Source: Octopus vulgaris
Lineage: Eukaryota
Length of the DNA stretch: 64,000 bases
Assembly: GCA_951406725.2 (NCBI GenBank)
Contig: OX597828.1
Location: 42,470,001 to 42,534,000 of the forward strand
Reading direction: 5' to 3'
Shown here: positions 1 to 64,000 of the stretch, in pieces
Layout of the letters: the number at the start of each line of letters is the position of its first letter
How positions within the stretch are numbered: the stretch's first letter is position 1
The notes under the pieces: generated by a model
The model's database searches: none
The model's input: the letters and a program-made list of their open reading frames with translations, nothing else
Told to the model about the DNA's origin: nothing
Program-made: the position numbers and the translations under genes

Positions 1-556
1 TTTTATAGATATATTATACGGCAGACATGCAATGCTCACTCGCAGAGAGAGACTCAAACACACACACACACACAGAAGAAAACATATATGGCTTAAGTGT
101 TTGCACTCCCAAATAACTATTCTATGTGTATATCATTCTATATATACCGAATCCCTTCCCACTGTGTCTGTGCACACGTATGCATGTGTATATATGTGTG
201 CATATGCATTTGTATGTATGTATGTATATGTATGCAAAATATGCTAATATGTGTACACACAATATATATATATATATATACATACATAAATACATATATA
301 TATATATTCACACACACGTGTTTATATAAATGTACATGCGAGTATAAACATTATGTGTGTATGTATGTAGTCCATATTCAACGCATGGTATAATTATATA
401 CACCCATGTGTGAATATAGATACCTTAAAACAGTTTATATCTGATTTCTATTATCATATCTGAAACTTTTCCTCCTTATGAAATATATTGCTGTACTTAA
501 GTTGTGCGGCTTCCATATACACATACATACATATCATTTGTGTGTATATATGTGTA

Positions 557-613
<57 letters not shown>

Positions 614-908
614 GCGCACATATATACGCATACGTTTGTGTGACATGTGTGGAAGACAGGGAGAGAATCGGGAGAGCGGGGGTAGGGTTTTTACGCGCGC
701 GCGCGTGTGTGTGTGTGTGTAAGTGTGTGTGTGTGTGTGTGTAAGTGTGTGTGTGTGTGTGTGTGTAAGTGTGAGTATGTGTGTGTGTGTGTGTATCCAT
801 ATAGGAATTACAACTTGAAGCACCATACATAACGACCTCTGGGGTGATTGCCTAATTCTAGATACACTATGGTGTGTGCGGAGTGAAGAATCTAGGTCAC
901 ATGTTGCT

Positions 909-942
<34 letters not shown>

Positions 943-1950
943 TCTCTATCTATCTATCTCTCACTTTTTCCCTCTCTCCCTCTCTATCTCTCTCTCTCTC
1001 TCTCTTTCCCCTCTCATTTCGTGTGTGTGTGTGTGTATTTATGTATAATATTTGTCAAATATAGTCATTCACACTTGCGAAGAATATATATGTAGGTAGT
1101 TAGAGAGGTAAGTAGGTAGGTAGATTAAATATGTATATATTTGTCTATATATACAAAATATACGTGCATACACAAACACACACACATACATACATATGTA
1201 TATGACAAACTTGCTTGGATGAAAATGGATGCATCGCGTTCAATCAAAGAATAACTAATATTATATATATACATACATACATACATATATATATATATAA
1301 AAACACTTATATATATATAAACACAATGGCGGTGCCCCAGCATGGCCACAGCTCATTAGCTGAAACTGGAAAAATCAAAATCAAAATCATATATAGATAG
1401 ATAGATATGTATATATTTTATATACATATATATATATGAGATGTATATATATCTATTATACACACATATATATATATATTCTTTGTATACAGACAGACAT
1501 TATAGATAGGTGGTAGTTTATATAGCAAGATAATTTGTATGTAGAAGTGTGTTTATAAAGAGAGAGAGAGAGAGAAGGGCGGAAATAATCACCAATAGTG
1601 CTTGTATTTCATTCAGTAATGAATTAGTTGTAATTATAATAATAAAGATAACGATAATAATAATTATTATTTTCTTCGTTTATTTTTTCCTTTTTGGGTC
1701 GATAAACTAAGTCCCGATTGCTTAACTTACAAGGGTCAAATGTAATCAAATTCGTCCCCTTCCCCAAAATTTTACTGACCCTATGTCAACGTTAGTTAGA
1801 AACTACGACCACCCCTACCATCATCATCATCGTCATCATCGTCATCATCATTAGTACACTATAATAAACTCGATGGATTACTTGCTGATGCCGGATTGCC
1901 AAATTAACCTTGGATTTGATGACAAAGACACCGTTTTACATTCGACCTGA

Positions 1951-2362
1951 ACTCTTTTACTCTTTTACTTGTTTCAGTCATTTGACTGCGGTCATGCTGG
2001 AGCACCGCCTTTAGTCGAGCAAATCGACCCCGGGACTTATTCTTTCTAAGCCCAGTACTTATTCTATCGGTCCCTTTTGCTGAACCGCTAAGTGACGGGG
2101 ACGTAAACACACCAGCATCGGTTGTCAAGCAATGCTAGGGGGACAAACACAGACACACAAACACACACATACATACATATATATATATATACATATATAC
2201 GACAGGCTTCTTTCAGTTTCCATCTACCAAATCCACTCACAAGGCATTGGTCAGCCCAAGGCTATAGTAGAAGACACTTGCCCAAGGTGTCACACAGTGC
2301 GACTGAACCTGGAACCATGTGGTTGGTAAGCAAGCTACTTACCACACAGCCACTCCTGCGCC
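1951..2362 (-). mobile_element. SINE family A, full length (tRNA-like head, CORE-like domain, internal TA/TG microsatellite, GTAAAAGA tail)
   Basis: Reverse complement of the copies at 41567 and 56411. A-box-like TGGCTGTGTGG, B-box-like GGTTCAGTC, ACCTTGGGCAAGT resembling the CORE-SINE domain. Confidence 0.9.
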
Positions 2363-2519
2363 TAACCTGTATTAAGTTTAAAAAAACCCATGTCCCGTTT
2401 TTTTTTTTCTACCAACAAAACACTCTACCGACTCTACCACTGTTTTTGATGATGATGATAATGGTGATGGTGATTACGTGTACCTGATGTAGAAGAACTG
2501 TGTGTGTGTGTGCGTTGTA

Positions 2520-2550
<31 letters not shown>

Positions 2551-2958
2551 AACACACATATTTGCACAAACAAGAGACTGAGAGACCTACACGACATTAC
2601 GCGAAACATTGCATTTCTTCTTCCTTTCTTCTTCTTTATAAGGTTTTATTTGCGGAAAAAAAAGAAAAAAAGAACTAAAATAACAAACAAAAAAAAAAAC
2701 CCCCAAACATCCAGCACGACTGTTGGAAGGATGTTGTGACTTTCTTACAAGACGAATGAATGAAGGAGTTTTTAAGATTGAACTTTTACTCCCACCATCA
2801 CTAATTCTGCCTTTTCCTTGACCCACCCACCCCACTCCGCCATCATCATCATCCTCAACATATAATCATCGCAAGAATTAAGAAACGAATGACAAGAAAT
2901 AAGATTTAAAGGTCATACACAGACACACACACAGTTGCTGACATTGCCTTGCGTGTGT

Positions 2959-3009
<51 letters not shown>

Positions 3010-4165
3010 CATAAGTAGTATATATATATATATATATATATGCTTTCGTGTGTGTGTGAGAGAGAGAGAGATAGGGGAGAAAGACTATGTGTGTATTATG
3101 TATACATGTAGATAAGTGTGCGCACATGACCATGTGTGTGTGTATATATATATATGTGTGTGTGTATTTGTATATGTGTATGGATATATATGTGTGTGTG
3201 TATGTGCATATATATACACACACACACACACACATATATAATATAGTATATAGATTTATATGAATTGTGTGTGTGTGTAGTGGGCGGGTGGGTGTTGTGG
3301 ATGGGTTTATTGCCAAGGGTAAAAAAAAAAAGAAATCGCGAGTAGAGAAGTGTGAGGTGGCAGTTTTGTTATCACACGAAAAATACTTAAGTGACATGCT
3401 TTGCTATACGCGTTACTGGTGTCTGTTTCTCGAGCCGTCTCAGTCACGTGACACGTGTGCCGGGGGGGGGGGGGGGGGGGCTGTGGGTGGTGGGGGAATG
3501 GAGCGTTGTTTAACCAAGCAGACAGTACAGCTTGCGCAAACGTACAAACACACACACCACTCGCACACACACACACTCACACACAGTCATTCATGCTCCA
3601 CACTCTTGTCTAATCTTATATCATCCACCTTATTTATATCTCTTTTTTCTTCATCCCAATATGTCTCTTCTTCTATCTTATCATAGTAGTATATATAGAT
3701 GTGTGTGTGTGTGTGCGTTAGTGCGTGTTTTATATATATATATGTATATATAAGATATATTATATGTATATATATATATATATATAGTGACACTTTTTAG
3801 TAAGTCATTGGATTGCGGCCATACTGAGGAACCACACAATATATACATATGCGGCGTGCCCCAGCACCACCGGTGTGTATACGTGTGTGTGTATATGTAT
3901 ATATACTATATATGTATATATATATGTATGTATGTGTATGTATATGTATGTATATATATATATGTGTGTATATGTATGCGTGCGTGTGTGCTATTTGAGT
4001 ATGTACACATATGTTCCATTAGGAAAAACGACTGTGTTTTCGTGTTATCTTTTTTTTTATCAGGTCTTTTTGTTTTCTATATATATATTTCTATAAATCT
4101 CCTTTCTCTATTGCAAGAAATAACTTTTCTAAATGCATTTAATATCTAATAGTAACAGCAATAAT

Positions 4166-4207
<42 letters not shown>

Positions 4208-4435
4208 CACACACACACACTCACAATCCTTGTATATTTAAGATAGTACCTTGTGATATGAAGAAGATTTAGCTGCTATTTTTAGCAGGCCCAGTGTGTA
4301 GTAAGTAGTTGTTGTTGCTTTGCTCTATGTCAAACGTCGAAAAATGTCATGTGTGTATGTATATACGTGTATATGTGTATATATACATATATATATATAT
4401 ATAAATATATACACATATGTATATATACACATGTA

Positions 4436-4513
<78 letters not shown>

Positions 4514-5298
4514 GAGATGTATATATATATATATATATATAGATATTTGTGTGTTTGTACATAGCAAGTTGGAGAAAGGGGAGAGAGAGAATTTTTAAGA
4601 ATGAGACGAGAAAGAAAATTTAATTAAACGAGCGTAAAGAGAGAGGCTGCGTGATTAAGAATAGACAATACATAAAAATAGCTGTGTGGCAAGGATTGTG
4701 TGTGTCAGAATCGTTGTGATGTATATATTTGATGCTATCATTGTGTGTGTGTATGTGTGTCTTTACTTTATTCCCCCACCAACTCTATCTCTCTCTCTCT
4801 CTGTCTCTCTCCTAGCTTCTCTGTTGGTGTCTGCCACGGTAGAGAGAAGTAACTGTGATATGCTACTGACCTAAATACCGCTTTTCGTAAAAATGATGGG
4901 TTCTTACATAGTAAGAGAGTAAGAGAGAGAGAGAGAATGGTTTAGGACCTTTTCGATGCTGTGTATTATTATAGAGCTAGGTCTAGGTGTGCAGTCGATT
5001 CACTTAGGTTTAGGTATTCGGTATACGATGGAACGTGGTCGAATATAAACCTTGTGTGAGGTTCGATTTATCGCCTTGCGTAGAGAGAGAGAGAGAGAGA
5101 GTATATATATATATATATATGTATGTGTGCATATATATACGTGTATGTATGTGTGCATATATATATATGTGTGTATGTATGTGTGCATATATGTATATGT
5201 GTATGTATATATGTATATATATATATGTGTATATATATATATATCTGTGTGTGTATAATATATATATATATTTGTGTGTATAATATATATATATATAC

Positions 5299-5337
<39 letters not shown>

Positions 5338-5443
5338 TTCATATGTGTATATATATATATATATATATTCATATGTGTATATATATATACATATATATAT
5401 ATATATTTATATGTGTATATATAAGTATGTATGTGTATGTATC

Positions 5444-5583
5444 AGCATCATCATCGCTTAACGTCTGCTTTCCATGCTGGCATGGGTTGGGCCGTTTGAT
5501 TGAGGACTGGTGAGCCAGAGGCTGCATCAGGCTCAATCTGATCTGTCGAAGTTTCTACGGATGCCCTTCCTATCGCCAACCAC
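5444..5583 (-). mobile_element. Repeat family D (RTE-associated SINE/LINE 3' end with (GAT)n tail)
   Basis: CATCATCATCGCTTAACGTC...TTCCATGCTGGCATGGG...GGATGCCCTTCCT..CGCCAACC, second copy at 15941-16150. Confidence 0.65.
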
Positions 5584-5636
5584 ATATGCATATGTATGCA
5601 TATATATTTATGTGTGTGTGTGTGTGTACATACGTA

Positions 5637-6010
5637 TACTTGTTTCAGTCATTAGACTATGGCCATGTTGGGGCACCGCCCAGAAGAATCTTTAGTCGAA
5701 TGAATCGGCTCCAGTACTTATTTTTAAAACTAAAGCTCGATAATTCTATTGGCCTTTTTTGGCCGAACTGCTAATTTACAGGGACATAAACACACCAATA
5801 ACGGTTGTCAAGCGCTAGTGGGGGAGGAGGACAAACAAAATCACACACACAAATATATAATTATACGACGAGCTTGTGAGTTAATTTTCGTCTACCTAAC
5901 CCACTCCGTTGCAAAGCTTTGGTCGGCCCGGGGCTGTTGTATAGCAGACATATGCGACTGAACCCAGAACTATGGGGTTGAAAAGCAATCTTGTTACCAC
6001 TCGTGTACCA
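5637..6010 (-). mobile_element. SINE family A, degenerate
   Basis: TACTTGTTTCAGTCATT...GCTTTGGTCGGCCCGGGGCT...GACTGAACCC homology. Confidence 0.75.
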
Positions 6011-6060
6011 AGCTTTGTGTGCGCTTTTGTTGGTCCGTGTTGGCCTATCATAATCCAATA

Positions 6061-6404
6061 CAGTAGAACCTCGCAGTACGAGTGCCCCATTGTACGAGTA
6101 ATTTGCTGTACAAGCCGAGACTCGTGCGATTTTATAGTCTCGAAGTAGAAGTGGAAATCCGCACTACGAGCACACAAATCGTCCCATCTTTAAGGTAATT
6201 CAGTTAATAAGATATTGTAAACTACACCTATGTTTTAAAACCCATAAAAAATTGTTTTTGAGTGATTTTTGTGGGGGTGGGGACTGGAACAGATTAATTA
6301 TATTTTAGTGTATTTCAATGGTGAGAATCGATTTGTAAAACGAGTAAATCGTAAGGAGAGGTTGGTCATAAAGCGAATTAAACTTGTACTGCGTGGTATC
6401 ACTG
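6061..6404. mobile_element. Tigger/pogo-type MITE
   Basis: TIRs CAGTAGAACCTCGCAGTACGAGT and reverse complement CAGTGATACCACGCAGTACAAGT (18 of 23), flanked by TA on both sides. Confidence 0.85.
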
Positions 6405-6584
6405 TACGTCAAAATGTGGAGTTTGTAAATGAATGTAATCAATTTAATTACGTGTATAGCCGATGCAACATGTGTTGGTCTTAATTAGCTACGTTTGTGT
6501 TGTCGATGTATCGGGGTGTGTAATCGATATGGCGAAATGCGTAATTTTTATTATCAGGATGTCTTTATTTTTTTATTTTTTGTT

Positions 6585-7130
6585 TTTGCTTCAGTCTTTG
6601 GAATGCGGGCCATGCTGCTGGAGAGCCTTAGATGGGTTTCTTTTTTTGTTTTTTTCCTTCTTTTAGCCGAAAAGATCACCCCTTGTACCCTTTTTGTTTT
6701 GTTGATTTTTTTTTTAAGTGTGGTACTTACACTCTGTCGGGCTTTTTTGTCGAACCGCTAAGTTACATGGGCGTAAGCAAACCAATCTCAGTTGTCTAGC
6801 AATGGATGGAGTGGCAAACGCAGGCACAAAGACACACATATGCATACATATAGTTTCCGTCTACTAACTTTACTCACGAGGTATTGGTCGGCCCTGATCT
6901 GTTACTGTTGAAAACACATGCCCGAGGCGCTCGGGCAGTGTAGGAAATGAACCCGAAACTAAGCTGCAGATTTTAGTCCAAGAAAAATCCCTATATAGAC
7001 TCGAGAAACAATAAAATATATTTAATATAATCGTGTCGGAGCTCTCTATAACGGAAAAACACTTACCCAAAGTGCTGCGCGAAACCGTGTGGCTGCAAAG
7101 CGAGTTTTTTACCCACATGGCTATACCTGT
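6585..7130 (-). mobile_element. SINE family A, degenerate, with internal insertion/duplication
   Basis: GCGGGCCATGCTG, GTCGAACCGCTAAGTTAC, GTTTCCGTCTAC, TTGGTCGGCCC motifs in order. Confidence 0.65.
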
Positions 7131-8272
7131 GTCATGAGTCCGAGAACTGGGGCTGCAGAGGGTGCAAGTGCACCTCCTAGAATTTTTGTTGGGTGCGAAA
7201 GGAAAAATTTGCACCCCTACTTACTTTTCTCAGGTTTAGAAAACTGAATAAAAAGTCATCTGAAAAATAGTGGATCAAAGTTGGGTTACTTAACAGAGAA
7301 CAAAAATAAATTAAAAACTAAAACCTTGCTTGTAAACATTTTTGGTCTGTGTAGTAGAGATTTAAACGATTTCTTCCTTTAATAATAGAGTTGAGCCTGC
7401 TTAACTTTATCGACTTTTGGGGGCCTGAAAGGCCATGGGTGATTACTTGTGAAATTTGAACTCAGAACGTAGACGGGTTGGAAGGGTACAACTAAATAGC
7501 TCAAATATATATTTTGCCTGATAGCCCCTTAATTGTTTTTGCTTCAATAATTTTATAGGGTCCATAAAATCTCAGATTACAAACGATTCTGTTTGGGGGA
7601 TAACAAATTAAAGCGGCCCCAAGATGAAACATTTTGTTGAACTCACACCCAAGTCAAATTCAATAGATTAAGATTAGATTAGTTAATAACTCATGTCCTT
7701 GGATTAGTTTCACAACTCGGTTTCCAATTTGCCATCCGTGGTTAATTTTCGTTCACGATAAGTGATATTAATTATAAGTTTAAGAAAGTGACAGTAAAGA
7801 AAGAAGTCACCTTCTGAATCTTTGCTAAACACAGAGAAACTAAAGTTTGGCGAATATTAGGATTCTATAAACAAACCATAATTGTATAATAAACGAAAAA
7901 CAAAACTGAAAAAGAGAAAAAAAAAAATCAAAATGTTGATATTTGGGATTTGTTAATTAATTAATTAGTTCACTGTTTGATTTATGCTATGACGTGTTTT
8001 AACTGTAAAGTTGTATCTTCCGATATCGGGGGAAACTCCACCTCTCTCTCTCTTTCACTGTGCGCTTTCATTGACCTGTTCTTTGGTCTCAAGATAACTA
8101 GTTCAAATGAGAAATCATTTAGGGATATATAACAACGTAGTTAAACCTATATCCTCCTACTACTACTCTTCACTGTAAGTAATCATCATCATCGTCATCA
8201 TCATCATCATCATACCCCCACATCGCGTTTCAATTATTATAAAAATGTAACTAGTTTGCATTTTAACTTATT

Positions 8273-8420
8273 ATCCTTTCGGGGTCGGTATTTCGTCCGC
8301 CCCTAAATTCAGAGTTCAAATTCCGCCGAGGTCGACTTTACCTTTCATCCCTCCGGGACAGTTAAATTAAGTACCAGTTGAGTACTGGGGTCGATGTAAT
8401 CGACTCGCAAAATTTTGAAA
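8273..8420 (+). mobile_element. SINE family B, partial, interrupted (tail resumes at about 8637)
   Basis: GAGTTCAAATTCCGCCGAGGTCGAC...CTGGGGTCGATGTAATCGACT. GTGCCTATAGAAG reappears after the inserted element. Confidence 0.75.
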
Positions 8421-8444
8421 TATTATTATTATTATTGTTGTTGT

Positions 8445-8636
8445 TGTTGTTTAGTGAGAGAGCAGTGCATGCCATCAAAGTGACACTGATGTACAAATAT
8501 ACAAAGCCCAGTATATCCATCATGACTACCCATCTGATAAGGGTACACCAGGTACATGCATCACAACCATATGTGTGCAAAAATGGTAATCTCGTATCAA
8601 GATAACCAGCGCATGGCCTTGCTGGTGGGGCCCAGG
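8445..8636 (-). mobile_element. 3' end of an unclassified non-LTR retroelement with (AAC/AAT)n tail, nested in a SINE B
   Basis: Complex sequence splitting a SINE B copy, with a trinucleotide tail at its left end. Classification is inferred only. Confidence 0.45.
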
Positions 8637-8657
8637 TGTGCCTATAGAAGAACGACA

Positions 8658-8711
<54 letters not shown>

Positions 8712-8930
8712 GGCGGTGAGCTGGTAGAATCGTTAGCACGCTGAACGGAATGCTTAGCGGTATTTCGCCGTTGTTTCGTTCTGAGTTCAAATTCCACCGA
8801 TGTCGACTTTGCCTTTCATCCTTTCGGGGTTGATAAATTAAACACTGGGGAGGGGAAAGGGGGTTCGATGTAATCGACGAGTCTCCTCTCACCAAATTTC
8901 AGGCCTTGTGCCTGTAGTAGAAGGGATTAT
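8712..8930 (+). mobile_element. SINE family B, full length, tail type 1 ending in (ATT)n
   Basis: GGCGGTGAGCTGGTAGAATCGTTAG...GAGTTCAAATTCC (B-box-like)...GTCGACTTTGCCTTTCATCCTTTCGGGG...GGCCTTGTGCCTGTAGTAGAAGGGATT. More than ten homologues in window. Confidence 0.9.
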
Positions 8931-9334
8931 TATTGTTATTATTATTGTTATTATTATTATTATTGTTATCATTATTATTATTATTATAGTCCCTTATATG
9001 TAATTCAGTGTCTTCAATAATGCTTGTTACGTCATTGAGAGAACGGAAATTCTCCGGCTTTTTCCGGATTTCATTTAAGTATATTTTACATTTATGAATG
9101 AAAGAAAAAAAAAGTAATGAATGTGATAAATTTACATTTTTTTTTGCTTTGCCCTACTTCTGCGTACGTAATTAGGTCATATAACCTACTCTTCTTCGTT
9201 ACCAATATATAATTATTAAAATCTTTGTATAACATAATGTAATGTGTATCGTTTAAAAGCCAGAAGCTGCGGTTTTTCTTAAAGTCCAGGAAAAATACCT
9301 ATATAGAATTGAATAAGTAATCATAAATAAATAA

Positions 9335-9630
9335 TCCTTTCTACCATAGGCACAAGGCCTGGAATTGTTGGGGAGCGGGCTAGTCGATTAGATCAACCCC
9401 AGTTCTCAACTGGTACTTTATTCATCGACCCCGAAAGGAATAAAGGCAAAGTCGACCTCGGTGGAATTTGAACTCTGAACGCAGCGACGGGCGAAATACC
9501 TATTTACAAGGCTTTGGTCGGCCCGATGCCATAGTAGAAGACACTTGTCCTAGGTGCGACGCAGTGGGACTGAACCCCGAACCATGTGGTTGGTAAGCTG
9601 GCTACTTACCACACAGTCACTCCTACGCCT
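9335..9630 (-). mobile_element. SINE B (9335-9500) fused to a SINE A head (9505-9630)
   Basis: ATCCTTTCTACCATAGGCACAAGGCC...GGGCGAAATACC, then ACAAGGCTTTGGTCGGCCCG...CACTCCTACGCC. Confidence 0.85.
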
Positions 9631-10021
9631 ATGTGCATATCTTACATATAGGCACACAGATTTAGTTCAACTTTATGAAATGTATGCCGTGTCAAGTGTC
9701 ACAGATTAACATTTCATGCATGACGCCTGCGAGAGAGAGAGAGGTGGGGGTAGGGTAAGAGAAATAAAGACAGACACAAAAGTAGAGAGAGAGAGAGAGA
9801 GAGAGAGTAAATAAAACCTGTTTCTCTTTCCAATAATTCCGATTTTACGTTTTCTACTTCCATATTTTTTTTCCGCTGTCAGTTTCTCCTCTTCAATGCG
9901 AGATTAGCGTGTCCTTTTTATTTTTATTTATTTGTGTTTCAATAATATCGGATATTAAAGTACGCCTCTACCCATTGTTGTGTGTAGTAGTAGCACCAGT
10001 AGTAGTAGTAGTAGTGGTGTG

Positions 10022-10088
<67 letters not shown>

Positions 10089-10188
10089 CTTGCTCGCTTA
10101 GCCAGCGGGGTGGCGTTATTTGAAGGCTAAAACAATGCGAAGGCATTGTGACCAGCGATGTGTAACAACATCTGATGGTCTGGTCGGT

Positions 10189-10219
<31 letters not shown>

Positions 10220-10592
10220 CTAGCAGTATCGCCCGGCGTTGCTCGGGTTTGTAAGGGAAATAACTATAAAGCATTTTTAGAGAGTTATAGCCAAAAAATG
10301 GAAAAAAAATGATGGTAAATTTTTTTTTTAGTTAAAAAGGTTGAGTTGCGTCCCCTAAGACAGTCTGTGGTTTGTGTTTCTGATTCTCGACTCCATGTCG
10401 AATTTATCGATCTTTTTCAGAACTGGGGGAACTTTTCAAAATTTTCGCTGCGTTAGTTTTGAATTATGACATTGGGCTATGTGTGTGTCAAGTTTCATCA
10501 GAATCGGTTGAAAGCCGTGGTCAGGGTGAGGGTACAACCTAACAGACACACAGACACACACACAGACAAACTGCCGTTTATATATAGAGAGA
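10220..10592 (-). mobile_element. Complete non-autonomous Helitron (373 bp)
   Basis: Minus strand begins TC(TCTCTATATATAAA) after an A and ends with hairpin CCCGAGCAACGCCGGG, then CTAG before a T. These are canonical Helitron termini with an A|T insertion site and no TSD. Internal CA/CAGA microsatellite. Confidence 0.88.
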
Positions 10593-10599
10593 TATGTAT

Positions 10600-10843
10600 G
10601 TATGGCTGTGTGGTAAATAACTTGCTTACCAAGCCACATGGCTCCGTGTTCAATCCCACTGCGTGGCACCTTGGGCAAGTGTCTTCTGCTATAGCCTCGG
10701 GCCGACCAATGCCTTGTGAGTGGATTTGGTAGACAGAAACTGAAAGAAGCCCGTCATATATATATATATGTATGTATGTATGTATATATGACGGGCTTCT
10801 TTCAGTAAGTGGATTTGATAGACGGAAACTGAAAGAAGCCCGT

Positions 10844-10845
<2 letters not shown>
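10600..10845 (+). mobile_element. SINE family A 5' half with local inversion/duplication
   Basis: TGGCTGTGTGGTAA...CACCTTGGGCAAGTG...GAAAGAAGCCCGTC, followed by an inverted and then a direct copy of the same segment. Confidence 0.85.
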
Positions 10846-10884
<39 letters not shown>

Positions 10885-11609
10885 GTATGTATGTATGTGT
10901 GTGCTTATGGCGGGGGTATACATACATGCATACATACAATGTAAATTCATATTTATCTGAGATTATCTGAGATCGTGATAAACGATTTAAAGAGATTACT
11001 GTAAAAGCGGAGCAGGTGAAGAGATGTGTTGTGTGGTGTGTATGTAAATAGGAAACGAGTTGTTTTGACATTCATCCATTTCCCTAGAGCCTCTTTTACC
11101 AATTGAAAATAAAGTCAAGTAGTTTCATCCGGGTGACGAAATGGGGTGGAGGTGGGGAGAAGCAAGGGTAAAAAAAAAAAAAAAGCCTTCAAAACTGGGT
11201 CACGCTTCATACAAACTATATGACGATGGTGGTGATGGTGATGGTGATGGTGATGGTGATGGTGGTGGTGATGGTGGTGATAGCTCTTTTTGTTTTTGTT
11301 GTTTAAGCTTCCTTCTGAACAGCAAACTAGAAGAGTTTTGTCTATATGGTCAAAGATTTGTTTTTCACATTTTGTTTAGGTTTCTTTCTCCCTTTTTCTT
11401 CTAGTTTTCTCTGGAAAACTGGAACCGTATCATGTGTGTCTAATATGCAGGTTCATCTCTGCTGTTTACTTTAAATCTTTAATGATTCAATAGGCTTTGT
11501 GGCAGTGTGTTCGTTCGGGATAGTTAAAGAGCGTACACAGTTGCCGATGGCGAATCCTGCTAGAATTGAGATGTACATAAGTTGTGTCCCCTGCTTTTAG
11601 TCCACAAGC

Positions 11610-11684
11610 ACATTGTTGAATAGACGCAATGTCGACATTGTTGAATAGACGCAATGTCGACATTGTTGAATAGACGCAATGTCG
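11610..11684. repeat. 25-bp tandem repeat, 3 identical copies
   Basis: ACATTGTTGAATAGACGCAATGTCG x3. Confidence 0.95.
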
Positions 11685-11794
11685 TAACATTTCAGAAGAG
11701 CAAACGTCCTGTTATACTGGATACCTTGTTTTGATGAATGATCGGCGGAGGATCCCTGGGCAGATGTTTATAGCTTTTTTTCTTTTTTTTTTTT

Positions 11795-12112
11795 TACTTG
11801 TTGCAGTCATTAGGCTCCGGTCATGCTGGGGCACCTCATCTTGAAGAATTTTTAGTCGAATGACTAAACCTCAGTATTATATTTTTAAAGCTTGGTACTA
11901 AGTTGTAAAGTCGTAAACACACCAACACCGGTTATGAAGTCAGTCGTATATATTATTATACAAGTGGCTTCTTTTAGTTACCAAATCCACTCGCAGAGCT
12001 TTTGTTGTTTTAAGGTTATAGAAGAAGTCGCTTACCCAAAAGTACCACACAGTAGGACTGAACCCGGAACCACGTGGCTGGTAAACAAGCTTTTTTACCA
12101 CACAGCCACACC
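11795..12112 (-). mobile_element. SINE family A, degenerate
   Basis: TTACTTGTTGCAGTCATT...CCAAATCCACTC...GGACTGAACCCGGAACCACGTGG...ACCACACAGCCAC. Confidence 0.8.
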
Positions 12113-13126
12113 TTTTCTTATGTGGTGAATTTGTCTGTGCCATATTGGAAACCAAGCCCACGGTTTAAGGATTGCGAAAAAGTCCTCGTTGAAGGCAAAT
12201 GAAGTATCTAGGTGGTCCAATGCTGGTTACCAGCCAAATCTATAGACAAGTTCTATGATACGACATTAGCAATGAAACGATATACTATCAATCCGTCATA
12301 ATTTTAAATTGCGGTGTTTCAAACAGAGGTGTGCATGCTCATCAGTCCAAATGTCACACACACTCACTCTCTCTTTTTTTTTCTCTCTCTCTCTCTTTTA
12401 TGTCTTTCCTTTTCTTCCTCTTCTTGGTGTGTTGGTGACGGTGACTTGGTTGCAAGGGGAGGCCAGAGGAAGTAACCCTTTTTTAAGCCCCTGTTGACTT
12501 ATTATTAACCACCACAGGTCTTGACAAGTATGAGAAACAGATATAGAAAGATCGTGTTTTTTTCTTTTCTTTTTTTTTGTTCCTTGTTATATTGGAAGTA
12601 TTATTAATATTATTATTATTCATCAGAACAATGGAAAATTGGCTTCGTTAATAGCACCTGTGTGTGTGTCTGTGAGTGAATGAACGTGTGTGTGCATGTG
12701 TCTCTTTGTGTATACGTCGGTTAAACCGTAGTCTTCGTAAATAAAGCTTCTCTCTTTCTCTTCATCCCTCTTTCTTTCTCTTCATCTCTCTCTTCTCATC
12801 TCTCTCCGTATCTCGATCTCTTTCTCTCTATCTCTATAGTTCATGGTATGTTGTAAGGCTGGTTGTTGGGATGTTGGGATAAATTGGCAACCAGCCACAA
12901 CCACCATCACCACCATTACTACTCTGAAATTTCTCGCTCTCTTTCTCTCACACTTACCTAACGGCATCTTCTCCTCCTCCTCCTCTTCCTTTCTCTTTCT
13001 CTCGCTCCCCTCTCAGCTGTAACAACTGAATAATTAATTAATTCGAGAAAATCCACAAACTACACTTGAATTTTGGCAGTTTTAAGTTATGTAGAGATTT
13101 AAGAATTACCACCACCACTACTACAT

Positions 13127-13190
<64 letters not shown>

Positions 13191-13567
13191 ACCTCAGTTC
13201 CAAGTTGCATGCATGAGTGGCCAAGTCAGTCAATATTAGTACGCTATTTAAACGCCTCGCTTCCTTTAACAGGGGAGAAGGTGAGCTTTGCTGATGCTTA
13301 AAGGTCGCTAGGGATGGCGTGTTTTAGCATTAGTTAGTATATATAGATGGGTAGCTGGAATTAGTGAGTGGTTAAACGGATGGATGATAGCTGGGTAGCT
13401 AGGGTGATTGCTGGTGCTGCTTCCAAGCATGGAATTTGCGGGAAGGGAAGGAGAGGCGGTATGGAGGCCAAAACGGAGAATACTTTTTTTTTTTTTTTTT
13501 TACTTCTTAAAACAGTCGCGACATGACCCAGTCTGACCCGAATTTCCCCTTAGTCTCTCTCTGTGCG

Positions 13568-13621
<54 letters not shown>

Positions 13622-13884
13622 ATATATACTAAGCAATAAAGGGTTTGGCAACGAATTGCCTTACCACATACCGAATTTAGAAATAGCAGTCAAAGAGTTA
13701 TAGCTATTTCTTCTACTAAAAGGGAGATCTCAGTAAAAACAGCAATATATATATATATATATATATATATACTTTAAACATGTATTTTACAACAAAACAT
13801 ATCCCTACCTTCCTATCGCAAACCAGCAGTTTTGTAGGCTATATGTGTGTGCGTGTGTATATGCATATATATGTATATGTACAT

Positions 13885-13938
<54 letters not shown>

Positions 13939-15619
13939 ACAGACAGACAGATATAATAGTTAGTGTCTATTATATGCTTCCATATGTTTATAGACTCCCG
14001 CCAAACAGCTTAGCCATATTTAATATGGGTGGGTGTGTATATATATTTATATATATATTTGAGAGAGAGAGAGCGAGATATAGATAGATAGATAGATGAA
14101 TCTATAGGTCTGTAAGCATGTACAGTGTGTGTGTGTGTGTGTATGTATATATATATATATATATATTATAAGAGTTCAAATGGTCTGTTGAATATGTGCT
14201 TCCTCTTTTCATCTTTACCATGGTGTGTATAACAATACTTTGAATTCTTTACTTATTTGTAGTTTTTTTTTTCTCTTTCTGTTGTGTATTTTGTTAGGAG
14301 GCGTGGCGGTGACTAGAGCAAGGTGGTGGTGGTGGTGGTGGTGGTGGTGGTGTATTCTCACTTAATTTCCTATACACACTGACACAGACACACACACACG
14401 CACATGTTGAACATATGCACACATATATACATGCGTATGATTATATATATATATATATGTATATAATATATATATATTTATAATATATATATATTTATAT
14501 GTACATATATTAAATATATATATGTGTGTGTGTGTGTTTAGAGACATGTGTATACATACATATTAAGCTTGTGTGTATTTATGTATATATATATGCATAT
14601 GTGTGTGTGTCTGTATGTACTTTTTTATATTCACATTGATTTTCCCTTCCGTTATTTCACGTCAGTCACAACACATTTCCCCCACCCCCCACCACCACCC
14701 CGCCCTCTCCATTCCGCCGTCCCCACCGTTTTTCTCCTTCTCCTTCGCCATCTCTCATCTCTCCCCATCTTTCATTAACTATTGTTTGTTTACAAGTCAA
14801 TATCCGGTCACCACGCTTGAAGCTTTTTACCTCATTCCTCCTGCTCTCCTCAACCTGCTCTCCCTCTCTTACTCTTTGTCGTCTTCATAATAAATATCTA
14901 GTCACATGTTAACACCACCACTCCATAATTTCGTTCTTGCCTTTTTTTTCTTTTATTCTTTCTTTCTTTACCTCCCCCCTACCCCACCCTGCCTTATCCA
15001 ATCTCTAATATAATTTTCGAAATTTCTCTCTCTTTGCTGATGAGATAGTACGCGCGTGTGCTCGCGACCACAAATTGCCCCTCGTTTATACACAGTGCTA
15101 GGATTTGCACGGTTTTCGGCTTCAGTATACGATTCTTCTATTTGTTGCTTCGATTTCATTTCTCTGTCCATTCATTTATTATTATTATTATTATTATATA
15201 TTTTCATTTCACTTCGATCGTCAAGTCGAAGTGAGATCACGGCTGATGTTAAAGTTCACACTTGCATATGTGTGTGTGTGTGTATTAACAAATATAACAT
15301 CTACTGCATGTAAAAACAAACGGGAAACAAATTCCATAATAATTCTTCATCAGTTATCGACCAACGGTACACTTCAGTTTCGCACCTTTAACGATAAAGG
15401 TGTGCGTGTATGTACATACACACACACACACACACACAACAATATATATATATATATATGTATGTATATATGTATATATAGTATGTATATATTTTGTGTA
15501 GGCGTGTGTATCTACATACACACGCACACATGATTTGTCTTACCTATACAGCATGTATTCAGGACTCCTTTCTCATTCGTTGGACATAAATGAGCAAATG
15601 AAATCTACCTACTTTTCTT

Positions 15620-15838
15620 TTTTTCTACTATAGGCAGGTACAAGGCCTAAAATTTGGGGGAAGGGGGCTAGTCGATATTACATCGACCCAACTACTTCAC
15701 TGATTTATCGGCCCCGTAAGAATGAAAGGCAAAGTCGACCTCGGCGGAATTTGAACTCAGAACGTAGCGATGGGCGAAATATTTGCTTCTGCCAAGCATT
15801 TCCTCCGGCGTACTGACGACCCGGCCAGCTCACCGCCT
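15620..15838 (-). mobile_element. SINE family B, full length
   Basis: Reverse complement homology to 8712-8930. Confidence 0.88.
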
Positions 15839-15940
15839 TAATAATGAGGATGATCATCATCAAACATTAAAAGCCCATCTGTCTCGTTTTACACGGCTTC
15901 AATTTACGCGTTAAACTCAGGGAGCGAATTTACCGTGTAA

Positions 15941-16150
15941 CATCATCATAATCATTAGCCTCAATACTTGACTTCCGTTTTCCATGTTGACATGGGCTTG
16001 GAGACAGCTGGAGAGCTGCGCCACGTTTCCAGTCTGGTTTGGCTTAGTTTCTACTGCTGGGTGCCCTTCCTAACGCCAACCATTTTACAGGGTACGCTGG
16101 TTGCTTTTTGCGTGACCCGGCGCGGGTGCATCTACCTGGCGCCGGCACTA
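15941..16150 (-). mobile_element. Repeat family D, second copy
   Basis: TTTCCATGTTGACATGGG...TTTCTACTGCTGGGTGCCCTTCCTAACGCCAACC matches the 5444 copy. Confidence 0.65.
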
Positions 16151-17120
16151 CGTAATAATAATAACAATAATAATAATAATAATAACAGTAACCAAATCAT
16201 CATTAAAAACTGTCTCATTTTACACGGCTTCAGTTTACGCGTTCGCTCAGGAAGCAATTTACCGTGTAAATCCGAGAGAAGGCACTGTCTGCACACGCAT
16301 GCGCACATCCACATACATATTTATCATTTATACATGCAAATACGTGTGCGTATTTATACATCGTATATATATATATATTTATATACGCGTGTGTATGTTT
16401 ATACTGTGTGTAGAGTTGTGTTGATGCTTATGAACTCAGCTCTACATTTCGGTTTTATAAGATGTATAATGTGTACATCTGCGTATACTAACGTGTCCTC
16501 TATTATATGTATGTGTATGCGTGTGTGGTTGTGTGTGTGTGTCTCAGCTGGTGTCTCTATGTATGTGAATCTTTCTGCGTGCATGCACAAGTGTGTGTGT
16601 GTGTTTAATATATGAATGTGTGTGTGTGCAATATCATGTGTAATGCATGTGTATAGATAATAGCTTGTTGTGTGTGTGTGTATGCGTGTGTGTGTGTGTG
16701 TGTGTATGCGTGTGTGTGTATGTGTGTGTGTGTGTGTGTTTGTGTGTTACGTGTTTGTGCAATATTCCACAATGTCAGCAAAATGATCGCCCTGTCTTTG
16801 AGGCTTTGTTCTTCCGTTCATAGAATTTTAATTTCAGTGTTCTGTTGGCGGTGGTGATGGTATGGTGGTGTTGGTGGTGGTGGTGATGGTGGTGGTGATT
16901 GTGGTGGTGGTGGTGGTGGTGGTGGTGCTACTGCTGCTGCTGATGCAGAATAGGATAGATCAAAGACTGAGTTGTGGTGGTGGCGATGGTGGTGGTGGTG
17001 GTGGTGGCGGCGATGGTGGTGGAAGTAGTGTAAAAGTGATGGCGGATAATAATTGCTGTTGATGCCGATAACGGCGGCGTTAGTGATGTTGATGCTGGAT
17101 GGAGTTTAGCGGAACAGATC

Positions 17121-17153
<33 letters not shown>

Positions 17154-17163
17154 TGTGAATGCA

Positions 17164-17194
<31 letters not shown>

Positions 17195-17697
17195 CAGAGT
17201 AATGTAGCAACGGGTGGTGGTGGTGGTGATGGTGGAAAGTACTAGTGATCAAGAGCAGGTACGGGTGGTGGGGGTTGGTGGGGCAGTTATAATAATAATG
17301 ATGATGGTGGTGCGTTCGGTTTGGCGGTTGGTCTGGCCAGAAGGTATAAAGGAAATGACGGCGATGATGATGATGATGATGATGACGATGACCATGGCCA
17401 TGACGATGATGATGATGAAAATGGCGGGATGCTGATGGTTATGATGATTCATATAATAATCATAATTAAATGATGATGATGATGATGATGATGGGTAGTG
17501 GTGGTGATAAGATATTAGTTGATCGTGACATTACTGCTGCTGCTGATGAGGATGGTGATAGTGATGGAGATGGTGGGGGGTGGGGGGTGATTGTAGAAAC
17601 CCACAGACTTCATACTTGAGTTTGTTGTTGTTGTTGTTTGTTTTATGTTGACTGACGTCAGCAAGAAGTGTCAGAGACAGTTATTAAGTACACATAT

Positions 17698-17757
<60 letters not shown>

Positions 17758-17782
17758 TTATTCATACATAGAGCTAATTGCG

Positions 17783-17822
<40 letters not shown>

Positions 17823-17904
17823 ACTGACATACATACATACATACATACACACACGGTCAGCTACACTATAAAAAACGCAAATTTTACAACACACAACATA
17901 CTAT

Positions 17905-17935
<31 letters not shown>

Positions 17936-18104
17936 TCCGCATCCACATCTAGCTGCCAGCTCTCTCTATAGAACTACAGTTACCAACAACCGTAATTATT
18001 AAATATCATTTTCATACCTTTCGTTTAGCTGCAAGGGACACTGTCTGTTTGACTATCTATCTACCTACCTATCTATCTACTTATCTATCTATCTATCTAT
18101 CTAC

Positions 18105-18142
<38 letters not shown>

Positions 18143-18238
18143 GTATCTATCCCTCCCTGAATCTATCTGTGTATTTATCTATTATTCTTTGTATGTATCT
18201 ATCTATCTAACTATCTATCTGTCCAGGTCATCTATGTA

Positions 18239-18270
<32 letters not shown>

Positions 18271-18405
18271 ATAGTGTAATAAATAAAATGACTGTCTGTC
18301 TGTCTATCTGTATATCTCTATACCTGTGTGTTTATTTGCCTATCAAGCTATATCTATTGTCCTACCATGTATCACATTGACACACACACACTATTTAAAT
18401 GCGTG

Positions 18406-18444
<39 letters not shown>

Positions 18445-18764
18445 TGTGTGTATGTGTGTGTGCATCTCCTCACAATGTTTAGGCAGATCTCTGTACGTAT
18501 CTTTACTTTCACTCTGTTTTTCTTTTCTTTTCCTATCTTGCTCTTTATCATGGCCACCACTACTCACCAGTGAAACATTATACTCTCTGTCTTATACAGT
18601 TTCTTTATTATCTCTGTGTAACAAGCCTTGTAAAAAAAAAAGCAAAAATTCTATCTACCTTTTTTCTATTTGTGACCTTTACGTCCTATGCGCATGTATG
18701 TGAATATCTACCTCCCTCTCCCCTCTCCCCACCTTTATGTGTGTGTGTGTGTGTGTGTTTATTC

Positions 18765-18823
<59 letters not shown>

Positions 18824-18951
18824 ATGGCTATGTTGATATCTATCTTATATACCACTGTTATTGTCAATCCATTTATCTGCCAATCTATCAAATTTCGTTG
18901 ATTCACAATAATTAAATATATGTATCCATGTGTGTGTGTATATATATATAT

Positions 18952-19022
<71 letters not shown>

Positions 19023-19179
19023 GACAAGTGAAAATATTAAGAGAATATTCTCAAAACTCTTTACAAGAGGTAACTGTGAAAGTATCATGAAAGCGTACAA
19101 GTATTTCATAAAAGAGGCCCAAGTGTTGTGTGAGAGAAAGCGACTGCTGGAGAAAGAAAGGAGGGTACGTTTGATCGTA

Positions 19180-19750
19180 TGTGAGTTCAAATCCAGCTGA
19201 GGTTGGTTGACCTTGACTTTCATCCTTTTGGAGGGTCAATAAAAGGTACCTACCAGTTAAGCACTAGGATCAATGTAATCGACTAGTTAGTTCTTCTTCC
19301 CTAAAATTTCTGGCATTGTAACTGAAGTAGAAAGAATAATTTCAGTCACCTCGTGATGAGCCATATTTTTTTTTCCCCTTTTTAATTGAATTTGTGAATC
19401 AACTTTCATGGTTTCTTGGTTAATTGCAAGATACTAGCCATTAATTTCTCTACGTCTCTACTTTGTCATACACGACCTTGCTAGAGTTAGCAGCTAAACC
19501 TCCTTTCATATCATCACTTTTCTAGTACCTTGATGAAGGCTTTAATAATCCTTTCTATTACAACTACCACACCATCTGGAAGATTGGATGAGAGAGCGCT
19601 AGTTAATTAGATCAACCCCAGTGATCGACTGATTCGTGTTTTATCGACTACCATAAGAGCGAACGGTTAAGTCCATCTCGGCGGCATTTCTGCTCCGAAC
19701 AGTAAAACCGGAAGAAATGTCGCCGAGCAATTTGTCCGTTGAGCTCTCAA
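19180..19750. mobile_element. Two degenerate SINE B copies (+ 19180-19340, - 19545-19750)
   Basis: GAGTTCAAATCC...CATCCTTTTGGAGGGTCAATAA, and TAATCCTTTCTA...ATCAACCCCAGTG...CTCGGCGGCATTT. Confidence 0.6.
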
Positions 19751-19906
19751 TTCTACAAGGTTTTAATAGGCTTGATAATGGAGGAATAGTCACAGTAGCT
19801 GATGGTCTGATGTAGGTAGACTGTGCTTTTCAGGATAAAAGAGATAGCCATGGCTATAGTGTATTTTCATTGTAGGTCAACTACGCAAGCTCAGTGGTTA
19901 AATTCA

Positions 19907-20027
19907 TAGCAGCCATCTTGGAAAAAATCGCTGTACGATTTTCGTTTGATAGTGGTGGTTGTTCGGTAGCAGCCATCTTGGAAAAAATTTGCTGTACGAT
20001 TTTCGTTTGATGGTGGCGGTTGTTCGG
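19907..20027. repeat. 60-bp tandem duplication
   Basis: TAGCAGCCATCTTGGAAAAAAT...GTTGTTCGG x2 with few differences. Confidence 0.93.
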
Positions 20028-20521
20028 TTCCTAATCAACTCCTTGAACAAGTACGCCTAAATATAAGGTCTTTCCTGTCGTGGCCATCTCATCTTTTAGC
20101 ATATTGTGCGCTATATTTGTCCAATGTTATCTTTTATTGCGACAGTCGGCAAAATTTTCGGTGTTGCTGTGAGGTTAGAACCTCTTTCCATCGTTTGCGT
20201 CGTTATTGTGGCGGCGGCGGCGGCGGCGGCGGCGGTGGTGGTGGTGGTGGTGGTGGTGGTGGTGGTGGTGATTCGTTATCTACTCATCATTGTGAAGACT
20301 TGCGTTGGTGTTAATTAAAACACATAAGATATATACAATAGATAATCTGGAGGAAATATCTTATGGTGGCGGTGGTGACGGCAACAGTGATGATAATATT
20401 TAGAGAATGACAAGTTCTTTCTGTTTTATAGTAATTTTGTCTCCTCTTCAACAGTTCTGATGAGATTGTAAGACATCTTAATGTATACCATCTTACATTT
20501 AAAACAGATATGTACTCCTCT

Positions 20522-20583
<62 letters not shown>

Positions 20584-20596
20584 GTCTGTCTATCTT

Positions 20597-20709
20597 CGCC
20601 TTCCATCCTTTCGGGGTCGATAAGTTAAGTACCAGTTATGCACTGGGGTCGATGTAATCGACTAGTCCTCTTCTCCCAAATTTCAGGCCTTGTGCCTATA
20701 GTAGAAAGG

Positions 20710-20710
<1 letters not shown>
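20597..20710 (+). mobile_element. SINE family B, 3' half
   Basis: GCCTTCCATCCTTTCGGGGTCGATAAG...GTGCCTATAGTAGAAAGGA followed by (CTA)n. Confidence 0.85.
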
Positions 20711-20780
<70 letters not shown>

Positions 20781-21906
20781 CACCACCAGCAACTATAGAC
20801 GTCGTCATCGTAGTAGTAGTAGTAGCAGCAGAAGCAGCCCTGGTGGATGGATGTGTTAGAATTTACACACTCCCGTTGGTGGTGGTTGTGGTGGTGGGGC
20901 GGTTGATGGTACTGTGATGATGGTGATGTTAATGATGATGATGGTGGTGGTGGTGGTGGTGGTGGTTTTGACAGTGTGTCGAACGCGTGAAAATGGCTTT
21001 TGATGTGTCGTCCTGGAAACGAGGACAGACAAATCTTAATCAAATTAATCACTGTTGCCGACATATTGCATCACGATGATGTTCATAATGATGATGACGA
21101 TGATGATGATGCTGTTGGCGATGGTGGCGGTGGTGGCAGTAGCGATCATGATGATGATCGTGGTGATTGTGATGGCGGTGATAAAAATAATGATGTCGAT
21201 ATTCGTTGATATAATTACGGTTATGATCTTAAAGGGAAAAAAGGTAAGATCAGTAGTATTAGTTGTAGTAGTGGTGGTGGTAGCGGTTGTTGTTGTGGTG
21301 GTGTTGGTGGCGGTCATCGTCGGGGGTAGGGGGGATAATGGTGTTCCTGGTTAATGACGGTAATTCAGGTGACAGTGTGTGCATGTATTTCTCTATAAAT
21401 AATAATAATAATAACAAAACAATAACAGCAGTAGTAGTAGTAGTAGTAGTAGTAATAGCAGTGGTAGTAGTAGTAGTAGTAATAGCAGTGGTGGTGGTGG
21501 TGGTGATAGTAGTAGTAGTGGTAGCAGTGGTAGTAGTAGTAATAGCAGTGGTAGTAGTAGTAGCAGTGGTGGTGGTGGTGGTAGTAGTAGTAGCAGCAGC
21601 AGCAGTAGTAGTAGTTGTAAGAGAACAATAATAAATTCGAAGACGACAACGACAAACTGCTACTGAAGCGATAAATTCCGAAGAAAGCAAAATAATTGAT
21701 TAGGTCAAGACAACAACAACAACAAACAACAAAAGACAATATCCAAAGAAAATCACAACGAGCAAACAAACAAGGAAAAAACTCTTAACTATGCAAGTCT
21801 CCAATGAAAGAGTAAATGATGAGATCAACAACAACAACAACAGCGAATACGACAGTTTCGTTTTGACAAGAACGGAAGTTAGACGGGTTAACAAGAATAT
21901 AACACA

Positions 21907-21980
<74 letters not shown>

Positions 21981-23080
21981 CTGTGTATGTGTGTATATAT
22001 ATATATGTATATGTATATGTATGTATGTATGTATATGTATATATGTGTATGTATATATATGTGTATATATGTGTGTATATATGTGTGTATATATGTATGT
22101 ATATATGTGTGTATATATGTATGTATATGTGTGTATATATGTATGTATATGTATGTATGTATATATGTATGTATATGTATATATGTATGTATATATGTAT
22201 GTGTATGTATATATATGTATGTATATGTATGTATATATATGTATATATGTATGTATGTATATATATGTATATATACATGTGTGTGTGTATGAAAACAATA
22301 ACAAAAACTACAGTGGTGTGAAGAGAGCCAACGCCAACAACCGACATAAACAGCAATAATGACTTATTGCAAGAAAGAACAACAACAATAACAACAACAA
22401 AAAAATCACTGCATTTTGATATTGTGTGACAAGAATATAATAAATGCAGAAAAGACAAAAAACAAGAACAAAACAAAACAAAAAAAGACCGAAACAAAAC
22501 AAAAAGTGACTAACATTAAAAAAAAATAAAGACGACACACTACACTAGCAACAAGAATATCCACCATTGTTCAATAAACAGCAACCAACAACAGCACCTA
22601 ACAACAACAAAAACGGTGACAGAATCGACACTGACAGCACAACAGCGACCAAACACCACTACAACAAAATCGACAGCAACAATAATAACATCGCCAATAA
22701 GAGCAGCAGTTGTTGTTGTTGTTGTTGTTGTTGTTGTTATAACTAGCACGTGTGTGTGTGGTTGTGTCACAATCTATCACCTTTATGTTTCTCTCTCTAG
22801 CAAAGCAGCCCCCCCCCCCCACCACCAATTCCCCAAAACTACAGCGGTGTGAGTGGAGCTGAAATACTTTATACAACAACGTCTGATCTTCTTTGGGTTT
22901 TGTGTGTCGGCTTTTAATTGATCTAATGTGAAAGATGCCAGGAATAATAACACCAAGGCTGTTGCAATCATCTTGTTAGCGTTTTAATAATGTATATGGT
23001 TGAGAGTATTGGCGGTGGTGGTGACGGTGGTAGTGGTGTTAAAGTGCGGTGATGATAATGGTGGTTGTGGTGGTAGTAGT

Positions 23081-23330
23081 GGTAAAATAAGTGTTAGTTG
23101 TGGTGTCGGTCGGTAGAGGTTGGTCGGTCATACAATAGTGTAACAGCACTTGTGTTGGTGGTAGTGGTAGTTAGTGATGATGGTGGTGGTGGTGGTAGTG
23201 GTGGTGGTGGTGGTGGTAGTGGTAAAATAAGTGTTAGTTGTGGTGTCGGTCGGTAGAGGTTGGTCGGTCATACAATAGTGTAACAGCACTGTGTTGGTGG
23301 TAGTGGTAGTTAGTGGTGGTGGTGGTGGTA
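23081..23330. repeat. 140-bp period tandem duplication
   Basis: GGTAAAATAAGTGTTAGTTG...TAACAGCACT begins at 23081 and at 23221. Confidence 0.92.
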
Positions 23331-23606
23331 GTGGTGTTGTAGCAGTGTTAAACTATAGTAGTGGAGTGGTAATGGTGGTGGTGGTAGTGGTCGTGATGGT
23401 AGTTAGTAATGATGGTGGTGGTGGTGGTGGTGGTAGTGGTAATAAGTGTCACATGTGCTGCTAGTGGTGATGGTGTTAAAATTGCGATGGCAGTAGTGGT
23501 AATAGTGGTTATGATAGTGTTAAGATGTGGTGATGGTAGTGGTGGTGGTGATGGTAGTTGTAATGTGGTTGTAGTTAGTGGTGTAGTAACTGTCAGCTGT
23601 GGTAGT

Positions 23607-23934
23607 GGTGGTAGTAGTAGAAACAGTATAGGTGGTAGTAGCAGAAACAGTATAGGTGGTAGTAGTAGAAACAGTGTAGGTGGTAGTAGCAGAAACAGTG
23701 TAGGTGGTAGTAGCAGAAACAGTATAGGTGGTAGTAGTAGAAACACTGTAGGTGGTAGTAGCAGAAACAGTGTAGGTGGTAGTAGCAAAAACAGTATAGG
23801 TGGTAGTAGCAGAAACAGTATAGGTGGTAGTAGCAGAAACAGTATAGGTGGTAGTAGTAGAAACACTGTAGGTGGTAGTAGCAGAAACAGTGTAGGTGGT
23901 AGTAGCAAAAACAGTATAGGTGGTAGTAGCAGAA
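23607..23934. repeat. 24-bp minisatellite, about 13.5 copies, with 120-bp higher-order repeat
   Basis: GGTGGTAGTAGCAGAAACAGTRTA units. 23701-23814 is repeated exactly at 23821-23934. Confidence 0.95.
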
Positions 23935-24317
23935 GTCGTATATAATATAGGTGGTTGTATGGTGGCGCTAGCAACAGTGGTGGTGGTGAGAGTTAATCTA
24001 AGTGTTACCTATTGGTAGTTAGGATAACAGTATGGTTATAGAAGCGGTTGTGGTGGTATGGGTACAGTGTTAGCTATGGTGATAGTTGTAGTAGTGTGTA
24101 ATGGGTGCTAGGGTATCGTAGTAGTAGTAGTAATGGTAGTAGTAGTAGCAGTGGCTGGTATAGGTAGTAGTGCTACTGGTGGTGGTATAACGTCAATGAT
24201 TTTTATGGTTGTAGCGGTAGTAGTCTGAGTATTGGTGTTGCTAGAAATAGATAGTAACAGTGGTGGATAGCGTTTAAAATTAGAAGTGGTGGTGGTGGTA
24301 GTAGTAGTAGCAGTAGT

Positions 24318-24491
24318 ACTGCTATTGGTGATTGTAGTGGTGGTGGTGGTGGTGGTGGTGGTGGTGATTGTAGTTTTGGTGGTTACTAAGGGGGGGGGTC
24401 TATTAATGATGGAGATGGTAGCTAAGTGTTTGTACGGGTTATATAGTTACTGCTATTGGTGACAGTAATAGTAGTAGAAGTAGTAGTAGTA

Positions 24492-24554
<63 letters not shown>

Positions 24555-24706
24555 ATGGTAGTAGTAGTAGCAGTGGTGGTGGTGGTACTAAGGGGTCCTA
24601 TTAATGTTAGCTAAGTGTTTGTACGGGTTATAGTTACTGCTATTGGTGACAGTAATAGTAGTAGAAGTAGTAGTAGTAGTGGTGGTAGTGGTAGTAGTAG
24701 TAGTAA

Positions 24707-24753
<47 letters not shown>

Positions 24754-24837
24754 ATAATGGTAGTAGTAGTAGTAGTGGTGGTGGTGGTGGTACTAAGGGG
24801 TCCTTAATGTTAGCTAAGTGTTTGTACGGGTTATAGT
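24318..24837. repeat. Three-copy tandem repeat with a constant core and variable (AGT/GGT)n spacer
   Basis: TACTAAGGGG..TAATG..AGCTAAGTGTTTGTACGGGTTATAGT and TACTGCTATTGGTGA each recur three times. Confidence 0.9.
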
Positions 24838-25245
24838 AGAAGTGGTTAGTTTACTATTGGCGGCAATGTTTTTGTTTTTTGTTCTAGTGATGGTGGTTGT
24901 AATCGGGAATAAATTATTCTCTCTGTTTGGGAGTCCAGCATCATTCATAATGTGTATGTGTTTGATTCCACGGGTGTATAATAAACACGCGGGTGTATAT
25001 TATAAACACGCGGGTACTTTGTATGCTTGTCTTTTGTGCGTGGTATGTACAGCATGTGGAGAGTTTAACACACCCGTTATCCTTTTTGCTAACATGTGTA
25101 TAGATGGTTGTATGTATGGATGGATGGACATGTATATCTGTGTACATACATTTGTATGCGTGTGTATATGAATATCTGCCTGTCTATATATCTGTCTATC
25201 CACACACACACGTGTGTGTACATAACATGTATATATATATATATA

Positions 25246-25294
<49 letters not shown>

Positions 25295-25309
25295 ATATAT
25301 ATATATATA

Positions 25310-25356
<47 letters not shown>

Positions 25357-25628
25357 ATATATATATGTGTGTGTATATATATATATATAACATATATGTG
25401 TGTGTTTGTGTGTATTATTCTATATGTGTGTGCATATGTATTTATACATACATGCACTGAGAGAGAGGGGAGAGTTGTATATGTATGTGTCACGCACAAT
25501 GAGGCCCAGTTCAGCTCGGTTCAATCTCACACAAAACTCCAGTACTCGACCCCTTTCGTCACCATCCTCACCTCGCCGTCAGCCACACAGCCACACATTA
25601 TATATATACGTGTGTGTGTGTGTGTTTG

Positions 25629-25680
<52 letters not shown>

Positions 25681-26639
25681 TACATACACACACTGTATTA
25701 CACTAGTAACATTACTTATTCAGAGAGAGTAATTACGTTATATCATTAGCATTTCACCATAACACACTAACTGACTACTCTAATCTAATCAACAGAAGAG
25801 ATGGGGGCAGTAAGGAGCGGAGCGGGGGTTTAGTTGGAAGTTTTTAGAGAAAGTTTTTAGGTGTTGGCTTGTTACGAGAGAGAGAGCAAGTGAGAAAGAG
25901 AGAGCGAGAGAGATAAAGCGGGAGAGAGCGGGTTTGGGTAGAGCTTCACATTGATGTAGTAGCGAAATAGTAGTATGCAGTGATGAAGCTGGCAGCAAAT
26001 AAATAAATAAATAGAGAGCGAAGGTTCATGCTACACAGAGCAAGAGGAAGGTAAAAGATAGGAGAGACATGACGAAGCAAAGGAGCAAAGGTAGCTAATG
26101 GCAGCAGAATTCGTTGATCTTGAAAGGTGTGTGTATGTATGTGAAAGTACTTGTATATGTACGTTCACACGCCTAAGGCGGATATATACAGAGAGACATA
26201 CATACATACATGCATATATGTGTATGCGTTCACACGCAGGGGTGCAAAAATTTCTAGAGTGTCGTTACTATATACACGTAGTGCTGTTGTTTGTTACGCT
26301 GTAATAAAACTGTCCGATGGAATAGCAACTGGCACACCACTGCGATCAACGATTGTCAACTTGTGCATGTGCAATTTAATAATCGGTTTTCAAAGAAGCA
26401 AGAAGATTGTAATTTATCCGTGTTATTGGCGAATGTATATAATCATGAATATAAACATTTCTGTGGTCACTTTTTGACGTAGAGAAAGCCGGGATGTTAT
26501 ATATTACAGCGTGCATATTAATAATTCAAACCATTGTAAGTCTACATGTTCACAACACAGACACATATTCATACATATATCAACACAATACTCATACTTA
26601 CATTATACATATAGATATATACTTACGCATATACTTATG

Positions 26640-26723
<84 letters not shown>

Positions 26724-27504
26724 TGCGTGATGGAGTGCGATATGTTTACTATGTAACATAAACAGGTTCGCCGTGTTATCCTGCAATCATCAGTGTATTT
26801 ATTGTGCTATGGCGGCAAAGATTATTGCTGGAAAGTTGGTGGGGGGGGGGGGTGTCGGGAAGTCTAGGAGGGAGGTAAAACTACGTGTAGACAATAAACA
26901 CTCATAGCATCAGCCGAATGTGTGTGTGTGTGTGTGTGTGTGTGTACGTACAGATTGTGTCTGAATGTGTGTATATAATGTGTATATATACACATACAAC
27001 ACAGATGCATGTGGTGGTGGTGGTGGTGGTGGTGGAGGTGGTGGGGGGATGTGTGTTGGCGAGTCGACAATGAAACCAGTGTTTAGTGTCAACATTTATA
27101 ACTAATGCTGTTTTTCCTTCTTTCTGCAGCTTTCCTTGCGGTGTATATAAAGTATATAAACTCAACCATACACTAAAGCCCACACACACACGCACACACA
27201 CACACATATGTATGAGTAAATATATGTATATCTATATCTACATCTATACATATATATATGGGTATATATATACATATATATATGGGTGTATATATATATA
27301 TATATGAATGTGTGTGTATATATATGAATGTGTGTGTATATATATATGTGTGTATGTGTGTGTATATAATATATGTATGTATATATATATATATAATATA
27401 TGTATGTATATATATAATATTTGGGTATATATAGATTGGTAACATTTCACTTTACACATGAAACCTCTTCATCATATCTTGGCAGTTTCGTTCCTTCTCT
27501 CCCC

Positions 27505-27552
<48 letters not shown>

Positions 27553-27696
27553 CTTTCGAGTACTTACACACACACACACACATACGTACGCGCACACAGA
27601 TACACAGAGGCAGAATGAATTTATCATGTGCATATTTGCATGTTGATAACACATACCTCTAAGCAATCCTTCATAATAGTAAACACACGCAGACTC

Positions 27697-27739
<43 letters not shown>

Positions 27740-27780
27740 ACACATACCAGGGTATAGAGAGAGACACGGGCGGTAACACA

Positions 27781-27822
<42 letters not shown>

Positions 27823-27955
27823 CGCACATACACTCGCACGCACGCAGCAGATAAACATACCATGCACCATTAATCAGATTACGCGTCCAAAATTCAGCAT
27901 CCCGCCCGACCCATAAATATACGTGACATTATACATATATATATATATATGTATG

Positions 27956-27989
<34 letters not shown>

Positions 27990-28094
27990 AAATGAGCACA
28001 TAAACCACATTCATAAGCTATACCTTACACATATTCGGGTTCTAAATCCAGCAAATCACACGAATGTGGCACTATAACTATTTCTGTTTTTAGG

Positions 28095-28262
28095 TATGTG
28101 TGTATGTGTTTCTTTTCTGTGTATCTTTCTGTTGAAGAGCGTCGGCTCGAAACGTAAAAGACTTGTTTTATTTCTATTCCTGAGCGCCATACTAATACAA
28201 TTGTTTGGCTGTATTCCACCTGCCTTCGTCTTTTGTTTATTTTCATAAAGCTTCCCGTTATA
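28095..28262 (+). mobile_element. Penelope-like pseudo-LTR repeat with hammerhead-like motif (28124-28161)
   Basis: TCTTT-CTGTTGA-A-GAGCgtcgGCTC-GAAA-CGTA-AAAGA. Homologues at 29195-29378 (-), 39515-39680 (+) and a partial end at 56818-56890 (-). Confidence 0.65.
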
Positions 28263-28334
28263 TATATATATACAGATAGATGAGTGTGTGTGCGTGTGCA
28301 TGTATATATATATGTATTCTTTTTTTTTTTTTTT

Positions 28335-28540
28335 TTTTCAGTCGTTTGACTGCGGATATGTTAGAGCACGGCCTTTAGTCGAACAAATCGACCCCAGGAC
28401 TTATACTTTAATAAGCCTGGTACTTATTCTATCTGTCTCTTTTGCCGAACCGACCGCTATGCTACGGTGACGCAAACACACCAACGTCGGTTGTCAAGCG
28501 ATGGTGGAGTGACAAGCACAGACACAAAAGGACACTCAAA
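28335..28540 (-). mobile_element. SINE family A, 3' half
   Basis: TTTCAGTCGTTTGACTGCGG...GTCGAACAAATCGACCCC...GGTTGTCAAGCGATG. Confidence 0.8.
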
Positions 28541-28551
28541 CACACGCATAT

Positions 28552-28582
<31 letters not shown>

Positions 28583-29194
28583 GTGTGTGTGTGTGATCAC
28601 ACACTATTTATTTAATACAGGTTTCAAACTTTGGTACAAAGTCCGTAAATTGAGAGAAAGGGGGTACGTAGAGATTTGAACTCGGAACGTAAAGCTACTT
28701 ACCGAGAGAAAATATTTAGCAATGTGACCGTTGATCTGTCTATCTTAATGTTGTCCTCTAATAATATTAATTGAACCAATACACGGCTACGACTTGATCT
28801 CTTCTTGGAATCATAATGGCGTTGATCTCCCGTTTCGAGGTTCTAAGTTAAAATGTCTGATCAAGAATTTTGTCGGCTCAGTTAGGGTTGATCTCGAGTT
28901 AGAGAAACAAAATAAGCAAATCAGAATCGTTTGGTTGAAGGTTAAACATTCTGAATTGAAATGGGTAGGAATTGGTGAAGCTTAGTTGGTGATTCAATGA
29001 ATCTAGATTGTTCGTATTCCGTCGTTGCCGTCCTATTTGTGGTTTATATTAGCAATCAAAATGTGGACAAAGATTACGATAAAAGTCATGGTGTTAGTAG
29101 GAATGGTAATGAAGGTATTGCCGGGGTGATTACCTGCGATAGAATAGTTTATTCCGTGTGTATACACACACGAACTTATTTATAGGGAGAATTT

Positions 29195-29378
29195 ATAGGG
29201 AGAATTCACACACAAAAAAAAAAAGACGAAGTCAGGTGGTCTAGACAACAAACAGATGTATTAGTTTAACGCTCGGGAAGCAAAAAGGTCTTTAACGTTT
29301 CGAGCCTACGCTCTTCCACAGAAAGAAACACAGAAAGAAACCAGGAAAGAAAATAATGTATAGTGGCTAGCGATCTAT
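29195..29378 (-). mobile_element. Penelope-like repeat, second copy (motif 29289-29326)
   Basis: Minus strand TCTTT-CTGTGGA-A-GAGCgtagGCTC-GAAA-CGTT-AAAGA. Confidence 0.65.
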
Positions 29379-29671
29379 CTATCTGTATATATATATATAC
29401 TTATATCTGAACATACTTTTAAGCACCCGCACATACATACATACATACATACAGTATATGTTATGTTATATTTCATTGTATTACACACACACACTCACTC
29501 GCATACATACATGTGAATACGCACGCGTGTATGCACACAGACTGAGGGGCTTAGAAAGATAGGTGTATGCATGTATATATGTATGCATTTTATCAACTGT
29601 ATGTACACGCTCCGTGAATCTCACACTGCAAAATGCAATGCAATACAAGCCAACCAACATCTCTCTTAACA

Positions 29672-29739
<68 letters not shown>

Positions 29740-29891
29740 CATTTATTCTTGTTCTTTTTGTTATTCTCTCTGTGTTTGTTCACGTTGTTGTTTCTGGAAT
29801 TTTTTATTGTCATTTTCTGTTAGTCTGTCATTCCATTCTATATGTCTGTGCATTCTGTCTGTGTCTGTCTCTGTCTCTCTCAGTCTCTCTT

Positions 29892-29922
<31 letters not shown>

Positions 29923-29951
29923 AATGTATATACAATGTATATATAATTTAC

Positions 29952-29983
<32 letters not shown>

Positions 29984-30413
29984 AAATATGCAGTTATTTT
30001 TAGATCGTCTTCCACTTCTACCAGCTTTATAAGAAGTTCCCCCCCCTCCTTTGTGTCTCCCTAATTGCCTCTGCATGTGTACTATACACACTGTTCTAAT
30101 GCATACATACATGCATATATGTGTATGTATATATACATAGATGTATATATAATGTGTGTGTGTGTGTGTGTAACCATGGCTTTTGTATGTTTTTGGTACC
30201 ATAGTCTTTGGTTTTTGTATTGTTATTTCCTCACAGTCAGCCGCTTTTTATTTAGAGAGAGAGAGAGAGAGAGAGAGAGAAGACAGAGAGAGAATGTGTG
30301 TGTGTGTGTGTGTGTTGCCCTCTTTCTTTCCTTTTACTCTCATGACTGACATTCAACAGAGTTTCTCTTTCTGCGACATTGTTTAGCGTAGCAAATACAC
30401 AAAACCACCGACG

Positions 30414-30452
<39 letters not shown>

Positions 30453-30474
30453 GCACACACATGTATTTCACTCC

Positions 30475-30524
<50 letters not shown>

Positions 30525-30750
30525 CCCTCTCTCTCTCATTCTTCCGCTCATTCTTCCATCTCTAGATTAAGAACCAAAACTTTTTCAAGAGTAACAAAGT
30601 CATTGAATCCGATCGAATAACGAAAACAAAGCCTTAACTGCTTCGGGTGGATGGATAGGTGTGGTTGCTAGGGGATGTGGGCTGTTGGTGTCTGTCTCTT
30701 TGAACGGGTGATTGTTAGATTGCGAAGACTAGAAAGCTACGTATATATTG

Positions 30751-30795
<45 letters not shown>

Positions 30796-33599
30796 CGAAT
30801 TGTTGGCGAGAAAGCATAATGCTATGAATAGTGGCATATAGAACTCGCTGTAGATTCTACGAATGCGGGTACGATCCTGCAAATCTGGGGTACGATTCTA
30901 CGGAATTCGTGTCGTTTCTTGCGCATGTGGGGTACATTGCACATGTGTGGAATGGATGAGACAGATTAAAAAAGCAGTGAATATATATAAATACGATACA
31001 TTGTACTTTATCTTAGTCTTCGTGGTTATTTGTAAGAATAGTGAATATCAGGGTGGACTATAATATACAGTTAGGGGTAGGGGTATGTACGGTAATGATG
31101 TCCTGGCGGCGGCGGTGGATCTCCGTCGCTAGACGATGAGGATTCAGTTGTTCGATCAACTGAGTTATCTGCTCCTGAATTATCTTGCAGATAGATGAGC
31201 ATATCTACAAACATGTCAGCCCTTAAAATAATTCTCGGGTCGAAGCAGCGTTACATCAACGACTTGCACTTTTTGAGTCGAGTCACGGGTGCGAGCTACT
31301 CTTTCTATAGAGTTTTCGTCTCCCCCACCTCCATTCCGCGTGCAACGTACGAGTAGAAAGTGACAGTTGCTCTTGATGTCATGCGCTGGGCTCGAACTCC
31401 GGAGTTCATGGTCGCGAAGCGAACTTAACCATCTGAATCTAACCATACTGCACCTAGTATTGACCCAGAAACATTTTTCTCGTATAGCGCTTATTTGTAC
31501 CGATTAACACACACACATGCGCGCGCACATACAAACAACCCCCCCCGCCCAATGGACGGTGCTGAGTTGTCAAACATTTAAACCAAATTTTCTTAAAACA
31601 CCTTTTTCCGACCGTCCCATAAGCCTCCTCTTTTGAGAAACACTGATTTAACCTAAATTTGAGACACCAGCAAAAGAAGAAATAAAGATAGACTTTTTTC
31701 TATTCCAAGAAAAACGATTTTACAAACGCACGTTCCCACGGCTTTATCGATCGCATTCTCACCTGGAATCGATTTTTGTAATTTTTTTTCAAGACTTATA
31801 TACACGCTCTAAACTAAATATTATTGATGTTGTTGGCATCCCGTGATATACCAAAATCCTGCGACGAACCGATGTCCCGTCTGGGAGTGGAGCGTGATTA
31901 AATTCGTAAAACTGGCCTTAAGAATCTATGACTAGGGAAGGACTTTTTTTTCTTTTCTTTTTTTCTTTCTTTTTTTCCTATCAAATAAGTTGAAGTTTCT
32001 AACATAGAGTACCACCCATAACTTGGCCAGAAATTTCGTGGGGAGTTGGCGACTAAAGTTAAGTTCAAATATCCACCCCGAAATAAATTTTAGGAAGCAA
32101 AGTTGGCCACGGTAGGATTCGAAACCAGTCCATTGAAGGACCGTGAATAGCTACCTACCAAGCATGTCCAATACGCGAACGAGTCTACTAGCCTACGACA
32201 CTAATTGTTGATGTAATATACATAGTAAATATACAATTATGTACTTAATCCTGTCCTATCCAAGTTAAGTTCATTGCATACGTGTGTGCTGCGTGTCCCT
32301 CCATTTTATCCGTCGATGGGCGTTTTGCTCGATCCAAGAGGCAATTCTTTACCATTTAATAACAGCTATTTCTATGTTCAAAACTGTTTTACTATAACTA
32401 AAGTGTGTCTTTATAATTTAACTAACGAAAAACAAAAATAACAACAACCTTAGTAAAGGATTAAAAGCAACCAATAAATAAAAGCCTTTTGTAAAGAGTT
32501 AATGGTGGGAAGGGGGAGTCACTGGCGTACAATAATGGAAAGTCATGTCACGCATGTATTTCTCTCATTCACATCATCATCATCGTCGTCTTCATTATCA
32601 TTGGGATTATCGTTATCATCGTTTGCATATAAATGTTACTGGGTTTTTTTTTTTTTTTTTTTGTTGTTTTGACATGGCGCAAAAGCAAAAAACAAAAAGA
32701 AAATCAATAAAAATAGACAAAATATATTATTATATTTGTTTGCAAACTTAAAGTCTTTATTTTGAAAGAAGCAGACGATAAAAAAAATAATAATAATAAT
32801 CAAGAGTACAAGCAAAACAAAATGGCGCTTGATGGGAATAAGTAGCTAAGATATATATACATGGAAGAAAGGTGGGTGTATGTGAAGATAACGAAGATTG
32901 TGGCGATTATTATTATTATTACTATTATTATTATTATTATTATTACTAATATGTTTATTTTTTCGTCAATTAATGAAGTGATACATCGACATAGATGCAA
33001 TTACATACACGAGTTTGTGTGTGTCTTAAGTGTGAAAATATGGCCACTAGAGAGAAGAGAGTATGATGAGATCTTCCTTGTTCTTATTATAATTTCTGAT
33101 ATACTGTGCTTCTTTTTTTCCTTCTTTTTTTTTCTTGTTCTTGTTGCTGTTATGGTTCCTAATATTGGTCTTCGTTTAGTTTATTGCCGCTGCTTCTGCT
33201 GATACGAAAGTACTTTACTTCTAAACAAAGGAAACTTGACATTATTACAATGAAAGATTTCAGACGGCAGCAATTTGTTCCAAACTATGCCATTTTATTT
33301 TCTGTCTACTTCTGTGCATATATATATATATACACTAACTTTCTTATACGTTCTTATAAACATGCATGTTCGATAATCCTTGTAAAATCTCCCTGTATCT
33401 GTAATACGAAATTAAATTTAAAAAAAAAACACAAAAAGGAAGCAAGGTACACGTTACTTAGTACCAAGACGCCACAGGGTTCATGTGAGTGCATGTGTGT
33501 ATTCTTCAGAGGGTCATATTCTTCAGTTTCCTTTGGAACAACGAAAGTGGCGTAGCAACTTAAGACTAAAGTTTTCAAAACATGATCGCAATTTAAATA

Positions 33600-33987
33600 T
33601 GTATACACAAAGTTATTTATTGATTAGACTAGACAAGCATGGTCGTAGAACTTTTGTCGAACACACAGGTGGCACTGCAAGCTCAGGAATTTCTGGAAGT
33701 TATTGGATATGGTCTTCGAGGTTAACCGTTGTTCTCTTAACTAGTCTTGGAAAGCCAGCTTCTACGTCAACCATGATCGTCAATGTTAAGGAACTCTGGA
33801 CATTGGTACTGACCATGTTTGTCATTGCCAATCAGACCTCTTCAAGGCACGTTACTTGTTTGAACACATCTATGACAAATATGTGTCGTCAGTCTTAGGC
33901 TATTACGCATAACTTGCTTGTAAATAGACTTTATACAATTTGTACCTTTGGTGGCCCAAATGTGAATTGTTATGATACATCCCAGTA
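33600..33987 (+). mobile_element. Possible highly decayed Tc1-like transposase remnant
   Basis: Weak peptide similarity (AQEFL..., NVKEL..., LNTSMTNMCRQ) to the Tc1 C-terminus and a TIR-like end (ACATCCCAG-TA). No catalytic motif survives. Confidence 0.25.
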
Positions 33988-33993
33988 AAGATA

Positions 33994-34264
33994 TGTTTCT
34001 TTATTAGCCACACAGGGCTACACACAGACAGGACAAATTACAAGGTAGAGCTTTTCTTTTGGGGGTAAAAAAGGGGGTTTGGTTTTCGATCAAAAGGGAT
34101 CGTAAAGGGAAAGAAAGAGGACAAAATAAGGGGGGGATTGATCAATAGGGATCGTTATCACAGAAATGTCAATATGAAGTGTAAAGGGGAGGACAGGTGA
34201 GGTTTACCCGTGGAAAGAAAAGCCTACGGAAAAGACCACGGTAACCTCGGTCAATGAAGTCACA
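33994..34264 (-). mobile_element. 3' UTR fragment of a LINE (5'-truncated)
   Basis: Minus strand is pyrimidine-rich and ends TGTAGCCCTGTGTGGCTAATAAAGAAACA with a poly(A) signal. The terminal ~45 bp are shared with SINE tail type 2. Confidence 0.6.
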
Positions 34265-34660
34265 GAAAAGATAATTATCCTGCGATATAATGTGATGTGT
34301 GTGCGTGCTTGTGTGTGGATTGAAGGATATTGGCAGCCGTATATCATTTTATTTTGTAATAATAAGTACGAACTTTTGTGATGGTGGACGTGTGACAAAC
34401 GTCATCAACTACCACCAGCACCACCACCACCACCACCTACTACTACTACTACTGCTGCTGCTACACCATTCCTGAATCCCTCGATCTGTACAGTTATTTA
34501 ATTTCTTCCCTTTCTTCCTGTTCTTTCTTTCTTTCTCTCTTTTCTGTCATTCTTTCAGGCTTTCTTAACAAATACCCTCTCAAAGACTGGTGCCTTGCCT
34601 CTGAACTCACCATTTTTCATTCATTCATCCATTCATCCATACCCACATTGAACCATCGCG

Positions 34661-34711
<51 letters not shown>

Positions 34712-34746
34712 AACAAACTCTTTCTTTCTTTCTCTGTCTCTCTCTC

Positions 34747-34779
<33 letters not shown>

Positions 34780-35030
34780 AGCCCTATGACATCACGTTGC
34801 TGTAGATGTGTTTGCTGTAGTCTATATCCCGCCTGTTTCTTATCTATCTTAGATCTGAGAACTCCGTCAGACAGACAGTCAGACAGACAGTCACCATTTT
34901 GGAAAGGTACGTTAGACTATATATAATATTTACAGTATTAAAAGTGTCATTTCCATCCCTTAACACCACCACCTCCATCCACCCACCCATCAGTCACTTA
35001 CCCCACTCTCTTTTCTATAAACGCACACAA

Positions 35031-35088
<58 letters not shown>

Positions 35089-35163
35089 ATTCACCTGCCT
35101 CCACCCACTTTTATCCACCAACCACGCCTTATATATCTTCTCTACATAGATATCTTCAGTGTG

Positions 35164-35198
<35 letters not shown>

Positions 35199-35250
35199 TA
35201 TATAATATATATATATATATGCACACTGAAATGTGTGTTGTCTATATGTG

Positions 35251-35281
<31 letters not shown>

Positions 35282-35475
35282 ATACATATACGTAGGTGTA
35301 AATAAATGTATATGTGTATGTATGTATATATATGTATGTATGTATATATATATATGTATGTATGTATATATATATATGTATATATATATATACATATATA
35401 TGTGTATATATATATATATATACATGTATGTATGTATATATAATATATATATATATATATATACATGTATGTATG

Positions 35476-35508
<33 letters not shown>

Positions 35509-35604
35509 ATGTATGTATGTATGTATATATATACATGTATGTATGTATATATATATATAATGTATATACGTATGTATAGAAATATGGTAGTGTGTATATA
35601 TTGC

Positions 35605-35682
<78 letters not shown>

Positions 35683-35918
35683 AACATAGCTGTGTTCATG
35701 TTGCATATGAACACGTGTATATATGTATGCATAAACATGCGCGATTTCACACGCACACCTGCTGCATATACCGCAAGTAAACAGGCTCTCTGCACATTTG
35801 GTATAAATGAAAATCAGGCGTAAACGACCCCTAACCCCCAAAAACATGTTGCTGTGTGTGTGTATGTTTGTATGTATGTGTATATATACACATATGCTCG
35901 TGTGTGTGTACATATGTG

Positions 35919-35949
<31 letters not shown>

Positions 35950-35997
35950 ACATATATGTATATATCTATATACGTGTGTGTATATATATATATATTA

Positions 35998-36057
<60 letters not shown>

Positions 36058-36546
36058 GTATGATGTATGTGTGTGTGTATATAAGGACTTGTATGTACAG
36101 GATATAACATATGTGTTTATGGAATGCAAGAATGCTTTCTTTATTTTCTATTTGATTGTCTGGTGGGCGAATGTGTGTGTGTATACATACACACACTATA
36201 CACACACACACACTCACACATACACACAGCACATACAGACATATGTTGTATATAAAATAGAGAGGATGTAGATTTCCTTGCGATAACCGAATAGGGGCTA
36301 GATGGCTGGTGATTCTGATAATATAGGTTAACCATATTAAGGCCTGGGTGTGTTTGAAAAGAACGCTTCTCACTGCATGCGGCTCATGAGACTCTGCAGG
36401 TCGGAACAGTGAACGGTCGTTTTCTCGTCTGAGTATTTTCTTGTGTTTTGCCGGCTGAGTGATGTTTGACACTAAACTGAGCATTTTCATGTCCTCCAGC
36501 TACACACACCATCAGTGCTAAATACCGAGTGTCCATACTAACATTT

Positions 36547-36624
<78 letters not shown>

Positions 36625-36731
36625 CACACACATATATATATACATACATATATATGTGTATACATATATATATATATATATATATATATGCATAGATATA
36701 TGCATAGATATATATATATATATATATATAT

Positions 36732-36829
<98 letters not shown>

Positions 36830-36858
36830 TAGATATATATATATATATGCATAGATAA

Positions 36859-36897
<39 letters not shown>

Positions 36898-37103
36898 TAT
36901 ATATAGAGAGAGAGAGATAGATAGATATATATATGCATAGATATATGCATAGATATATATGTATATATATATATATATATATAGATATATATATGCATAT
37001 ATATATATATATAGATATATAGATATATATATGCATATATATAGATAGATAGATAGATATATATATATATATATATATATAGATAGATAGATAGATATAT
37101 ATA

Positions 37104-37163
<60 letters not shown>

Positions 37164-37465
37164 GATATATATGCATATATAGACACACCTTATATATGGC
37201 GTTATTTCGTTAATGGAATGAAGATTTGGGATGCAGCCATATTGGTGGTGGTAGTGTTAGTAGATGTAGTAGTTGTTGTTGTTGTTGTTCTTGTTGTTAA
37301 TCGTTGCTGTTGTTGCTGCCGAAGTATTTTATTTATATTTTATTTTTATTTTTTTTGGTTGACATTGCTTGTTGTTATCGTTGCTGTGGCTATTCTTGTC
37401 GTGGTTGTTGTTGTTGTGACACTCCTTTCATATTACTGCTGCTGCTTCTGTTGTTGTTTGTGTTG

Positions 37466-37497
<32 letters not shown>

Positions 37498-37683
37498 GCT
37501 CTTTAACGATGATGGTAGTGGTGCTGCTGTTGGAGATGTCGATGGTGGTTCTAAAAATGATGGTGAAGCTGCCGCTGATGTTGATGATGGTCATCGCTAG
37601 AAGACAGAGGTGGGGGGCTATAGTGTGCTGGCCTTGTGGGTAAAGACCATGTTCATGAGTGACAGAGTGAGAGTGTGTGTGTA

Positions 37684-37727
<44 letters not shown>

Positions 37728-37931
37728 CACACACACACACATATATATATACACACACACAGACTGAGTACATATCCACCCTTTTATATCTTGTACGGCG
37801 CACCTTGACACCATATACTTTATCGATGCGAAGGAGCTTAATAAAGCACATTTAAGTCAGGATACCCTGAGTATGCATTCCAGGCGGGTAACTAACTGTG
37901 AGCTTGACTCTGGGATGGGTGTGGGTGAATG

Positions 37932-37970
<39 letters not shown>

Positions 37971-38840
37971 GCATATGTGTCTATGTATATGTGTATATGC
38001 ATATATGTACATGTGTATATTATATATGTACCTACATATGTGTGTATATATATATATTTATTTAAATATATATATGTGTGTGTGTGTGTATGTATATATA
38101 CATATGTGTGTGTGTATATATATATATATGTGTGTGTGTGTCTGTATATATATATATATATACTCACACATACTCATTTATGCATACATATAATTTATTT
38201 AAGTTATATATACACACACAAACACATATATACATTTGTGTGTCTAGAAGATAGCACTGCGCAGCTTTGCATTAACTCAAACACATACAGCACACTCCAT
38301 ACGCACACATACATTCATGCACACGCACCGCTGCACACACATAGCTTCATTTATTTTTTTATTTTTGATTTTTTTAAAATTTTTTTTGTATGTTATCTCC
38401 TAGTGTTATCCCGCCTATTATTTCACCTCTTATCAGCTCCTATGTAATGTATATCGGTATATATACGAGGTATTTCAGAGCTCCTCTGTATAAGCTTACT
38501 TGTAAACGAGACATTCATTTGTTACTAAGGAGAAAGTTGCTGCACAATGATATCGCATAGCTGATATGACAGGATAATATACACGCGCTGCGAAGGTGGA
38601 GGTGTCTTTGATCATATGTATTATTAGGCCGTTCTGTCTGTTTGACGAGTGGCTTTTTCTGGCATAGCTGTAAACTGGCGAGAGTGAGAGAGAGAGAGAG
38701 AAAGAGAACGTCGAGAGAATGAGAAGGAAAGACGGGGGGGAGGGTAGATAAATACGTACTCAATACATGGTGTGACTTGTATTGGTATTGGTTTGAAGAA
38801 TGATCATCACAAGTTGCATCTTACTAGTGCTGTGCTGTGC

Positions 38841-39040
38841 CACAGGAGTGGCTGTGTGGTAAGTAGCTTGCTAACCAACCACATGGTTCCGGGTTCAGTC
38901 CCACTGCGTGACATCTTGGGCAAGTGTCTTCTGCTATAGCCCCGGGCCGACCAATGCCTTGTGAGTGGATTTGGTAGACGGAAACTGAAAGAAGCCTGTG
39001 GTTGGCAAGCAAGCTACTTACCACACAGCCACACCTGCAC
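38841..39040 (+). mobile_element. SINE family A head followed by an inverted copy of its own first 41 bp
   Basis: 38843-38883 is complementary to 38997-39037 at 38 of 41 positions. Confidence 0.88.
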
Positions 39041-39514
39041 CTATATATATAAATACTGTATATTATATTATTATTAGTAGAGATAGAAGCAGTATTTATA
39101 CCAAACGATAATCCTTATATCCAACTTTGAGTATCTTCTTAAAACAAGTGTTAGGTTAGATATAAAGACAGCCTTTCACTGTGTGTGTGTGATGACATCG
39201 AAGAATGGAATTAACTTTATTTTACATTTTAGTACATCGTTTACAGTCGTTTTGCCAATTCATATTTTAACCAATCTTGCGCCCTGTTCATTACCATGCA
39301 TGTATGTATGTATATATATATACACACGCACAAACAAACACACACATATATACGTTGTTTGTGCATGCTAATGTAGATATATATCGCATATCTATCTGTC
39401 TGTCTTTCTGTCCATCTATCTAGCTATATATATATACATATGTGTGTCTGTGTATTTTTACACATACGTATATTATATGAATTTATATATGTACATATGT
39501 GTGTGTGTGTGTGT

Positions 39515-39680
39515 GTGTGTGTGTTCCTTGTTTCTCTCTGTGTTCCTTTCTGTGGAAGAGCGTAGGCTCGAAACATAAAAGACTTTTTCAATTCCTGAGC
39601 GTTATACTTAATACACCTGCTTGTTTTCTACACCACCTGTCTTCGTCTTTTGGTTTTTTGTTTTCGTTAATTCTCCCTAT
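39515..39680 (+). mobile_element. Penelope-like repeat, third copy (motif 39545-39582)
   Basis: CCTTT-CTGTGGA-A-GAGCgtagGCTC-GAAA-CATA-AAAGA, ends in (TA)n. Confidence 0.65.
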
Positions 39681-39851
39681 ATATATATATCCAAATACAT
39701 GTATATACACATAAGCAAGTCACCAGGTGAAGTGAATGAACTGTATGTAAACAATGGTGAAAGTGTAATACGTGTTGTTGACGGTCTATTATTTTCTGTC
39801 TTTTCGCTAAAATATCATACGACATCTTCGACAGGAGAGTCCGCCATGTAT

Positions 39852-39913
<62 letters not shown>

Positions 39914-40057
39914 TGCATATACGCATACAAGTGCGTGTGTATATATGTATGTGTGTGGGTGTTGTCGACATTTGTGTATACGTATAATAACTACTACATA
40001 TAAAAATACCTACACACACTGCTACCCTCATGTTTGACATTCTTACTTCAGGTACCC

Positions 40058-40114
<57 letters not shown>

Positions 40115-40546
40115 CGTGCGTTCCACCCAACAAAAACCATTGTTGTTTGAATCTCTTATGTTAGTTACGCTGTTAAAATGGGGTAGATTTTTTTATGTAC
40201 ACACATAGCTGTGTTGCTCAGTCCCCGAGTGTTGCGGGTATAAAGGGTATAGTTTTTCACCTTCTATCATTAAAGAAGTTGAGAGAGCGGAATTTACTAT
40301 TCTTTTGCATGTCTTTTTCTTATCTTTGTAGGACAAACTTGCTGGACAGGACGGTCTGTTTAGACAGATATCTAGATGTACGTGTGTGTATATATATGTG
40401 TATGTATGTATGTATGTATGTATGTATATATATATATATAATGTGGGGTGTGTATATGTGTATGTGTGTGTATATATATGTATATATATGTATATATATA
40501 TATATGTATGTGTATATATATATGTATGTATATATATATATGTATG

Positions 40547-40601
<55 letters not shown>

Positions 40602-40744
40602 ATATATATATATGTATGTATATATATATATATGTATGTATATATATATATATATATATGTATGTATATATATATGTATATATATATGTATGTATATATA
40701 TATGTATATATATATGTATATATGTATATATATATATATATATG

Positions 40745-40819
<75 letters not shown>

Positions 40820-41019
40820 ATATATATAATATGAAAGGTTGACGTCAGTAAAATTTATAAACTTTCGATAGAAAATGAAAGAATACTGTTTTGGATGTGG
40901 ATCTCGAAGCACACAAAAAGCTATAAATAATAGAATGTACATATTTACATGCTATTTTATTTACAGCTTTGTGTGTGCTTCGCGATCGAGTTCCATATAT
41001 ATATATATATGTATGTATT

Positions 41020-41068
<49 letters not shown>

Positions 41069-41168
41069 GTATATATGTGTATATATATATATATATATAT
41101 ACACGTATATATGTGTATACATATATGTGTGTGTATATATGTATAGAGATAGCAGGAGAGTGTGTGTG

Positions 41169-41213
<45 letters not shown>

Positions 41214-41219
41214 CCGCTC

Positions 41220-41266
<47 letters not shown>

Positions 41267-41566
41267 ATATAGATATGCACACATACGTACACACATCGTG
41301 TAACAAAACACCGGACGAATAGCAGACACCCGTGATTTCATTGGTGACACTAATTACCCGGCCTGACAGATAGCTTACCCTGGCGTCTCCCTAAATAAAT
41401 TCATTGCCTGTGCATTTCAGGTTCTAATCCTGGTTGCTTAACAAACATTATACACTTTTAATTTGCTCGGCTTTTTTGACTCTAACCATATTACAGGTAT
41501 TAATCTCGTTTCGTAGATCAGATTCCTCTCCAATTAAACAAAGCCTTGCTCTATATATGTACACTA

Positions 41567-41978
41567 GGCGCAGGAGTGGCTGTGTGGTAAGTAGCTTGTT
41601 TACCAACCACGTGGTTCCGGGTTCAGTCCCACTGCGTGGCACCTTGGGCAAGTGTCTTCTACTATAGCCTCGGGCCGACCAAAGCCTTGTGAGTAGATTT
41701 GTTAGACGGAAACTGAAAGAAGCCCGTCGTATATATGTATATATATATATGCGTGTGTGTGTTTGTGTGTCTGTGTTTGTTCCCCTAGCATTGCTTGACA
41801 ACCGATGCTGGTGTGTTTATGTCCCCGTTACTTAGCGGTTCGGCAAAAGAGACCGATAGAATAAGTACTGGACTTACAAAAGAATAAGTCACGGGGTCGA
41901 GTTGCTCGATTAAAGGCGGTGCTCCAGCATGGCCGCAGTCAAATGACTGAAACAAGTAAAAGAGAGAGTAAGAGAGTA
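41567..41978 (+). mobile_element. SINE family A, full length, well preserved
   Basis: GGCGCAGGAGTGGCTGTGTGGTAAG...GGGTTCAGTCCC...ACCTTGGGCAAGTG...GAAACAAGTAAAAGAG, multiple homologues in window. Confidence 0.92.
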
Positions 41979-42002
41979 TGGGTAAATCAACAAATTTTTT
42001 TT

Positions 42003-42165
42003 AAGCGCAAGCATGGCTGTGTGGTTAGAAGCTTGCTTCCCAACTACATGCTTCCGAGTTCAGTCCCAGTACGTGGCACCTTGGCCAAGTACCTTCTATT
42101 ATATACTCGGGCCGACTAAAAACCTTGCGAGTGAATTTGGTAGGCGGAAAATGAAAGAAGCCCGG
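42003..42165 (+). mobile_element. SINE family A, 5' half
   Basis: Homology to 41567-41730. Confidence 0.8.
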
Positions 42166-42177
42166 TGAGGGTGTATA

Positions 42178-42379
42178 CAAGGGTGTACTGAGAAGTTCCT
42201 GGCTTTAAGGTCATCCTGAAAAGTCTTGTTAGAGGCCCAAACTTCCGAGTTCTTTTATTACAGGGCTTAGAAAATAACTAAAGGACCACTGCAATAAGTG
42301 TGTGAATCTGAAAGGTGTATGTGTTGAATAAAATCATAATCAACTGATCCTCCAGTATTTTCTTGTACCCAAAGCCCAG
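42178..42379 (+). mobile_element. Mariner deletion derivative (MITE), right TIR truncated
   Basis: TA then CAAGGGTGTACTGAGAAGTTCCTGGCTTT. Internal remnant KDHCNKCVNLKGVCVE* resembles the mariner transposase C-terminus (RWxKCVxxxGxYxE). AAAGCCCAG is the start of the right TIR. Confidence 0.75.
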
Positions 42380-42411
42380 TAATAAGTACCGGGGTTAAAA
42401 ATATAAATTAT

Positions 42412-42575
42412 AGGCGCAAGTGTGGCTGTGTGGTAAGAAGCTTGCTTCTCATCCATGGTTCCGGGTTTAGTCCTACTGCGTGGCACCTTGGGGGCAAGTG
42501 TCTTCTACTATAGCCTCGGGCTGACCAAAGCCTTATGAGTGGAATTCGCAGACGGAAACTGAAAGAAACCCGTCG

Positions 42576-42610
<35 letters not shown>

Positions 42611-42870
42611 ACGTATTTGTGTGTCTGTGTTTGTCCCTCCACCATCGCTTGACAACCGATGTTGGTGCGTTTACGTCCTCTTTAACCAAACGGTTCTGCA
42701 AAAGTGACCGATAGAATAAGTACTGCGCTTACAAAGTAAATAAGTCCTAGGGTCAAAACAAATAAAAGAATAAAAGTATACTGGGGGGGGGGCGATTCAC
42801 TCGACTCGTAATTCTTCAAGGCGGTGTCCCAGCATGGCCGCCTTCTAATGACTGACACACGTAAAAGGTA
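42412..42870 (+). mobile_element. SINE family A, near full length with rearranged 3' part
   Basis: Homology to the 41567 copy. Confidence 0.85.
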
Positions 42871-43384
42871 AAGTAAAAGGTTAATCCCATCGAGACTTGT
42901 TGGATAAAAGACAATGAACTAACCGACCGACCAACCAGCCTACCAGTTTGGGATGGGAAGGTCTGAAAAGACCATTGTTACTTGTTGCGCCCTCATCCTC
43001 ATCTTATTCCTCTTCTTGACTAATTAAATAATTAACACCAAGCATTACTTATTGACTGTCAGTTCACTTAATGACTTCATTTATAAAGACTGCAGCAAGG
43101 AAAGTAATGCGGGTTCGTATCCACCTGCCTACTTTCGATTATCTTAAACACACACTGTACTCTACGTCTAACAATAGAGTACGATGCCGGGTGGGGGTGA
43201 CTTGACCTCTCAGTGCAATACGGGTGTTGCTTTCAATATTCAACACCCGTATGTCGACCTCGATATTATTAATGCTCATCGCTTCATCATCATCGAGCTT
43301 GTTTCTCAGTCTCTCTCTGTCTTATTGTTGTTCAATTTCTGCTGCTAATCCGGGTTCCATCCCAGATCAAATTAAATTTGTGAC

Positions 43385-43633
43385 GTATGTCTCCCCCCCC
43401 CGCCAGCTGGACGGGATGCCAGTCCATCGCAGCCTAACTCAAGAAACAGGAAGAAAGAGTGAAAGTTGGAGCGAAAGAGTACAACAGGGGTCGCCACCAC
43501 CCCCTGCCGGAGCCTCGTGGAACTTTAGGTGTTTTCACTCAATAAACACACACAGCGCCCGGTCTGGGAATCGAAACCGCGATCCTCCGACCGCAACTCT
43601 GCTGCACTAACCACTGAGCCATTGCACCTCCAC
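43385..43633 (-). mobile_element. SINE family C (tRNA-derived, Meta/V-SINE-like 3' motif)
   Basis: Minus strand: A box TGGCTCAGTGG, B box GGTTTCGATTCC, then CTGCGATGGACTGGCATCCCGTCCAG, a motif recalled from Meta/V-type SINEs. Degenerate relatives near 31340-31455 and 31855-31950. Confidence 0.75.
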
Positions 43634-43740
43634 ACCGCCACCATCTGCAATTTATTATTTGTCAAAGACAGTCATGGATAATCTGTCAGACCCGGGGCTT
43701 TCTGCATGGCGAGCCTATTTCTCCAGTTTTTAGTAGTACG

Positions 43741-43970
43741 TATTTCTTTATTACCCACAAGGGGCTAAACACTGAGGGGACAAACAAGGACAGACATAGG
43801 TATTAAGTCGATTACATCGCCCCCAGTGCGTAACTGGTACTTATTTTAATCGACCCCGAAAGGATGAAAGGCAAGGTCCACCTCGGCGGAGTTTGAACTC
43901 AGAACGTAACGACAGACGAAATACGGCTACGCATTTCGCACGGCGTGCTAACGTTTCTGCCAGCTCGCCT
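43741..43970 (-). mobile_element. SINE family B with alternative tail type 2 (ends AATAAAGAAATA)
   Basis: Head and body match family B, but the 3' ~65 bp differ and resemble the LINE-like 3' end at 33994. Confidence 0.88.
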
Positions 43971-44438
43971 ACGGCCCGCCTAATAATGAACCATGCTGCA
44001 TGCGGCCCGCTTCTAAAAAAAAAAAAGGGGGGTTGTCCAAACCTTGTCGATGGAAGCACAGAAGTCGCACAAATTAGCATTTTGTCATCGCCATAACTAA
44101 CACTAACGTTGCTAGAGACTTCGATACCAGTAGCATATTGGGGCTACCCCGCCTGTACTCCCCCACCCCGTCCCGCATATAGAATTGGTGCTGATGTACC
44201 CAATGTTGTATGAAAGCACTTTTATTATTTGTAGCACATCTCCAAATGTCAACTTAACCCTTACCAATTTTTTTTTCTTATAGTGTGTGTATGCGTGTGT
44301 GTGTGTGTGTGTGTATGCGTACTAATGTGTGTGTGTGTGTGTGTGTGTAGTGTGTGCTTGTAAGTGAATGGCTGCTTGGTGGTGGTGGTGGTGGTGGGTA
44401 GTGAAGTGTAAAACAGTAATGGGTACACATCTCCATCA

Positions 44439-44475
<37 letters not shown>

Positions 44476-44647
44476 ACACATACATACACATATATAGATA
44501 AATATACACACATATATGTATGTATGTGTGTGTATGTGTAAACATGCGTGCACACACATGTTTATGAACATATGCAAACACATACACAGAAATATATAAT
44601 TATATACATATATATAAATATACATATACACGCATACATACATACAA

Positions 44648-44701
<54 letters not shown>

Positions 44702-44737
44702 AAAGAAATATATATATATAGAGAGAGATGAAAAAAG

Positions 44738-44824
<87 letters not shown>

Positions 44825-45641
44825 CGTGTGTGTGTGTGTATGAAAAAAGAAATATATATATATATGTGACATACTATACCCCAATCTTCTCATCTTTGCT
44901 CCACCCTGCCTCCCTCTCATTCACACTCCGTTTCTCTCCTCTTATCTCTCTCCTCTCTCTTTCTCTCTCTCTGTCGCACCCTCACCCTTTCTCTCTATGT
45001 AACATTAAACGAGATTCTTGTGTAACGTATCTCAACACAAGAGAGAAACAGCAAAGCACCAACAACACCAACACCAACAACAGCCTCATTTAACCCTCAA
45101 CAGTTTTTTTTTTTTTTTCCGTCCTGCTTTCTTGGGGTTTTTTTTTTACTTCTTTTTTTTTTTAACAACTAATTCCTGCCGCCACCTCACCCTTTCACTC
45201 TTTCTCAGTGGCCCTCAAAAACACTCAGCAACTCTCTCTCTCTCTCTTTCTCTCTCTCGCCCTCCCCCCCTCTCTTCACACACGCACTGGTTCTGTTTCT
45301 CTCTCTCTTTCTGTCTTAACCTTCAGATTTTGCTTTAGCAGTAATTTGTACTTATGTAAGGTTAATGGCGTATGTGTGTGTGTTACACACACACGCATAC
45401 ATTTTCTCGACGACCTTATGTCTAAGTGTGTGTGTGTGTGTGTGTGCTTATGAATATAAAATATGATGTGAAATGAATAAACACACTTGTCAAAAGACTA
45501 AAAAGAAAATCCAAGACGCCGTAAGCGAAAAAAAGCTCCTGGAAATTATCTACCTTTTACGCCCAACATATCTATCCATCTCTCTATCTATCTATATCAT
45601 ATCTATCTATCTATCTACCTATCTATCTATCTATCTATCTA

Positions 45642-45677
<36 letters not shown>

Positions 45678-45734
45678 CTCTCTCTATATATATATTGCAT
45701 ATATTCATATATATATATATAGATATATTGTGTG

Positions 45735-45768
<34 letters not shown>

Positions 45769-45794
45769 TATAGATATAGTGTGTGTATATATAC

Positions 45795-45884
45795 ATTGTT
45801 TCTTTGAGTCGTTTGAGGCCTTTCTGGAGCAACGCCTTTTAGTCGAGCAAAGCGACATGCATGCATACATACATACATACATAC

Positions 45885-45915
<31 letters not shown>

Positions 45916-46250
45916 TGGACGGGCTTCTTCCAGTTTCCGTCTACCAAATTCACTCACTTGCAGTGGGACTGAACCCGGTACCATGTGGTTGAGAAGCCTG
46001 TTATCACACAGTCACTCCTGATATATACGCATATATATATATATATATATGCTTATCTATTTTCTCCCTTTTTTTTTCGTTTATACACACGCGCACCCCA
46101 CACGTATTTTATCCTTTTTTTCTCTTTTACTTGCTGGGGCACCGCCTTGATCTAGTTTTAGTCGAGTGAAATGAACCCCATAGCATTTTTTTTTTCTTTT
46201 GAAGCCTGGTGCTTTACTCTAGCGATCGCTGTTGCCGTACCGCTAAGCTA
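45795..46250 (-). mobile_element. SINE family A fragments, internally deleted
   Basis: TTAGTCGAGCAAA, GACGGGCTTCTT, CAGTGGGACTGAACCCGG, GCTGGGGCACCGCCTTG motifs. Confidence 0.7.
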
Positions 46251-46425
46251 CTATATATATATATATATATTAATCTTTCTATAATTATGCTTAATATATT
46301 ATATTATATTATTACACGAAACCCTAGCTGTGTATTATAATAATAATAATAATAACAACAACAACAACAACAACAAACAACAACAACTATAGGAGGAGGA
46401 GGAGGAGGAGGAGGAGGAGGAGTAG

Positions 46426-46670
46426 TCCTTTCTACTAAAGGCACAAGGCCTGAAATTTTGTGGGAGAGGACTGGTCGATTAGCTCGACCTCAGTGCATAA
46501 CTGGTACTTTTTAGTTTATTGAACCCAGAAAGGATGAAAGACAAAGTCGACCTCGGTGGAATTTTGAATTCTACTACGTAAGGACGGACGAAATATATAC
46601 CCCCCGCTAAGCATGCATCTCTCCCGGAATTCTAACGATTCTGCCAAGCAAGCTAGCTCGCTCACCCCAC
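46426..46670 (-). mobile_element. SINE family B, full length
   Basis: TCCTTTCTACTAAAGGCACAAGGCCTGAAATTT...AAAGTCGACCTCGG...TAACGATTCTGCCA. Confidence 0.85.
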
Positions 46671-47041
46671 CTGAATATATAAAGTAAATAACAATGCTTG
46701 ATCTTTGCCGACCCATGTTGTCTCGTATTGTGCAGGGGTTAATATCAACAACAATATCACCAACAACAACAACAACATCAGCAGCAGCGAACAAACTCGG
46801 CAACAATTGCTGATTCTTGAGTTACTTAATAACAGCCACGAACAAGAAAATACCCCCGTTCCAAGAACACCACCACCCAGTGGGTTCCTTTTTAGCTACC
46901 AACCAAAAAAGGGGTGAGACCTGGGGTGTACTTAACGTATTTTCGCTTTCATTCCTTTATCACTTCTCTTGTCTTCTTCTCTCTCTCTCTCTCTCTCTGC
47001 TGCTTCTGTTCCTTTTCTCTCCTTATATTCTTCTTGCTGTT

Positions 47042-47089
47042 TCTCTTCCACCCGGTTCTATGTGCTCTCTTCCACCCGGTTCTATGTGC
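47042..47089. repeat. 24-bp tandem duplication
   Basis: TCTCTTCCACCCGGTTCTATGTGC x2. Confidence 0.9.
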
Positions 47090-47258
47090 ATTTCTGTCGC
47101 TACCCCTCTTCTCTAAGCATCAGCAGAAGTCTGTAATCGTTTGCCTCTCTTTTCTTCTTCTTGTGCTCTCTCGGTGCTTTTATAACACTTGTATTAAGCG
47201 CGCATGAACACTTCAAAATAAATAAGATAAATAAAATACTCATAAATAAATATATACG

Positions 47259-47319
<61 letters not shown>

Positions 47320-47355
47320 CTGTCTATCTATTTCTATATATCGGTGTATGTAATA

Positions 47356-47398
47356 ACATATATATATACGTATATATATATGTGTGTGTGTGTGTTTA

Positions 47399-47452
<54 letters not shown>

Positions 47453-47644
47453 GCAAACTTGATGAGTATGTACTGTGATCAATAAAATATCGTGGTGGTG
47501 TATAAATATATTTACATATGTATGTATATATACACCACCACGATGTTTTATTGATCACAGTACATACTCATCAAGTTTGCATGTGTATATATATATATAT
47601 AAATAAACACACACACACATATATATATACGTATATATATATGT
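47356..47644. repeat. Long inverted repeat (fold-back)
   Basis: Arms 47447-47504 and 47529-47586 are complementary at 57 of 58 positions, 24-nt spacer. Symmetry continues outward through mirrored microsatellites. Confidence 0.97.
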
Positions 47645-47857
47645 ATGTGTATATTATAGATAGAGAGAGAGGGGTCTTTATCTCCTCCTAGGAAATAGTT
47701 AATGGATAGATACATACATACATGCATGCATGTATACATTCAGGGTGCATGGATATATAGTCACCATTAGGATGAACGGGTAGACGGAGAGACAATTTGT
47801 TGAAAAGTAGAGACAGTTTAAGAGAGAAACTTGAGCTGCGTGCGTATGTATGTGCGG

Positions 47858-47907
<50 letters not shown>

Positions 47908-48015
47908 CATCGTCTGAACTCTTATCAGCAATGACAACAGCACCACACCTCTCTCTCTCTCTCTCGACTGGTACCGAAATTAGTCGGGGTGGTGGTGTTG
48001 GCGGCGGCAACAGTT

Positions 48016-48078
<63 letters not shown>

Positions 48079-49329
48079 ACAGCAGCACCACCGACCCGTT
48101 GCTTTTTGCTGCTGACAATACCATCATCATCATCATCATCATCATCGTCATCATCGTCATCGTCATCATCATTGAGGTTCCATTTATTCTTCGTCTGACA
48201 GTAGCGTCTTCTCATTCATTCAAGTACGGCACCGGTACAAGTAAAAGAAACCGAAAGAGCATGTCTCGAAAGCGTCACCCTTCACCACCATCACCATCAT
48301 CATCACCATCACCATCATCGTCATCATCATCATGAACATTGTCATCATCATCGTCACAATCATTATGACTACCACCACCATTACACACACACACGCACAC
48401 CCAAAAAAGCTCTTATAACAGTAGTAGTTGTGTAGTAGTAGTAGTAGTAGTAGTAGAAGCAGCAGTAGCAGTAGTTGTAGTAGTAGTAGTAGTTGTTGTA
48501 GTAGTAGTAGCGGCAGCAGTAGTAGTGGTAGTAGTTGTTGTTGTAGTAGAAAGCTGCAGTAGCAGCAGTTCTAGTAGTAGTAGTAGTAGAAGCAACAGTA
48601 GCAGCAGCAGTAGTAGTAGTGGTAGTCGTTGTAGTTCTAGTAGTAGTAGAAGCTGCAGTAGCAGCAGTTATAGTAGTAGTGGTAGTAGTAGTAGTAGTAG
48701 TAGTAGTAGCGGCAGCAAGTCAAAGTATTAAAACTATTTAGAAATCTTGCTTGTTTTCTTGTGTGGGTTCTGCTATTGACCCGTTACCATCCTCCGTCGC
48801 CACCCCCACCTACCTACCCTGAACACAACACCCACCCACCCAACCATGCAGCAGCAGCGGCAAGACAAGTACCCACCCACCCCCGACATCCCTCACACCA
48901 CCATCACACCATCATCTATGTCTTATTCTTTCTTTCACTCTTCATCCTCCCCACCCGCACCCCCCCCCCCCTCATCATCTCTCAGTCCTACTTTGTGCTG
49001 TATAAATCTTATGGCACCCACCCCGGGTGGTAAAAGTAAGGTGATGCATGCTGCTGCTGGCGTTGGTAGTTTACTTTCTTTTTTTTTTTTTTTTTTTTTT
49101 TAGTTTTCTATGGGTTTTTTTTTTCCATCTCCTGCTGTGCGTGTGTGTGTGTGTGTGTGGGGGGGTCGTTATGATAATAACCGCCCCACCCCCCTTGCAA
49201 CCATCGTTATCACCATCATCATCATCATCATCATAATAACCATTACTAACATCATCCTCATCGCTATTATCAGCCAGCATCGTCATCCTCATCGCCGACC
49301 CGTCATCATCATCATCATCGCCATCGTCG

Positions 49330-49369
<40 letters not shown>

Positions 49370-49805
49370 CTGTGTTTCTGTCACCTTTGCTGCTACAACC
49401 ACCACCACCACCTCCTCCACCCACCACACCCTATCATCATCATCATCATCGTCGTCGTCGTCTTTTAAGCAATGCGTGTTTAAAATAATGTTGCTCACCT
49501 TTGCTTCTGCAGCTGCCACCATCATCATCATCATCATCACCATCATCATCATCACCATCATCATCATCACCACCAGCACCACAAAAATACAAGTGTCGCC
49601 ACCCACCCATCCACAACATCTAACAGCATCCTCATCATCATCATCCTCCTCCTCCTCATCATCATCATCAACAACAACATCATGTTTCCCCCACCCCACC
49701 CCACCCACTCCAACCCCGCAGCTTCACCTCTCCACCCTTTCTTTACCAAAAGAAAAAAAAAATGAAATCCTCCCCCCCCCCCCAAAAAAAAACCACTACC
49801 ATCGC

Positions 49806-49837
<32 letters not shown>

Positions 49838-49899
49838 ACATCACTATTTTGTGCTCACCCTCTAACTATGGCACCCTGCCCCCACGGCAGTGATGGTGA

Positions 49900-49937
<38 letters not shown>

Positions 49938-50826
49938 AGGTGGTGAAGAAAGCAGACAGTGAATAGGGGGGAGGAGGAGGCAGATTGTGATGATGATGGT
50001 AGGGGGTGCGGGTGGGGGTATAGTGGGGGTGGTAGAGGTTTACTATCTTACTCGAAAAATATCACAGTAAACCTGTTCTTGCATTCCTCAAACATCAGCC
50101 AGGTTAGACTAATTGTTGCCCACTTCTCGTAGTTGTTGTTGTTGTTGCTGCTGCTGTTGTTGTTCTCTCTCTCCCTCTTCTTCTCTCTCTCTCTCCCTCT
50201 CTCTCTCGCAATACTTCCCCCACCACCACCTTTCCCTTCCTCTCCACTTCTTTACATCATCTACCTCTCCTCCTCGCTTCTCTTATCTATCTCTCATCCA
50301 CCACCACCACCACCACCACTACCACACTTAACCTCTCTCTCTTTTCCCTCAGTCTTTTTAGTCTCTCATTCACTTTCTCTAACACGCACACACTCTCTCT
50401 CTCTAATTCTCTTTCTTTTCTCACCCCTCTCTCTATGTCTCTCACTCACTCACTCAACTCTCTCTCTCTCTCTCTCGCTCGCTCTCTCTCTCTCTCTCCT
50501 TGACTGTGTACTTACAACAAGAGATAACATTTTGAATACATTGCCCTAGTTATATACACACACTCAGATAAACAAACATTCACTCAACTCACTCACACAC
50601 ATACATACACGCACACACAGACATCAGATATAAATGTACATACATATACACACTTGCATAATTATACACATACTCACAGACCTCATATACATACTTATAT
50701 TCATGCATAAAGCTTGTAGGCGTGTTGATTGCATATGTGACCTGCTTGCCTCTAAGTGAACGTGTTCACATATATATATACATACATATGTATACATACT
50801 TATATATATACATATATATATATATA

Positions 50827-51120
<294 letters not shown>

Positions 51121-51503
51121 AATATATATATATGTATATATATAAGAATATATATATATGTATATACACGTGTGTATGTGTGTGTACATGTTAATATAAA
51201 ATGTGTCTATTGCAAGATTGTGTAGGTAAGTGTATTGTGTGTGTATGTGTATATATAACCGACATACAGGGCCCAATTAGATGCATAGACACGTGTGGTG
51301 GGGGGGGTGCACAGAGAGAGGGAAAAGTAGAGCCTTTCTTTATAAGGGGATGTAAGAAAAGTTGGGTGTTTATTTAACTCTAAGCGTTTGACCCAGAACT
51401 TCTTTCATAGACCAAAGTAGTCTGTATTCATGTGTACATATGAAGAATATGATGATGAACAGTCAAATGTGTGTGCACATACATGTTTGTGTGTGTGTGT
51501 GTG

Positions 51504-51543
<40 letters not shown>

Positions 51544-51570
51544 GCAGCATGGTTGTTGGTAAGGTGCTTG

Positions 51571-51772
51571 TTTAAACCTTATTTCTGTTGAGATGCTCCC
51601 TATTTCTTTCAGTTCATTTTAAATATAACAAAGAATTTGGTAAAATAACTTAGGAACATGAATTATGACTAAAGTTTGGTGGAAGATTTTAATTCAGAAC
51701 TTTTGAAAACTAGACATATTTGTACGACAGAGCCAGAGGTTGTTTCAGCCGGGTTCCTATCAAAGGGATTAA
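51571..51772. mobile_element. piggyBac-like MITE, degenerate
   Basis: Ends TTAAACCTT / AAAGGGATTAA resembling TTAA-CCCTTT termini, related copy at 54771-55004. Confidence 0.55.
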
Positions 51773-51884
51773 GGACCCAAAAAATTGATCAGTGAATTGT
51801 TTTTACCCTCTAATAAATCCTTCTGTGTTTGCATATAGATTTTTGAATTAAATGAATGAAGTTTGTATATATATATATAATATA

Positions 51885-52025
51885 TAAGGTTGTCCCTAAA
51901 GTTCGTAGAAAGTCTTGGAAAATAATGGTCTTTATTTTGAGGAATAATTTTTGTTGTTTTTGTTAGTACTTGGCGAGTAAAAATTCAATTTTCGCAAGTG
52001 TTTACGAACTTTTGGGACAACCTAA
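51885..52025 (+). mobile_element. 141-bp mariner-type MITE
   Basis: 25-bp TIRs TAAGGTTGTCCCTAAAGTTCGTAGA / reverse complement TTAGGTTGTCCCAAAAGTTCGTAAA (22 of 25), TA on both sides. Internal KVLENNGLYFE matches a mariner transposase C-terminus. Confidence 0.9.
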
Positions 52026-52070
52026 TATATATATATAATGTATAATACGTGTATGTGTATGCCTGTGTAA

Positions 52071-52391
<321 letters not shown>

Positions 52392-52790
52392 CTCTATGAT
52401 TAGGCATAGTCTTTTTTGTGGTCGAAAAATTGTGAAATAACCTTTTAAAATGAAGAAGGAAGGGAATCAAACGCCATTATAATTATTATTATTATTATTA
52501 TAATCATCGTTAATCACTGATGATGATATAATAATAAGTGAAACCAAAAAATTTAATTTTTTTTTTTTGTAAACTAAAAGAAGAAATTGACAGCTGTGAC
52601 ATACCGTAACATTGGTGTATTGCGACATATTTTTACGATACAAAAACTCGGAGTAATTGTTATTATTATATATAATGAATTTTAACAATAACTGGGGAGT
52701 AGTGAAGGTTATTATAAATAAATATAAAATATAGATTGAAGACGGATAATTCCGGAAATTAAATTAATAAAATATGTATTATTCCTGGAT
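52392..52790 (+). other. Proximal 3' UTR of COUP-TF with candidate polyadenylation signals
   Basis: AT-rich sequence after the stop codon, AATAAA at 52717-52722 and 52766-52771. The true 3' end cannot be determined and could be several kb further. Confidence 0.5.
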
Positions 52791-53035
52791 GTTTGGTGCA
52801 ACCTGTAAACCTTCTTCCATGAAAATATGTTGTACTTTATATAATTTTACATATGTGCATGCATGTGTATGTTCAAACATAAACATGCATATACATATGA
52901 ACATTCACACATACATATACAGACGTGTACATGAACAATTTAAATAAAAAATACAAGAGTGACCATCTATATCTACGTAAGAGTCCAAAAGTGATGGAAA
53001 ATATTTGTAATATATATACATATATAGAATATATA

Positions 53036-53067
<32 letters not shown>

Positions 53068-53964
53068 ATGTATGTATATTTAATGTCGAAGGAAGTGAAA
53101 ATTGAATGCATTTATATAAATTCATCTGTATTGTTGTTGACTTAATGTGATGTTGTTAATATATAGTTATGTGTGCATGCATATATATATATATGTATGT
53201 ATGTATTTACATATATATATATATATTAGGGGGGTGTATAAAAAAATGTGTTTATATATTGTGTATATATGTGTGCGTACTGTATATAGATTTTCTTGAA
53301 ACATTCACACAAAGATGTGTATGTGTAAAATATACATACATAAATAAGTATGTATATTAATATATATGTATATACATATAATATATAATGTATGTATCAT
53401 TATGCACATACGAGCATGCATGCATGTGCAAACACACAAACACACACACAGATACACACACATGCACACACGTGTGTGTTTGTCAGCATAGAAATATATG
53501 GGTGTTGCAATAATAATTAATAAAGATACAAGTATTTTTTTAAAAATTAATTAGTGTTAGAAAATGAGTCAGCATCATCCTTGACCTTAAAAAAAAAGCA
53601 AAAAGTGAGCCAGTGACATTGACCTTTGTACACCCATTTCAGACTGCTGAGCTTTTGGCATGGTTGATGTTCAGTTGGAACTTCTTGTAGGGCAAGGACT
53701 TGCTAGAAAGAAGATAGATGTGCTGGACACACAAGGAAAAAATAAAAAAACCTTGAGCAATCTGGAGGTCCTAGGGCAAAGACACACACATGCACATACA
53801 TACATGTATATATGCATCTGTATGTGTGTGTGTGTGTATATATATATATATGTGTATATATATATGTATGATATATATGTGTATATATATATGTATATAT
53901 AATGTAAGTGTATGTATGTGTATATATGTGTGTATATGTATGTATGTATATACATATGTATATA

Positions 53965-54010
<46 letters not shown>

Positions 54011-54770
54011 GATTTGGAGTTTCTCATGCCAAATTATGGAATGTATTTTCAATAAGTAATACTGATAATAATAATAACAATAATAATAATAGTATTAATA
54101 ACAACATCATCAACAACAACAACAACATTATGCCATCATACTTTATTAACAATTAAGAAATAAAGTTTTGTGTCATCATATTAGAAGAAATTTTTATTTT
54201 TCTCGTCATTGTCTTGCCCATTTTTATTTTTATTTTATATTCTTACTTTTATTGTTCTAATTATCATCATCATCATCATCATCATCCTTCTTGTCATCAC
54301 GTTCACCGTCATCATCATTATCGGAAATGTCATTCCCATGAACAAAATAAATATAAAGGGTTTTTTTTTCTAATTTTGTAATTTTTTTCTTTTCTTTCAA
54401 TCTGTAAGAAAAAAAAAATATATATTTAAATTTCATTTACTCCTGCCCTTCCTCTCCTTGCACCACACCATGGACCTTATTAGAATTTTCAAACCAGTTC
54501 TTTTCCAAAATTCAAATGGCGTAAAATTTTCTTGACCATCATTTACAAATCATTGGTTGCTGTGTGCACCAGTCTCCTTCTTTCTATCAATCTCACCATG
54601 ACCATCACCATCGCCATCATCATCATCATCAGTGGAGAGTTGATATTGTCTTGATTCACTGATTTTGAGAAAAATCATGTAAAATTGAAGATTCCTCAAT
54701 ATTTTGTTTGTTTTCTTCTGAATCCGATTTCCTGGTCATTTACTGTTATTCATAGTAAATGTTTACATTT

Positions 54771-55004
54771 TTAATCCCTTTGTTATCATAGTTCTTTTGC
54801 GATACACTGCCTTTTGATTCAGTTCAATTTGAAAATAATAACAAATTTATTATTATCATTATTATTATTATTTAGCTGGTGATTGAAGTGTGTAAATTGA
54901 CAAGAAATTTTTATATAAGGTTTCTGTTTAGAACACTTTAAAAATGGGATGTTTGTATCATAGAACCCAGGGTGGTCTTAAGAGTGGTTGGTATGGAAAA
55001 GGGT
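54771..55004. mobile_element. piggyBac-like MITE, degenerate second copy
   Basis: TTAATCCCTTTG left end, AAAAGGGT right end, internal similarity to the 51571 copy. Confidence 0.45.
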
Positions 55005-56367
55005 GGATTCTGTTTTGCAGAATAGTGTGTAGAATGTCTGCAGAAAAAGAATCGTGATAATATTTACAAACTAAGCAAGATGGTGAAAAAAAAAAAATTC
55101 TACACCGTCTCCAGTTTAGCAGTGGCAAGCATGAAAAAACTCTTTGGTAAAAAAAGACTTCAACATAAAATTGTTTTGATCAAGCCAAGCCAAGCCAAGG
55201 CACTTGGAGAATTTTTTGAGGAATAACCGAAAGCCGAACAAAGAGGAACCAATCTTTGAAAGAATTTCAGTTGATTTTATTGTCCAGAAACAATTAAGTT
55301 ATTGAATGATGTGATACTGTTGAGTGATCTGACATGCTGAGTGACGTGGTCCTCATGCCTTGCTGGAAGGTAAAGGTAAAGACAGATAGTGTGAGAGGTA
55401 AGTCGGGGACTTAAACCAAAGAGGCTTAGGAAGTGGTAGTTGTAGGGGCTTATCAAATGTGGGGCAGCCGTATGAAGAATGCCATGAAATCACACAAGCA
55501 AATACATGTCTAATAATGCCAGTGTATCTGGCTGAAACAATTACAATCATGAGATGGTAATTTCACAGTGGAATGGTTAGTAGTAGTAGAAGAATGTTAT
55601 AAAACGGTGCTAGTAAGTACTCCTGTACATAATAGAAATATATTAACTATGGTCCAGCTGGAGCTCCTCTGATGATGGTATGCCTGAAACGAGGTCATAT
55701 TCTAAAAGGTAGAAAGTTGGTGAAAACGCAACAATACCATATAAAATGTGATTTAGTTATTCATTGTGGCGCCGTGGCCCCTGTTTTTATCTATTTTTCT
55801 AACTTTCACTACATAGGAAATGCAAATGAAAGCATGCAATGGCTTAGAATAAAATGCAGTTGACTTCTCCAACATGTAACATAGAAGAACCCCTTTGTTC
55901 GTTCTGTAAACATTGGCCCTTTATGAACTGATGCAATGAGATGCAAGTGATACCGTAATGTTACCAGTGGATGAATATCACAACAGAACTCATCACAGCT
56001 TTTAACTTTACTCATATCCACAATACAACAAGTAGCATAATCCATTCAAGGATCATTCCAGCTGTGGCCAAAACCCCATCTAGAAAACTTAACCACCTGT
56101 GAAAGGTGAAAGGAAATTTGTTGAGAAGATAAAACTTGGTTGCTGCTTTGATAAAGAGTGAGATGTTAGAAACGGGAGAAGGGACCCTCGTAGAAACACC
56201 AGCAGCTACTTTGGGGTCTGCAGTGGGGAGTGAGAGATTGGCAAATGTAAAATGGTTCAGATCAGATAATATTTAGGCATCATTTTTTTTTTAAACAAAG
56301 ACTTTAAAAGAACCCACGCAAAAATGGCCAAGAAAAGTTAACCATTACATACAATGGCAAAAAAAGC

Positions 56368-56409
<42 letters not shown>

Positions 56410-56410
56410 T

Positions 56411-56808
56411 GTGCAGGAGTAGCTGTGTGGTAAGTAGCTTGTTTACCAACCACATGGTTCCGGGTTCAGTCCCACTGTGTGGCACCTTGGGCAAGTGTCT
56501 TCTACTATAGCCTCGAGCCGACCAAAGTCTTCTGAGTGGATTTGGTAGACGGAAACTGAAAGAAGCCCGTCATATATATGTGTGTATATATATATGCGTT
56601 TGTGTGTCTGTGTTTGTCCCCCTAGCATTGCTTGACAACCGATGCTGGTGTGTTTATGTCCCCGTTACTTAGCAGATAGGCGAAAAGAGACCGATAGAAT
56701 AAGTACTGGTCTTACAAAAGAATAAGTCCCGGGGTCGAGTTGCTCGATTAAAGGCAGTGCTCCAGCATGGCCGCAGTGAAATGACTGAAACAAGTAAAAG
56801 AGAGTAAA
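56411..56808 (+). mobile_element. SINE family A, full length
   Basis: Colinear with the 41567 copy, several CpG-to-TpG/CpA changes. Confidence 0.92.
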
Positions 56809-56986
56809 AAGTGTATGTATAGTTGAAATTTATAGAAAAGCAGAAGACAAAGATAGGTGTATGAACAACAAGCAAGTTTTATTACTCTGAGAGTAATAAG
56901 ACAAAATAAATGCATAGAGAATATATATATGTGTATGTGTATATATATGTGTATATGTGTGTGTATACATACATATAAAATGTATG

Positions 56987-57019
<33 letters not shown>

Positions 57020-57222
57020 ATAATTCTAAAATGAGATTATTACTGACAGAGAGTTTGGAGTTCCCATTTAAGCCATTATCATACTACTGACAAAACTTAA
57101 TTGACCAAAACTTCGAAGTCACTGTCAATAATATATTTGCTTATGAATAATAAATTTATCAGATTAATGTAAAATAGTATTTATTATAACTGAGCATAAA
57201 AACATTTATATACATATGTGTG

Positions 57223-57259
<37 letters not shown>

Positions 57260-57980
57260 ATGTATATAAGCACATGAGCATACATACATATACATACACA
57301 CACACATACATTATAAATTTATACCTTAATGAAAGGTGTGCAGTATTTGTCCAAGTTTGTTGTGAAACACACAAAAAGAAAAGAAACTATTTTGTAAATA
57401 CAATGTTAGGGGAGATTATAAGAAATGATGCTTTAATCAGTTGCAAAGAAAATTATGGTGATGATGATGATGATGATGATGAGGCAGATTGCAAATGTAA
57501 TGAAAACACTTTTCTATCTTCCAAAAATCCATTGGGGTCTTAGATGTGAAGGTGGTGGAAGTGGTGATGAGGGACAGAAGGATTTCAGCCACGTGCTATA
57601 TAGAATTTTTTTCGCATACGCTAGATGATAATTTAAAATAGTAAACCCATTGTGTGGAGAGAATTGCTTTGGGGATCGAAAGCCTTGGCTTATATTCTCA
57701 AAAAAAAAAAAATTTGGCAGGGTTGACTTTTTTCTTTTACACATTTTCAGCACCACCACCACCACCACCACTACTACTGCTACTACTACTACCACTACTA
57801 TGATGATGATGATAATAACAATAATGCCAACTGAGTACCAAAAGATTATAGGAAGTATTCAGCTGGCAAAGCACTACTTGGAACAGCTCATGTGTTGAGG
57901 AAAGTGTTGCTTTACCTAAGCTGCAGGATGGAGCAAAGATATGATACAGATAAATCTGGAGAAGTTAACGTGAATAAATT

Positions 57981-58011
<31 letters not shown>

Positions 58012-59167
58012 GCAAATTGAGTGTAACAGGGTGGGGGGGGTTCCAATGGTTTGACATACAAAAGGATAGAAATGATCAAGAAATAGTCCCAACCATTCTT
58101 AAAGACCGAGAAGAATGTTTTACAAACTTCTTCAGAGAAAAGAAATATTTGAGATGCAAGGATGCTGTTGACATCCAAAGGATAAAACTTCCATATAATC
58201 TAATTTGATAATAGTAACAATTATACTACAAACAGTAATAACAATACACTACTATTAATAATAATAATAGCATTTATTATTTATATAAAAAGGATGCATT
58301 CATGACTAGAAGTAATGCTACATGTTAATATGCAGGTGCTAAAATACATGTTACAAACACACACATATTATCACATACATCAAGCACATACAACATGCAC
58401 ACACAAACATGCGCAGATGTTTTTTGCGCATATTGTGAGGTAGATTTCACACATGGATATATGAGGATATGTGCATATATATGTATGTGCATGTGTATAT
58501 ATATATTATATATATTTGTGTGTGTGTGTATACATTCAAGAGCTGTATCCAATCCAGTGAAGAAGACAACAGAAAGAATATAAAATGGTCACACTAAATG
58601 CAACAGATTGCACGGTTCAAGGCTGGCATAAGACCTCATTTGCAGTTCTGTTCTTTACCAGATTGCTACTGGGAAATGTCTTCGGATAATTCACATGCAC
58701 ACACACACACATATCTACATGCATTCATACACACACTGGTAAGAACAACATACAAGCATGGATGGAATCTTGGTCTTTCAGAAGAATAAATATATTTCAT
58801 TTTATGTAAATTTTTCTTTATTTCTATATTTGTTTGTTCGTGTTTTTGTTTAGTATTTCCTTGTTTTGTGGTTTTTTTTTAAATTTTATTTATCTATTAT
58901 TTTTTTGGTTTTGATGTTCCTCGACTTTTGGAAATCTTTTGGAAGATAGGTCAAAGAATAACTCTTGATATAGCATTAAAAAGAACCACACTGATAATGT
59001 AACTTGATGTGTAAGTACTAAACAATGTGTGTGTGTACACACATGCGCGCACACACACACACACACATACACTCACTCACACATGTATGTACATACATAT
59101 ATTTATATGTATACATATATGCATATATATATAAGTATATATATATATATATATACATATATATTTA

Positions 59168-59211
<44 letters not shown>

Positions 59212-60404
59212 TAAAATGTGTGTAATGTATATATAAACAAACATTTTATATATACATGTATATATATATATATATATATACATTCATTCATGTATAGATA
59301 TGTACATTATATGTATTTTATCACACACACACACATATATATATGTTTATGTATATATATGATTGCATTTTTATATGCATGTATGTGTGTGTATATATAC
59401 ATACATACATATATATATATATGCATGAAAATATATACATTTAGATATACACACACACATATATACACGTATGTATATACACCTATGCATGTTATATATA
59501 CATACATAATGTATATATACATACACATTTGTGTATATATATATATACATATTTATACACACACATCCAAAATGATGAACATGAGCATTGACAGTCCACC
59601 TCTTCACTACATTCAATAAATGTCTGCCTAAATGGTATGAACAAAGTGAGATTCCTTCTTCGCAAAATATTCCAATAGGAATCAGCAGAAGAAATATTCT
59701 GCTGTTTTACAAATATGAGAGCACTGACTTTTTTTACCGATTCCAGACAAGTTGTGTTTTTTCTTTGAATTCCTTCGATAAAATATATATATATGTGTGA
59801 ATGTATATATGTATAATATACATATGTATGTGTATTGTGTATATATAAATATGTATATGTATGCATACCTGTTTATGCATATGTACATAGGTATATATAT
59901 AATATATATATATATGTATAATTACAATGCCTATGTATACATATGTATGTATATATATATACATGTATATTTATATATACATATAAATATATATGTGTAT
60001 ATATATGTATGTGCATAACATGGGTAGAAGTTCATCACAGTGATATATAAATACATGTATGTATAATGCACTGCAGAAATTCCATCTGTCTATCTGCATG
60101 TGTATATATATTTTATGCATACACGTATGCAGTGAGTAGGGCAGCGCATATGGATCATCTTGGCTTAGAGATAATCTTTTATATTTTTCCAGCTTGCAAG
60201 GGATCATTGTAGCCCCGCACTCTAATCTAAAGTCTTGTATTTCTTTCTTTCTACTGCTGAATATGTTTAAGAAAGACAGTGACAACAGAATCACTTACAA
60301 TAACGGTCATTATTTTTTGTACACTTAAGAAACATTACATATATGTATATATATATATATACACACATACATATATAGATATACATGTGTGTGTGTATAT
60401 GTAA

Positions 60405-60439
<35 letters not shown>

Positions 60440-61149
60440 CATATATATACGATATATATATATATACGATAAATATATAATGTATGCATGTATATGTCAA
60501 TATATATGTATATAAAAACTAGGGTGTTTGGAAAAACGTACTGATGGTTTGTAAATGTATTCTACATTTCAGCATTACAAAATGGGAGCAGCTTCAAATA
60601 CATACATACATACACACATACAAACACATGTGTATATATATGTACATATATATATATATATATGCATATATACATATGCATATTTACATATGCATATGCT
60701 TGTGTGTTTGTGACATATAACAAACATATCTATTTCTCTATCCATACGTAAACATATATATGTGTGTATAGAAATATATGTATCTGTATATTGTATACAC
60801 ATGTACATATATCTAGATATGTTTGGGTGTATGTATATGTCTTAAATATAAAGCTTGTCAATTGTGAAGCTACAGGAGTGACTCAAAAGCCTTAGGGTTT
60901 TTACGCCTAAGCACTTTTCTGTAAGCTTGTATTATTCCACCATTTGTAAACCCCAAAGCGAAACCAATTATATACACACACAGACACACATGCACACATA
61001 TATGCTTATATAATAATGTAAGTTTACAAATTATGCATATGTACCTTGATACACACACACACATCATATATTTTTATATATATATATACACTCACAAACA
61101 TATATATATATACATATATACATACATACATACATACATACATACATAC

Positions 61150-61202
<53 letters not shown>

Positions 61203-61406
61203 ATATACATAGGCAATGTGGTAGCACTTGTTTTCATTCAACCTTTCATTGCATAATATTTTGAAGTTATATGGTAAAACAGAATCTAATGGTTATTTGT
61301 GGTGTACATTAAGTCTGCTGTCAAGAATTTCCACAGAATTACATATTAATGAAGAGTTCTTTATTTGAGAAAATATAACACACACACATACACATACACC
61401 TGTGTA

Positions 61407-61459
<53 letters not shown>

Positions 61460-61864
61460 CATGTTTTGTGTTTCTATGCAAGAGTCTGTATATATACATG
61501 TATATATAAACACACCAGTATGTGTGCATATATATGTATATCATCATCATCATCATCATCATACATATATATGTATGTATATATATATGTATATATATAT
61601 GTATATATATGAATGTATATATGTATGTATATATATATATAGAGAGAGAGAGAGATTGAGGTATAGATATATGTATGTATATATATATATATATATAATA
61701 TATACATACATATATATATGTACATGTACATATGAGCAGTCATATAAATATTTTGCATATATGTATATGTGTGTACAAGAATGTGTGTGTGTGTATATGT
61801 ATATATACATACGTACCTATGTACATGCATACATACATATATATACATGCATACATACATACAT

Positions 61865-61916
<52 letters not shown>

Positions 61917-62131
61917 TATACAAAACATTTAAGCAAATCTCTTTGGATTTTGGTGTTGTTTTCAAGGAAGAATACGAAAAAGTCTGCTGTGAGAAAAAAC
62001 ACAACCGAAGAAATATTAATAAAAGAGCACGTGAAATTATGTAAACAAGCAGCAGTACTATAAAAAAATATTTGATTTACATATATATGCATATTGAAAT
62101 AAACTATAACAAACTGAGACTAAAGAAAAGA

Positions 62132-62170
<39 letters not shown>

Positions 62171-62235
62171 CACACATATATACAAATATACACATCTCTC
62201 TCTCCCCATCTCTGTTTGTCTCTCTCTATATATAT

Positions 62236-62279
<44 letters not shown>

Positions 62280-62785
62280 TATATGCATAGACACACACAC
62301 ACACATATGTATATATATATATAATGTTTGAAAACTGATGTAATTGACAAAGTCTTGTACTGTTACGTTATCTTAATTTCTAAATAATCATTCTTAATTG
62401 AATTGTGGGATACATTCTGCTGTATTTATTGACTTAATAATAATAATAATAAATACATATTTATATATATATATATATATATACATTACTCATTTAACAT
62501 ACATACTTGATATGGTTTACATATACGTAAATTTTTACAATGTGTGAGAAAAAAAGAGAAAGACGGAAAGCGGCAAAATGGAATGCAGAAAATGTTTGGC
62601 GGCGGACATAGTTTGTACTACCTGAAATTGTATTCTGTAAATGTTGTATGTTTTGGTCTGGGAATTATATGTATTCAGTACTGAAGATAATACAGTAAGC
62701 AAAGGTAATTGTTGTTGTTGTTGTTATTATTATTATCAATGCTATTATCATTATTATTATTTTTATTATTATTATCATCAATATA

Positions 62786-63460
62786 GAGCTGGCAGAATCG
62801 TTAGGGCACTGAGCAAAATGCTTAGATATATATATCTTGCCTGTTGCTACATTCTGATTTCAAATTCTGCTGTGGTCAACTTCGCCTTTACCTGTCATCC
62901 TTTCGAGGTTGATATAATTAGTACCAGTTATACACTGGGGGAGGCGATGTAATCAGCTAGTCCCCCCTCCCCACAAATTTCAGGCCTTGTGCCTTCAGTA
63001 GAAAGGATTACTATTGTTATTAATAGTAATATAATGTTTTATTGTAGTGCACCAAACATGACAGAATCATCAGCATGCAAGAGAAAATCCTTTTTGGTAT
63101 TCCTTTTAACCCATTACATCCTGAGTTCAAATTTGCGGTCAGTATGTGGTCAATAAAGTAAGGTAGCAGTTTTAAATACTGGGATCTGATGTAATTGATT
63201 ATCTGTAGAATTACTGGCCTTGTGCCAAAAGTATGGAACAAAGCACTGTGCTGGCAAAGGCACAATGCTGGCCACTGAATGGTTAATAGGTAGGACAACA
63301 TACTTAGTAGCTGTTCGTATGGCGCTCTAGGTCGTGGGTTCTAACTTTGTTGAGACCAACTTTGTTTGTCATCCTTTTGAGATCAATAAAATAGAATACC
63401 AGCTAATCACTTTGGCTGATGTAATCAACTAGCTCCTCCCTGGGGCCTAGAGAAAAACGA
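62786..63460 (+). mobile_element. Cluster of three degenerate SINE B copies (a fourth tail at 63830-63900)
   Basis: GAGCTGGCAGAATCGTTAG, GAGTTCAAATTT, GTCATCCTTT, GATGTAATC, GGCCTTGTGCC motifs repeated, most CpGs decayed. Confidence 0.75.
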
Positions 63461-63571
63461 CTTATTATTATTATCATCAACATTATTATCATCATTATTA
63501 CTACTACTACAAGTACTACTACTACTGCTGCTGCTATTATTACTATAACTACTACTATTATTATTTATTAT

Positions 63572-63826
63572 TTTGGTTTAGCTCAGGTTTCAGTCTTATT
63601 TCCTTGAAGGGATTTATGTGGATATCAGGTTGCCTGCCACCTGTTAACCTTAGGTATCCAAAAGTTTTCAGCCATCTTTCGAGTAGTTAGAATCCTCCTG
63701 ATAATTCTAACTGTCCCTAAGAGACAAACTTTCTGCAGGAGCTCCACTGTGCATTATTGTTTCATTCTTCTTCAGCCATTTGTCTATATCTTGGTTTACT
63801 GTTCCCAATGCACCTATTATTGTTAT
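63572..63826 (-). mobile_element. Dong/R4-clade non-LTR retrotransposon 3' fragment (frameshifted endonuclease C-terminus plus 3' UTR)
   Basis: Minus strand translates IIGALGTVNQDIDKWLKK / VELLQKVCLLGTVRIIRRIL, matching the restriction-like endonuclease C-terminus of R4/Dong elements (IGALGTV...LQKxxLLGTxRIxRxxL). The 3' end runs into (AAT)n. Confidence 0.85.
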
Positions 63827-64000
63827 TGAGTCCTGTGATCGATGTAATTGACGTAGCCCACCCCCTGCCCTTGTACCTATAGTAGAAAGGATTATTATTA
63901 TTGTTATTATTCATTTACACACAGTAGATTATTTCAGTTTTGGATTTGGTTTGCAAGATTCTTTATATTAGTTCGTGTGTTGAAGCATATACTGTTGTAT

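Follow-up and report, generated by a model that had tools for sequence, protein, structure and literature searches.

The stretch of DNA analysed here (the window) comprises 64,000 nucleotides of the Octopus vulgaris genome (contig OX597828.1, positions 42,470,001 to 42,534,000 of the forward strand). It contains the last coding exon of the nuclear receptor gene COUP-TF/Svp and, upstream of this exon, three small motifs with the architecture of a minimal hammerhead ribozyme (Table 1). Upstream of the window lie the DNA-binding exon of the gene, at about 69 kb, and the ligand-binding exon, at about 33 kb, while the donor of the last intron is 32.9 kb upstream of the window and the acceptor at 52116; together with the position of the last exon, this places all copies in one intron of about 85 kb. 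The initial annotation had assigned them to a COUP-TF intron, which is confirmed and can now be specified as the last one, with two copies in sense and one in antisense orientation. The three motifs are 5'-truncated 3' ends of an autonomous, recently active Penelope-like retrotransposon (PLE), which we refer to by its motifs as Neptune-type.

Table 1. Features of the window, with positions counted from its first nucleotide.
Feature	Position	Strand	Remarks
pLTR remnant, 5'-truncated 3' end of a Neptune-type Penelope-like element	28105..28259	+	94-96% identity to pLTRs of EN-bearing and other copies; young U6/U7 lineage; left border (TG)n, right border (TA)n
Minimal type I hammerhead fold; core position 6 (28132) is U	28124..28161	+	Palindrome intact; sense to COUP-TF; predicted cut site after 28156
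5'-truncated pLTR remnant	29191..29378	-	Older U6/G7 subfamily; antisense to COUP-TF
Minimal hammerhead fold U6/G7/U17	29289..29326	-	Palindrome intact; antisense
5'-truncated pLTR remnant	39525..39679	+	Older U6/G7 subfamily; flanked by (TG)n and (TA)n
Degenerate hammerhead fold	39545..39582	+	Palindrome broken; stem I 4 bp
Last coding exon, COUP-TF/Svp nuclear receptor	52117..52391	+	Three copies in the preceding intron

All three motifs were recovered at the places first reported, with a chance expectation of 0.00 (none of 100 shuffles reached three). Their elements follow the type I order that had been described, i.e. stem I, the core box C3-U4-G5-U6-N7-G8-A9, an extra A, a 4-bp stem II, GAAA, a CG palindrome, U16.1-H17 and stem I', and the cleavage position proposed for the 28 kb copy is correctly placed. 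The copies at 28 and 29 kb possess the features of the minimal hammerhead (helix I, helix II, an extra nucleotide after A9, G10.1-C11.1, a palindromic stem III and H17). The 39.5 kb copy has indeed lost the palindrome that characterises the minimal type I hammerhead, and the full dimer helix is predicted not to be formable from it. Some details of the initial annotation had to be adjusted: a 5-bp stem I is found at 28 and 29 kb but not at 39.5 kb; the loop of the 28 kb copy does differ, but this difference is private to that copy; and the 38 nucleotides described as the repeat correspond to the motif, whereas the repeat proper measures 155-190 bp, over which the copies align past the motif to a common 3' end point. 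At 28 kb and at 39.5 kb, a (TA)n tract comes after this end point. Two subfamilies are represented in the window, one by the 28 kb copy and one by the other two. A local Rfam scan of the motif stretch at E<=10 gave no hammerhead match, and none was present among the best 150 of 722 Rfam matches to the whole window, where microsatellite matches dominate. Likewise, tblastn with the element protein gave no match inside the window, which contains only tail ends of the element. The stretch is represented by 20 contig rows from seven studies under five organism labels, all of them assembled contigs, with no RNA data set among those listed; of four sequencing runs, one covered the flank region at 28 kb, missing cover in the others not being evidence.

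Two further features of the window were recorded. At positions 29177-29206, a short duplication is present at the 3' end of the antisense copy, possibly a PLE 'tail' or a target duplication. At 47458-47575, an inverted repeat measuring about 118 nt, nearly perfect and (TA)-rich at its centre, is possibly the remnant of a small DNA transposon; a miRNA match at the same place is under the gathering score.

The suspected linkage of the motif to Penelope elements was borne out by full-length family members elsewhere in the genome, in which it lies downstream of an ORF with RT and GIY-YIG domains. The first link was provided by one copy of the 28 kb subfamily: the ORF upstream of it contains an RT motif, a Cys linker and a GIY-YIG domain. 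A protein search of the genome yielded 24,065 first-look candidates, of which 113 were scored and 30 loci returned; at 27 of these 30 loci the motif is found downstream of the EN domain on the same strand, always with U at position 6 (U6). Fifteen longer loci, chosen for long open frames, all carry the motif, and 11 of them carry it in both flanking repeats, 4,470-4,573 bp apart. The unit is about 4.5 kb long and consists of an ORF for RT and GIY-YIG with the motif in both pLTRs. The ORF of a full unit encodes DKG, an RT domain (PF00078/RVT_1, E 1e-7, above the Pfam cut-off), the Cys linker and a GIY-YIG domain (PF01541) whose motifs are visible at a score below the Pfam cut-off (E 0.005). For a 366-aa fragment, Pfam returned nothing, and a sequence search of the PDB gave no match. 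The relatives found for the RT numbered 302, many of them with PF01541. The ORF is uninterrupted in seven of the 15 long loci and the proteins are 97.8-99.8% identical, demonstrating that the family has been active recently.

Copies of the element share a fixed 3' end and a variable 5' truncation, and some form inverted pairs (L016/L017, L046); pLTR direct repeats from partial tandems thus occur together with inverted, 5'-truncated copies, as in other PLEs. A Cys-rich, Zn-finger-like linker is present between RT and EN, and the (TA)n at the 3' ends corresponds to microsatellite targeting. These are traits of Neptune, although the designation is a label taken from motifs, and the linker is also common to Nematis. 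We also considered a non-LTR retrozyme, i.e. short non-coding tandem repeats each with a hammerhead (10.64898/2026.07.22.740005), and rejected this assignment, the copies being dispersed ends of a coding element. One locus (L060) has two tandem copies and between them, at 7957-7990, a short fragment of the 3' end of the element in inverted orientation, resembling the inverted-truncated insertions of PLEs. Distant PLE-type RT fragments with 24-29% identity to the U6 protein, unlinked to the motif, were seen at 2127-3029 of L125/L221 and at 2256-2957 of L051.

The initial annotation had proposed that the whole family carries U instead of the conserved A6. Using a tight pattern in which positions 6, 7 and the loop were left free, we obtained 20,197 exact matches in the 2.8-Gb genome and none with the reversed control. 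A6 is present in only 257 of these matches (1.3%), which are scattered across subfamilies, and A6U is therefore fixed family-wide and not a product of decay. The family does not have the canonical core with A6 (CUGANGA), and fully intact U6 folds amount to at least 14,839 copies. Samples drawn in other ways gave the same picture. An interior-free motif pattern produced 28,242 matches, the first 100 of which, taken from the start of one contig and hence not a random draw, included 98 family members with U6 in 92, A6 in four and C6 in two. Among 30 copies chosen by their downstream flank, U is present at position 6 in all 18 that extend to it with a complete motif, the other 12 being truncated, interrupted or deleted there. 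The ORF-linked loci (27 and 15) are all U6. We consider, with high confidence, the element to be correctly identified and U6 to be fixed.

A tree was built from 171 of 217 copies, with young copies subsampled, short ones dropped and positions 4, 6 and 7 masked. With modest supports, the U6 subfamilies appear as a ladder with the young family at its end, and the A6 copies are found at scattered places along it. In the oldest subfamily sampled (L137-L166), the first 100 of 704 matches have U in 77, C in 14, A in eight and G in one at position 6; this mixture suggests that the position loosened early and that the oldest U6 subfamily had minor source elements with C6 and A6. Motifs with the canonical core are also found in the same genome (7,530 matches; control 18), and most of those listed come from sister families in which stem II is the same and the flanks are homologous. 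A descriptor left free at positions 4, 6 and 7 was applied to 80 metagenome loci that encode relatives and identified 17 motifs in 16 loci, every one with A6, and no motifs in the shuffled loci. Since the sister families in this genome and all 17 motifs of the relatives, which come from other organisms, keep A6, U6 is derived.

A sister lineage with a 3-nt loop is represented by 12,316 matches (L197-L226, e.g. L203, G000:C1:2277048-2277077), and 73 of the first 100 of these have a U4C core. In the loci retrieved, the 1.5 kb upstream of its copies contained no EN domain; the lineage may be non-autonomous, or its 3' region may be longer. Of the hammerhead-bearing lineages counted in the genome, the two largest, A6U and U4C, would both have a weakened U-turn, and such variants may be recurring in Penelope-like elements. 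Further canonical minimal-hammerhead families with different stems were noticed in L124, L128 and L134 and about 270 bp upstream of the match in L115. Among the metagenome relatives, a U3-A8 core occurs in L287 (both repeats) and L311, and L303 has one U4C motif on the opposite strand.

To what extent the fold is constrained can be judged from six U6 subfamilies (10-48 copies each, 7-30% apart). None of the 30 core and stem positions differs between them, compared with 30 of 87 columns of the 3' flank (naive P 3e-6, a value that treats columns as independent). It should be underlined that most subfamilies were sampled by motif patterns, which introduces a bias towards conservation; one of the six was sampled mostly via the protein and another mostly via the downstream flank. 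Variation between the subfamilies is confined to N7 (four states), N17 (A or U, never G in the majorities) and the distal pair of stem I, while C3-G8, G5, A9, G12, A13, A14 and A15.1-U16.1 as well as the 4-nt loop are invariant in all six majorities. The absence of core and stem changes, at the same time as positions that are free in hammerheads (N7 and N17) vary, shows that the fold is still constrained. Covariation in stems I and II, which the initial annotation had named as a check, is evident across families, as seven of nine pairs changed on both sides in a set of 11 hand-picked rows of equal length and none of 500 shuffles scored as high; inside the U6 lineage the stems are invariant and no covariation was found. 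Single copies chosen by their flank do contain scattered core and stem mutations, so that the constraint appears to act on source elements.

We consider it moderately probable, on the combined analysis, that the U6 hammerhead of the intact element is a slowed cutter of tandem transcripts that depends on dimer formation and protein, and that the intronic copies are likely inert. A tandem-unit transcript would carry two hammerheads about 4.5 kb apart, whose 4-nt palindromes would pair to form stem III; cleavage of each strand 3' of H17 would then reduce the RNA to unit length. With U6, the cutting rate would be lower and a closed monomer fold would be favoured, so that cutting would come to depend on the dimer or on the RT/EN protein. 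Reverse transcription would usually stop early and leave thousands of single 3' ends in TA-rich microsatellites, including the three in the window. A broader proposal, to which we assign a rather low probability, is that the family-wide A6U hammerhead still has catalytic activity but is kept inactive in the monomer, with dimerization or the protein of the element as the activator, attenuated cutting being tolerated or even favoured during PLE expansion.

Published data provide the frame for these proposals. PLE minimal hammerheads showed no cleavage as monomers and weak cleavage as dimers (PMC4209133, PMC6765202), and one PLE hammerhead cleaves only with the element's protein (PMC11167929). 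According to the same study, this hammerhead was not required for insertion in vitro, and RNA-seq ends were absent from its cut site (PMC11167929), and Naiad PLEs have spread without a detected hammerhead (10.1101/2021.04.23.441226). A natural A6C variant has low but real activity in Mg2+ and is rescued by Mn2+ (PMC3088659, PMC7151607), and in a mutational scan every change of the CUGA turn except the C3/G8 swap was low in activity (PMC9901934). As for our own folding predictions, the core box is predicted to pair with the palindrome in U6 monomers (pair probability medians 0.28-0.98 versus 0.00-0.11 in A6 copies of the same lineage), and the predicted minimum-energy folds of the dimer are not the catalytic dimer. 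Monomers of canonical A6 sister copies are also predicted to misfold, and the closed fold would therefore be no mark of lost catalysis. A single alternative helix strengthened by both A6U and U4C was considered and discarded: the pair is predicted in U6 but not in U4C (median 0.01), and the canonical sisters misfold too.

The main alternative to a slowed cutter is that the U6 motif does not cut at all and is retained in the pLTR as a signal, structural or protein-binding, for RNP assembly, the start of reverse transcription or promoter function, with catalysis dispensable. We regard this as possible but on the unlikely side. It would agree with the strong loss of activity in Mg2+ upon changes at position 6 (PMC3088659, PMC7151607, PMC9901934), with the predicted pairing of core box and palindrome in U6 copies, with PLE insertion in vitro without cleavage (PMC11167929), with the independent U4C of a sister lineage and with the invariant loop, which a pure ribozyme need not keep. 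What it accounts for less readily is that the variation between subfamilies falls on just those positions that are free in active hammerheads (N7, H17 and distal stem I), that G is absent from position 17 in every subfamily majority and that canonical A6 sisters are predicted to misfold as monomers as well. A motif dead since A6U and carried along in the pLTR as a neutral relic is a very improbable explanation: the scattered mutations of individual genomic copies and the partly motif-based sampling of subfamilies would be in line with it, but source elements kept 30 of 30 positions while their flanks diverged by up to 30%, and the conserved set includes the protein-sampled and flank-sampled subfamilies. 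The assumption of a family with a canonical CUGANGA master, of which the copies would be decayed members, can point to the existence of A6 matches and to the A6 and C6 copies among the first 100 of the oldest subfamily; the A6 matches are, however, rare and scattered and mostly have the N7 of the surrounding subfamily, and the 15 long young loci, all U6, already refute it for the young lineage, leaving it next to no probability overall.

The initial annotation had also raised the possibility that sense copies nick the pre-mRNA of COUP-TF, a developmental regulator; that they cut it and so tune this regulator we now judge extremely improbable. Two sense copies are indeed present in the last intron, the fold at 28 kb is intact and abundant family transcripts could in principle serve as partners in trans. 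Nevertheless, monomers of this hammerhead class did not cleave in the experiments reported in PMC4209133, and the only sense partner in cis has a broken palindrome; because the two sense copies would thus be unable to form a full dimer helix with each other, nicking is unlikely. Moreover, the copies belong to two subfamilies and look like ordinary 5'-truncated insertions. More than 20,000 remnants, of which these are three, are dispersed in tracts of simple repeats, and the density in COUP-TF, three in a gene of about 121 kb, is close to the genome-wide mean of 7-10 per Mb. The copies in the intron are likely to be inert passengers, and the finding says little on COUP-TF regulation.

Its interest lies elsewhere, as this genome offers a natural experiment on the role of the hammerhead in Penelope-like elements: closely related lineages combine one stem II with three different cores (canonical, A6U and U4C), and for A6U there are intact copies of the autonomous element. 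Should the U6 motif cut, the consensus of the hammerhead core would have to be widened, and at least 15,000 motifs in a single genome would be escaping standard descriptors; should it not cut, the fold would be maintained in an active PLE in the absence of catalysis.

Hammerheads in the pLTRs of PLEs are already known, and the part that appears to be new, as judged from sequence, is the family-wide A6U. In print we found no A6U hammerhead, nor was there one in the examined part of the supplement of Cervera and De la Pena (PMC4209133), Lunse et al. and supplement file 1 lying outside this search. A description of this octopus Penelope hammerhead family was not found in print either. The variants of Lunse et al. 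reportedly number roughly 150,000. As presented in a review (PMC6765202), the stem-III-deficient small hammerheads of these authors resemble the octopus motif in their association with PLEs, short palindromic stem III and cleavage as dimers.

A close counterpart is the PLE minimal hammerhead (Cervera and De la Pena 2014, PMC4209133), whose published consensus the octopus motif fits everywhere but at position 6. Common to both are the type I order, a helix I of 4-5 bp, the extra nucleotide after A9, G10.1-C11.1, the palindromic 15.2-16.2, H17, the presence in both pLTRs and the occurrence mostly as dispersed single copies, while the helix II of 4 bp in octopus is shorter than usual. In the part of the published alignment examined, every row has A6, and the sole core variant described is U3-A8; a descriptor requiring A6 would therefore miss the octopus U6 family. 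Natural core variants described in PMC3088659 and PMC7151607 are A6C of phage Bcep176, U3-A8 and U4C. The A6C ribozyme, which cuts slowly in Mg2+ and well in Mn2+, is alike in having a change at position 6 and an otherwise intact core. These known variants are rare single ribozymes, whereas in octopus position 6 has changed to U within a fold that is minimal and dimeric, and the change is fixed in a family of at least 14,839 fully intact copies. At the level of the element, the EN+ PLEs Neptune and Nematis (10.1101/2021.04.23.441226) are alike in the single ORF with DKG, RT, Cys-rich linker and C-terminal GIY-YIG and in the partial tandems, inverted truncated ends and microsatellite insertion; unlike in these, the 3' part of the octopus unit is long and of low complexity. 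The Poseidon PAc hammerhead of Anolis is likewise located in a PLE pLTR, and according to PMC11167929 it has a C3/G8 core and cuts only with the element's protein, making it a model for how U6 could be tolerated and not a test of it.
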